Shown: piece by piece, positions 1 through 32,000 of the stretch
Position numbering within the stretch: the first letter of the stretch is position 1
Layout of the letters: every line of letters starts with the position of its first letter
NCBI GenBank assembly: GCA_039809905.1
Contig: JBDHVY010000001.1
Span: forward strand, 630,001-662,000
DNA from: Candidatus Babelota bacterium
GTDB taxonomy: Bacteria > Babelota > Babeliae > Babelales > Vermiphilaceae
Length of the DNA: 32,000 bases
Reading direction: 5' to 3'
Position numbers and translations under genes: made by a program
The notes under the pieces: generated by a model
What the model saw: the letters and a program-made list of their open reading frames with translations, nothing else
What the model was told of the DNA's origin: nothing
The model's database searches: none

Positions 1-100
1 TTTCCTTAGTGGATTTAATTTGATTAATACTGAATTTAATAGAAAATATATCATTTTTTAATAATATTGCACATGTATACAAAAAGGGTTTTGATGCATT

Positions 101-850
101 ATGAAAATAAAAAAATATAAAATAGTATTGTTGCTAATGTCTTATGTTATATGCCATACGCAAAAATTATGCTGTATGACTCTTTCAGATCGTTTACATG
201 GCAAGCGAAATGTTATAGCTGTTCAAGAATCTTTTCTGTGTTCTGGTAAGCATGGAGCATTTGCGGTTATTCCATTAGACCTACAGGGAAAAATTGTTAA
301 AAATATATTAACTCTTTTGGTTTATCAAGGTAATAATTTTGAAAGATATATTGATAGAGAAGAACTGGATAAATGTATTTTAACACAAAATCCAATTGTG
401 TTGGGCCATAAGAATATTCAGGACTTTTGTTCTGTGGTAAATCAATGTACCAATCAAAAAATCCACAAATGCTCATTGCATGATATGTATCTTTTGCCAT
501 TTTCTCAAAGAAATATAATTACCAATATTGGTTCGTTATCTTTTTGTTCTTTTCCTAAAGAATTATTTGAAGATGAATATGATGCAATAAAAAATATGCC
601 ATTGGAGAAAGGTCTTACCATAAATGTTGTTCCTCGATCTCGATTGGTATATTTATTGAATAAAATTGAGATAGTCAGTTGTATATGTGCTGGTGGAGGA
701 TTTGTTGGTGTTTGTTACTTGAGATTAATGGATCCTCTTTCGATGCTTTTTCTCATTCCAGCAAAAATTTGTTTTGCGGGAACTGGATGTGCTTTTTTGG
801 CAGAGGGATTAAAAAACTGTTTTATAGATGTTAAAAAGGTTCATTTATAG
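101..850 (+). CDS. Hypothetical Cys-rich membrane-anchored protein (paralogue of the next ORF)
   Basis: Intact 249-aa ORF. Hydrophobic N-terminus, many Cys, and paired C-terminal hydrophobic segments (CICAGGGFVGVCYL / LFLIPAKICFAGTGCAFLA). Shares collinear short motifs with ORF 920-1654 (LL.YQ, LLPF, S.C.FPKE, E.D..K, C.C..GG.V..C.LR.M). No domain recognised. Confidence 0.5.
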   Translation: MKIKKYKIVLLLMSYVICHTQKLCCMTLSDRLHGKRNVIAVQESFLCSGKHGAFAVIPLDLQGKIVKNILTLLVYQGNNFERYIDREELDKCILTQNPIVLGHKNIQDFCSVVNQCTNQKIHKCSLHDMYLLPFSQRNIITNIGSLSFCSFPKELFEDEYDAIKNMPLEKGLTINVVPRSRLVYLLNKIEIVSCICAGGGFVGVCYLRLMDPLSMLFLIPAKICFAGTGCAFLAEGLKNCFIDVKKVHL

Positions 851-919
851 AATGAGTTTTCCAGAAGAAGTTTTATTAGGTGCTAGAAATAAAAAATGTA
901 TTTTTAAAAGAAGTAAAAT

Positions 920-1654
920 ATGAAATATAAAATGAGTACACAGCTATTTTGTTTATTGAGCACTATTATTTTTTTTAGCTTGCATGCAGCTGATAATCAA
1001 ATATTGCCACTGCTTGCTTATCAAAACAGTAATTCGTATCAATCGTTATTACCTTTTAAAAAAAATACAAAAACTAAGATAGTTACTGCAGAATCTCAAT
1101 CTTTGTGTTTTCCTAAAGAAATACAGCAAAAAATCATGAAATTAAAGCTATTGTTGTGTTGGAAGGATGAGATTAATTTTTTAGAAAGCATTTCTCCTGT
1201 AAAAATAGGAGATGCGGAATTATGGGCAATTGACTTATGGAGACTTTCGTGCCAAGAGAGAGAGTGTGCATTAAGTTATCGTGACAAGATCACTTTTAAT
1301 CTGGAAGAATGTGATATGTTAAAAAAGATTATTCCTAAAGAAATGCAAACTGGTCTGGTGATACACAGATTTGCCAATAATGATGAATTATATCTGGACT
1401 GTTGCGATATTCCTGGTGGATGCGTGCTATTGCGTTGTATGGTTCCTCCAGCATTCGGAGCAGTGGTAATTGGATTGGGAGGTTTGATAGCTTGGGGAGT
1501 GGCTTCTCATCCAGGAACAGCTTTGAACCAAACACTTACAATTTTAGGAGGTATTGGCTTAGGAATAACAGTTGCTGGTTGGGGAGTAGAATATTGGAGA
1601 TATCGTTGGATGTTGGAACACAATACAGTAGCGACATCATTACAAGATGTTTGA
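920..1654 (+). CDS. Hypothetical exported/membrane protein with C-terminal Gly-rich bilobed hydrophobic domain
   Basis: 244-aa ORF. Signal-like N-terminus (LFCLLSTIIFFSLHA). C-terminal AFGAVVIGLGGLIAWGV ... LTILGGIGLGITVAGWGV gives two hydrophobic helices separated by a short loop. Motif collinearity with ORF 101-850. Confidence 0.55.
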   Translation: MKYKMSTQLFCLLSTIIFFSLHAADNQILPLLAYQNSNSYQSLLPFKKNTKTKIVTAESQSLCFPKEIQQKIMKLKLLLCWKDEINFLESISPVKIGDAELWAIDLWRLSCQERECALSYRDKITFNLEECDMLKKIIPKEMQTGLVIHRFANNDELYLDCCDIPGGCVLLRCMVPPAFGAVVIGLGGLIAWGVASHPGTALNQTLTILGGIGLGITVAGWGVEYWRYRWMLEHNTVATSLQDV

Positions 1655-1658
1655 TATA

Positions 1659-2933
1659 TTAATGTAACCAACCGTCTTTTCTTTTTTTTCTGTGAAAACT
1701 AATAGCAAAATGATGTGCATAATCGCGTAAAGCTATAAATAATTTTCCTACGGGCGTTTTTACATCAAGGCGAATTCCTTGACTGAATTGTGGTCCGTAT
1801 AAAGTTTCTTCTCGTTTTGCCAAACTCACCAATGGTGCATTGGGTAAAACATGTTGTGCTGCACTCAACTGTCCCTTGCCTCCATCGATAACAATTAAAT
1901 CGGGAATATCGGCTTTATTTTTGTAGCGACGCGCTATAATTTCTTGCAGTGCAGCGTAATCATTTTGCTCTGTTAATGTTTTAATTTTAAAGTGGCGGAA
2001 CATATGTTTTTCTGGTTTGCCATCAGTAAAACGCACGCAAGAACCTACTAAATAACTGCTTTGAAAATGTGAAATGTCAAAACAGTCAACGGTGCGTACA
2101 GGAGTTTTAAATCCTAAAAAATTTTGTAATTCAGTATTAATAGAATCATCTGATGTTGATGCATAAGGTGTTGGGGTGCTTACAACAAAAATATCGGTAG
2201 CAAATTTTTCTGTGCTAAAATGAGTATTAAGTACGGCAAAAATAGCATCAACATTTTGTAAATAATCATTTAATCGTTGTGCTTTTTCAAACTCAAATGC
2301 TGAAATATATTTTTGCATTTGTTCTTTTATTTGTTCAATAAAACCTTTTTGATTATTTTTTAATGCTTGCTGTGCAAGTGAGATTCGAAACGTGTAATCA
2401 GCTGTATCAAAATGTGGTTTGCAATTACCTGCGCAATTGCCGATATGGTAATCAAGGCAGCCATTTTCAAGCTTTTTGTTACATAAATTAAGGTGGAAAG
2501 TTCGCTTTAAAAAATGGTAGGTTTTGCGAGTAGGAGCTTTTTCTATGAAAGGGCCAAAATAAATACCTTTTTTCTTTTTGTTTCGCACAAGTTCAATAGC
2601 AGGGATTTCCTGAGAAGTAAAAAGGATATACAAAAATGGTTGACCATCTTTAAGAAGTACATTAAATCGTGGCTTATATTTTTGTACTAATTCAGCCTCT
2701 AAAAGCAGACTTTCAGTTTCAGTGGGGGTTAAAATATAGTCTATATCGGCATATTCATTAATGAGCTGGTTTATTTTCCAATCTGTATGGCATTTTTGGA
2801 AATAGGAACTTACTCTGTGATGAAGGTTTTTTGCCTTACCGATATATATAATAGCTCCCTGAGCATCTTTAAAAAGATAGACGCCAGTTAGCTTCGGGAT
2901 TGATTTTTCTAGTTTTTTAGTGGTTAGCTTCAT
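1659..2933 (-). CDS. uvrC: Excinuclease ABC subunit C, short form lacking the C-terminal (HhH)2 domain
   Basis: N-terminal GIY-YIG (GVYLFKDAQGAIIYIGKAKNLHHRVSSYF). Cys motif CNKKLENGCLDYHIGNCAGNC. UVR-like helix (FEFEKAQRLNDYLQNV). C-terminal nuclease motifs DCFDISHFQ, VIDGGKGQL and RDYAHHFAISFHRKKR. Ends at 424 aa, 4 nt from the convergent gene. Confidence 0.85.
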   Translation of the reverse strand: MKLTTKKLEKSIPKLTGVYLFKDAQGAIIYIGKAKNLHHRVSSYFQKCHTDWKINQLINEYADIDYILTPTETESLLLEAELVQKYKPRFNVLLKDGQPFLYILFTSQEIPAIELVRNKKKKGIYFGPFIEKAPTRKTYHFLKRTFHLNLCNKKLENGCLDYHIGNCAGNCKPHFDTADYTFRISLAQQALKNNQKGFIEQIKEQMQKYISAFEFEKAQRLNDYLQNVDAIFAVLNTHFSTEKFATDIFVVSTPTPYASTSDDSINTELQNFLGFKTPVRTVDCFDISHFQSSYLVGSCVRFTDGKPEKHMFRHFKIKTLTEQNDYAALQEIIARRYKNKADIPDLIVIDGGKGQLSAAQHVLPNAPLVSLAKREETLYGPQFSQGIRLDVKTPVGKLFIALRDYAHHFAISFHRKKRKDGWLH

Positions 2934-2970
2934 ACTTTAAGTATAGCATTGAATTATAAAAATACTAATT

Positions 2971-3015
2971 GAAAAACATCCAAATGAGCTTTAATTTACA
3001 TCATAGAGCTCATTT
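2971..3015 (-). terminator. Possible intrinsic terminator after ORF 3045-3557
   Basis: Inverted repeat AAATGAGCT (2982-2990) / AGCTCATTT (3007-3015) with a 16-nt loop. On the minus strand it is followed by GGATGTTTTT. The large loop weakens the call. Confidence 0.35.
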
Positions 3016-3044
3016 TATATTTTATTGAAGACAAAGCTTATTGA

Positions 3045-3557
3045 TTAAAACCTAATAGAAGAGCCTCCATCTGCTCTAATAAACGTGCTACCGTCTGATA
3101 CAGTATAGCTTGGACGATTATTGCCAGTACTTGAAGATTCTTGTAGGTTCTTTATAGCGCTGGTAAGGCTTATTTGTTCGGATTTTAAATTATCCGATAG
3201 CCTTATCTCTTTTGCTACTACAAAACCTGTAATTACTATGCAGGTTAATGCATACATGACGATTGCACCATCAGGATTATAGTATGGTTGCTTATTTTCA
3301 GATGCAATGCTAAAAGTCATTCCGCCTATTGCGCCGCATATTGTTGATAGAGCAACCCCCGTTATAAATTTTCTTTCAGTCGAATAGAGATTTTCACCCC
3401 TTTCTGCCAAATATTTACCTTGTCTTTCAAACAATTCTAATTGTTTTGCGGTTATTTTGGGGTCGATATAATGCTGTTTTTTTTCTGTGTCAGGAGTTTC
3501 ACAAAAACTATTATTTGAGATAATACAAAGAAGAATAATTATAATTTTTTTTAACAT
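3045..3557 (-). CDS. Hypothetical exported protein with two central hydrophobic helices
   Basis: 170-aa ORF. Signal-like N-terminus (MLKKIIIILLCIISNNSFC). Helical stretch, then ITGVALSTICGAIGGMTFSIA and GAIVMYALTCIVITGFVVA. Ser/Gly-rich tail. Confidence 0.55.
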   Translation of the reverse strand: MLKKIIIILLCIISNNSFCETPDTEKKQHYIDPKITAKQLELFERQGKYLAERGENLYSTERKFITGVALSTICGAIGGMTFSIASENKQPYYNPDGAIVMYALTCIVITGFVVAKEIRLSDNLKSEQISLTSAIKNLQESSSTGNNRPSYTVSDGSTFIRADGGSSIRF

Positions 3558-3708
3558 GAAAATACTCCGTATAATTGATAAAAAAGCTTAATGTAGGGAA
3601 GTTTTAGTTAATTATACAGCAAAGTGTTGCTTACTCAATACGAAATAAAATTAATAGAATTAGTTTTTTTACGTTCAGCCTAAAACGAATTATACTAGAG
3701 TATTCATA

Positions 3709-4935
3709 ATGAAAGATCGGTTATTTTTTGATTATAAAGGTATTGATATGAATCTTTTCAGGCATATTCCCAAAATCGTTGTGTTGTTAATTCTATCGTG
3801 GATTGGTTGGCAAACTTACATTTATTTTTTAGATACAACAACTGCATTGATGATGGTGCAAGGGATTAATGAAAATTGTTTTTATTCAGGAGATGTGCAT
3901 TGTTGTTTGAAAGCAGATAAAACGGGAGATGTTTCTTTATGGCTTGATGGACAACCTTTGATTAATAACGTCAGAATTAAGGCCCATCATGAAGGTCATT
4001 CCTTTATTGTACCAACAAAAACATTAAGTAATGGAAAGCATGTATTAAAAGCAGAATTTACTGATAATACATTTAACCGTAATAAAGTTGAGCGATGCTG
4101 TGATTTTTATGTAGATAATATGCCTTTGCAAGCAGTTTTTATCAAAACAGGGACACCATATAAAGTTTTCCAGGGTAGAACATTACATCTTCAGTTTCAA
4201 ACCAACAAAGAAATAAAACATGCCTACATTAATACATTATCACGTACATTTGAATGTTACCCAGAAGCTAAAGGTTCAAAAATATATGAATGCTTTATTC
4301 CAATCGAATGCGAAGAACAGCCAAATGAATATCTTTTCTCTGTTGATATAGAAGATAAAGTCGGTAATGCACTGCATCTTGATAACAAATTCCAAATTGT
4401 TGTGTTTCCCTTTAAAAAAGAAGTGATTACCGTTGCTGCTGATAAAGTGCAAGAAGAAAAAGCATTAGGACGAGATGGTAAATCTTTGGAAGATGAAATT
4501 GCTCGCCTTTCGCTCGAATCACCGCGAGAAAAATTATGGCGAGGGACTTTCTGTGCACCTATAGAAATTCAACGTATTACCTGCGATTTTGGTACTATTC
4601 GTACAACGCAACACAAAGGGCGCTATGCGCATAAGGCGGTTGATGTAATTAATATGCCTCGCTCTGTTGTATGGGCACCACAAGATGGTATTGTTGTTAT
4701 GAAAGATAGATTTGCTCCGAGTGGTAATACGGTAATTATTGATCATGGCCTTGGTATTTTGTCACTCTTTTATCACTTAGATGATTTTGCGGATATTGAA
4801 GTAGGGCAAAGGATTGCACAAGGAAATCCTGTAGGTACTCTCGGAAAAACTGGTTTTGCTACTGGATATCATTTGCATTGGGAACAGCGTATTAATAATA
4901 CTCCTGTTGATCCCTTGCAGTGGATTAAGATGTGA
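3709..4935 (+). CDS. M23/LytM-family metallopeptidase with N-terminal membrane anchor
   Basis: C-terminal LytM motifs HKAVD (HxxxD), GNTVIIDHG and GYHLHWE (HxH). N-terminal TM IVVLLILSWIGWQTYIYFL. Confidence 0.85.
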   Translation: MKDRLFFDYKGIDMNLFRHIPKIVVLLILSWIGWQTYIYFLDTTTALMMVQGINENCFYSGDVHCCLKADKTGDVSLWLDGQPLINNVRIKAHHEGHSFIVPTKTLSNGKHVLKAEFTDNTFNRNKVERCCDFYVDNMPLQAVFIKTGTPYKVFQGRTLHLQFQTNKEIKHAYINTLSRTFECYPEAKGSKIYECFIPIECEEQPNEYLFSVDIEDKVGNALHLDNKFQIVVFPFKKEVITVAADKVQEEKALGRDGKSLEDEIARLSLESPREKLWRGTFCAPIEIQRITCDFGTIRTTQHKGRYAHKAVDVINMPRSVVWAPQDGIVVMKDRFAPSGNTVIIDHGLGILSLFYHLDDFADIEVGQRIAQGNPVGTLGKTGFATGYHLHWEQRINNTPVDPLQWIKM

Positions 4936-4985
4936 GATAAATTTTTATTGAAGAGTTGCGCGAATGGGTAAAAAGAAGGAAGAGA

Positions 4986-5573
4986 ATGTATTTTATACCA
5001 CGTAACAATGCAATCTACAGTTACATTGCGCATACAAATGCTAAGCGTCGCTATTGTGCGACGCTTTTTGTTTTATTAGCATTAATAATAATTTCTTTTT
5101 ATGGAATATACATACCATTAAATTCTCATATTCTTTTGTATAAGGCAGAAATTGCTCGTTTGCAAACACAATATCAAGAAATGAGTCAACTTAAAAAACA
5201 GAGTGATGAAGTATCATCGCTAATTGCAACAAGTAAGAAAAATATTAATGATGCTGCAATAGAAACGGATAAGAAAGAAGATTATTGTAACAAACACATG
5301 CTGTATATATTAGATGCTATACAACAAAAAGGTCTTATACTTGATACGTATGGATCATGTAAAGAAATGGATAAACAATGGTTTTCAAGATATAGTGCGC
5401 ATTTTGAAATAACGGGATCATATGAAAAAATAATTTCTTTTTTTAAGACGATTCAAGATTCAAAAAAAATGATTGATTTTTCATCTACAGCAATTTCTCG
5501 TTTGAATGATGATGCTTTTAAACTGAGCTGTGATGTAGGGATTGTTGCAGTGAAAAAAAGTTTGCTTCTTTAA
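4986..5573 (+). CDS. PilO-like bitopic membrane protein (TM + coiled coil + ferredoxin-like C-terminus)
   Basis: The track ORF starts at TTG 4956, and the first ATG is at 4986. TM (LFVLLALIIISFYGIYI), then a coiled coil (AEIARLQTQYQEMSQLKKQ). The C-terminal pattern HFEITGSYEKIISFFKTIQDSKKMIDF resembles the PilO G.Y..l..F...l core. This assignment is from memory of the family pattern only. Confidence 0.4.
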   Translation: MYFIPRNNAIYSYIAHTNAKRRYCATLFVLLALIIISFYGIYIPLNSHILLYKAEIARLQTQYQEMSQLKKQSDEVSSLIATSKKNINDAAIETDKKEDYCNKHMLYILDAIQQKGLILDTYGSCKEMDKQWFSRYSAHFEITGSYEKIISFFKTIQDSKKMIDFSSTAISRLNDDAFKLSCDVGIVAVKKSLLL

Positions 5574-5803
5574 ATCGTAATGAGTGTAAATTGGGCTTAT
5601 AAAAAATAAGCCCTTCAACTTTGAATAAGCTGAAGGGTTAGGGGGGTGAACAATACATAAAAGCATTGTTCAGTTAGGGACGTTTTTAATGCTTTTATTA
5701 AATGTTCGCCTAATGCTAACAAGCGCCTATTGCTTTGTCAAGGTCAGCATAATAGGATGTATGCTGAGTAAGAAAATAGAATTATTTTTATAAAAGAAAA
5801 AAG

Positions 5804-6145
5804 ATGAATATCATTCATGATAAAATCACTTTTGATGAACTGAAAAAAATGTCGGAAAAAAATAATTATAATTTGGTTAAAGCTGTAGTTGATACTGAAA
5901 ATAATATTATGGCAATAAATTGTAATATGCATAGTGAAGGGCAAGAATTGCTGATCCAAAATGGATCGCTGCGAGAAAATCTTTGGGGAGTTAATTTGTA
6001 TCCATATAAACCAACTGAAGATTTCATTGAATATTATTCTAAAATCAATGTAAAGCCATTACATGGCAATCAAAGCTGCTGGGTTGAGGATAAGCAAGTT
6101 CAGGACAAAATAAAAAGAATAGTTATTGCATTAGTAGTAAAATAA
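5804..6145 (+). CDS. Small conserved-looking cytosolic hypothetical protein
   Basis: 113-aa ORF with no signal peptide. The pattern LVKAVVD...AINCNMHSEGQELLIQNGS..ENLWGVNLYP resembles a small DUF family (I recall DUF5674 but cannot verify it). Confidence 0.5.
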   Translation: MNIIHDKITFDELKKMSEKNNYNLVKAVVDTENNIMAINCNMHSEGQELLIQNGSLRENLWGVNLYPYKPTEDFIEYYSKINVKPLHGNQSCWVEDKQVQDKIKRIVIALVVK

Positions 6146-6162
6146 ATACATTTTTTAGTTAT

Positions 6163-6879
6163 TTATTCATGTCCCGCTATAAATTTTGTAATTTTAGGAT
6201 AATTATGAGAATTATTTTTTAAGTCTTGCGATTGTGCGGTTTCAACAATGCTGCCTTCTCTCATTAAATAAATCGTGCAGTTAAGTTTTGAAATCAAATC
6301 AGTGTCATGAGTTGCAACTAAAACAATATATCCATCAGTTGCAAGTTGTTGAATGTTATTTGCAACATATGAAGTAAGCACTGGATCTAATGCTGAAGTT
6401 GGCTCATCAAGGCAAATTATTTGTGGTTCCATGGCGATCGCACGTGCAATTGCAAGGCGCTGCTTTTGCCCACCGGAAAGTTGAGACGCGTATTTATTAT
6501 TTTTATCTAATAATCCATAACGATGTAATAAATGATGTGCTATTTTTGTTGCATCAACAGGATTTTTTTTAAGAACTTTTTCTAAAGGTAGCGTAATATT
6601 TTGCTCTACTGTCAGATGATCAAATAAATTAAAATGTTGAAACACCATGCCAACAGTATGTGTTGTATTAATATACGCGAGATTTAGTGTTGTATTATCT
6701 AATGATATAGTTCCGCTGTTGACTGTTTCTAAATTATTTAAAATACGTAGTAAGGTAGATTTGCCAACTCCAGAAGATCCTAAAAATACGGCAATTTCAC
6801 CTTTTTTTACGGTGAGATTGATATTGTTCAGAATTTTTTTTGAACCGAATGATTTAGTAAGTTGATTAATCTTGAGCAT
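6163..6879 (-). CDS. Polar amino-acid ABC transporter ATP-binding protein
   Basis: Walker A GSSGVGKST, signature LSGGQKQRLAIARA, Walker B ICLDEPTSALD, H-loop ATHD. Overlaps the upstream permease gene by 14 nt. Confidence 0.9.
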   Translation of the reverse strand: MLKINQLTKSFGSKKILNNINLTVKKGEIAVFLGSSGVGKSTLLRILNNLETVNSGTISLDNTTLNLAYINTTHTVGMVFQHFNLFDHLTVEQNITLPLEKVLKKNPVDATKIAHHLLHRYGLLDKNNKYASQLSGGQKQRLAIARAIAMEPQIICLDEPTSALDPVLTSYVANNIQQLATDGYIVLVATHDTDLISKLNCTIYLMREGSIVETAQSQDLKNNSHNYPKITKFIAGHE

Positions 6880-7540
6880 GAATGTGCATCCTTTTCTCTA
6901 GACGTGCAACAAGGAACGAAACAGTAGATGTTAGCATAAGATATAAAAGTGCTACTGCAAAATAGACAGTAATAGCATCAAATGTTTTGCTTTTTACAAA
7001 ATTGGCTTGTTTGGTCAGTTCTGCAACACCAATGAGTGATGCAAGAGCAGAATCTTTAATGAGTGTTACAAACTCATTACCCAATGCTGGCAATGTTGTG
7101 CGCAATGCTTGTGGTAGCACAATATATGCAATAGTATCTTGTGTTGAAAAACCAAGTACTTTTGCGGCTTCAATTTGGCCGATTCCAACGGCAGCTATTC
7201 CTGTTCGCAGGACCTGACTAATATATGCAGCGCTATTTAGTCCTATGGCGATAATTGCTGTCCACAATGCAGGAATATGTATTCCTATCTGAGGAAGCAA
7301 AAAGTAAGCGCATAAAATTTGTATAAGCATTGGCGTGCCGCGAATAATAATTACATATGTGCTTACGATTGCGCGTAATATTTTATGATGACTTGTTTGC
7401 ATGAGAGCAAAAATAGTTCCTAAAATTAAACCAATGCATGATGCAGCACCAGCAATTTGTAATGTAACAACCAATCCTTGTAATAGTAATGGAAAGTATT
7501 GTGCTATCAGATCAAAATCTATCATCATAACAAGTTCCAT
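6866..7540 (-). CDS. Polar amino-acid ABC transporter permease (HisM/GlnP family)
   Basis: Multi-TM protein with the EAA-type loop (GIGQIEAAKVLGFSTQDTIAYIVLPQALRTTLPALGNEF). Confidence 0.9.
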   Translation of the reverse strand: MELVMMIDFDLIAQYFPLLLQGLVVTLQIAGAASCIGLILGTIFALMQTSHHKILRAIVSTYVIIIRGTPMLIQILCAYFLLPQIGIHIPALWTAIIAIGLNSAAYISQVLRTGIAAVGIGQIEAAKVLGFSTQDTIAYIVLPQALRTTLPALGNEFVTLIKDSALASLIGVAELTKQANFVKSKTFDAITVYFAVALLYLMLTSTVSFLVARLEKRMHIHAQD

Positions 7541-8298
7541 TTAGTTTTTAATGCGTCAAGGGTACCATCTTGTTCCATTTCATTGAGAGTAATTTGAATA
7601 TCTCTGCGCAAATCAGGGTAATGTTTTGATATTGCAAAAGCGCTTGATTCTTCAGTATTGGCAATAGGTGTTACATAAAAATCATTAATATTATATTTTT
7701 TAAAATAAGGCATCATAGAATGCGAAGCTGCTACAAATGCATCAGCTCTATTGCTTTGCAAAGCAAGTATTCCATCGCTGACTAAAGCGGAAGAAAGTCG
7801 TAACAATGTGATGCCAGGTTGTTCAGACATAAATGAATCTGCAATATAACCTTCATTTACTGCAACAGTTTTTCCTTCTAGGTCAGCAAGGGTGGTTAAC
7901 GCATCGCCATTTTTGAGGCTAATAATCACCAGAGGATTGCCAGTTAAATGAGGGCGAGTAAAGAGAGCTCGTTGAGCGCGTTCTTCTGTTGGGGTTATTC
8001 CTCCGGCAATAACCTGAATGTTACCAATTTGAATTTCAGGAATTAATGCGTCAAAAGGCATATCTTTAAGAATGATTGTTTTTTTTAGCCGTCTCAATAC
8101 TTCTTGTATAACATCAATATCAAAACCGGTAAAATCATCACCTTCTTTAAATGAGAATGGTGGAAATTCACTATTGGTGCCAACAACGACAGCGTTTGAT
8201 TCTGTTCTAGGAGTTACCCTGTTTTTAGCCTTGTACAAAATTATGGTTGAAATGGTGACAATGAGGATAACTATGATAGTTAATGACATTTTTTTCAT
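7525..8298 (-). CDS. Amino-acid ABC transporter substrate-binding protein (family 3 SBP)
   Basis: Signal/anchor N-terminus. Motifs FPPFSF...GFDIDV and the C-terminal DGTLDALKTKW are typical of family-3 solute-binding proteins. First gene of a three-gene overlapping operon. Confidence 0.85.
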   Translation of the reverse strand: MKKMSLTIIVILIVTISTIILYKAKNRVTPRTESNAVVVGTNSEFPPFSFKEGDDFTGFDIDVIQEVLRRLKKTIILKDMPFDALIPEIQIGNIQVIAGGITPTEERAQRALFTRPHLTGNPLVIISLKNGDALTTLADLEGKTVAVNEGYIADSFMSEQPGITLLRLSSALVSDGILALQSNRADAFVAASHSMMPYFKKYNINDFYVTPIANTEESSAFAISKHYPDLRRDIQITLNEMEQDGTLDALKTKWNLL

Positions 8299-8629
8299 GA
8301 AAATCTTTCATTCTAATGATCAGTACATACTTAAAATAGTAATTCTTTTTTTGAATGAGGTCAAAAAAGTATAGATCAATATTACGTCTTTTATGAGAAC
8401 TGCTTACATTTCAGCGATACGAGACGCCAATAAAAAGAATAAGAAGTTCTTTTTGGAGCCGAAGTCAGCAAAAAGTATTGTAGGTTATTGTAAAAGCCAT
8501 TTTTTAATTGACTAATTGATATAAAACTTGTTGTGTTATTAAGAAAAAAGCATTGTTTTTGATATTTCGGAAAATTACGATATAGTGTATTAATACAGAT
8601 ATAACAATGCAATTTAAGGATAATATGCG

Positions 8630-9214
8630 ATGAATAAGAAAATTATGATAGTATTCAGTTTAATGATTGTTTCACCAGCGCAGCTATTGTTCTCATATCA
8701 AAGTCGAGATATTCGCAGCGATTTAAAGTTTAAATATGAAAACAATCTACTGAATGAATGTCAGCTATCTGAAGAAGTTTTCGATTTTATTGACGTATTA
8801 GATCGTGATATCAATATTATGGAAGAGCATAAAGCGAATATAGAACGTTTAGTAGATAAGAATAAGGGCTATTTTAGACGAAGTGTTGTTCCTTTCTTAA
8901 AGACAGTGTGGACAACTAAGTTAGCTACTCTTTCAGTAGCAATGGCTTTTGTTGCTTCAATGCCTTCTGAAATGATTAATCAAATAGAAGTTGCATCAAC
9001 GAAAGCATTATTGACTGATCTGCAACCTATTGCGCCTTATTTATCAGGAGCTTTAGCTCTTTGGTTTCTTAAGAATTTTTGTTCCAGGTACGGATATTAT
9101 GGCAAGCTTGATGCAGATCTTATGAGGTTGAAAACAAAAATTAATCGCGACAAGCTGATTATTGCAAAACTTAAAGAGCTCAAATATAATTTTGTATCTC
9201 AAAATGGTATTTAA
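8630..9214 (+). CDS. Hypothetical exported protein: signal + helical region + bilobed hydrophobic domain + C-terminal coiled coil
   Basis: 194 aa. MNKKIMIVFSLMIVSPAQ signal-like N-terminus. Hydrophobic pair LATLSVAMAFVASM / IAPYLSGALALWFL. C-terminal KLDADLMRLKTKINRDKLIIAKLKELK. Confidence 0.55.
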   Translation: MNKKIMIVFSLMIVSPAQLLFSYQSRDIRSDLKFKYENNLLNECQLSEEVFDFIDVLDRDINIMEEHKANIERLVDKNKGYFRRSVVPFLKTVWTTKLATLSVAMAFVASMPSEMINQIEVASTKALLTDLQPIAPYLSGALALWFLKNFCSRYGYYGKLDADLMRLKTKINRDKLIIAKLKELKYNFVSQNGI

Positions 9215-9240
9215 AAATAATCTATAAGTGAGGATTCTTT

Positions 9241-9837
9241 ATGAACAAAAACATGATGATTTTGGCAAGTTTAGTTATCTGCAGCGTATATGGTACTGCA
9301 GTAAGTTTTAATCAAGAATACAAAGATATTCTCTATGCTCTTGATGAACTTGATCAAGATTTTGCCTCTGTTCCCATGATCACTGAAAACATTAATATGT
9401 TTATTGGTGTAGTTCACATGAATATGCAAATGACTGAAAAAAAGTTGCTTGCTGCTACAAAAGCGAGAAATAAAGCATTGCTTTACGCTGTTGCTGCTAC
9501 AGTGGGCAACGCTGGTGTTCTTGTGGTTGTAAATATGATTGGCAATAAGATTCGCTATTCAAATACAAGCTTAGTAAGCCATGCAATGCTCAGCAATATG
9601 GATGATTTATTTAGGAGCTTAGTGCGTAGTGCAGCTTCAGCGGTAACCAGCTTTTATGCGGTAGCTAGCATTTATGATGCTTTCAAAGCTTATAACACAT
9701 TGAAAGAATCATTAGAATTAGACGCCAAAATTATGGATAAATTACAAGATTTAAGAGAATCTTTGGCATATGCTGCAGCTGATGAAAATACAGGCTCAGT
9801 TGGCGACAATTTATTAAACAGCTCCGTGCAGGGCTAA
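9241..9837 (+). CDS. Hypothetical exported protein, architectural paralogue of 8630-9214
   Basis: 198 aa. MNKNMMILASLVICSVYG signal-like N-terminus. Hydrophobic pair ALLYAVAATVGNAGVLVVVNMIG / SAASAVTSFYAVASIY. C-terminal ELDAKIMDKLQDLRESL. Confidence 0.55.
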   Translation: MNKNMMILASLVICSVYGTAVSFNQEYKDILYALDELDQDFASVPMITENINMFIGVVHMNMQMTEKKLLAATKARNKALLYAVAATVGNAGVLVVVNMIGNKIRYSNTSLVSHAMLSNMDDLFRSLVRSAASAVTSFYAVASIYDAFKAYNTLKESLELDAKIMDKLQDLRESLAYAAADENTGSVGDNLLNSSVQG

Positions 9838-9850
9838 TTATATTGCATAT

Positions 9851-9879
9851 TTGACAGTTTGTAAAAAAACTGCTATCAT
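9851..9879 (+). promoter_or_regulatory. Sigma-70-like promoter upstream of the DEAD-box helicase gene
   Basis: TTGACA (9851-9856), a 17-nt spacer, then TATCAT (9874-9879), about 80 nt upstream of ATG 9961. Confidence 0.45.
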
Positions 9880-9960
9880 TCAATAAACGACAAAGAGACC
9901 TTTCTATTGTTGTGTTTTGATAGCAGTTTATTTATTTTTTTTATTATTTGTGAGACGTAT

Positions 9961-11649
9961 ATGAGTATACAAGCATTGGGTGTTGATTCACGCATAGTGA
10001 AGGCAGTTTCTGAATTAGGTTTTACCCAACCAACAGCAATTCAGGAAAAAGCGATCCCTCTTCTTTTACAAGGAGATAGGGACCTTATAGGTTTGGCACA
10101 AACGGGTACCGGTAAAACGGCTGCGTTTGGGTTGCCATTGATTTCAGCTGTTATGGATGGTGAAACTCAGGGATTGGTCATATGCCCAACACGCGAGCTT
10201 TGTCTGCAAATAACAAAAGAACTGACAGCTTATTCAAAATATATCGATGGTTTTAATGTGGTTGCTGTTTATGGTGGTGCTGATATAAGAATGCAAATAC
10301 GTGACATTAAACGTGGCGCGAACATTATTGTTGGTACTCCTGGTAGATTAATTGATCATATCAACCGAAGAACTATAACTTTAGATCGTATTAGTCGTGT
10401 GGTTTTGGATGAAGCTGATCAAATGTTGGATATGGGTTTCCAAGAAGATATTGATGAGATTCTAAAATCTACGCCAAAAGATAAAAAAGTATGGTTGTTT
10501 TCTGCAACTATGCAACCTAAAATTGAAAAAATAGCGCATACATACATGCACAATCCACTACAAATTACTGTTGGATCACGTAATAGTGGTGCAACAAATA
10601 TTGAACATCAGTATTGTATTGTGAGAAATGCTGATGTATATAGCGCGGTAAGACGCTTTATTGATCTATATCCAGATATGTTTGGTATCGTGTTTTGCAG
10701 AACAAAGCGTGATACGCAGGAAATGAGCGCACAGCTTATCAATGCAGGATATAGCTCTGATGCTCTTCATGGTGATTTATCTCAGCCACAGCGTGATGCA
10801 GTGATGAAGAAATTTAGAGATAAAAAAATTCAAGTTTTAATAGCAACAGACGTTGCAGCTCGTGGTATCGATGTTGATGGTGTTACTCACGTATTGCATT
10901 GCAACTTACCTGACGACATTGAAAATTATACTCACCGAAGTGGTCGTACAGCTCGTGCAGGTAAATCTGGTGTTTCAATTATTATTGGTACATCATTAAG
11001 AAAAATTAAATTTATTGAACAGCAACTTGGTATTACCGTTAAGCCTATTCAGGTACCGACTGGTGACCAATTATGTCAAAAGCAATTAGATTATTTTTCA
11101 CAAAAATTAATAGAAACTCCTGTTGATGCTATTGTAAAACCATATATTGCTGCAGTACAAGAATCATTGGCAGCATTGACTAAAGAAGAAATTATTGAAC
11201 GTATGTTATCTCTCAATTGTGGTGAAATGTTGCATCATTACAAACAATCACACAATTTGAATGTATCTTCATCTTCTTATGAATCCTCATCACGTGATCG
11301 TAATGGCCGTAGTGGTCGTGATAGTCGCGATAGCAGAGGACGCAGAAGTAATGCGGATAGTTTCTCTTCAGGATCAAGAAGCCGTTATGGCAATGGTGGT
11401 GGCAGAGATGAAGCGCGATTATTTATCAACGTGGGTAAAATTGACCGCATGAATAAAGAAAGCTTAATTCATTTTATTGCAACATCAGCATCAGTTGATG
11501 GATCATGCGTCAGCCGTATTTCTATGCAAAATACTCGTTCATTCTTTACAGTAGAAGATAGCAGAAAAGCTCAAGCAATTGTGCGATCTTTAAAAGATTC
11601 TATGTTGGGAAACAGAAGAATTCAGATTGAGTTTGAACCAAATAACTAA
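9961..11649 (+). CDS. DEAD-box ATP-dependent RNA helicase with RS/RG-rich linker and DbpA-type C-terminal RNA-binding domain
   Basis: Motifs AQTGTGKT, PTRELC, TPGRL, DEAD, SAT, ATDVAARGID and HRSGRTARAG. The C-terminal LFINVGKIDRMNKESLIHFI...SFFTVE is DbpA-domain-like. The track ORF starts at TTG 9907, but ATG 9961 (MSIQALGV) is the likely start. Confidence 0.9.
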   Translation: MSIQALGVDSRIVKAVSELGFTQPTAIQEKAIPLLLQGDRDLIGLAQTGTGKTAAFGLPLISAVMDGETQGLVICPTRELCLQITKELTAYSKYIDGFNVVAVYGGADIRMQIRDIKRGANIIVGTPGRLIDHINRRTITLDRISRVVLDEADQMLDMGFQEDIDEILKSTPKDKKVWLFSATMQPKIEKIAHTYMHNPLQITVGSRNSGATNIEHQYCIVRNADVYSAVRRFIDLYPDMFGIVFCRTKRDTQEMSAQLINAGYSSDALHGDLSQPQRDAVMKKFRDKKIQVLIATDVAARGIDVDGVTHVLHCNLPDDIENYTHRSGRTARAGKSGVSIIIGTSLRKIKFIEQQLGITVKPIQVPTGDQLCQKQLDYFSQKLIETPVDAIVKPYIAAVQESLAALTKEEIIERMLSLNCGEMLHHYKQSHNLNVSSSSYESSSRDRNGRSGRDSRDSRGRRSNADSFSSGSRSRYGNGGGRDEARLFINVGKIDRMNKESLIHFIATSASVDGSCVSRISMQNTRSFFTVEDSRKAQAIVRSLKDSMLGNRRIQIEFEPNN

Positions 11650-11677
11650 AATTATTCTTAAATAATTAGATGGCAGT

Positions 11678-11712
11678 AAAAAAGAGACATGAATTTTTTC
11701 ATGTCTCTTTTT
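11678..11712. terminator. Bidirectional-looking intrinsic terminator after the helicase gene
   Basis: AAAAAAGAGACATGA (11678-11692), loop ATTTTT, TCATGTCTCTTTTT (11699-11712). Perfect stem flanked by an A-run and a T-run. Confidence 0.7.
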
Positions 11713-11821
11713 ATTATCTATAAATTAATGTTTTTGTCAGTTACTTATAAAATAAAACGTTTTTGTTATACTATCAAAGAATAGTTTATAAATAAATTGC
11801 GAAAAACATAAGTGGTAAACC

Positions 11822-12679
11822 ATGAATATTAAAAAATTAGTTAGTATTACATTCTTGATTTCAGCAATACATATTCATGTTAATGCGATGACAGAACGTC
11901 AGGCTGATGCTCTTTCCATATTAACGTTAGTTGGGACGGGTTGTGTGTTCAAAGATACTGATCCATATATTCTGGGCTCGGCAGCAATGACTATGGCACT
12001 TATTAGCCATTGTTGTTTAGCGTCCTTTAGGCCTTCTGGTAAATTGTATGACGCAGCAAATTTATTGAATGGCGAAGGAAAAAGTGAATTAACGGAAACT
12101 TTTCTTGATACATATGAAAAATTTAGAGAAAGTGATACAACGAGCGAACAGCTTGAAAGATGGATTACTCGGCTTTACCCAAGTATTCCTGATAAAAACC
12201 CCTATCCTTTTGTAACGGCTATGCTTAGTCTTGATGCTTATAGTCCTAATGTGCTTAAGGCGCAAAAACTCATTCAATCGGTGCCAAATTTGATTAATAG
12301 TAAACAAGAACCTAATTTATGGAAAGAATATGATTATTTACAAAATAAAGCGGCAACAATTTGGAGTAATATTGGAGAAGCTCGTTCGATAATTTCTAAT
12401 ATGGAACAATACAAACAGCAGCTAGAGCTTTATCGACAATTTAAAGAAAAATCTGAAGAGCTTGCCTTACAGCGTAAGAATTTGGAGTTAGAAGAAAAAA
12501 GGGTATGTTTAGAAAAACAAGCTGCTGATATTAAAGCGCAAAAAGCAAAAGCTACATCTGCACAAGCGAGTGCTCTAAATAATATTTTCCGTTTAAAACT
12601 TGCTAAATGGTTGTTTACAAAATCAAATATTGCTTATTTTTCTATATTTTTGCTGTGTGGATATGTTTTAACGCAATAG
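11822..12679 (+). CDS. Hypothetical exported/membrane protein: signal + two TM + long coiled coil + C-terminal tail anchor
   Basis: 285 aa. Signal-like MNIKKLVSITFLISAIHIHVNA. Hydrophobic pair LSILTLVGTGCVF / ILGSAAMTMALISHCCLA. About 70 aa of heptad-like sequence (EQYKQQLELYRQFKEKSEELALQRKNLELEEKRVCLEKQAADIKAQKAKA). Terminal TM IAYFSIFLLCGYVL. Paralogue of 13531-14262. Confidence 0.6.
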   Translation: MNIKKLVSITFLISAIHIHVNAMTERQADALSILTLVGTGCVFKDTDPYILGSAAMTMALISHCCLASFRPSGKLYDAANLLNGEGKSELTETFLDTYEKFRESDTTSEQLERWITRLYPSIPDKNPYPFVTAMLSLDAYSPNVLKAQKLIQSVPNLINSKQEPNLWKEYDYLQNKAATIWSNIGEARSIISNMEQYKQQLELYRQFKEKSEELALQRKNLELEEKRVCLEKQAADIKAQKAKATSAQASALNNIFRLKLAKWLFTKSNIAYFSIFLLCGYVLTQ

Positions 12680-12809
12680 ATTCGCAACAAAATCAAGGAT
12701 AATCATCGATACTTTTAAAGAGTTTATTTGGAATTTTTATTATCAGCATAAAAGAGATTTTGCCTGGCGCAATATTGATAATCCTTATTACATTGTTGTT
12801 TCAGAAATT

Positions 12810-13502
12810 ATGTTGCAGCAAACGCAGACACATCGTGTTATTGCAAAATATGAAGAATTTATTGGAGCATTTTCCAATTTTGAGACTTTAGCCCATTCAT
12901 CATTGCAAGATGTGCTTTCTGTATGGCAAGGTCTAGGATATTATCGACGTGCACGATTTTTACATCAATTAGCGCAAAAAATAGTGAACGAATATAACGG
13001 CATTTTACCTTCAGATCCGAAAATATTACAAACATTGCCGGGTATTGGTCCAAATACTGCGGGATCAATTTGTGCATTTGCCTTCAATCAACCGGTGATA
13101 TTTATAGAAACAAATATTAGAGCCGTATTTATTGATAGCTTTTTTAAAAATAAAGATGTAGTCAGTGATAAGGAATTATTGCCATTGATTGCGGCAGCAT
13201 TGGATCAGAATAATCCTCGAGAATGGTATTATGCTCTGATGGATTATGGTGTATTTTTAAAATCTCATAAAAAAAATCCAAGCCGAAAAAGTGCTCATTA
13301 TACAAAACAATCAAAATTTGAGGGTTCTGATAGGCAAATACGGGCAAAGATTTTGAAATATATTGTGAAGAAAGGTTCTGTTTCTTATCAGGATATAACT
13401 TTGCATATTGCAAAAGATGTTGATAGAGTTCAAAAAATTATAGAGCAATTACTGAATGAAGGCTTCATTAAAATAGTTGATGATCTTTACGTGATTACAT
13501 AA
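12810..13502 (+). CDS. MutY-like HhH-GPD DNA glycosylase without Fe-S cluster Cys and without the MutT-like C-terminal domain; the conserved N-terminus extends upstream of the first ATG
   Basis: SEIMLQQTQT, GLGYYRRAR, HhH LPGIGPNTAGSI and ALMDYG (catalytic Asp context) align with the E. coli MutY core. The frame is open back to 12672 and encodes FKEFIWNFYYQHKRDFAWRNIDNPYYIVVSE, but that stretch contains no ATG, GTG, TTG or CTG. Confidence 0.8.
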   Translation: MLQQTQTHRVIAKYEEFIGAFSNFETLAHSSLQDVLSVWQGLGYYRRARFLHQLAQKIVNEYNGILPSDPKILQTLPGIGPNTAGSICAFAFNQPVIFIETNIRAVFIDSFFKNKDVVSDKELLPLIAAALDQNNPREWYYALMDYGVFLKSHKKNPSRKSAHYTKQSKFEGSDRQIRAKILKYIVKKGSVSYQDITLHIAKDVDRVQKIIEQLLNEGFIKIVDDLYVIT

Positions 13503-13530
13503 AAACTAAATTATCTAAAGAATTTTAAGG

Positions 13531-14262
13531 ATGATAAAAATGTTGAAAAATATAAAAACATTTTCTTTATTGATTGTTTTAGCCAATTGTTTTCCTATCC
13601 ATGCTATACAAAATTCAACGGCAAATATAGGTACAGCATTGGTCGCTTCCTTTTGTGTTGGAAGTAGTTATATGGTAACCAGAAAAGGATTTCCTTATAA
13701 AATGCCACCATTGTCCATGGTAGGAGCATCAATTATAACAACTGCAGCAGCATACCATCTTTTTCATCGATTAACGCCTTTAGGAAGAATTAAGCGAGCT
13801 AATATATTATTGGCAGAAGTTGCGCGCCATACATTAGCAAATACAATCTTTGAAGATGAGAACCTATTTTTTGATACGGTTCAAGATGTTTACTTAACTA
13901 ATGATTTACCGCTGATCAGTGCGTATAACCATCTTATTTCATTAGTACCTGTTGTTCATCATATACTAAGTCTTATTAATAAAGCCTCTGCTCAAATACA
14001 CCAAGATGCTTTATTACAGGAAGAATGTGATGCTTCATTATCGCGTGCAAATAAAATTTTTAAAAATATATCCGATGCAATTAAACGTATTCGTGAACAT
14101 AAAAATTATTTACCGCAATTGACACTTTATAAAGAAAGTTTAACCCAAGAAAAGCAGACAATTGCACAGGAACAAATGGCTCTTGCTCAGCTACAAATGG
14201 CCAATGCGCAACAAAGTAATACGTTGTTAAATTGGTTGAAAGCATTATTTGGAAGAAAATAA
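13531..14262 (+). CDS. Hypothetical exported/membrane protein, paralogue of 11822-12679
   Basis: 243 aa. Signal-like N-terminus, hydrophobic pair IGTALVASFCVGSSYMV / LSMVGASIITTAAAYHLF. Collinear similarity to 11822-12679: TPLGRIKRANILL vs RPSGKLYDAANLL, NISDAIKRIREHKNYLPQLTLYKE vs NIGEARSIISNMEQYKQQLELYRQ, and a Q/A-rich coiled coil. Confidence 0.6.
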   Translation: MIKMLKNIKTFSLLIVLANCFPIHAIQNSTANIGTALVASFCVGSSYMVTRKGFPYKMPPLSMVGASIITTAAAYHLFHRLTPLGRIKRANILLAEVARHTLANTIFEDENLFFDTVQDVYLTNDLPLISAYNHLISLVPVVHHILSLINKASAQIHQDALLQEECDASLSRANKIFKNISDAIKRIREHKNYLPQLTLYKESLTQEKQTIAQEQMALAQLQMANAQQSNTLLNWLKALFGRK

Positions 14263-14272
14263 TAACAATTTT

Positions 14273-14301
14273 GCAGAGAGGTTTTACCTCTCTGCTTTTT
14301 T
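14273..14301 (+). terminator. Intrinsic terminator
   Basis: GCAGAGAGG (14273-14281), loop TTTTA, CCTCTCTGC (14287-14295), then TTTTTT (14296-14301). It abuts the stop of the convergent ORF 14304-14564. Confidence 0.7.
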
Positions 14302-14303
14302 AT

Positions 14304-14564
14304 TTATAATCTTGCTCGAATGTCTGTCCGAGTTGATGACGTGTCTGTAACGAGAGTATTGCTGTTTTGATTTCCTTCTTCTTTTTTTTCATGTGAAGAA
14401 AGATGCTTTCCACCTAAAGCTCTTACCATTTGTTCATACTTTTTCGCATCATCTTCCCATTGCTTTTTTTGTTCTGGTGTAGGATTGCTTGGTTTTTGTG
14501 CTGTAGTTATATAATTGGTTGCTACAAATAAACTTAATATTGTTGCATAGGTAATATGTTTCAT
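14304..14564 (-). CDS. Small hypothetical exported protein
   Basis: 86-aa ORF. Signal-like MKHITYATILSLFVATNYITTA followed by a charged, low-complexity mature region. Lies 16 nt downstream of the photolyase gene. Confidence 0.4.
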   Translation of the reverse strand: MKHITYATILSLFVATNYITTAQKPSNPTPEQKKQWEDDAKKYEQMVRALGGKHLSSHEKKEEGNQNSNTLVTDTSSTRTDIRARL

Positions 14565-14580
14565 TCATTCTCCTCAATTA

Positions 14581-15969
14581 TTATTGTTTGTGAGAGTTTT
14601 TCTTCAATTCTTGTCTGATTAATTGTGCAAATTTATTACTGTGTTCAACAATAGGGCGGGGATAGGTTTTGATGTCAGGACTATTTTCTTTAAACCATGT
14701 GTGTATAGTTTTGTTTTCATAAGATTCCAGTTCGGGAATCCATTTTTTTATGTAGATGCATTCAGGATCATATTTTTTTTGTTGTAACCAAGGGTTAAAA
14801 ATCCTAAAATAAGGCTGTGCATCGCAACCAGTTGAAGCGCACCACTGCCAATTGCCATTATTAAGGGCTGGATCATAATCAATGAGTTTTTGTGCAAAAT
14901 ATTTTTCTCCCCATTGCCAATCAATATATAAATCTTTAACTAAAAAAGATGCAACAATCATGCGTACACGATTGTGCATAAAGCCAGTGGTATTGAGTTG
15001 GCGCATGCCTGCATCAATTATAGGAAAACCGGTTTTGCCTTGGCACCACAAGGTAAATAATTTTTTATCATTATTCCATGTTAGTGAATCATATTTTTTT
15101 TGGTACGCATGCCCAAAAACTTTTGGCATATGAAACGCAATATGAGTGAAAAAATCACGCCAATAAAATTGTCGTATTAATGGGTGATTCTTGCTAAGTT
15201 TTTCAATGACAGCGTCATAAGCTTGGCGTATGGAAATAGTGCCAAATTTAAGATGAGCAGAAAGCAGAGATGTTTGTATACTTGGGTAATTGTGATCATG
15301 ATTATAATTTTTTAGTGTGATCAATTGTGTCAGTAACTTGAGTGCATAATGAGTTCCCCCATGACTAGCAATTTGGTCATTAAAAGTGTGTAATATTTTT
15401 TTAAATTCTGTAGTGTTGAGGGTGTATTTTATATTTCCCGAAAACCAATGACCTTTGTATAGTTTTTGTGGTTGCAGAACTGGCAATTGTATCGCTTTTT
15501 TATAAAATGCGGTAAAAATAGAATAATGGGTACCATCTTTTTTGAGTATTGCTTCAGGTTCATTAAGAAGGGCATCAGCACTTTGTTCACATACAATATT
15601 CTGTGTTTTGCAAATATGAGCAATTGCCGCATCACGTTTTTTGCTAAATGGCGTGTAATCTCGATTAAAAAAAACAGCATCAATAGTATGTGATGAAAGC
15701 AATTTTTCAACAATTTCTTCTGATTTACCGTAAAAAAGATAGAGGCGGGTTTTATGCTTCTGTAATTCTTTATCCAAATCAGCAAGAGATTCTAGCATAA
15801 ATTGGATAGCATTATCACTTTTATACATATTATTATCCTCAATTTGGCGAGGATCAAAAATAAAACAGGGAATAACCTGTTCTGATTGTTTAAGAGCATT
15901 ATTAAGGCCGATATTATCAATAAGACGTAAATCACGTCTAAAGATGAATAGAGATGTTGAAAGCTTCAT
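14581..15969 (-). CDS. phr: Deoxyribodipyrimidine photolyase / cryptochrome family
   Basis: N-terminal FIFRRDLRLIDNIGL. FAD-binding region WRDFF, TGFPIIDAGMRQL, TGFMHNRVRMIVASFLVKDL, DWQWGEKYF and NNGNWQW. Confidence 0.9.
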   Translation of the reverse strand: MKLSTSLFIFRRDLRLIDNIGLNNALKQSEQVIPCFIFDPRQIEDNNMYKSDNAIQFMLESLADLDKELQKHKTRLYLFYGKSEEIVEKLLSSHTIDAVFFNRDYTPFSKKRDAAIAHICKTQNIVCEQSADALLNEPEAILKKDGTHYSIFTAFYKKAIQLPVLQPQKLYKGHWFSGNIKYTLNTTEFKKILHTFNDQIASHGGTHYALKLLTQLITLKNYNHDHNYPSIQTSLLSAHLKFGTISIRQAYDAVIEKLSKNHPLIRQFYWRDFFTHIAFHMPKVFGHAYQKKYDSLTWNNDKKLFTLWCQGKTGFPIIDAGMRQLNTTGFMHNRVRMIVASFLVKDLYIDWQWGEKYFAQKLIDYDPALNNGNWQWCASTGCDAQPYFRIFNPWLQQKKYDPECIYIKKWIPELESYENKTIHTWFKENSPDIKTYPRPIVEHSNKFAQLIRQELKKNSHKQ

Positions 15970-16061
15970 TATTATTTTTATTTATTAAAGAGGTTTATTT
16001 TTTCATGAGCTTATCGAGTATCAAAATATAAGTACAATTAAATTTTGTTATCATAGGTTTT

Positions 16062-17186
16062 TTAGTTGGGGAAATTTTTGGTAGTTGCGCCATTCTCTAT
16101 CAACAATTGCATCAGTTGTTCATTTCCTTGTTGGGCTGCAATTAGTAGACTTTGGTCTAGTTCAGATTGGCTTGCTTTGCCGCTTTCTAGAATAGCATCG
16201 ATTGCTTCTTGATATTGTAATTTTACAGCAGTCTCCAGATGAGTAGTTCCTGGATTGTAGAAAAGAAGCAGACGAATCATTTCGATGTTTTTTCGTTTTA
16301 TTGATAATACGAGGGGTCTATTGTCTTCTTTTAGTATATCTTGGCGGGCTCCTTTTTTCATGAGAAGTATTGCAAGAGCTTTATCGCGGGAACGAACTGC
16401 ATTAGAGAAACTTTGATCCAATTCAGATTGACTTGCTTTGCCGCTTTGTAGAATAGCACTGATTGCTTCCTTAAATTGGAGATTCACTGCAGTTTCAAGA
16501 TATGTGGGACCTGAATTATAGGCAAGAAGGATATTAACCATTTTGATGTCTTTGCCTTTTATTGCTAATAATAAAGGCCTTCTGTCTTGTTTGATTGTAT
16601 CTAATTGAGCACCGTTTTTAAGTAAAAAATTTATTTTTTCATATGCTTCAGCTTTTTTAGTAAGCAATGCTGATAAAAGTATAGGACGATACTTTTCTCT
16701 GCGAGAATAAAAATTAACATCCGCCCCATGTTCTATAAGATCAGCAATAGTGCTTATAGATAATGTGTGAATGTTTTTGTGAAGATAGATAGAAGTCGAA
16801 ACATATCTTTTGAGAAAAGGAAGATTCATTGAATCTAATACGATTGATCTATACAAAATATCTTCTGTCACCGGTAGCCATTCATTTAAAAAAGCAACCG
16901 TGTTTTTGGGCAATGTTATTGCACGATGCCAATCTTTATTGAGAGATATCATCGCTCCGATAGCTTTTTCTTTTTTTTTTATTGGTTCATTGCCAATTTT
17001 CAACCAATTAATAAATTGATCTTTTAATATATCATTGGGAAGAAAAGGTTGTTGATCAATGTTGACTAAAATTCGGTGTTTTTTTGTGTGCGTATTGATA
17101 TTAAGATCGCGCAAACGCTTCATAGATTTAATATTACTGGAGATTGTTATAGATATAAAGGCTATAAATAAAGTTATTTTATTCAT
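16062..17186 (-). CDS. Ankyrin-repeat protein with N-terminal signal-like segment and F-box-like motif
   Basis: ANK-type repeats (LIEHGADVN; RPILLSALL...INFLLKNGAQLD; QSLLIAAQQGNEQLMQLLIENGA). F-box-like LPNDILKDQFINWL...AIGAMISLNKDWHRAI. Hydrophobic N-terminus MNKITLFIAFISITISS. Confidence 0.85.
   Translation of the reverse strand: MNKITLFIAFISITISSNIKSMKRLRDLNINTHTKKHRILVNIDQQPFLPNDILKDQFINWLKIGNEPIKKKEKAIGAMISLNKDWHRAITLPKNTVAFLNEWLPVTEDILYRSIVLDSMNLPFLKRYVSTSIYLHKNIHTLSISTIADLIEHGADVNFYSRREKYRPILLSALLTKKAEAYEKINFLLKNGAQLDTIKQDRRPLLLAIKGKDIKMVNILLAYNSGPTYLETAVNLQFKEAISAILQSGKASQSELDQSFSNAVRSRDKALAILLMKKGARQDILKEDNRPLVLSIKRKNIEMIRLLLFYNPGTTHLETAVKLQYQEAIDAILESGKASQSELDQSLLIAAQQGNEQLMQLLIENGATTKNFPN
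16095..16619 (-). repeat. Intragenic tandem duplication, about 261 nt (87 aa) x 2, within the ankyrin gene
   Basis: aa 203-260 (RPLLLAIKGKDIKMVNILLAYNSGPTYLETAVNLQFKEAISAILQSGKASQSELDQS) versus aa 290-347 (RPLVLSIKRKNIEMIRLLLFYNPGTTHLETAVKLQYQEAIDAILESGKASQSELDQS). At DNA level, ctttggtctagttcagattggcttgctttgccgctttctagaatagca at 16150 matches ctttgatccaattcagattgacttgctttgccgctttgtagaatagca at 16411. Confidence 0.85.
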
Positions 17187-17215
17187 GAAATTTATTTCAT
17201 TTAGATTGTTTATAC

Positions 17216-17247
17216 AAAAAAACTCCGTAGCCTACAAGCTACGGAGT
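17216..17247 (-). terminator. Intrinsic terminator after gatB
   Basis: ACTCCGTAGC (17222-17231) / GCTACGGAGT (17238-17247), a perfect 10-bp stem with a 6-nt loop. On the minus strand it is followed by a U7 tract (plus-strand A-run 17216-17222). Confidence 0.75.
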
Positions 17248-17259
17248 AGAGTATTACTT

Positions 17260-18726
17260 TTATGAGTTTAAATATTTTTTGATAAGATCATTAATGACTT
17301 GAGTATTTCCTTTTCCTTTGGTTTTTTGCATCATCTGACCCACAAAAAAACCAAATAATTTTTCTTTGCCAGAGCGATATTCGGCAACTTGCTTAGGATT
17401 TGCTTGTATAATTTCTTGCACCATTGCATCTAGTTCGTCAACTGATCCAATTTGTTTTAATCCTTTTTCTTCGATAATAACTATTGGATCTTGATTGCTA
17501 GAAGCAATGAGTAGTAGCACTTCTTTTGCAGTTGGGGTATTGATAACTCCTTGATCGACAAGATCAACTAATTGTGCCAAGCGTTCTGGAGAGATAGGGC
17601 ATTGTGCCAGTTCAATTTTCTCTTCTTTAAGATATCCAACTAAATCACGCAGAATCCAATTAATAAGATTTGCGCTTGTTGTGTGTTTGCGTGCTGCATC
17701 AAAATAATGTGCAAGCTCATTATCTTCAATTAAAATGTCTGCTTCATAATCCATTAACCCTAGTTGGGTGGTAAATCGTTCAAACTTAGCTAATGGAAGT
17801 TCAGGCATAGATTTTTTTGCTTGCTCAAGACGTTCTTGCGTAATATGGATGATTGGTAAATCTGGTTCTTGAAAAAAGCGATAATCTGCTGTTTCCTCTT
17901 TAGATCGCATCATGATAGTAGTGCGTTCTTTGGAATCCCATAAGCGAGTTTCTGATCGTACTTTGCCGCCAGCTTCCAAAATAGAAATTTGGCGTTCTAG
18001 TTCATGTTCAGTAGCATCAACAATAAATTTAAACGAATTAATATTTTTAAGTTCACATTTAGTTCCAAGTTCTTTTTGGCCTTTTTTACGAACGGAAATA
18101 TTGGTATCAGCTCGGAATGAACCTTCTTCCATGTTACCTGTGCAAATGCCTAAATATTGCACAATAGAGCGCAAGGCTTTGAGATATTTACGAACTTCAT
18201 CAGAAGTAGAAATATCAGGATGACTTACAATTTCAAGAAGCGGTGTTCCTGCTCGGTTCAAATCAACAAAACTTTCATTGCTATGATTTGAATGAATATT
18301 TTTACCTGCATCTTCTTCGATATGGATGCGAATTAAATTAATATTTTTTGTGCTTCCATCATCAAGCCTGATAGTTATGTATCCATTTGTACAAATTGGC
18401 TCTGCTTGCTGAGTAATCTGAAAATTTTTTGGTAAATCAGGATAAAAATAATGTTTGCGATCAAAAGTTGATTTTTCATTGATGGTTGAATTGGTTCCCA
18501 ATCCTGCCAAAATTGCATAATCAACTACTTTCTCATTGAGCATTGGCATTGCACCAGGATATCCTGCACAAATAGGACATATATTTGAATTAGGATCTTG
18601 TGCTACGGTGTTGGGACAAGAACAAAAAATTTTGGTTTTGGTGGTAAGTTGTACGTGAACTTCCATACCAATTGTTGCTTCGTAATCAGGGTATTTATCA
18701 AGTATAGAGCTGATGTGTTCTGCCAT
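17260..18726 (-). CDS. gatB: Asp-tRNA(Asn)/Glu-tRNA(Gln) amidotransferase subunit B
   Basis: N-terminal YEATIGMEVHVQLTTKTKIFCSC, plus CPICAGYPGAMP and the C-terminal GatB/YqeY region (GKEKLFGFFVGQMMQKTKGKGN). Confidence 0.95.
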   Translation of the reverse strand: MAEHISSILDKYPDYEATIGMEVHVQLTTKTKIFCSCPNTVAQDPNSNICPICAGYPGAMPMLNEKVVDYAILAGLGTNSTINEKSTFDRKHYFYPDLPKNFQITQQAEPICTNGYITIRLDDGSTKNINLIRIHIEEDAGKNIHSNHSNESFVDLNRAGTPLLEIVSHPDISTSDEVRKYLKALRSIVQYLGICTGNMEEGSFRADTNISVRKKGQKELGTKCELKNINSFKFIVDATEHELERQISILEAGGKVRSETRLWDSKERTTIMMRSKEETADYRFFQEPDLPIIHITQERLEQAKKSMPELPLAKFERFTTQLGLMDYEADILIEDNELAHYFDAARKHTTSANLINWILRDLVGYLKEEKIELAQCPISPERLAQLVDLVDQGVINTPTAKEVLLLIASSNQDPIVIIEEKGLKQIGSVDELDAMVQEIIQANPKQVAEYRSGKEKLFGFFVGQMMQKTKGKGNTQVINDLIKKYLNS

Positions 18727-18759
18727 AAGGAGGTTCCCAAATATATTTTTATGATCAGT

Positions 18760-20268
18760 TTACTGTTTTTTTTCGATTTTGTATTTATCAATAGCAAGAT
18801 CTTTATTACTCAATAGAGTAATTTTTAATTTAAAAGTGTTTTCTAGTTTTAAGATGGCATTGTATTCAATCGAAGTTATATAATTAAATACATGAGGATG
18901 CACTTGAACCTCAATTCTGCTGCTGGTTATAGTTTTTAACTCATTGCCAATTGAGCGCAATATAGTATAACTTTCTGTTTGATCTGATTTAATAAACCCT
19001 GATCCGTGGCAGGTTGGGCAATCATTGGTTAGTTGTTGAATCAGTGTTTTTCCTGAGCGCTTGCGGGTCATTTGCACAAGACCAAATTCTGATATTTTAA
19101 GAACAACTGATTGGAATTTGTCCCGTTCTTTTAATATTTTTTCAAAAAAACTAAATACTTTTTTGCGATTGGCTTCAATTGCCATATCAATAAAATCAAT
19201 AACAATAAGTCCGCCAATATTACGTAATCTCAACTGTTGAACCACTTCTTCAGCTGCTTCAAGATTAGTTTTTAGAATGGTATCTTCAAGATTGCTTTTA
19301 CCAATAAAACGTCCTGTATTGACGTCAACCACGGTCATTGCTTCTGTTGATTCAATAATAATTGAGCCGCCAGATTTCAGAGAAACTTTTTTCTTGAGAG
19401 CTTGTTCAATTTGTTTTTCAATGCCATATGCCGAAAAAATGTTTACCGTGTCATCATATGCCTGAATAACATGGGCAAATTCTGGGGCGATTTGTTTGGC
19501 AAAGCTATAAAGCTCATATTGGCTTTCTTTTGAATCAGTGATGATTGCTTCGACATCGCTATCTAAGTGGTCGCGTACAATTTGCAGCACCAATGGTAAA
19601 TCTTGATGAATTTTTTCAGAAGGTTTTGCGGCTGCAAACTTCTTTTCTATGCCATGCCATTCGGTTACTAAATACTGCAGATCTTTCAAAAGATCTTTTT
19701 CCAAGCGGTTTTCAGATGTTGTCCTGATAATAGCACCCATGCCTTCTGGCAAATGGTCTTTGATGATTGTTTTGAGCCGTGCTCGTTCTTCACGATCTTC
19801 GATTTTTTTAGACACTCCAATGCGTGGAATATTAGGCATCAGAACAATAAATCTGCCAGGCAGGGTAAAGCATGTTGTCAGTTTTGCGCCTTTTTCATAA
19901 ATAGGCTCTTTGCTGACCTGGACTAAAATAGGTTCATTTTCCTTGAGAATTTTGCTGATATCTCTCTTTTGGGTGACTTTTTTTTCTATTTTTGGTTCAT
20001 CTTCATCGTCTTCAAGCTGTTGGCTGATCTTTTGCATAGCCAATTCTCTATCGATTTCTGAAATATGTAAAAAGCCAGCTTTTTCTTGGCCAAACTCAAT
20101 AAAGGCTGTTTGAATGCCAGGCAAGACCTTAGTTACCGTTCCTTTGAAATAGGCACGCTCAAGGACTTCATGTGTGGGCGCAGAGAAATAGATGTTTTGT
20201 AATTTGCCGTTTGTAATGATTGCTATCCGTATTTCCCACGGATTATCATTTATAATAATTTTTTTCAT
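18760..20268 (-). CDS. rng: Ribonuclease G (Rne/Rng family)
   Basis: S1-like N-terminus (YFKGTVTKVLPGIQTAFIEFG), catalytic-core motifs VDVNTGRF and GGLIVIDFIDM, and Zn-link CPTCHGSG. The about 500-aa size fits RNase G rather than RNase E. Confidence 0.9.
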   Translation of the reverse strand: MKKIIINDNPWEIRIAIITNGKLQNIYFSAPTHEVLERAYFKGTVTKVLPGIQTAFIEFGQEKAGFLHISEIDRELAMQKISQQLEDDEDEPKIEKKVTQKRDISKILKENEPILVQVSKEPIYEKGAKLTTCFTLPGRFIVLMPNIPRIGVSKKIEDREERARLKTIIKDHLPEGMGAIIRTTSENRLEKDLLKDLQYLVTEWHGIEKKFAAAKPSEKIHQDLPLVLQIVRDHLDSDVEAIITDSKESQYELYSFAKQIAPEFAHVIQAYDDTVNIFSAYGIEKQIEQALKKKVSLKSGGSIIIESTEAMTVVDVNTGRFIGKSNLEDTILKTNLEAAEEVVQQLRLRNIGGLIVIDFIDMAIEANRKKVFSFFEKILKERDKFQSVVLKISEFGLVQMTRKRSGKTLIQQLTNDCPTCHGSGFIKSDQTESYTILRSIGNELKTITSSRIEVQVHPHVFNYITSIEYNAILKLENTFKLKITLLSNKDLAIDKYKIEKKQ

Positions 20269-20414
20269 AGTTAAATTAAGTAGAGGTTATAATGCTTTAT
20301 ATTTAATATAGATTAATTGTGCAATATTGGGTAGAAAAATGGTCAAAAATGTGTTAGATTCTGTTCAACATTGGGTAAATTGAAGTCAAATATATATTTT
20401 TAAGGATGGTTCTA

Positions 20415-21155
20415 ATGAAAAAAGCGTCTCTTTTGGTCTTAGCTCTTGTTGCACTATTGCCCGGCTGTTGCTGCCGTAAAAACCAAGAATCAGTAAATAA
20501 ACCAGTTCGTAGAAATAACGTTGAAAAATACATGCAAACGGATGTGGCCGTAGAAGAAGAAAATGTAGATGGAGACGAAGATGGTTCTCTTGATGAAGTA
20601 GACTTTAATATCGATCTTAGCGATGAAGATTATGAAGAGCTTTTAAAGGCGCTTAAAGATAATGTGGATGAAGATGTGGATGGCGATGGTCTAGGCTATA
20701 TAGCTGAAGAAGATTCTGATGAAGAAGATGCCGATGAAGAAGATTCCGAAGAGATGGCATTTAATTGGATAGATTCACAAACAGATGATGAGTTTAAAAA
20801 ACTATACTTCTCATTCAACCACTATGGTATTAGAGCTGACCAAAAAACAGCACTCGCATACGATATTGAGCAAGTTAAACAATTAGTTGCTGAAGCTGGT
20901 AATGTACAGCCAACTATTGTGATTGAAGGACATGCGTGTCAAGAAGGTACTCCTTCCTACAACTTAGCATTATCAGAAAAACGTGCGAAAAATGTAGCGG
21001 ATCTTTTTGTAGCAGCTGGTGTTGATCAACGCTTGATTAAAGTTGTTGGTCGTGGCCAAGAATGCCCAACTGTTATGAATGGTAAAGTGGTTAATGGATC
21101 TCGTGAAGATCGTGCGCCAAATCGCCGTGTTGAAGTTCGTGTAATTTATACATAA
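20415..21155 (+). CDS. OmpA/Pal-like peptidoglycan-associated lipoprotein with a long acidic linker
   Basis: MKKASLLVLALVALLPGC lipobox-like signal. AAGGA lies 8 nt upstream of ATG 20415 (the track start 20406 is an alternative). C-terminal OmpA_C motifs: IEGHACQEGTPSYNLALSEKRA and NRRVEV. Confidence 0.85.
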   Translation: MKKASLLVLALVALLPGCCCRKNQESVNKPVRRNNVEKYMQTDVAVEEENVDGDEDGSLDEVDFNIDLSDEDYEELLKALKDNVDEDVDGDGLGYIAEEDSDEEDADEEDSEEMAFNWIDSQTDDEFKKLYFSFNHYGIRADQKTALAYDIEQVKQLVAEAGNVQPTIVIEGHACQEGTPSYNLALSEKRAKNVADLFVAAGVDQRLIKVVGRGQECPTVMNGKVVNGSREDRAPNRRVEVRVIYT

Positions 21156-21178
21156 CATTGTTTATACAAGATTTCTGA

Positions 21179-21222
21179 ATAGCGCTCCATGTACTTTGTA
21201 TGTGGAGCGCTATCTGTTTTTT
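21179..21222 (+). terminator. Intrinsic terminator after the OmpA-like gene
   Basis: ATAGCGCTCCA (21179-21189) / TGGAGCGCTAT (21203-21213), an 11-bp perfect stem with a 13-nt loop, followed by CTGTTTTTT. It overlaps the 3' end of the convergent glycosyltransferase gene. Confidence 0.65.
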
Positions 21223-22358
21223 AGTATGTCTTTGACCAATTTCTTTAATTCCTGCGCAAAGTCCTTTTTATCCAATTTTTCAATCTTATTTTTATACGCT
21301 ATCAGTTTATCCTTGTTTTCCAATACACGTGCAATCAGTGGAGCAACCATATTGTGTTCTGTTATGGATGTACCAAAAAGATGCTTTTTTATAAAATGAT
21401 GGTTAAATTCTTCCCAAGAAATAGGGGTTGAGGTAGCATCAAGAAACAATGGAAGATTCATGTATAAGGCTTCGCAGATGCTTAACGTTCCAGATTTTGT
21501 GATCAAAAGATCAGATAATTGCATATAGTCGGCAATATTTTTGGTAAAGCCGATTATAAATAGATCTATGTGGTTTGGAACAAAAAGCTGGGCAAGGTCT
21601 TTTTTGCTTTTTTCATTTTTTCCAACGCAAACAATAAGATTAAATGATTGTTGTAGAGTAGTTAGTTGTGCTGTGTATTGCTTTATGTCGTCAGAACCGA
21701 GCGATCCCATCAGCAGCATAACGGTGGGCTTGTTACCATTAATCCTGTATTTCTGTTGAAGATCGTGTTTGTTTTTTAAAAGAAAGAAATCTCTTCGTAA
21801 TGGTGAACCGAGAATATGGATATGACTATCTGGTATGTGTGCGTTGCGTATTGGCTGCATGATATCAGGATCATTAAATGGCAAACATAAGTAAAACTGT
21901 TCATAGGCTAGATCAGCAATACCTATAATATAAGGAGTTACATCCAAATCAGTTGGCATGAGCACAAATGGAATATTAAGTTCCTGTGCTACATTAAGGA
22001 CCATATTGTTAATGATGGGGATAACTGAAATAATCAAATCTGGTTTTGTTGTAGTAAAGTAATTCCGTAATAATGCCATTATTTTTTCTTTTTGAGATTG
22101 GAGATACCATGTGCCAATGCCATAAATCCATTTCAGCAGCAGAACATGTTTTCCTGGTAATAAAGCATTATACATCTGTTCGCTTGAGTAGTTTTCAAAT
22201 GTTAAAAACTTGAAAGGATCAATAGAAAAAAGTATTTCGGTAAAAGCGTGACAGAGCTGAACATCATAATCAGCATGTAAATAGTCTTTCATAGCTTCAC
22301 TTGCAGCAGAATGTCCACCGCCACCAAAACTTGTTAAAATAATAATTTTCTTTTTCAT
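21210..22358 (-). CDS. MGDG-synthase / UgtP-like diacylglycerol glycosyltransferase (GT28-type)
   Basis: N-terminal KKIIILTSFGGGGHSAASEAMKDYL (MGDG_synth-type). C-terminal GT-B region TKSGTLSICEALYMNLPLFL. The start overlaps the upstream ORF stop (ATGA). Confidence 0.8.
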   Translation of the reverse strand: MKKKIIILTSFGGGGHSAASEAMKDYLHADYDVQLCHAFTEILFSIDPFKFLTFENYSSEQMYNALLPGKHVLLLKWIYGIGTWYLQSQKEKIMALLRNYFTTTKPDLIISVIPIINNMVLNVAQELNIPFVLMPTDLDVTPYIIGIADLAYEQFYLCLPFNDPDIMQPIRNAHIPDSHIHILGSPLRRDFFLLKNKHDLQQKYRINGNKPTVMLLMGSLGSDDIKQYTAQLTTLQQSFNLIVCVGKNEKSKKDLAQLFVPNHIDLFIIGFTKNIADYMQLSDLLITKSGTLSICEALYMNLPLFLDATSTPISWEEFNHHFIKKHLFGTSITEHNMVAPLIARVLENKDKLIAYKNKIEKLDKKDFAQELKKLVKDILKNR

Positions 22359-23110
22359 GGGTAATTTTTTAATATTGGTTTACAGGTGTTTATTTCCGCT
22401 TGATCATATAATCTTATTTTCTTATGTAATCGTTTATAAGGTTTATTAAGGAAAAAGAATCGTAATTTTTTTACAAAACAGGATCGCAGTTTTATATATT
22501 TTTTGGTTAGAACGCCCATTTTGGGATGAACCACACATGCTTTGACAGCGATATTTTTGACGTCCTTATTCTGTGCAATTGCTCTTTTGACAATATTCCA
22601 CTTTACAATGGCAATACGATCTTTTTCTTTATAAGAAGCTTGTGAAACTTGTTTTAAGGCATTATTAAAATTATATAATAAGTCATCTTTGTAACGATCA
22701 AATCTGACAATATAGGTAGCACTTTTTTTATTTTCATGTCTGGAATAACAAATAATATAGATAGTGTTATGTGCGCTATTGATGTCTATATATTTTTGTA
22801 CTTGTTCAATAGTAAGCCCGGTAGTTATGGGTAAAATTCCTTCTTCAAAAAATTCTCGTGCAGCGGTTATAAGAGGATGAGTTTCATTTTTTTCTTTGCC
22901 TCCTCCAAAGTCATCATATGTTCCACGAGAATTTCCTTCTGCTTCTCGAGCCAAAATAAGGTATTTTGTATTGTTATAGGTAAATACCGGAAGCACTGAT
23001 GCACTGGTAAAATTAAAGTCTGTTAAATATTCTTTTGCGTGAGTAATGCTCGATGCAAAGTATGATAGCAAAAAACCTAAGAGCATTGCTCGACAATTGA
23101 TTTTTAGCAT
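22355..23110 (-). CDS. Exported Nudix-like protein (degenerate Nudix box)
   Basis: Signal-like MLLGFLLSYFASSITHA. The stretch YLILAREAEGNSRGTYDDFGGGKEKNETHPLITAAREFFEEGIL resembles G-x5-E-x7-REUxEExGU but with altered spacing. Paralogue of 23132-24322. Confidence 0.5.
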   Translation of the reverse strand: MLKINCRAMLLGFLLSYFASSITHAKEYLTDFNFTSASVLPVFTYNNTKYLILAREAEGNSRGTYDDFGGGKEKNETHPLITAAREFFEEGILPITTGLTIEQVQKYIDINSAHNTIYIICYSRHENKKSATYIVRFDRYKDDLLYNFNNALKQVSQASYKEKDRIAIVKWNIVKRAIAQNKDVKNIAVKACVVHPKMGVLTKKYIKLRSCFVKKLRFFFLNKPYKRLHKKIRLYDQAEINTCKPILKNYP

Positions 23111-23131
23111 AATTTTGCCTATGTTTTTATG

Positions 23132-24322
23132 TTATTTGCTATCTACCCAATCCCAAAATCTATCCCACCATGATGGTCTTTGCGGAGCCAATTTGCGTTG
23201 CGGTAATCTTGGCTGTTGAACAGCAGCTCTTTGTGGAATTTTTGCCGCAGGTGTTGCTTTGACTGCTGGCGCAACAGCTGCTGGTTTAACAACCACTGGA
23301 GCTTGAGCTGGTGATGGAGTTATTCGTTGTGGTGCTGGCATTGGTGCCGGTGTAATTACTGGTTTTCTGGTGAATTGATCGTAACGTCTTATTTTGTTAT
23401 TTACATCTTCCTGATATGGCTTATTCATAAAAAATGGTCGTAGTTTTTTTACTAACCAAGGTCGTAATGTGATTGTTTCTTCAGACCATTGTTGGCCATA
23501 AAGCGTAAGCGGGTTTTTACATAATGATCTACGTGGAGGGCATAGCACAAGTGCTGTTACTGTTCTGCCACTATTTATAGGATCATTGTTGATGAGTGTT
23601 TCAATGGTTTGCCAGTTCACCAGAGCAATGCGATCTTTTTCTCTTGAATGACGATTTTTTGTATTTCTTAAGGCAGTATAGAAATTTTTGAATAATGCAT
23701 CTTTATAAAGGCTAAAATCGGTAATATAGATGATACCGCTAGAAAAAGCTATGACATGGTGCGTATTATTTGATGCTACATCGATAAATTTGATTGTATT
23801 TGATAAAGAAAGACCACAACTGTCTTTTAAAATAGCTTCTTCATAAAATTCACGTGCAGCTGCAAAATAGTATGGTTCAGGCTCATTTTTAAGTGGTCCA
23901 AAATCATAATCTCTGCTTCCCCCAAAATCATCATATGTCCCTTTATCTTTTGATCTGCCTCTTTCACTTTCTCGCGATAAAATCAAGTATTTTATACCAT
24001 TGCTATCAGTAAAAAAAGGAAGAACTGATCCTGCTCCAAAGCGATAGTTGATTATTTCCAATGGTGTTTGGGTTTGTTGGTGTGCTTGCGGAAGTTGTTG
24101 AAGTTGAGGTTGTTGTTGACCTCGCGCAACTTGCTGTTGAGGTGCTTGTTGAGGTCGTTGTTGTGCTTGCGGAGTTTGTCTGGCAGGAACAGGTTGCTGT
24201 TGCAATAGTTGTTGCTGTGCTTGAGCTTTGTTGCGCTGTCCGCCTTTTGCCAGAATAGGATTGTTGGTGATGATATTCAACAAGAACGCTAATGTAAATA
24301 TTACATTTTTAGTTTTTAGCAT
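23132..24322 (-). CDS. Exported Nudix-like protein with Gln/Pro-rich N-terminal and Pro/Ala-rich C-terminal extensions
   Basis: The likely start is ATG 24322, preceded by TAAGGAAT (the track start 24364 is an alternative). Signal-like VIFTLAFLLNIITNNPILA. Core YLILSRESERG...GTYDDFGGSRD...AAAREFYEEAIL. Shares the C-terminal motif LRPWLVKKLRPFFMNKPY...KIRRYDQ with the 22355 ORF. Confidence 0.5.
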   Translation of the reverse strand: MLKTKNVIFTLAFLLNIITNNPILAKGGQRNKAQAQQQLLQQQPVPARQTPQAQQRPQQAPQQQVARGQQQPQLQQLPQAHQQTQTPLEIINYRFGAGSVLPFFTDSNGIKYLILSRESERGRSKDKGTYDDFGGSRDYDFGPLKNEPEPYYFAAAREFYEEAILKDSCGLSLSNTIKFIDVASNNTHHVIAFSSGIIYITDFSLYKDALFKNFYTALRNTKNRHSREKDRIALVNWQTIETLINNDPINSGRTVTALVLCPPRRSLCKNPLTLYGQQWSEETITLRPWLVKKLRPFFMNKPYQEDVNNKIRRYDQFTRKPVITPAPMPAPQRITPSPAQAPVVVKPAAVAPAVKATPAAKIPQRAAVQQPRLPQRKLAPQRPSWWDRFWDWVDSK

Positions 24323-24418
24323 GATACTATTCCTTATTTTGATTTTAAAAAACTCAGATAGCATTATTATCTAAAATATAAGCAGAAAATAGCAATAGTT
24401 TATACAAGAGTTATTTTT

Positions 24419-25813
24419 CTATTTGCCTACGCAAAATTCACGAAACACAGCATCCATACCAGCTTCGCTTATTGTTTTTCCGGTTAACTCAGAAAGTGTG
24501 GTTAGTGCATCATGTAAATGATAAGAAATGATTTCATAGCTGATATTATTTTCTGTGAGCATGGAATTTATAATGGTAAGGTTACGCTCAAGTGCAAGAA
24601 GAGCATTAAAATGGCGTTGGTTAAGTAAGAAAGGAGACCCAATAGATGCAAATAATGTGTTAATTTTGTGTTGAATTGCATCTTCAACGATATTTATGCC
24701 AGTTTTATTGATGCTACTGACGGAATAGATTGTTGTGTGTTCGAAAATTGAATGATGGTGTTGTTTTAAATCTAACTTATTAGCAACAACAATAATCTTA
24801 TCACCATATTTGCTTAAAAGATCCTGATAAACAGCTTGTTCTGCTGGTGAAAGTTCTTGTGATCCATCAAATACTAATAAAATAATATCTGCTTTGTATG
24901 CTTGCTCATGAGATTTTGTTATGCCTATTTGTTCGATAATATCATCTGTTGTACGCAGACCAGCAGTATCAATCAATGTCCAATAATTACCATTTTTATA
25001 CAATCCAGCTTCAATAACATCGCGCGTGGTGCCTGCAATGTTGGTAACAATTGCGCGTTGTGCATTAAGTAGGGCGTTAAATAGCGACGATTTACCCGCG
25101 TTAACAGACCCGATAATAGCTATACGAATACCATTTCTAATATGTTGCTGCTGATTAAATGTATTTTTGAGTTGAGTAGTTGTTGTAAAAATATGTTCGA
25201 TGATTTCTTTGATTTGTGTATTAAATTCCATGTTTTCTTCATCAAGAAATTCAAAACTTGCATCAGAAAGAGCGAGAGCCTTAATGAGTTGTTTTTCAAT
25301 GGAGGTAATCCATTGAGTAAAACTACCTTCCAGCTGAGAAAGAGATTGTTTAAGGGCAAGCTGTGTATTTGCATGTATAAGATCGTTAATCGCTTCGGCT
25401 TGCAAGATATCTATTTTATTATTTTGTACTGCTCTGCGAGAAAATTCGCCTTCTTGTGCGAGACGTGCCCCTGCTGTAATTGCAGTAGAAAGAATGTTTT
25501 GAATAATAAAAGGATTATTATGGCAAGTAATTTCTACTGTATCATCGCCAGTAAACGTATGAGGTGCATGCATTACCAAAAAAAGTACTTGATCAATATG
25601 ATTACCATCAGCATCCACAATATGACCATAATGGATGGTATGAGTTTGTTGAGTGCTGATTTTTTTGTTATGCGGTAAAGCGCTGATTGCATCAGCAACA
25701 GTTTGTGCATTATTGCCTGATAATCGCAATAATGCAATTGCACCACTTCCTTGTGGAGTGCATTGCGCAATGATAGGTTGATCGGAAATGATATTGTGTG
25801 TGGCCATAGACAT
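24419..25813 (-). CDS. mnmE: tRNA modification GTPase MnmE
   Basis: G domain GSVNAGKSSLFNAL, DTAGLR and NKLD. C-terminal FCVGK. Confidence 0.95.
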   Translation of the reverse strand: MSMATHNIISDQPIIAQCTPQGSGAIALLRLSGNNAQTVADAISALPHNKKISTQQTHTIHYGHIVDADGNHIDQVLFLVMHAPHTFTGDDTVEITCHNNPFIIQNILSTAITAGARLAQEGEFSRRAVQNNKIDILQAEAINDLIHANTQLALKQSLSQLEGSFTQWITSIEKQLIKALALSDASFEFLDEENMEFNTQIKEIIEHIFTTTTQLKNTFNQQQHIRNGIRIAIIGSVNAGKSSLFNALLNAQRAIVTNIAGTTRDVIEAGLYKNGNYWTLIDTAGLRTTDDIIEQIGITKSHEQAYKADIILLVFDGSQELSPAEQAVYQDLLSKYGDKIIVVANKLDLKQHHHSIFEHTTIYSVSSINKTGINIVEDAIQHKINTLFASIGSPFLLNQRHFNALLALERNLTIINSMLTENNISYEIISYHLHDALTTLSELTGKTISEAGMDAVFREFCVGK

Positions 25814-25842
25814 TGTTTTTATCGGAATTTTACCGCAATAGA

Positions 25843-26604
25843 TTAGGGAGTTGGAGTTAAAAAAATAACCTTGAGATCCTTAATCTCTTGCTTATATTGG
25901 TTGCGCAATGAAGAAATAATCAAATGTGCAAAACTGCGAAATAATTGTTTTTCATGCATTGCATCAGCAACAAGCGGCATGTTAAACGTAATTTTTAAAT
26001 TTTTACCAACAACTTCTGAATTGAATTGGATAGAGTTCATATTCAGTAATTCTAAAGTTTTTTTAAGCCAATTATGTGCACTTGCAATCATAGTATCATT
26101 CCATGCAGTAGGAGTGCGGCGTGGTTTTTCTTGTGTGCTAACTGCATGAGTAGATGGTGTTTTTTCTTGCGCTATATGCGATCTTGTTTGTTGGTTAGTA
26201 GTAGAATGAGGGGTTGGAGTTTTGCGTTGTTGAGCAACCTGTTTATTTTCCGGTTTATTATCCATAGCTTTAGCAGTAGGAGCAGAAGATGGTTTTTGTG
26301 ATGGTTGAGATACAGGGCTGCGATGCTCTTCTGTTTTTTCTACTGATTTATTTGCTACTGGTTTTGCAGGTGTAGGGCGGCATTCTTTTATTTCTTGGCG
26401 TGGTTTTTGAGCAGGTTTTTCATGAATAATGGGCTTATCGCCAAAAAAAATGCCAATTTTTGCTGATTTGGTTGTCATACCAAAAAAATTTTTTTCTTCT
26501 TTTTCAAAAATTTTTATTGAAAACTCTTTTGGATTTTCTGCTTGATTCCATGCTTTTTCGATAGCTTTCATTATTGATGATGCTTGCTCAATGATAGATT
26601 TCAT
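25843..26604 (-). CDS. jag: Jag-like protein (Jag_N + long disordered linker + KH-like C-terminus, no R3H seen)
   Basis: The N-terminal ASSIMKAIEKAWNQAENPKEFSIKIFEKEEKNFFGMTTKSAKI matches the Jag N-terminal pattern. Classic position directly upstream of mnmE. The C-terminal about 85 aa resembles the Jag KH region but lacks GxxG. Confidence 0.6.
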   Translation of the reverse strand: MKSIIEQASSIMKAIEKAWNQAENPKEFSIKIFEKEEKNFFGMTTKSAKIGIFFGDKPIIHEKPAQKPRQEIKECRPTPAKPVANKSVEKTEEHRSPVSQPSQKPSSAPTAKAMDNKPENKQVAQQRKTPTPHSTTNQQTRSHIAQEKTPSTHAVSTQEKPRRTPTAWNDTMIASAHNWLKKTLELLNMNSIQFNSEVVGKNLKITFNMPLVADAMHEKQLFRSFAHLIISSLRNQYKQEIKDLKVIFLTPTP

Positions 26605-26710
26605 GAAATATCCTGTGTGAAGATAAAAAACTGATTCTCTTTTTAATTATATCGTTTTTTGAGAATATGGCTAATTTATGAGGATTTTAAGAGGAAAAAA
26701 GGAATAATTT

Positions 26711-26786
26711 TGGAGCGAGAAACGGGACTTGAACCCGCGACCTTTGCCTTGGCAAGGCAACGCTCTACCAACTGAGCTATTCTCGC
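26711..26786 (-). tRNA. tRNA-Gly (anticodon GCC), CCA encoded
   Basis: The reverse complement reads GCGAGAA TA GCTC AGTTGGTA GAGC G TTGCC TTGCCAA GGCAA AGGTC GCGGG TTCAAGT CCCGT TTCTCGC T CCA. This is a full cloverleaf with GCC in the anticodon loop. Confidence 0.95.
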
Positions 26787-26934
26787 TTAAAGATCTGCAT
26801 ATTATTTAATCAATATTATACTCAAAAGCTTCTTAAATCTTTACGGGAATACCCGTGCGAAATATAATAGAGCATGGAGTTAATACATTGATAAGTTACC
26901 ATGAGTATAATTTTTGTCAATAAAAAGGCGTTTT

Positions 26935-27537
26935 ATGATAGATTATTTTGTTGGAATTATAAAAGAAGTACAAGAGCAAGAAATTGTTCTCGATATTGGA
27001 ATAATGGGGATTTCACTGCAGGTGCCACAGGTGCATAGTTTTACGAAAGATGCTTCAGTGAAAATATATAATTATCTTCATTGGAATGCAGAAAATGGTC
27101 CCAGTTTGTTTGGTTTTGCCACGCCACTTGATAGATCGGTATTTAAGATAATTATTAGTTGTTCTGGAATTGGGCCAAAAATAGCTTTGGCAATATTGGC
27201 AGATTTGGGAACGAATAGTTTTTTGCAGGCAATTTCTACGGGAGACGATCAAGCGCTGAGTAAAGTCAGTGGGATTGGCAAAAAAAAGGCAGAACAAATC
27301 ATTGTGCAATTAAAGCATAAAGTGGCTCATTTTATTGAATCTGGAACAGTTGATATGAGTGATATGAAAGATCTAGCACATTTTAATGACGTTTCTTTAG
27401 CGCTGCAATCACTTAATTATTCGAGAGTAGAAATTGGTAAAGCAATGGAATATGTAAAGAAAAATGCAAAAGGGGATAACATTACGTTTGATGTATTATT
27501 GCGTCAAGCGCTTTCTTATTTGTCTAAGCAGCTATGA
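26935..27537 (+). CDS. ruvA: Holliday junction DNA helicase subunit RuvA
   Basis: MIDYFVGIIKEV start (the track start 26914 is TTG). HhH motifs GIGPKIALAIL and VSGIGKKKAEQII. C-terminal domain III. Confidence 0.9.
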   Translation: MIDYFVGIIKEVQEQEIVLDIGIMGISLQVPQVHSFTKDASVKIYNYLHWNAENGPSLFGFATPLDRSVFKIIISCSGIGPKIALAILADLGTNSFLQAISTGDDQALSKVSGIGKKKAEQIIVQLKHKVAHFIESGTVDMSDMKDLAHFNDVSLALQSLNYSRVEIGKAMEYVKKNAKGDNITFDVLLRQALSYLSKQL

Positions 27538-27557
27538 AAGGCATCTCTGGAAGATAT

Positions 27558-27588
27558 AAAAAAGCTCAGTGTTTTACTGAGCTTTTTT
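27558..27588. terminator. Bidirectional intrinsic terminator between convergent ruvA and ORF 27596-28291
   Basis: AAAAAAGCTCAGT (27558-27570), loop GTTTT, ACTGAGCTTTTTT (27576-27588). Confidence 0.75.
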
Positions 27589-27595
27589 AGTTTAA

Positions 27596-28291
27596 TTAAT
27601 TATTTTCATTATCATCTAATGGCATGCCGGCTCTGGCAAAAAGCTCCTGAAGTTTTTTTTGACAAGCAGGATTTCTGAATGCTCCTGGCATAAGTTCACA
27701 AGCAGCTTTCGCTGATGCAATATCTTGAAAAAGTGTTTGGCTTTCGAAAAACGCTCGTTCCGCATCTTTTGTTTTTGTAGAAGCTTCTTGGAAATCATTA
27801 GCTAGTTTTACTGTTTTATTGTTTTCATCTTGAAGTTGCTGACTCGTTGATTTGATATTTTGAATTTCTTTTTCTTCTTCTGTTAAAAGCCCTAATTTTT
27901 TTCTGAGTTCATCAACTCCAAATGCTACTCCGCGATCGATATACTTAAAGCCAAGAACTACGGTTTGTTCGGCAGCAGCTTTGGTTGCATAGCCTGTGAA
28001 TGTAGCACTATCTTCTTGTATCTTTTTTAAATCAGCATTGTACTGTGTCTTTGATTGCCAATATCTTTCTCGTGCTGCATTAAGCTCTTCAGCTGATATT
28101 CCTGGTCGCTGGCCTTGATTCTCTGGTGCAGCTGGTGGAGCAGCTGGTGGTCCCTCTCTTCGATCATTATCTTGAGCATCTTCTTGTTGTCCTTGAGCTT
28201 GATCTCCAGGCTTTTCTGGAGCATTCATTGAATGCAAAGATGTTGTTGAAAAAACGATAAATGCGGATAATAAAAACAATGTCTTATTCAT
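27596..28291 (-). CDS. Hypothetical exported protein with Pro/Ala/Gln-rich N-terminal region and helical C-terminal region
   Basis: 231 aa. Signal-like MNKTLFLLSAFIVFSTTSLHS. PPAAPPAAP repeat. The central region is similar to ORF 28293-28994 (KTQYN...DSATFTGYATKAAAEQ vs KTDQYN...FDATFIGTAEYAQRE). Confidence 0.55.
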   Translation of the reverse strand: MNKTLFLLSAFIVFSTTSLHSMNAPEKPGDQAQGQQEDAQDNDRREGPPAAPPAAPENQGQRPGISAEELNAARERYWQSKTQYNADLKKIQEDSATFTGYATKAAAEQTVVLGFKYIDRGVAFGVDELRKKLGLLTEEEKEIQNIKSTSQQLQDENNKTVKLANDFQEASTKTKDAERAFFESQTLFQDIASAKAACELMPGAFRNPACQKKLQELFARAGMPLDDNENN

Positions 28292-28292
28292 C

Positions 28293-28994
28293 TTATTTTT
28301 TTTCTTTATTAAGAAGTTTTCGTAGCTTTTCTAATTCTTGTTGGCTTTTTTGATCAGTTTTTGTTGTATGTTCTTGCAGATAGACTTGGTATTCAGCATG
28401 TACTTTTAGGCCTTCATATGCATTAGTCTGGTCCTTTTTACATTTTTCCAATTTTTTATTGAAAGATTTAGCTATTTTTTGTACTTCACCACTTACTGCA
28501 TCTTCTGGCATTAGTCTATCTGTAAGTAACGTAAATGCAGTTCCAATAATATTATTTATGAATTTTTTTAATAATTCTCGTTGAGCATATTCAGCTGTTC
28601 CTATGAATGTTGCATCAAAAGGAGAATATTCCTTCAAAAATTGTGACGTGTTGTTATATTGATCTGTTTTGGTAGTAAGATTAGTAAATTCATCTTCTTC
28701 TTTAGTTCTGTTTTGTGGTTTATTTCCTGTGTCATTATCAGTTAATTTTTTACATAATTCGTTCAAAATTGCGTTGTTTCCAGTTTTATCTGGATGTAAG
28801 AAAAGCATTGCTTTTTTATAATTCGCCCTATTTCCTTGTGTCAACTTTCGACCTTCTTCTATCAGATCATCCATATTGAAATTTTGACCAGCTTTTAGGT
28901 CGTCAATTTTTCTTCTAAACTCATCCATGGATAAAATATTAGAAACCGCAAGCATGCATAAGCATGACAATAACACATGTTTGTATATGATCAT
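28293..28994 (-). CDS. Hypothetical exported protein with a J-domain-like HPD motif
   Basis: 233 aa. Signal-like VLLSCLCMLAVSNILS. NYKKAMLFLHPDKTGNNAILNELCKKLTD aligns with the DnaJ stretch YKRLAMKYHPDRNQGD...AYEVLTD. Its start overlaps the upstream stop (ATGA), and the next gene starts 1 nt after it. Confidence 0.5.
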   Translation of the reverse strand: MIIYKHVLLSCLCMLAVSNILSMDEFRRKIDDLKAGQNFNMDDLIEEGRKLTQGNRANYKKAMLFLHPDKTGNNAILNELCKKLTDNDTGNKPQNRTKEEDEFTNLTTKTDQYNNTSQFLKEYSPFDATFIGTAEYAQRELLKKFINNIIGTAFTLLTDRLMPEDAVSGEVQKIAKSFNKKLEKCKKDQTNAYEGLKVHAEYQVYLQEHTTKTDQKSQQELEKLRKLLNKEKK

Positions 28995-29473
28995 TGTTCA
29001 TTGCCTTTCTTATGATTTTCTTTACGTATTTCTAACAATAGATTTCTAGAGTTACGGCTGATGTTTTCAGCCATTGCATCAAACTTCTTTTGTTGAACTG
29101 TTTCTTGCTCTATTTTTTTTTGTGTTTCTGCATGGCTTGCTTGGGCAGCTATCATTTCTTTGATTTTTTCTTCATTCTGCTCTTTTAAAAAGGCAATTTT
29201 TTCTGGCTCTTTTTTTCTCACCTTAGCTACTTGTAAAGCTATATTTTTTCCTGCTAAACCGACTGCGTATAATCCCATATCCTGTAACGGAAGATCTTTA
29301 TTAAGGTCAATTTGGGGAGGCAGTATTTCAAATTTGTTTACTGTTAGCTCACCAAGCTCATTCCAATTGTTGCTTTCATACGTAATATCAAAGCTGAAAA
29401 AAATACCACTTTCTATTGAAACAGAATGTATTAAAGTATAAAGAGCTATACCAATAAGAAACATTTTTTTCAT
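28991..29473 (-). CDS. Hypothetical exported protein with C-terminal charged coiled coil
   Basis: 160 aa. Signal-like MKKMFLIGIALYTLIHSVS. C-terminal KEQNEEKIKEMIAAQASHAETQKKIEQETVQQKK. Starts 2 nt after the ybeY stop. Confidence 0.5.
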   Translation of the reverse strand: MKKMFLIGIALYTLIHSVSIESGIFFSFDITYESNNWNELGELTVNKFEILPPQIDLNKDLPLQDMGLYAVGLAGKNIALQVAKVRKKEPEKIAFLKEQNEEKIKEMIAAQASHAETQKKIEQETVQQKKFDAMAENISRNSRNLLLEIRKENHKKGNEQ

Positions 29474-29475
29474 GA

Positions 29476-29928
29476 TTACTTATTCAATTGAGCTGCTAGC
29501 CATGCTTCTTTTTCTTTCATAATCTTATCGGTACTTTCCGTATAATGATCATAACCAAGAAGATGGCAAATGCCATGGCATAAAAGTGTGCGTAAATGTT
29601 CGTTGATTGTTTTATTTTCTTGTTCACACAACTCTTTAATGTATTCAAGAGAGATAATTAAATCGCCAACATTTTTATCGTCTTCAGTTTCTGCAACAAT
29701 TGTTTGACCGGCTTGTAAGTCCGGATGAAACGGGAATGATAAAATATCAGTTGGTTCATCTTTGCTACGAAAATCTCTGTTAAAACATTGAATTGCTTGA
29801 TTATCAGTTAACAAGATACCCAAATCAAAATCTTTATATCCCATTAAAGCAAGGATTTTTTGGGCATCGTTTTGAAATTGTTCCATATCAAGAGATGTAA
29901 TGCATTCTTCGTTATTTATATTAACCAT
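29476..29928 (-). CDS. ybeY: rRNA maturation endoribonuclease YbeY
   Basis: Zn motif HGICHLLGYDH. Typical size of 150 aa. Confidence 0.9.
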   Translation of the reverse strand: MVNINNEECITSLDMEQFQNDAQKILALMGYKDFDLGILLTDNQAIQCFNRDFRSKDEPTDILSFPFHPDLQAGQTIVAETEDDKNVGDLIISLEYIKELCEQENKTINEHLRTLLCHGICHLLGYDHYTESTDKIMKEKEAWLAAQLNK

Positions 29929-30085
29929 TATAATTACCTATAATCCCAGTCTTTATTTTATTTCGACTAGGAAATCCAATAAACCAAAAAAACCAAAGAT
30001 TATTTGTATATTTTATACGCTTTATATTGTATTTCAGTATGATTAAAGTTGAATAAAAATCAAGTTTGTATAAATTATTTTTATC

Positions 30086-32000
30086 CTATTCCAATATTAC
30101 TTGTGCGTTCCATAATTCATTTTCTTGAACTAACTGAGAGCTTTGTGATTCATATTCGTGGTAGTTAATAGCAAGTGATTGAGTAACTCCGCGAATAAGT
30201 TGATCATGTTCAGCCAGTGCATCACTTATGGCGCTATTTCTAGTAAAAATATGCATAGTAGCAATAGGAGTCTTTAAAGATAGCTGTTGTTCTGATTTAA
30301 GTTTGCGTACCTGTGTTGCTATTGCAATAACAGAATTCATTACATCTCGCTCATTCTCAAAAATATAAGGAATTTGAATCTCTTGATAACGTGTTTGATG
30401 TAATGATGGTATTTGTTCATGATTTTTATAAAGTTCTTGATACAATGCTTCTGTTATGTGTGGTATGTAGGGAGCGTATAATTGCAATATGCGTAATCCT
30501 GCATGGTAAAGGGTCCAGCGAGTTGATTCAACTTCATGCATTGCATATTGATCGAGATTAAATAATTGATTTTTAATTAATTCAAGGTAGTTATCGCAAA
30601 AATCATTCCAGAAAAATTGTTCAACGGTATCACGTGCAAGGCCATATTCTTGTTGCTCAAAATAATACTGATATTTGGTAAAACATGCAGAGATAGTGTG
30701 TAACAACCATTTATTTATAGCTCCGATTTCACTAGGCGTGTGGAGTGATTTATTAAAATTAACTAAATGTGGTTCGGCAAAACGGAATGCGTTCCATAGT
30801 TTAGTAATTAATTTTTGTCCAATCAGTAACTGTTCTTCTGAGAACATCATGTCTTGACCAAGTTTACCAGATGCTGTCCAATATCTAATTGCATCAGCAG
30901 GATATTTTTCCAATAAGAGCAGAGGGTCCATTGCGGTGCCATCTTTTTTGGATATTTTTCCTTGTCCTTTATCGCTCAGTACGTGGCCTGATATGACAAT
31001 GTCTTTCCATGGTGCTATGCCATGATGCATCCATGTTTTTACAATGGTATCAAACGCCCATGTACGAATAATATCATGTGCTTGTGGGCGCATGTCCATT
31101 CTAACCCCATGTATCACATCGTTCTCCATGGGGACCCCATTAAAGAGAGAAGATGACGGAGAGAGAAGGTTGTAACAGATATACGGAGTTAAAGATGATG
31201 TATTCCATGTATCCATTACATCAGTATCAGGTTTGATATTAGTGCTGCCGCATTTTGTGCATGGCCCATCAAAGGGCGTCTCTTGAGGATCAACAGGTAG
31301 CTGCTCAGGTTGTGCTAATAATATTTCATTGCAATCCTGGCAGTGCCAAGCAGGAAATGGAATTCCATAAAAACGCTGGCGAGAGATTCCCCAATCCCAT
31401 GCAAGATTTTCTACCCAATCGGTGTAGCGAGATTTCATGAATGATGGATGCCAATTAATTTGCTCAGCCATATCTAAAAAATTTTGTTTATAAGGCAAGA
31501 TTTCAATAAACCATTGTGGCAATATGGTAAATTCAATAGGTTTTTTGCAGCGTTCATGAACGTTAACTGAGTGCGAAATTGCTTTTTGAGCCAGAAGAAC
31601 ATTGCTTTCGCGTAATTTTTCAATTACTGTAGCGCGGGCATCAGCTACTTTAAGTCCACTTAAAAAGCCTGCAAGTTCGGTACATTTTCCATCTAAACCG
31701 ATAACGTTTCTGTATGCTAGATTGTGTTTTTTATACCAAATAACATCTGTTTTATCGCCGAAGGTACACACCATTACTAGACCACTTCCCTTTTCAGGAT
31801 CAACAAGTTCATCTTGTAGGAGTGGAACTGATTGACCAAAGAGAGGAACAATCGCTTTTTTACCATATAAATGGCCATAGCGCATATCGCTGGGATTATA
31901 TAAAACAGCAACGCATGCAGGTAATAGTTCCGGACGTGTTGTTGCTATAACAAGGTCATTGCCATCGGAATCTTTAAAAACAATATCGTTAAAAGATGAT
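30086..32000 (-). CDS. valS: Valyl-tRNA synthetase (partial; N-terminus lies beyond the window end), archaeal-like sequence type
   Basis: The frame stays open past the track Met to position 32000 (…IATTRPELLPACVAVLYNPSDMRYGHLYGK…). Motifs GSGLVMVCTFGDKTDV, WGISRQRFYGIPFPAW, DTWNTSSLTP and a KMSKS-like GKISKKDG. Confidence 0.9.
   Translation of the reverse strand, partial: SSFNDIVFKDSDGNDLVIATTRPELLPACVAVLYNPSDMRYGHLYGKKAIVPLFGQSVPLLQDELVDPEKGSGLVMVCTFGDKTDVIWYKKHNLAYRNVIGLDGKCTELAGFLSGLKVADARATVIEKLRESNVLLAQKAISHSVNVHERCKKPIEFTILPQWFIEILPYKQNFLDMAEQINWHPSFMKSRYTDWVENLAWDWGISRQRFYGIPFPAWHCQDCNEILLAQPEQLPVDPQETPFDGPCTKCGSTNIKPDTDVMDTWNTSSLTPYICYNLLSPSSSLFNGVPMENDVIHGVRMDMRPQAHDIIRTWAFDTIVKTWMHHGIAPWKDIVISGHVLSDKGQGKISKKDGTAMDPLLLLEKYPADAIRYWTASGKLGQDMMFSEEQLLIGQKLITKLWNAFRFAEPHLVNFNKSLHTPSEIGAINKWLLHTISACFTKYQYYFEQQEYGLARDTVEQFFWNDFCDNYLELIKNQLFNLDQYAMHEVESTRWTLYHAGLRILQLYAPYIPHITEALYQELYKNHEQIPSLHQTRYQEIQIPYIFENERDVMNSVIAIATQVRKLKSEQQLSLKTPIATMHIFTRNSAISDALAEHDQLIRGVTQSLAINYHEYESQSSQLVQENELWNAQVILE

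Follow-up and report, generated by a model that had tools for sequence, protein, structure and literature searches.

Two diverged members of an undescribed Babeliales protein family, putatively exported and hairpin-anchored, flank a glycosylase gene in a Candidatus Babelota bacterium

Organization and selection of the locus

We analyzed a window of 32,000 nucleotides from a Candidatus Babelota bacterium (positions 630,001 to 662,000 of contig JBDHVY010000001.1); coordinates below are positions in this window unless otherwise noted. Two open reading frames, ORF A (11822..12679, +) and ORF B (13531..14262, +), were present where a preliminary description had placed them, on either side of a gene for an HhH-GPD glycosylase with a wHTH C-terminus (12672..13502, +). 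The glycosylase gene was delimited by Pfam, conservation of the N-terminus, and synteny: its first ATG is located at 12810, yet the conserved N-terminus extends from about 12672 and overlaps the stop codon of ORF A. A gap of 28 nt separates this gene from ORF B. Upstream of ORF A, a terminator-like hairpin with a 15-pair stem follows the DEAD-box helicase gene (11679..11712, +), and a strong terminator-like hairpin with a 10-pair stem and a T run lies directly after ORF B (14273..14295, +). No terminator-like sites were found between A, the glycosylase gene, and B. These three genes appear to form one transcription unit, of which the two hairpins would be the upstream and downstream boundaries.

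ORF A encodes a protein of 285 aa, a fast-evolving paralogue in its family as judged by family HMM, AF2, and dN/dS. Its AF2 model (pLDDT 93.3) contained helices at residues 3–16, 25–42, and 48–67, further helices, and then two at residues 195–265 (71 aa) and 267–284. Residues 1–24 (11822..11893, +) read as a Sec-type signal consisting of MNIKK, a hydrophobic core, and the cleavage site VNA/M, and the cleavage motif x-[HQN]-A/[MI] is common to its relatives. The predicted hairpin that follows (residues 25–67; 11894..12022, +) is formed by a pair of short hydrophobic helices with many small residues, those modeled at 25–42 and 48–67. No other part of A diverges as much, and pN in this segment is 0.41. 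RPSGK, at the start of the helical body (residues 71–192; 12032..12397, +) delimited by the alignment and AF2, corresponds to the family motif TPxGR, with R-P replacing T-P at residues 70–71. A single 71-residue helix rich in K, E, Q, and A (residues 195–265; 12404..12616, +) was modeled by AF2, and a register count revealed a seven-residue periodicity with two hydrophobic seams at i and i+2, not a/d. The C-terminal hydrophobic helix, KSNIAYFSIFLLCGYVLT (residues 267–284; 12620..12673, +), defined by AF2 and the alignment, has a hydrophobic run of about 14 residues (I270–L283). It belongs to a lineage-specific add-on of 17 residues seen only in A and the 76%-identical protein P0002, in which it stays hydrophobic. 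The A-type orthologues in two genomes (G003 and G009) lack this tail, and hydrophobic tails were found in 7 of 263 family proteins. A 441-aa ORF occupying the slot of A in the relatives L011 and L012 was unrelated to A.

ORF B, assigned by AF2, family HMM, and synteny, encodes a conserved family member of 243 aa between the glycosylase and a photolyase. Its likelier start is the second ATG (13540), which has AAGGA 8 nt upstream and gives a protein of 240 aa. The AF2 model (pLDDT 88.3) consisted of helices at residues 2–23, 28–51, and 60–80, five more, and a last one at 193–240. According to the family alignment, residues 1–26 (13531..13608, +) are a Sec-type signal with MIKMLKNIK, a hydrophobic core, and IHA/IQ, directly followed by a conserved IQxSTA motif. 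The predicted hairpin (residues 28–80; 13612..13770, +), delimited by AF2 and composition, consists of two helices rich in Gly, Ala, Ser, and Thr joined by a basic loop, RKGFPYK. The family alignment identified a TPLGR motif (residues 82–86; 13774..13788, +), and the helical body (residues 83–189; 13777..14097, +; alignment and AF2) carries the invariant blocks DLPLxxAY and KxxRxxKxYLxQLxxYK. In the Q/A-rich terminal helix (residues 193–240; 14107..14250, +; AF2 and register count), the sequence at the a positions is L L I L N L L, with hydrophobic residues at only some of the d positions; the helix ends in the amphipathic segment LLNWLKALF.

The dN/dS values of A, B, the glycosylase, and the helicase were 0.47, 0.10, 0.14, and 0.04, respectively. 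Purifying selection on B is strong, and the protein is 60–61% identical to its counterparts in congeners, compared with 66–82% for the glycosylase, photolyase, and GatB. Effectors are not usually conserved to this degree, close to that of the neighboring enzymes, and a housekeeping role in the envelope would fit such a pattern. The gene order glycosylase, B, photolyase was kept within the genus, in neighboring genera, and in a contig with a 50%-identical B. Outside the genus and those close to it, no B-type orthologues with glycosylase synteny were found; distant family members sit elsewhere, and B was accordingly rejected as a universal Babeliales core gene. The slot of B also hosts tandem copies in some genomes, and lineage-specific tandem duplicates are frequent in the family. 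Such duplicates, taken with the dN/dS pattern, suggest a mode of evolution typical of interface genes.

A protein family so far found only in Babeliales and its RING-finger relatives

A and B represent a single undescribed family, of which they are strongly diverged copies and which has so far been found only in Babeliales (phylum Dependentiae). BLASTP aligned the two proteins with 25% identity across 213 aa (E = 3e-5), and A also matched B orthologues from other genomes. When the 2651 ORFs of the source genome (G000) were searched with a family HMM built from 244 members, A and B scored 1.3e-32 (110.6 bits) and 3.7e-100, respectively, and a second family-profile run gave 5.7e-46 and 3.5e-81; the profile match was significant over the whole length of both proteins. 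The preliminary description of A and B as collinear paralogues was borne out by these scores, and the shared blocks it had quoted aligned column for column. We refer to the group, as defined here by two alignments (A1 and A3), as the Babeliales hairpin-helix family. Its members share a collinear plan, namely a signal, a hairpin of small residues, a T-P motif, a helical body carrying PLxxA and YxxQxxxY blocks, and a long terminal helix. Both A and B conform to this plan, in agreement with the common architecture noted earlier, and T-P is the sole nearly invariant motif family-wide.

The paralogue count, proposed earlier as a check, was carried out genome-wide and gave two members, A and B; the family HMM detected no third true member among the 2651 ORFs. 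An ORF at 325123–325650 of the genome was rejected as a third paralogue because its match was limited to the signal and the first helix (E = 0.002). Two tandem ORFs upstream in the window (8630–9214 and 9241–9837) were also rejected, with hhalign probabilities of 2.4% and 0.1%, respectively. These two ORFs look like the family in general plan.

A search of 1.84 billion representatives yielded 240 family matches at E<=1e-3, and Babeliales or Dependentiae were the only source names encountered for the family. The preliminary description had pointed to orthologues common in free-living bacteria with a known envelope function as evidence against its reading; the family has so far been seen in this lineage only. 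The family was present in 147 of 261 Babeliales genomes, in one to six copies each and often in tandem, and was detected in 104 of the 189 high-quality genomes. The family tree was poorly resolved, with A on a very long branch. A Pfam scan of A, B, and 72 family members gave no consistent family, and the family profile found nothing below E = 0.4 among PDB sequences. Foldseek searches with the B model against PDB and BFVD, and with the A model against PDB, returned generic helical matches only (E>0.04, TM<0.35).

Eukaryote-type RING or RING-H2 fingers scoring above the Pfam cut-off form the C-terminus of at least seven family members (P0153, P0155, P0170, P0184, and ORFs in L025, L028, and L033). 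In this respect they resemble exported E3 ligases of intracellular bacteria, namely the RING protein of Babela massiliensis (PMC4378268) and SneRING of Simkania negevensis (PMC12591485). The RING-H2 of one member matched human RNF24, RNF38, and RNF13 and plant RING proteins in PDB (E = 3e-13), and the fused relatives are similar to the eukaryotic membrane-anchored RING-H2 ligases RNF13, RNF24, and plant ATL in general arrangement only. Unlike exported RING E3s, A and B themselves lack a RING; where relatives carry one, it is attached to the hairpin and helical module and not to a simple signal peptide. At the Pfam gathering score, no RING was found in A, in B, or anywhere else in the source genome, and neither A nor B contained a eukaryote-like domain.

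One of the fusions occupies the exact slot of B. In genome G250, a glycosylase gene (63% identity) is followed by a gene for a family module with a RING (497 aa) and then by photolyase on the opposite strand. The C-terminal half of this protein, "X-RING", also stands alone, mostly with plain signal peptides, and the B-type module would therefore replace the signal peptide on an exported E3. Because the slot protein is only 27% identical to B, transfer of its function to B would depend on remote homology and position. The RING-bearing relatives presumably act on the host ubiquitin system, to judge by analogy. The fusions, including that in the positional counterpart of B, make the host-interface role proposed in the preliminary description plausible.

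Predicted export, anchoring, and the envelope alternative

The N-termini of A and B, described earlier as signal-like, read as canonical signals (VNA/M and IHA/I, respectively). As each protein would be made with a Sec-type signal, we infer that both are exported from the bacterial cytoplasm. The source genome encodes two secretins and two GspE-type ATPases, and Sec and secretins were the only secretion systems seen. In related organisms, presumed effectors are marked by Sec signals (PMC6561590, PMC4378268): such signals occur in 44% of CDS and 78% of ankyrin proteins of Chromulinavorax (PMC6561590) and in 79 of 126 ankyrin proteins of Babela, in which T2SS was the sole secretion system detected (PMC4378268).

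The two closely spaced hydrophobic helices reported for each protein are present in both A and B, but their hydrophobicity is merely moderate. The hairpin helices are 18–24 residues long with a loop of 5–9 residues, and neither A nor B reaches the Kyte-Doolittle TM threshold there, as is the case for 75–89% of members; in both proteins, the two helices that follow the signal stay under 1.6 over 19 residues. The median values over 19 residues for the two hairpin helices of the family were 1.23 and 1.39. G, A, S, and T account for 41% of hairpin residues, versus 24% genome-wide, and small-xxx-small motifs were found in the hairpins of 157 of 201 members. A Hessa-scale sum failed to separate even signal peptides from other helices and was not relied on. 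In exported membrane-targeted effectors, weak hydrophobicity is expected of those segments that have to escape the inner membrane of the bacterium. The hairpin would most likely be a membrane-insertion or anchoring element; it could instead pack inside a soluble helical bundle.

Taken together, we consider it somewhat probable that A and B belong to a family of exported, hairpin-anchored proteins of the host interface, B being the conserved copy and A the fast one. Each protein would leave the bacterial cytoplasm by means of its Sec-type signal, and the hairpin behind the signal would insert into or anchor the protein to a membrane. This would leave the helical body and the terminal helix on the far side of the bacterial cytoplasmic boundary, facing the host if the fusions are a guide. 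B, in its fixed slot, would probably be a scaffold. A would be a locally duplicated, fast-evolving copy whose charged helix has lengthened to about 10 nm and which has gained a further hydrophobic helix at the C-terminus, and it could be held in the membrane at both ends.

An alternative already raised in the preliminary description, which we regard as possible, though clearly less likely, is that A and B are lineage-specific envelope proteins of the inner membrane, the periplasm, or the outer membrane, serving structural or housekeeping purposes without touching the host directly. As in SlyB/PCP glycine-zipper outer-membrane lipoproteins, an exported protein would place two Gly/Ala-rich helices, folded as a hairpin, in one leaflet of a membrane, and the small-xxx-small motifs of the family hairpin would suit a similar, SlyB-like placement. 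The low dN/dS of B, its near-housekeeping conservation, and its fixed slot within the genus and neighboring genera are also consistent with an envelope role, and a signal peptide by itself says little in a genome in which signals are apparent in about one third of the larger ORFs or in even more of them (PMC6561590). However, C-terminal RING fusions, one of them in the slot of B, would make no sense for a periplasm-confined protein, and the family turned up in just 104 of the 189 high-quality Babeliales genomes and varies in copy number with tandem expansions. A and B differ from SlyB/PCP in that they have no lipobox cysteine and, like the 72 members scanned, no Gly-zipper or other envelope Pfam match; their body is all-helical, not a beta domain. 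No conserved cysteine was found at the end of the signal in the family.

Far less probable is a tie of B to DNA repair, for instance as a membrane tether for repair enzymes. The apparent co-transcription with the glycosylase gene, from which B is separated by a short gap and no terminator, and the conserved position beside photolyase would accord with it. Conserved gene order in reduced genomes, however, is often without functional meaning. Whichever simple topology is assumed, B would have its body outside the cytoplasm, away from DNA; moreover, distant family members are not beside a glycosylase, and the slot also accepts tandem copies and a RING fusion.

Comparison with SNAREs and Inc proteins, and implications

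The preliminary description had likened A to SNAREs in its tail-anchored topology. A alone shows the feature shared with SNAREs and SNARE mimics (IncA and Legionella Dot/Icm substrates), a long helix that runs, in the AF2 model, straight into an 18-residue hydrophobic C-terminal helix, and the hydrophobicity of this tail is kept in P0002. Tail-anchored biogenesis is nevertheless unsupported for A because the N-terminal Sec-type signal, followed here by the hairpin, is incompatible with it, and the hydrophobic run of the tail is short, at about 14 residues against the roughly 20 of a tail anchor. The check for heptads and a polar zero layer, made by a simple register count, not MARCOIL, revealed neither a/d layers, of which SNAREs have about 16 in continuous series, nor a central Q or R layer; the residues at the d-equivalent positions within 193–265 are Q L K Q E E K T L K. 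At E<=1, no Pfam match to SNARE, Synaptobrevin, or IncA was obtained for A or B, and the sole match of A was PCRF (0.76). The proposed comparison with SNARE and IncA folds gave no significant Foldseek match: nothing appeared at E<0.001, syntaxin-like matches had E>=0.7 with TM<=0.35, and the Sso1/Sso2 chains likewise had E of 0.7–1.3 with TM<=0.35. The tail, in addition, is not conserved in the family, as the A-type orthologues without it illustrate. It is thus highly improbable that A is a SNARE mimic whose coiled coil and tail anchor modulate host membrane fusion in the manner of IncA or the Legionella proteins, given also the lack of T3SS and T4SS markers for delivery.

The parallel with chlamydial Inc proteins, exemplified by IncA, is one of design, with two close hydrophobic helices near the N-terminus, weakly so in A and B, ahead of a helical or coiled-coil body. 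Inc proteins and the hairpin-helix family also both occur in several copies, diversify fast, and are restricted to one intracellular lineage. In contrast, Pfam, PDB profile, and Foldseek searches found no sequence or fold similarity between Inc proteins and A or B, and the hairpin helices of A and B are shorter and much less hydrophobic than those of Inc proteins. Inc proteins carry a T3SS signal, whereas A and B have a classical, cleavable Sec-type signal. The 98.6%-complete, single-contig source genome had no FHIPEP (SctV/FlhA), the T3SS marker, and no VirB4-family ATPase, the T4SS marker; membership of A and B among Inc proteins or Legionella SNARE mimics fails on this ground.

The earlier assumption of an intracellular symbiont or parasite agrees with the assignment of the organism to Babeliales. 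Dependentiae are widespread obligate parasites of protists. Ideas on how they reach the host come from genomes only, in which a type II-like secretion system is encoded alongside numerous proteins with signals (PMC4378268, PMC6561590). As a speculative extension of the preferred reading, which we hold to be rather unlikely in full, the signal-hairpin-helix module may be an export-and-anchor device of Dependentiae compatible with Sec and T2SS, planting helical scaffolds, joined in certain lineages by RING ubiquitin ligases, into a host-facing membrane as a counterpart of chlamydial Inc proteins and T3SS. A, in which hydrophobic elements flank a helix of about 10 nm, would then be a tether bridging two membranes at the contact between the bacterium and the host or an organelle.

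The coexistence of a conserved B and a rapidly evolving A in one putative operon provides a natural contrast to guide localization and interaction experiments. A family that is specific to the phylum, pairs an export signal with a weakly hydrophobic hairpin, and repeatedly carries RING ligases of eukaryote type offers a concrete, testable candidate for a module that would anchor proteins at the host interface in bacteria without type III or type IV secretion.

Gene organization around the glycosylase

The genome containing the window (G000) is a single contig of 1.229 Mb with 34% G+C, in which the window spans positions 630001–662000. Two ORFs reported in the preliminary description as collinear paralogues flanking the HhH-GPD glycosylase gene were confirmed on the plus strand, namely ORF A at 11822–12679 (285 aa) and ORF B at 13531–14262 (243 aa, or 240 aa from a second ATG at 13540). 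AAGGA is located 8 nt upstream of this second ATG, which is probably the start codon of B. In BLASTP, 213 residues of A and B aligned at 25% identity (E = 3e-5), and B orthologues of other genomes were also retrieved with A as the query. In the multiple alignment, A-type and B-type proteins were collinear from the signal through a C-terminal LKWL motif, including the sequence blocks previously quoted as shared. When all 2651 ORFs of G000 were scored with a family HMM built from 244 members, A and B matched at 1.3e-32 and 3.7e-100, respectively, and were the only family members in this genome. A weak third match was rejected as a paralogue because it aligned with the signal and first-helix part only.

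The ORF with this weak match (G000:C1:325123-325650, 175 aa) shares the N-terminal design: a signal precedes a hydrophobic, Gly-rich helix (TTIGAVLIVGAGYYLY), after which comes a low-complexity tail rich in P/S/K. Such an element of signal and small-residue helix may serve more widely as an anchor in G000. The tandem signal-bearing ORFs at 8630–9214 and 9241–9837, with central hydrophobic helices, look similar to A and B, and their counterparts in congeners have identities of only 24% and 33–36%. They were rejected as family members since hhalign detected no homology to A and B, and they form a separate fast-evolving exported family.

Terminator-like hairpins were found at 11679–11712, after the DEAD-box helicase gene, and at 14273–14295, directly after B; the latter is strong, 10 bp long, and GC-rich with T runs. 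None was found between A, the glycosylase gene, and B, and the three appear to be transcribed together as a single unit. The 14273–14295 hairpin lies between convergent genes, B and an 86-aa signal-bearing ORF on the minus strand (14304–14564), and probably acts as a terminator in both directions. Upstream of the first ATG of the glycosylase gene (12810), an open frame at 12672–12810 encodes the conserved N-terminus of the enzyme (…FAWRNIDNPYYIVVSEIMLQQT); this frame has no ATG, GTG, or TTG and overlaps the A stop codon at 12679. Together with the length of the relatives of the glycosylase (269–273 aa, versus 230 aa from the ATG at 12810), this suggests a non-canonical start or translational coupling to A.

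Predicted architecture of A and B

AlphaFold2 models based on family alignments were all-helical and confident for both A (pLDDT 93.3) and B (pLDDT 88.3). Helices were predicted at residues 3–16, 25–42, 48–67, 71–83, 89–102, 107–118, 129–152, 164–192, 195–265, and 267–284 in A, and at 2–23, 28–51, 60–80, 83–98, 110–120, 127–155, 160–189, and 193–240 in B. The N-termini, previously noted as signal-like, are classical Sec signals by sequence, with a basic start and then a hydrophobic core. The signals end at VNA (followed by M) in A and at IHA (followed by I) in B, and an [AP]-[IV]-x-x-[ST]-[TA]-A motif after the signal is conserved family-wide.

The element described as bilobed consists of two helices after the signal, with long uncharged stretches and moderate hydrophobicity. 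No hairpin helix of A or B attained a Kyte–Doolittle value of 1.6 over 19 residues. Among 201 family members, the median values of the two helices were 1.23 and 1.39, G/A/S/T accounted for 41% of hairpin residues versus 24% genome-wide, and small-xxx-small-xxx-small motifs were present in 157. The two closely spaced helices represent a candidate membrane hairpin. T-P immediately C-terminal to helix 2 is the sole nearly invariant motif of the family, with R-P in its place in A.

Both proteins have long terminal helices, previously described as coiled coils. In B (197–239), the a positions are L L I L N L L and the d positions are partly hydrophobic, a weak coiled-coil signature. The 71-residue helix of A has strict 7-residue periodicity with hydrophobic seams at i (F L L V A A A F W) and i+2 (L L L I A A L F) and polar d-equivalent positions (Q L K Q E E K T L K); reading its register revealed neither a canonical a/d core nor a central Q/R layer. 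At its hydrophobic end (KSNIAYFSIFLLCGYVLT), A continues for 17 residues past the usual LKWLxxLF ending of the family. This extension is retained with hydrophobic substitutions in P0002, a relative 76% identical to A, and is missing in the multiple alignment from the A-type proteins of two related genomes (G003 and G009) and from every B-type protein; a hydrophobic tail of any kind was present in 7 of the 263 collected family proteins. The proposal that A is SNARE-like was rejected on topology (an N-terminal signal), heptads, profiles and fold (no significant Pfam or fold matches), and tail conservation.

Distribution and evolution of the family

B had 118 homologues with 40–89% identity, all of about 240 aa and annotated as hypothetical. 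A profile of 40 B homologues retrieved 240 proteins (E ≤ 1e-3) from 1.84 billion cluster representatives, indicating that the family is small and restricted. It was present in 147 of the 261 Babeliales reference genomes (104 of the 189 high-quality ones), with one to six matches each; tandem arrays were numerous. All 261 genomes of the phylum-wide search belong to the same order as G000, and the named homologue sources were 'Candidatus Babeliales' or 'Candidatus Dependentiae' bacteria, which places G000 in Babeliales (phylum Dependentiae/TM6). No significant match was found in Pfam families, PDB sequences, solved structures, or viral predicted structures, and no description was found in genome papers on cultured Dependentiae or by a literature search; the family is undescribed and phylum-restricted. 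The helical body is often repeated within longer members: proteins of 340–590 aa at loci L026, L027, L029, L030, L034, L035, L037, and L038 of related genomes contain it (profile positions about 100–250) twice, behind one signal and hairpin.

The order of the glycosylase gene, B, and a photolyase gene on the opposite strand is kept genus-wide, in neighbouring genera, and in a contig with a B of just 50% identity. The slot 5′ of the glycosylase gene varies among genomes, with an A-type copy in G000 and the related genomes G004 (directly upstream), G003, and G009 (the last two by coordinates), no gene in G008, and an unrelated 441-aa gene in another relative. Identities to two congeners were 60–61% for B, 69–73% for the glycosylase, 70–82% for GatB, 66% for the photolyase, and 79% for the helicase. 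Against environmental contigs with about 84% DNA identity, the amino acid identities of A, B, the glycosylase, and the helicase were 76%, 89%, 85–89%, and 94%, and their Nei–Gojobori dN/dS ratios, approximate values from two contigs of different samples, were 0.47, 0.10, 0.14, and 0.04, respectively. The hairpin was the most divergent part of A. In the tree, B-type proteins of the genus grouped tightly in a fully supported clade, A was on a very long, poorly placed branch, and recent tandem duplicates were common in other lineages.

Export, RING fusions, and candidate function

Cultured Dependentiae live inside amoebae and flagellates as obligate parasites (PMC4378268, PMC6561590). Genes for two secretins and for two ATPases of the GspE/PilB type were found in G000. 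Close together at G000:C1:612121-617271, about 13–18 kb upstream of the window, are two large ORFs with secretin domains (821 and 864 aa), which are likely outer-membrane gates of T2SS or type IV pilus-like machinery. Neither FHIPEP (T3SS/flagellar export gate) nor VirB4 (T4SS) was found in G000, which is 98.6% complete. This set agrees with Babela, for which type II was the sole secretion system detected and ankyrin proteins with signals were assumed to reach the host by secretion (PMC4378268), and with Chromulinavorax, in which signals are encoded by 44% of CDS (PMC6561590). Delivery of the Inc or Dot/Icm type is therefore excluded in G000; A and B would be left with Sec and a secretin pathway, or with outer-membrane vesicles. 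The family resembles chlamydial Inc proteins in design, as a lineage-specific, multi-copy family with a hairpin and a helical body, but Inc membership fails because T3SS and homology are both absent.

C-terminal RING fingers above the Pfam gathering score (maximum 50.3 bits) were found in the family representatives P0153, P0155, P0170, and P0184 and in the genome-encoded members at loci L025, L028, and L033. The RING-H2 of the L028 protein matched human RNF24, RNF38, and RNF13 and plant RING proteins in PDB (E = 3e-13), and the PDB matches listed were all eukaryotic or from viruses of eukaryotes. In G250, which shares its taxonomic family but not its genus with G000, a gene for a family module plus RING (497 aa) occupies the exact slot of B, between the glycosylase gene (63% identical) and the photolyase gene on the opposite strand. 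The C-terminal half of this protein, a helical domain plus RING (X-RING), stands alone elsewhere (about 235–300 aa), with a signal-like N-terminus in four of five inspected proteins, so that in G250 a B-type module has replaced the simple export signal of an exported RING protein.

Such signal-bearing stand-alone proteins of about 235–300 aa include those at loci L061, L064, L065, and L068 (from G236, G211, G247, and G017, respectively), in which a conserved helical domain (…RISESMRNNALA…) precedes a C3HC4 RING (CGHDxC…CPxCR); they are widespread in the taxonomic family of G000 and absent from G000. G250 has both the fusion of B module and X-RING (L060, G250:C21:80365-84855) and a stand-alone X-RING half (G250:C21:37022-37771) with 65% identity, which looks like a recent gene fusion.

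RING fingers require ubiquitin-charged E2 enzymes, which are known only from the host; the C-terminal side of the module would then end within reach of host cytosolic proteins. A bacterial RING ligase of this kind was proposed in Babela (PMC4378268) and demonstrated in Simkania (PMC12591485).

Remote homology, position, and domain fusion make host-interface proteins the best-supported explanation of the A/B family, one that we hold to be somewhat more probable than the opposite; a host-interface role was among those suggested in the preliminary description. The main rival, that A and B are bacterial envelope proteins without host contact, is possible but clearly less probable: it is favored by the strong conservation of B and the weak hydrophobicity of the hairpin, and the RING fusions speak for the host interface. 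A connection of B with DNA repair, by way of the glycosylase gene in its operon, is very improbable.

As host-interface proteins, the A/B family would differ from the known hairpin-anchored ones of intracellular bacteria in its Sec-type export and also in carrying RING ligases. The window contributes a conserved and a fast-evolving copy within one apparent operon, and it links B by position to the RING fusion.

Follow-up and report, generated by a model that had tools for sequence, protein, structure and literature searches.

Two adjacent genes on the minus strand of the 32,000-nucleotide stretch analysed here (the window) encode paralogous proteins that combine a Nudix-like core with a signal-like N-terminus. 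The question is what such proteins do and on which side of the bacterial membrane they do it. Our reading is that they form an exported pair of active Nudix pyrophosphohydrolases directed at a molecule of the host cell; as a whole, this statement is put forward tentatively.

The Nudix gene pair

The short paralogue (22355–23110, minus strand; 251 aa) matches public protein P0001 at 100% identity. The long paralogue occupies 23132–24322 on the same strand and encodes 396 aa. The initial annotation had placed its start at 24364 (410 aa); the likeliest start is the ATG at 24322 (MLKTKN...), which agrees with the family-consensus start, is preceded by AAGGA 7–8 nt upstream and yields exactly the protein of the public gene call P0085. 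The two products are 39% identical over 257 columns (BLASTP, E 3e-44), and all motifs on which their paralogy had been proposed were found: SVLPVFT/SVLPFFT, YLIL(A/S)RE, GTYDDFGG, AAREF(F/Y)EE, and VKKLR.FF.NKPY...KIR.YDQ.

A Nudix fold with the acidic helix kept, also proposed earlier, was recovered for both proteins by AlphaFold2 (AF2) models and Foldseek. For the short copy (pLDDT 92.4, pTM 0.85), the best 50 listed Foldseek PDB matches were all Nudix-fold proteins, with NUDT7 on top (1e-7). In the long copy, core residues 90–320 were modelled confidently, and the top PDB matches were again Nudix proteins, the first being NUDT7 (2.7e-5).

The Nudix box of the short copy spans residues 70–92 (22835–22903, minus strand) and reads G70-x5-E76-x8-R85-E86-F-F-E89-E90-G-I-L. 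Across 57 sequences G70, R85, E86, E89, and E90 are invariant and E76 is nearly so. The altered Gly/Glu spacing described in the initial annotation is only partly right: G-x5-E is canonical in this copy (G70...E76), whereas E76-x8-R85 has one residue too many according to the HMM alignment to PDB 5gg5. The final Gly is indeed lost in both copies (EEGIL and EEAIL). In the long copy, invariant residues and fold delimit the catalytic domain at residues 89–316 (23375–24058, minus strand), with the box G135...R157-E158-F-Y-E161-E162-A-I-L at 23828–23920; its loop carries an extra insertion of ~8 residues, giving 21 residues from G135 to R157 vs 13 in the canonical box.

Downstream of the box, the short copy has a basic C-terminal motif, V213–Q237 (VKKLRFFFLNKPYKRLHKKIRLYDQ; 22400–22474, minus strand), recognised by conservation and AF2. 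L208, R209, Y225, and Y235 are conserved around it, and the region is folded confidently in the model (helix 210–220, strands 226–229 and 232–236). The sub-domain containing this motif is specific to the Dependentiae family and is missing in the giant-virus relatives described below.

The long copy differs by additional segments, delimited by composition and AF2. A Gln/Pro-rich basic spacer (residues 26–88; 24059–24247, minus strand; 43% Gln, 13% Pro, net charge +6, GC 0.49) is predicted to be disordered because its pLDDT is below 50, and similar spacers recur across the long clade. A Pro/Ala-rich basic spacer (residues 317–382; 23177–23374, minus strand; 20% Pro, 17% Ala, net charge +11, GC 0.50) is also predicted to be disordered. 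As noted previously for the first of them, these blocks are GC-rich (0.494 at 24064–24235 and 0.502 at 23160–23360 vs 0.343 for the whole window); no DNA tandem repeats were found in either. The protein ends with a Trp-rich amphipathic helix, PSWWDRFWDWVDSK (23135–23176, minus strand), modelled by AF2 at residues 385–395 with pLDDT 73–81 and a hydrophobic moment of 0.47. SW..RFW.W stands at the extreme C-terminus in ~14/78 family members; every one of them that the tree includes, as well as the L002 copy with its tail, belongs to the long clade. This helix is probably a membrane tether. The short copy would then be the soluble, free form of the enzyme, and the long copy would present the same catalytic domain between two disordered basic spacers, pinned to the membrane surface by the Trp-rich helix.

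Family and catalytic residues

A word-indexed search returned 75 homologues, and an exhaustive search enlarged the family to about 170–300 sequence clusters (174 at E <= 1e-30). All organism-labelled or assignable members come from Dependentiae/TM6/Babeliales MAGs, and all 14 of the 14 genome loci belong to TM6/Dependentiae-type MAGs. Judged by sequence, both genes represent a divergent Nudix family so far seen only in Dependentiae (Babeliales), and the organism is of the intracellular type that had been presumed. Pfam NUDIX at E <= 0.01 matches 37 of 57 relatives; the short copy reaches 18.1 bits, the long copy has no match, and both fall under the gathering score.

Eight residues are invariant in the 57 sequences (G70, R85, E86, E89, E90, E162, K163, and R209, numbered as in the short copy), and the R-E-x2-E-E metal-binding helix shows no variation. 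The same residues are invariant in a joint bacterial–viral alignment, R209 nearly so. Both copies are very probably active Nudix hydrolases. The R-E-x2-E-E helix, aided by the downstream Glu-Lys pair, would bind Mg2+/Mn2+ and cleave a diphosphate bond. The mature proteins have a pI of 9.7–10, and the substrate is probably strongly anionic.

Relatives in giant viruses

By sequence comparison, the nearest relatives of the family are signal-less giant-virus (Nucleocytoviricota) Nudix proteins of ~195 aa, a newly found kinship. This uncharacterised family is found in MAG contigs of IMG/VR, where 32 loci encode relatives of ~170–210 aa. The loci can be taken as genuinely viral because they carry PolB, SNF2, DUF5767, 2-Cys adaptor, and PNK3P. 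Profile-profile comparison of the bacterial and viral families gave 99.2% probability (E 1.4e-19), and the virus HMM scored 60.8 bits for the short copy and 38.5 bits for the long copy. The closest predicted structure and best BFVD match was the Solivirus Nudix protein A0A3G5AHU5 (E 2e-18, TM 0.65, 28% identity).

The aligned viral proteins share SAG[IV]LP, WSDFGG, TA[AS]REF.EE, EK..I.W, and LR; they resemble the bacterial family in the fold, the SAG[IV]LP strand, [WY][SD]DFGG, TA[AS]REF[FY]EE, the downstream E-K, and the later L-R. Unlike the bacterial proteins, they have no signal peptide, inserted beta-hairpin, basic C-terminal motif, spacers or Trp-rich tail, and the loop leading into their Nudix helix has yet one more residue. 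In Mimivirus, the characterised decapping enzyme L375 is built differently, with its box near residue 258 (PMC8478210).

Possible substrates and role

A host-cell target would be the likeliest for the pair because its nearest relatives are signal-less giant-virus proteins, whose site of action must be the host cytoplasm; a bacterial envelope precursor would be less likely. Candidate targets are an inositol pyrophosphate, a dinucleoside polyphosphate, an RNA 5' cap or a dinucleotide cofactor. With the viral kinship, a role directed at the host gains plausibility over what could be said from sequence alone; against a nutritional role, we give it somewhat less than even odds.

Hints at the substrate conflict: the structural neighbours are CoA diphosphatases, and the profile matches are Ddp1/DIPP (E 0.008–0.6). 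Yeast Ddp1 and human DIPP1-3 were the best PDB sequence-profile matches for the bacterial, viral, and joint profiles; these matches are not significant (E 0.008–0.8), cover the Nudix-box half only and differ in box spacing. The very anionic substrates of these enzymes would fit the basic pI found here.

The strongest competing explanation, which we nevertheless consider unlikely, is salvage: working in the periplasm or on the cell surface, one form soluble and one membrane-tethered, the pair would split dinucleotide cofactors or nucleotide conjugates of the host (CoA/acyl-CoA, NAD(H), FAD, ADP-ribose, NDP-sugars), and the pieces would be imported by a bacterium unable to make nucleotides or cofactors itself. 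UshA of E. coli and NadN of Haemophilus are periplasmic, nucleotide-scavenging enzymes with a metallophosphoesterase/5'-nucleotidase fold; they offer a possible functional analogy, the exported splitting of nucleotide diphosphate conjugates for uptake, on a non-Nudix fold. The export signals across the whole family agree with salvage, as do the tether-like amphipathic helix and spacers of the long form. So does the finding that, among solved structures, both copies lie closest to three CoA diphosphatases, human NUDT7, Arabidopsis NUDT11 (AtNUDT11), and D. radiodurans DR1184. These gave the longest structural alignments (~200–240 columns), but at TM-scores of only 0.4–0.55 and 12–16% identity. 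These enzymes are peroxisomal or cytosolic and lack a bacterial export signal. Their NuCoA signature, LLTxR[SA]x3[RK]x3Gx3FPGG, is absent from both copies when read directly: the spacing from Arg to GG measures 15 (short copy) and 18 (long copy) against 16 in the signature, neither [SA] nor Pro is retained in place, and the basic residue and the Gly sit at shifted positions. The capacity to synthesise nucleotides and cofactors is missing from Babela and TM6 genomes (PMC4378268), and Chromulinavorax needs nucleoside salvage (PMC6561590). However, the signal-less viral relatives have no obvious need for salvage of a periplasmic type, and a transporter or nucleotidase was linked in none of the 14 loci.

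In concept, the host-directed reading resembles the secreted effectors Avr3b (Phytophthora), RipN (Ralstonia), and AvrM14 (flax rust), Nudix proteins made for delivery by a parasite of eukaryotes; Nudix effectors are also described in Magnaporthe/Colletotrichum (bioRxiv 10.1101/2023.11.14.566975). Neither sequence nor structure ties the pair to these effectors specifically: AvrM14 ranked 11th for the long copy (E 2e-3), level with generic Nudix proteins. The delivery signals differ as well, effectors using a eukaryotic signal peptide/RxLR or type III secretion and the copies here a predicted bacterial Sec signal.

Predicted export

The predicted signal peptide of the short copy comprises residues 1–25 (MLKINCR-AMLLGFLLSYFASSI-THA↓K, cleavage putative; 23036–23110, minus strand), with an n-region charge of +2 and a 12-residue hydropathy maximum of 1.98; the AF2 model has a separate N-terminal helix at residues 6–19, where confidence is lower. 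In the long copy, hydropathy and AF2 place it at residues 1–25 (MLKTK-NVIFTLAFLLNII-TNNPILA↓K; 24248–24322, minus strand), with a hydropathy maximum of 2.69, an n-region charge of +2 and a helix at residues 5–19. Both N-termini have a basic n-region, a hydrophobic core of 12–15 residues and a small-x-small c-region (THA↓K, ILA↓K). Export was called by our own heuristic (basic n-region plus hydrophobic core) together with reading of the sequences. The signal-like starts already remarked on proved to be family-wide, a Sec-type signal being present in 68 of 72 members; a lipobox-like motif occurs in nine of the 72, and the c-region of many reads x-Q/H/N-A↓K/R.

We consider it likely that both proteins are exported; signal cleavage and the eventual location are predictions. 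With a Sec-type signal peptide, each copy would therefore work outside the bacterial cytoplasm. We know of no route by which Dependentiae proteins cross the outer membrane. The initial annotation had called such export unusual; it is less so than assumed: the heuristic flagged ~45% of the window ORFs but not one recognisable housekeeping protein of the cytoplasm, so export signals appear common in the phylum and export by itself is no mark of an effector. In a cultured relative, 44% of CDS look exported (PMC6561590), and the published view is that Dependentiae proteins carrying a signal are secreted or released by way of outer membrane vesicles (PMC6561590, PMC4378268).

It is improbable that the N-terminal segment is instead an uncleaved anchor holding a house-cleaning Nudix domain at the cytoplasmic face. 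The long copy offers an argument for this topology: the strongly basic spacer after its hydrophobic segment (Arg/Lys-rich in the long clade, net +6 here) disfavours Sec translocation and, by the positive-inside rule, would favour the cytoplasm. The uncharged N-terminal stretches of 18–20 residues are borderline for a membrane helix, and C-terminal amphipathic helices anchor cytoplasmic proteins too, such as MinD and FtsA. Yet the n-region is positive in nearly all members, the cores span just 12–15 residues, after which come the helix breakers N/P/S/T and small residues at -3/-1, the short clade is neutral or acidic after the segment, and the nine lipobox-like members make sense only for exported proteins.

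Gene neighborhood

The gene downstream of the pair (21210–22358, minus strand) encodes, as first proposed, a GT28-type diacylglycerol glycosyltransferase, MGDG-synthase/UgtP-like (Pfam Glyco_tran_28_C, E 2e-10; PDB matches to the processive diacylglycerol beta-glucosyltransferase 9wde, E 4e-14, and MGD1 4wyi, E 7e-13). A hairpin with a 16-bp stem between this gene and a convergent OmpA-like gene (21179–21213), found by consensus scan only, is likely the end of a jag-mnmE-Nudix-Nudix-GT28 transcription unit; within the unit, the coding strand showed nothing resembling a terminator.

The stop codon of the short copy overlaps the glycosyltransferase start (ATGA, 22355–22358, read directly), from which translational coupling had been proposed. 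On a functional reading of this link, the pair, co-expressed with the glycosyltransferase, would act on its sugar-nucleotide donor, its UDP product or a lipid-linked diphosphate in the course of glycolipid or envelope synthesis. The overlap, the uninterrupted unit and the mnmE-Nudix-GT28 order retained in five related loci favour this idea, which still seems even less probable than cytoplasmic anchoring. Synteny occurs only among close relatives (RNase G 78–89% identical), and the overlap is found only here: spacing is -4 nt in this genome, whereas in related ones the two genes lie some 4 to 150 nt apart. Locus L008 has two Nudix genes and lacks the glycosyltransferase gene, and eight more distant loci show no such linkage, with unrelated neighbours (MetRS, ankyrin, thioredoxin, HolB, LigT, DUF502, and others). 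Moreover, GT28-type enzymes such as MGDG synthase/UgtP use UDP-sugars at the cytoplasmic face, the opposite side from an exported enzyme. The glycosyltransferase is probably a neighbour and not a functional partner.

Least probable is that the copies are dead Nudix-fold binding proteins, such as ligand sensors or structural envelope proteins: the non-canonical box spacing, the missing final Gly, the sub-threshold Pfam scores and the fused relative P0077, whose second domain has clearly lost the RE..EE residues, would fit, but the invariance of G70, R85, E86, E89, E90, and E162-K163 in 57 bacterial sequences and their retention in viruses is the pattern expected if selection maintains catalysis.

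Identification of the paralogous gene pair

The minus-strand ORFs at 22355-23110 (251 aa, the short copy) and 23132-24364 (the long copy) are adjacent and share 39% identity over 257 columns (E 3e-44). Every motif quoted in the initial annotation was found in them, and the two are paralogues, as it had proposed. The long ORF does reach 24364, but the start placed there was not retained: it adds 14 surplus N-terminal codons, and the ATG at 24322 matches the family consensus MLK(T/N)K... and has an AAGGA 7–8 nt upstream. The public gene call P0085 is identical to the resulting 396-aa protein. The ATGA at 22355-22358 was seen in the sequence; it combines the stop codon of the short copy with the start codon of the gene that follows. 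The window is AT-rich, and the Gln/Pro block of the long copy stands out from it as claimed, as does the Pro/Ala block (GC 0.49 and 0.50, respectively, vs. 0.34 for the window). These spacers are of low complexity; a search for DNA tandem repeats in them found none. Homologues of the pair and of the flanking genes came from metagenome-assembled genomes of TM6/Dependentiae/Babeliales, and the source organism is therefore a member of Dependentiae, intracellular parasites of protists.

Nudix fold and catalytic residues

AlphaFold2 with the family alignment gave a confident model for the short copy (pLDDT 92.4, pTM 0.85) and for core residues 90–320 of the long copy (pLDDT >90). In Foldseek comparison with the PDB, the best 50 matches listed for each paralogue were all of Nudix fold, with NUDT7 first, which bears out the fold first suggested for both copies. 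With the Pfam profile PF00293, the short copy stayed below the gathering cut-off (18.1 vs. 21.1 bits), and no match was obtained for the long copy; the same profile matched 37 of 57 relatives at E ≤ 0.01 (best 2.3e-6). A PDB search with a single sequence returned no match. PDB profile matches of the family were weak, and all were Nudix enzymes except the weakest one (an Sm protein, E 1.5). NCBIfam models gave weak, scattered Nudix matches, e.g., MutT1 and dihydroneopterin triphosphatase. Nudix identity is borderline from the window sequences alone, whereas the family-level evidence is clear.

The canonical Nudix box reads G-x5-E-x7-REUxEE-x-G-U. In the alignment of 57 bacterial sequences, G70, R85, E86, E89, and E90 (short-copy numbering; G135, R157, E158, E161, and E162 in the long copy) were invariant, as were the downstream pair E162-K163 and R209 (again in short-copy numbering), and E76 was at least 90% conserved. 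The acidic helix is thus kept as R-E-x2-E-E, and the loss of the final Gly, replaced by Ile, was correctly noted at the outset. The spacing upstream of the Arg is altered: E76 and R85 are separated by 8 residues instead of the canonical 7 in the short copy, and 21 residues vs. the canonical 13 lie between Gly and Arg in the long copy, with about 8 further residues in the loop in the long clade. Since all catalytic residues are conserved in both paralogues, the sequences argue for two active enzymes with a predicted activity of divalent-metal-dependent diphosphate hydrolysis, and a catalytically dead enzyme is a less likely reading.

Bacterial family and its giant-virus relatives

A word-indexed search yielded 75 homologues. 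When 1.84 billion representatives were searched exhaustively with a profile, 174 clusters reached E ≤ 1e-30 and 313 reached E ≤ 1e-10. Some homologues are automatically annotated as "NUDIX hydrolase [Candidatus Babeliales bacterium]" or MutT; therefore, the Nudix label itself is not new. The family is distinguished by an export signal, a C-terminal sub-domain of its own, a putatively tethered paralogue, and giant-virus kin. In the literature searched, exported Nudix proteins of Dependentiae were not the subject of any paper. Searching other proteins with a profile of the basic C-terminal module gave just three short fragments. A 526-aa metagenome protein (P0077) contains two family domains fused in one polypeptide; the first keeps RE..EE, and the second has lost it (LGAWQES) and is thus regarded as a pseudo-enzyme domain. 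Two matched stretches each were likewise present in P0080 and P0090.

The best predicted-structure match was a Solivirus Nudix protein (E 2e-18, TM 0.65, 28% identity over 209 columns), and further Nudix proteins of giant viruses ranked behind it. Scanning of IMG/VR revealed 32 loci with relatives, many of them from giant-virus MAGs, encoding proteins of approximately 170–210 aa with the motifs of the bacterial family (SAG[IV]LP, WSDFGG, TA[AS]REF[FY]EE, EK..I.W, LR). These loci also encode family-B DNA polymerase, SNF2 helicase, DUF5767, a 2-Cys adaptor domain, and PNK3P. Alignment of the bacterial profile with that of the viral alignment (A3) by hhalign gave a probability of 99.2% and E 1.4e-19 over 154 columns, and the viral HMM scored 60.8 and 38.5 bits on the window proteins, well above generic Nudix models. 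The likeness thus consists of a significant profile match and motifs shared across the catalytic domain. The viral proteins differ in lacking the N-terminal hydrophobic segment, the inserted beta-hairpin, and the basic C-terminal motif, all three of which are present in the bacterial proteins. Viral and bacterial proteins formed sister groups in a neighbour-joining tree. The giant-virus proteins appear to be the nearest relatives outside Dependentiae, and the kinship is apparently new. The viral family has no name and comprised 1,053 matches at E ≤ 1e-5.

Among Mimivirus Nudix proteins, the decapping enzyme L375 has its box near residue 258 and an architecture unlike that of the bacterial and viral family described here, and a second one, L534, is described as resembling Nudix proteins from giant viruses, bacteria, and protists that are themselves uncharacterised (PMC8478210). 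At three virus loci (L020, L027, and L034), the Nudix gene adjoins a DUF5767 gene or lies one gene from it, which suggests that this local synteny is conserved in the corresponding giant viruses.

Export signals

Export was scored by our own heuristic, which combines n-region charge with a 12-residue hydropathy window, and by direct reading of the sequences. A Sec signal cleaved by signal peptidase I has a basic n-region, a hydrophobic core of 7–15 residues, and small residues at −3/−1. Both window proteins have these features, with candidate cleavage sites THA/K and ILA/K (the slash marks the cleavage point). The heuristic was passed by 68 of 72 family members, and the exceptions look incomplete at their ends. 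In many members, a helix-breaking c-region ending in x-A precedes the folded domain (THA/K, ILA/K, IQA/K, VNA/M). Lipobox-like motifs (e.g., LTSC, LPAC) occur in nine relatives; the lipobox [LVI][ASTVI][GAS]C is absent from both window proteins.

Applied to the 31 window ORFs of at least 120 aa, the heuristic flagged 14, including the solute-binding protein, the OmpA-like lipoprotein, the ankyrin protein, and several ORFans, and zero recognisable cytoplasmic housekeeping proteins. The signal-like beginnings of both copies, pointed out in the initial annotation, hold family-wide, but they are less unusual than it had supposed, as 14 of 31 window ORFs are flagged too. Export of the family, as predicted from the N-termini, is well supported, and it is not exceptional within Dependentiae. 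The fraction in the window agrees with that in Chromulinavorax, for which 44% of CDS were reported to carry signals (PMC6561590).

Short and long forms

A neighbour-joining tree of the core regions separated a short clade, with the short copy, from a long clade, with the long copy. One short and one long form are kept elsewhere too (the contig with P0003 and P0042; locus L002); therefore, the duplication is old, and both forms have been retained. A separate duplication has given 3–4 copies in the lineage of L004, L006, and L008. Positions 5010-8144 of L006 contain three intact tandem copies and, just upstream of the glycosyltransferase gene, a fragment with the C-terminal motif only, which suggests that duplication and decay are still going on at this locus.

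Long-clade proteins carry extra disordered basic spacers of greatly varying length; P0042, for instance, has no N-terminal spacer and a C-terminal one of 103 residues. A C-terminal SW..RFW.W was present in about 14 of 78 sequences. In the long copy (minus strand), the Trp-rich tail peptide PSWWDRFWDWVDSK was modelled by AlphaFold2 as a terminal helix with a high hydrophobic moment, which reads as a putative interfacial membrane tether. PBP5 and MinD have C-terminal amphipathic anchors, to which this helix may be comparable in principle. The tail was also considered as a general sorting signal and rejected, as it was on Nudix genes only in the window and 14 Dependentiae loci. Scanning of metagenomes with the DNA pattern of the tail gave at least 120 stretches; among the matches listed, none was from the Nudix family, and a similar motif closed two ORFs, roughly as many as expected by chance. 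At L066 (contig Ga0315543_1000653), nearly the C-terminal motif of the long copy, ...KSWWDRFWDWIFGR, closes a Cys-rich protein of 449 aa that has a membrane segment at its N-terminus, and a small protein at L056 ends in ...PWYKRFWNWVKKPFVKK.

Substrate clues

The hints at a substrate conflict with one another, and none is significant. The closest solved structures of both paralogues are CoA diphosphatases (NUDT7, AtNUDT11, and DR1184), with TM-scores of just 0.4–0.55. The NuCoA motif, LLTxR[SA]x3[RK]x3Gx3FPGG, lies just upstream of the box. At this position, the short copy reads LILAREAEGNSRGTYDDFGG; the Arg-to-GG spacing is 15 in the short and 18 in the long copy vs. 16 in the motif, the [SA] and Pro positions are lost, and the basic and Gly residues are displaced. 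Membership of the CoA diphosphatases was rejected on these grounds. By sequence profile (bacterial, viral, and joint), the best PDB matches were Ddp1 (E 0.008–0.013) and DIPP1-3 (E 0.2–0.8), which are not significant and cover the box region only. Dcp2 ranked 27th with the short copy in Foldseek (E 3e-4) and gave E 0.76 with the viral profile. The secreted Nudix effector AvrM14 has no specific structural kinship to the pair. The mature proteins have a pI of 9.7–10, with conserved basic residues around the box, which fits an anionic substrate, but AT-rich genomes generally encode basic proteins.

Possible role of the pair

Nudix hydrolases are normally cytoplasmic house-cleaning enzymes, and Dependentiae live as obligate parasites inside cells and have hardly any metabolism of their own. 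Export signals throughout a family in such parasites point to chemistry on host molecules outside the bacterium. We tentatively read the pair as active Nudix pyrophosphohydrolases that are exported, one of them soluble and the other tethered, and that may act on a substrate derived from the host. A host target is argued from comparison: giant viruses make the same specialised enzyme in the host cytoplasm, and nearly every copy in the intracellular Dependentiae has gained an export signal. The kinship with the viral family, which has more than 1,000 metagenomic sequences, ties two unrelated protist parasites through one enzyme, so that a single biochemical assay could inform on both. Two features are concrete and testable: the soluble/tethered pairing and the Trp-rich helix conserved at the C-terminus. 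The fold is ordinary, some relatives were already annotated as Nudix, and export signals are very common in the phylum.

A more far-reaching version seems doubtful to us: horizontal transfer would have spread a host-directed enzyme between giant viruses and Dependentiae that parasitise the same protists, the bacterial version gaining a Sec signal, and one paralogue a membrane tether, for delivery of the same activity. The enzyme would hydrolyse a eukaryote-specific polyphosphate (e.g., an inositol pyrophosphate or the mRNA 5' cap) on the surface of the bacterium or beyond it. If true, it would represent a new class of bacterial effectors and a first way into the function of the giant-virus Nudix family, which is abundant and uncharacterised.

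The main rival to a host-directed enzyme is salvage of host cofactors, which we consider nearly as likely. An anchor facing the cytoplasm is less likely; it is favoured by the strongly basic segment that follows the hydrophobic core in the long clade, which does not favour Sec export and would permit the opposite topology, a caveat to the export predicted for the family.

Relation to the glycosyltransferase gene

The gene adjoining the short copy (21210-22358, minus strand) encodes a genuine GT28 diacylglycerol glycosyltransferase, so the lipid glycosyltransferase named in the initial annotation was correctly identified. Five related loci share the gene order mnmE-Nudix-GT28, all of them from close relatives (RNase G 78–89% identical). 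Across loci, the Nudix-GT28 spacing varies from −4 to about +150 nt, L008 has no glycosyltransferase gene at its Nudix locus, and unrelated genes lie beside the Nudix genes in eight more distant loci. On this comparison of 14 genome loci, a conserved Nudix-glycosyltransferase operon was rejected; co-transcription of the pair with GT28 in this genome is plausible, and a functional partnership is not supported. An envelope role together with the glycosyltransferase is a less likely alternative to the host-directed reading.

Other features of the window

On the minus strand, the order is tRNA-Gly, jag, mnmE, long Nudix copy, short Nudix copy, and GT28. The tRNA-Gly (GCC) gene (26711-26786, minus), immediately upstream of the jag-like gene, likely marks the start of the unit that runs from jag to GT28. 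The unit ends at a strong hairpin (21179-21213; 16-bp stem followed by a T-run) opposite the convergent gene of an OmpA-like lipoprotein (20406-21155, plus), and the hairpin is probably a terminator common to this gene and GT28. Promoter-like sites were not more frequent in the sequence than in shuffled sequence, and the tRNA was the sole match in an Rfam scan.

Other genes of the window encode UvrC, M23 peptidase, amino-acid ABC transporter, DEAD-box helicase, photolyase, GatB, RNase G, MnmE, RuvA, and an ankyrin-repeat protein with a signal-peptide-like N-terminus (16062-17186, minus). Two runs of ORFans without Pfam match, at 8630-9837 (plus) and 27596-29473 (minus), have signal-like N-termini. 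A 65-aa Leu/Val/Glu-rich ORF (24061-24258, plus) on the strand opposite the Gln-rich block of the long copy is not a gene, being the mirror of CAA/CAG-rich coding sequence. The Jag-like protein (25843-26604, minus) matched Jag_N weakly (E 3.6e-4), with neither a KH nor an R3H domain detected, and on direct reading it has a long middle stretch rich in Pro, Gln, Ser, Thr, and Lys.

Follow-up and report, generated by a model that had tools for sequence, protein, structure and literature searches.

A putative exported minimal J-domain protein encoded with two probable exported partners downstream of ybeY in Babeliales

Introduction

What would a J-domain-like protein do on the far side of the bacterial inner membrane? 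This question is raised by a Babeliales (Dependentiae/TM6) genome, in which three small genes for proteins with export-type leaders follow ybeY and the product of the middle gene carries an HPD motif. Neither an Hsp70 nor a supply of ATP is known from the periplasm of any bacterium, and the only established role of the HPD loop in such a setting that we know of is docking on an Hsp70 and triggering ATP hydrolysis. Cultured members of the phylum live inside protists, and the Dependentiae are widespread protist parasites with reduced genomes. Export signals are found on nearly half of the proteins of Chromulinavorax, a cultured relative (PMC6561590). A mechanism is known for almost none of those proteins.

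We have analyzed the locus within a stretch of 32,000 nucleotides (hereafter called the window), together with its relatives in other genomes. The three proteins, in the order of their genes, are designated P1, P2, and P3. The reading that P2 is a minimal J-domain protein, specific to this lineage and exported by Sec, which together with two exported partners is probably aimed at host Hsp70, appears to us to have about even chances of being correct.

Results

Gene order and transcription unit

The first gene of the unit is ybeY (29476-29928, minus strand), encoding the endoribonuclease YbeY (Pfam PF02130, E=1.1e-30), directly followed on the same strand by the open reading frames (ORFs) of P1 (28991-29473, 160 aa), P2 (28293-28994, 233 aa), and P3 (27596-28291, 231 aa). 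Read from the sequence, the junctions are a 2-nt gap between ybeY and P1 (TAA-tc-ATG), an ATGA overlap between P1 and P2 (gaacaATGAtc), and a 1-nt gap between P2 and P3 (TAA-g-ATG), confirming the tight packing described in the initial annotation. A consensus scan found a hairpin flanked by A and T runs (27557-27589; 15-pair stem with 4 G-C pairs), located between the stop codon of P3 and that of the convergent ruvA, which is probably a bidirectional intrinsic terminator closing the unit. The arrangement is therefore best read, from the sequence, as a single transcription unit, ybeY-P1-P2-P3. The genomic context of ybeY is as unusual as had been noted, in that neither phoH nor corC is found within the window and valS lies upstream of ybeY; a suspected interruption of valS was ruled out, the gene merely running past the window edge. 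The linkage with ybeY, for which this analysis offers no functional explanation, probably reflects gene packing in a reduced genome and not a common function.

Relatives and rate of evolution

The nearest loci are found in metagenome-assembled genomes of TM6/Babeliales, whose YbeY proteins are 89-92% identical to that of the window. The P2 family was recovered solely by an exhaustive phmmer search, which gave 12 full-length relatives, and word-indexed searches with P2, P3, and an alignment of the positional orthologues returned only the query itself or two proteins of the type found at locus L002. Wherever the flanks were recovered far enough, the genes again stand in the order valS-ybeY-P1-P2-P3 and converge with ruvA, and the order together with the tight junctions is seen in loci L002-L008, L013, L014, L015/L016, and L017; locus L010 contains only a partial P1 followed by P2 and P3. 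Thus, the check for conservation of the trio in related genomes gave a positive answer, the same order and tight junctions being present in the loci examined.

The proteins themselves have diverged widely. Between genomes, the flanking proteins are 74-92% identical, whereas the members of the trio are only 21-37% identical, and the dN/dS ratios are 0.34-0.45 for the trio versus 0.04-0.09 for ybeY, ruvA, and mnmE. P1, P2, and P3 are lineage-specific and fast-evolving, and are still under selection (dN/dS <1). Such rapid evolution is typical of host-interaction genes and favors a host-directed role. The P2 relatives comprise short and long types, for which homology beyond the J motif was sought and found undetectable, 33 columns being aligned with a probability of 83%.

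N-terminal leaders

All three proteins begin with basic residues, after which a hydrophobic stretch comes, with the best 12-residue Kyte-Doolittle means being 2.3-2.6. By these heuristic measures of hydropathy and charge, the only ones applied here, the signal-peptide-like starts proposed for P1, P2, and P3 were corroborated. The predicted leader of P2 covers residues 1-22 (MIIYKHVLLSCLCMLAVSNILS; 28929-28994, minus strand) and is followed by an invariant Met23. In the alignment of the P2 family, the leader ends with S/A-M in every leader-bearing member, and leader endings such as L-H-S and I-L-S, each preceding M, agree with the -3/-1 rule, suggesting leader cleavage. Three metagenomic relatives (P0030, P0033, and P0034) had been called as signal-peptide-less proteins; an in-frame upstream ATG and a leader were recovered for each of them, so that these isoforms are gene-call artefacts, and after the start-codon correction all P2 relatives bear leaders.

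The hydropathy profile of the window P2 contains no second segment of transmembrane grade; its central hydrophobic block, considered as such a segment, does not reach that grade and is inconsistent across relatives. The LLSC sequence in the P2 leader was also rejected as a lipoprotein signal, because its Cys, at a distance of only 11 residues from the start, is unconserved. Since the extreme N-terminus is positively charged, an N-in orientation is favored, which would place the remainder of the protein outside. With a predicted Sec-type signal peptide on each, P1, P2, and P3 would all act outside the bacterial cytoplasm. Judged by hydropathy and charge, 14 of the 32 ORFs in the window (44%) look exported. 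An ankyrin-repeat protein encoded in the window (16062-17186) has a leader of this kind as well, with S-M at its end. Both observations favor a host-directed role. Two adjacent exported ORFs (8630-9214 and 9241-9837) were considered as paralogues and rejected.

The J-like region of P2

P2 is composed of the signal peptide, a minimal J-like domain, a disordered linker, and long helices. The J-like region (residues 41-86; 28737-28874, minus strand) is predicted to contain a helix (residues 41-52), helix II (residues 56-66), the HPDK motif (residues 67-70; 28796-28785, within NYKKAMLFLHPDKTGNNAILNELCKKLTD), and helix III (residues 75-86). H67 and D69 are invariant in 13 P2 relatives that were collected irrespective of the motif; the intervening P is kept in 11 of them and replaced by S in the other two (HSD), and a second repeat in the L002 type also reads HSD. 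HPDK is present in all eight positional orthologues, and the HPD is conserved among proteins that are otherwise less than 30% identical. The conservation of the motif among orthologues, on which the initial annotation had made its J-domain reading depend, was thereby established. No further HPD-type ORF was found in the window or in the flanks of the loci.

When compared with PDB sequences, an unanchored profile of the family matched residues 21-62 of E. coli DnaJ with E=1.5e-4 (E=1.3e-6 with a motif-anchored profile), and the best 18 and most of the 46 PDB matches listed for the unanchored profile are J domains. The proteins retrieved include E. coli DnaJ, DNAJA1, Sis1, auxilin, T antigens, Sec63, and Tim14. 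In the HMM alignment to E. coli DnaJ 21-62, kknykkialllHPDk stands opposite RKAYKRLAMKYHPDR; Y59-K60-K61 in helix II of P2 are aligned with Y25-K26-R27 of DnaJ, and C81 at a hydrophobic position of helix III is placed opposite F47.

Formal assignment to the Pfam DnaJ family (PF00226; gathering cut-off, 27.8 bits) was obtained for none of the family members. The whole P2 sequence gave no DnaJ match in Pfam at E<=1, the excised 70-aa region scored 13.7 bits (E=0.07), and the family consensus and the best relative scored 22.9 and 25.6 bits, respectively, both below the cut-off. DnaJ is nevertheless the commonest Pfam match, found for 9 of 13 members, all under the cut-off, and for 7 of 9 in another set. 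The matches run from profile position 10 or 18 to position 51 of 63, a stretch of about 35-45 residues spanning helix II, the HPD loop, and helix III; helix I of the window type cannot be aligned, and there is no helix IV. This limited coverage agrees with the earlier impression of a shortened domain. A first AF2 run on P2 with a three-sequence alignment was too poor for use (pLDDT 51); in the model adopted, of moderate quality (mean pLDDT 70.8), helices with pLDDT of about 80 flank HPDK. When this model of the whole chain was compared with PDB and BFVD in Foldseek, no J domain was among the matches. The J-domain reading of P2 is supported at the level of sequence. As judged from the sequences, the region is best read as a divergent minimal J domain, in which a basic helix II and the HPD loop are followed by a helix III that is shortened, and in which no helix IV can be recognised.

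P1 and P3

P1 comprises the leader, a small region near the N-terminus, a helix of amphipathic or hydrophobic character (GLYAVGLAGKNIALQVAKV), and a C-terminal tail that is charged and looks helical; positional orthologues with 21-37% identity are present in all related loci. P3 consists of the signal peptide (MNKTLFLLSAFIVFSTTSLHS, then M), a low-complexity linker rich in Pro, Gln, and Asp, and a C-terminal part, in which ACELMPGAFRNPAC contains two Cys residues. The linker contains PPAAPPAA, encoded by a 12-bp unit present as a tandem pair at 28128-28151 (plus strand), just where the initial annotation had placed it; GCAGCTGGTGG(A/T) has two exact matches, with none expected by chance. Relatives of P3 were found at L008, L010, and L013-L017. 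The P3 of the window is a short form, in which the C-terminal hydrophobic hairpin of the long relatives is missing; the long forms (L014 and L015) have the central part in common with it and add a hydrophobic tail. Searches with P1, P3, and their orthologues against Pfam, NCBIfam, and PDB sequences gave nothing credible. The earlier view that P2 and P3 are diverged paralogues sharing a central block was not sustained, the BLASTP comparison giving E=1.7 and the hhalign comparison of the two families aligning only the leaders, with a probability of 7%.

Discussion

Alternative explanations

The results described above have to be weighed against three other explanations. The least probable, in our opinion very improbable, is that the HPD likeness is fortuitous, P2 then having an unrelated helical fold and no J domain. 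The missed Pfam cut-off, the Foldseek result, the short length of the matched stretch, and the mere 33 columns over which the short and long P2 types can be aligned would be expected in this case; however, the PDB matches of a profile blind to the motif are mostly J domains, DnaJ is the commonest Pfam match among the relatives, predicted helices flank the motif on both sides, as they do in J domains, Y-K-K of helix II and C81 (opposite F47) of helix III correspond to DnaJ, and the motif is retained despite the otherwise extensive divergence. If the J-like domain is accepted, P2 may serve the bacterium's own cytoplasmic DnaK, the simplest Hsp70 partner, either as a leaderless isoform starting at Met23 or as an uncleaved anchor with the J-like domain directed inward (DjlA-type). 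Bacterial membrane-anchored J proteins, such as DjlA, do exist, a Met residue stands right after the leader in every leader-bearing P2 relative, and this Met was picked as the start by gene callers on three independent contigs. However, the S/A/C-M ending is also found on unrelated exported proteins, including P3 and the ankyrin-repeat protein, and hence looks like a feature of the leader rather than a start site; ATG23 is preceded by no obvious Shine-Dalgarno sequence (such sequences being weak throughout the locus), the full leader is kept in all relatives, and the basic N-termini (MHKKK, MYKK, and MIIYKH) predict an N-in, C-out topology, contrary to that of DjlA. We therefore regard a role with DnaK as unlikely.

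A bacterial envelope or periplasmic complex, concerned with surface architecture, division, or outer-membrane upkeep, is slightly easier to entertain, though still rather doubtful. The J-like motif would then be an Hsp70-independent binding surface, or would be paired with a hypothetical exported Hsp70 running on host ATP. Consistent with such a complex, leaders are present on all three proteins, which are largely helical (P2 by the model, P1 and P3 by inspection), the hydrophobic segments in some forms of P1 and P3 could anchor them in bacterial membranes, the operon occupies a fixed position among housekeeping genes in every genome examined, and some members have HSD instead of HPD. Envelope machinery is, however, usually well conserved, whereas the trio is 21-37% identical against about 90% for YbeY; no known envelope family was matched in Pfam, NCBIfam, or PDB sequences, and we know of no bacterium with a periplasmic Hsp70. 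Moreover, the H and D of the HPD are invariant against this divergent background, which points to a canonical contact with Hsp70.

Predicted capture of a host chaperone

Given that neither Hsp70 nor ATP is known in the periplasm and that the HPD loop has its established role in docking on Hsp70, the recruitment and activation of a host Hsp70 is the most likely mechanism. In the predicted mechanism, exported P2 would recruit and activate the host Hsp70 at the bacterial surface, on vesicles, or in the vacuole, the target being cytosolic Hsc70, or BiP if the compartment of the bacterium is continuous with the ER. P1 and P3 may act as co-exported partners or anchors; a C-terminal hydrophobic hairpin is present in the long P3 forms. 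The passage of P2 across the outer membrane, its host Hsp70 target, and any P1-P2-P3 complex are all presumed here. In a more specific form, which we put forward tentatively as a possibility, the trio would be a Babeliales-specific system of host-chaperone capture: Sec-exported P2 would reach the host side without type III, IV, or VI secretion (e.g., carried on outer-membrane vesicles or set free in an ER-like vacuole) and, with P1 and P3 keeping it in place there, would draw protist Hsc70 or BiP to the surface of the bacterium, and the leader ending of an invariant small residue followed by Met, common to P2, P3, and the ankyrin-repeat protein, would mark a sorting class for host-directed cargo. 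Indirect support for delivery to the host is given by the leader type shared with the ankyrin-repeat protein and by the literature on Chromulinavorax. There, signal peptides are carried by 44% of the CDS and by 78% of the ankyrin proteins, and the authors attributed export to the Sec system and observed putative outer-membrane vesicles (PMC6561590).

With the conserved HPD, host and bacterial Hsp70 can be compared for an HPD-dependent stimulation of their ATPases, a concrete biochemical handle that places the trio among the few testable entry points into the handling of the host by these bacteria. Plasmodium also exports J proteins, and chaperone hijacking is known there. If P2 indeed acts on host Hsp70, chaperone hijacking as exemplified by HopI1 and Plasmodium would be extended to a new phylum and to Sec-dependent export, and P2 would illustrate the degree of trimming that a J domain tolerates without loss of function. 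If its domain works instead in the periplasm, a bacterial extracytoplasmic Hsp70 cycle would be implied, which would be still more surprising.

Comparison with known systems

The architecture of P2 is worth comparing with those of known J proteins. As in the J-domain co-chaperones (DnaJ/Hsp40, PF00226), the predicted basic helix II ends in HPD(K/R), and the helix that comes next has hydrophobic positions that are conserved. In contrast to them, P2 scores below the Pfam cut-off, has a shortened helix III and no helix IV, and is devoid of the G/F region, zinc finger, and client-binding domain, and it carries a signal peptide and a long-helix C-terminal part without a detected relative. E. coli DjlA is similarly a small bacterial protein with one N-terminal hydrophobic segment and a J domain. 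However, DjlA has an N-out/C-in topology with its C-terminal J domain facing the cytoplasm, whereas the basic N-terminus of P2 predicts N-in and the J-like region comes right after the leader. ERdj proteins and Sec63 (partners of BiP) and Pam18/Tim14 (partner of mtHsp70) offer a further analogy, because their J domains are placed behind a signal or anchor and meet Hsp70 across a membrane, as may be the case for P2, although their compartments contain their own Hsp70 and ATP. A P2-P3 pairing resembling that of Pam18 and Pam16 is unsupported, since P2 and P3 are not detectably paralogous.

The initial annotation had cited Pseudomonas syringae HopI1 as the precedent for an exported J domain. HopI1 is a bacterial J-domain protein acting on host Hsp70, its J domain binding and stimulating the plant Hsp70 (PMC4617103); by analogy, the same is proposed for P2, and a low-complexity Pro/Gln-rich stretch is associated in both cases, here in the neighboring P3. 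The precedent is valid at the level of mechanism only. In architecture and in secretion route the two proteins are unlike: HopI1, secreted by a type III system, combines central P/Q repeats and a C-terminal J domain in one chain, whereas P2, with its Sec-type leader, has the J-like region close to the N-terminus and belongs to a three-gene operon with the P/Q stretch in a separate protein, P3. P2 accordingly does not show the architecture of a HopI1-like type III J-effector. A limited literature search found no report of J-domain proteins among the signal-peptide-bearing ankyrin-repeat and ORFan proteins of Dependentiae. A parallel within the same phylum is offered by the ankyrin and ORFan proteins of Chromulinavorax destructans, in which Sec leaders are likewise used heavily on eukaryote-type domains and exported ORFans are enriched (PMC6561590).

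Gene organization and conservation of the trio

Reading of the sequence bears out the three packed ORFs that the initial annotation had placed after ybeY. With valS entering upstream from beyond the window end, ybeY (29928–29476, minus strand; Pfam YbeY, E = 1.1e-30) is followed on the same strand by P1 (29473–28991, 160 aa), the HPD-bearing middle protein P2 (28994–28293, 233 aa) and P3 (28291–27596, 231 aa), the successive junctions being TAA-tc-ATG (2-nt gap), an ATGA overlap and TAA-g-ATG (1-nt gap). The interior of ybeY–P1–P2–P3 contains no credible terminator, the sole match being a weak one of 5 pairs within ybeY, and a hairpin of 15 pairs with A and T runs on its flanks (27557–27589) separates the end of P3 from ruvA, which converges on the unit. 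Beyond the trio, the minus strand carries tRNA-Gly (GCC; 26711–26786, in the 310-nt spacer separating the Jag-like gene and ruvA), the Jag-like gene and mnmE. The reported 12-bp tandem repeat is also real, its two copies (28128–28151) encoding PPAAPPAA in a low-complexity region of P3; the descriptive claims on the sequence are confirmed.

The trio is conserved in related genomes: three leader-bearing ORFs lie between ybeY and convergent ruvA in seven of them (L002–L008) and in the metagenomic contigs L013, L014, L015/L016 and L017, while the short contig L010 carries P2 and P3 behind an incomplete P1. Genes are tightly packed at all these loci (L002–L008, L010 and L013–L017). The ybeY linkage is conserved, no functional link with ybeY was seen, and the simplest explanation is that genes are packed closely in a reduced genome.

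Identity to the window proteins is 89–92% for YbeY (62% in L008, whose ybeY has in-frame stops), 76–78% for MnmE and 74–78% for RuvA, and 21–37%, over partial lengths, for P1, P2 and P3. In the closest pair, L003 and L006, dN/dS is 0.04–0.09 for ybeY, ruvA and mnmE, 0.24 for the Jag-like gene and 0.34–0.45 for P1–P2–P3; the last values indicate that P1, P2 and P3 are real genes under selection, whose proteins evolve about 5–10 times faster than YbeY, RuvA and MnmE. The cassettes fall into at least two types, a short one (window, L008, L010, L013–L017) and longer ones (L002–L007), between which P2 is alignable over the J motif only (33 columns, probability 83%). L008 has an MnmE nearest those of L003 and L006 (85–86%, versus 78% to the window), whereas its P1–P2–P3 (L008:6400–8200) are of the window's short type (28–37% identity across long alignments); the cassette type does not follow the flanking genes, and the mismatch suggests an old polymorphism or cassette exchange. 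The in-frame stops in valS, ybeY and ruvA of L008 stem from assembly errors or gene decay.

P1 and P3

Searches of Pfam, NCBIfam and PDB sequences gave no family match for P1 or P3. In P1 a leader and a short N-terminal region precede an amphipathic-to-hydrophobic helix, which reaches TM grade in L003 and L006, and the protein ends in a charged tail; in P3 the leader is followed by a Pro/Gln/Asn-rich linker whose sequence varies, and then by one more part. The long P3 forms (L014:5360–6304, L015:6657–7565, L002:7949–8683, L004:7599–8375 and L005:3158–4144) add a C-terminal hydrophobic hairpin, conserved among them (for example, APFIFALTTA...NRALVIATLAAIIYGYKLY), and an acidic tail; the hairpin may serve to anchor the protein in a membrane. 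The window and L010 copies of P3 end before it, lacking hairpin and acidic tail. The proposal that P2 and P3 are diverged paralogues did not hold, since BLASTP of the shared block gave E = 1.7 and hhalign aligned the leaders only (probability 7%).

The J-like domain of P2

Window P2 as a whole has no Pfam match, and a word-indexed homologue search returned nothing beyond P2 itself; exhaustive phmmer against 1.84 billion representatives gave 12 full-length relatives (25–41% identity). In the family alignment only H67 and D69 are invariant, P68 being Ser in two sequences, and the consensus around the motif is NYxKIxLLxHPDK..GN..L.EI.K.AN. A profile of the phmmer relatives, built without reference to the motif, matched almost exclusively J-domain proteins among PDB sequences, the top match (E. 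coli DnaJ residues 21–62, E = 1.5e-4) spanning helix II, HPD and helix III. A second profile of positional orthologues, anchored on the motif, spanned nearly the whole J domain (DNAJA1, 1.3e-6; Sis1, 3.5e-6). Pfam DnaJ was the family matched most often (9/13 and 7/9 members), but no P2 member reached its 27.8-bit cut-off, the best relative scoring 25.6, the family consensus 22.9 and the window P2 region 13.7 bits. The AF2 model built with the 13-sequence alignment (mean pLDDT 70.8; ~80 across residues 21–80) predicts helices 41–52 and 56–66, the HPDK loop and helix 75–86, then a disordered Asn/Thr-rich linker and three long helices.

The J-domain likeness originally noted for P2 therefore stands as to profile similarity and the shortened domain, and falls short at the Pfam cut-off. 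The sequence comparisons give good support for homology across helix II, HPD and helix III, the domain is trimmed (helix III shortened, helix IV absent) and a J fold is plausible; by sequence, P2 ranks as a J-domain superfamily member that is trimmed and sub-threshold. Two J-like repeats occur in the L002 middle protein (L002:6902–7930) and in the relative P0023, the first of this type reading HPDK and the second HSDK in L002 and HSDQ in P0023; the short-type relatives P0033 and P0034 also have HSDK.

Leaders and genome setting

As first proposed, P1, P2 and P3 all begin with signal-peptide-like segments, assessed heuristically here: one to three basic residues precede a hydrophobic core, and endings such as L-H-S|M and I-L-S|M are consistent with the -3/-1 rule for signal peptidase I. 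In three P2 relatives called leaderless (P0030, P0033 and P0034), an ATG lies upstream in frame and opens a typical leader, so the leader is universal in the family. Window P2 has no second TM-grade segment, and its basic N-terminal end points to an N-in orientation; with or without leader cleavage, the J-like region would then lie outside the cytoplasm.

Leaders of the P2 and P3 families (L002–L017) nearly always end in a small residue plus Met (ILS-M, LHS-M, VIC-M, LYT-M), the Met being Met23 of P2 (28929–28931) and Met22 of P3 (28226–28228) in the window. The ending recurs on an ankyrin-repeat protein (374 aa, 16062–17186, minus strand; IKS-M) and the exported ORFs 11822–12679 and 101–850, and marks 18/46 leader-bearing ORFs versus 7% of control 20-residue stretches (Fisher p ~1.6e-8; the 18 include many related, hence non-independent, P2/P3 proteins). 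In three relatives, gene callers placed the start at this Met, which may reflect a preference at the cleavage site, mark proteins for sorting or act as an alternative start.

The window (G+C ~34%) has its nearest YbeY relatives in MAGs labelled candidate division TM6/Candidatus Babeliales (Dependentiae). Leader-like N-termini occur on 14 of its 32 ORFs of at least 100 aa (44%), most without a Pfam family, and a Pal-like OmpA-domain lipoprotein (20406–21155) indicates an outer membrane. The cultured relative Chromulinavorax destructans likewise has signal peptides on 44% of CDS and on 78% of ankyrin proteins; export is credited to its Sec system, and putative outer-membrane vesicles were observed (PMC6561590). 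The window's ankyrin protein, itself leader-bearing, is of the kind described in Dependentiae as putatively host-directed. A leader-bearing ORF adjoining mnmE (22355–23110, minus strand; L014:9634–10329; L008:11325–12176) has a short motif, SASVLPV/SASVTPV, that these genomes share, and may represent another conserved exported family.

Discussion

We give about an even chance to the reading that exported P2 recruits host Hsp70, whether at the bacterial surface, on vesicles or inside the vacuole lumen, and that P1 and P3 are exported alongside as partners or anchors. The invariant His and Asp in an otherwise fast-diverging protein argue that canonical Hsp70 contact is maintained, the bacterial periplasm is not known to have an Hsp70 or an ATP supply, and the ankyrin-repeat protein, with its eukaryote-directed domain, bears the same kind of leader; these three points together favor host-Hsp70 recruitment. 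The same His and Asp, with the motif-independent match to DnaJ, make a fortuitous HPD motif highly improbable, the missed Pfam cut-off notwithstanding.

Two further explanations keep P2 within the bacterium. A complex of the periplasm or envelope, with the motif serving some other purpose or engaging an undescribed exported partner, is in line with the leaders on all three proteins and would have to accommodate the retained His and Asp; we consider it unlikely. Action on the bacterium's own DnaK, with translation beginning at the conserved Met or with an anchor that leaves the domain facing inward, would supply a canonical partner for the motif, and the predicted N-in orientation speaks against it; this we regard as quite unlikely. 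The P2 operon opens a clear and testable way into host interaction for a phylum about which little is understood, but it rests on a sub-threshold domain call and an inferred destination.

A limited literature search found no exported Dependentiae protein described as having a J domain. The J domain of HopI1 from Pseudomonas syringae binds and stimulates plant Hsp70 (PMC4617103). In architecture P2 belongs with neither HopI1 nor DjlA; by mechanism, its closest parallels would be HopI1 and the lumenal or tethered J proteins (Sec63, ERdj proteins and Pam18).
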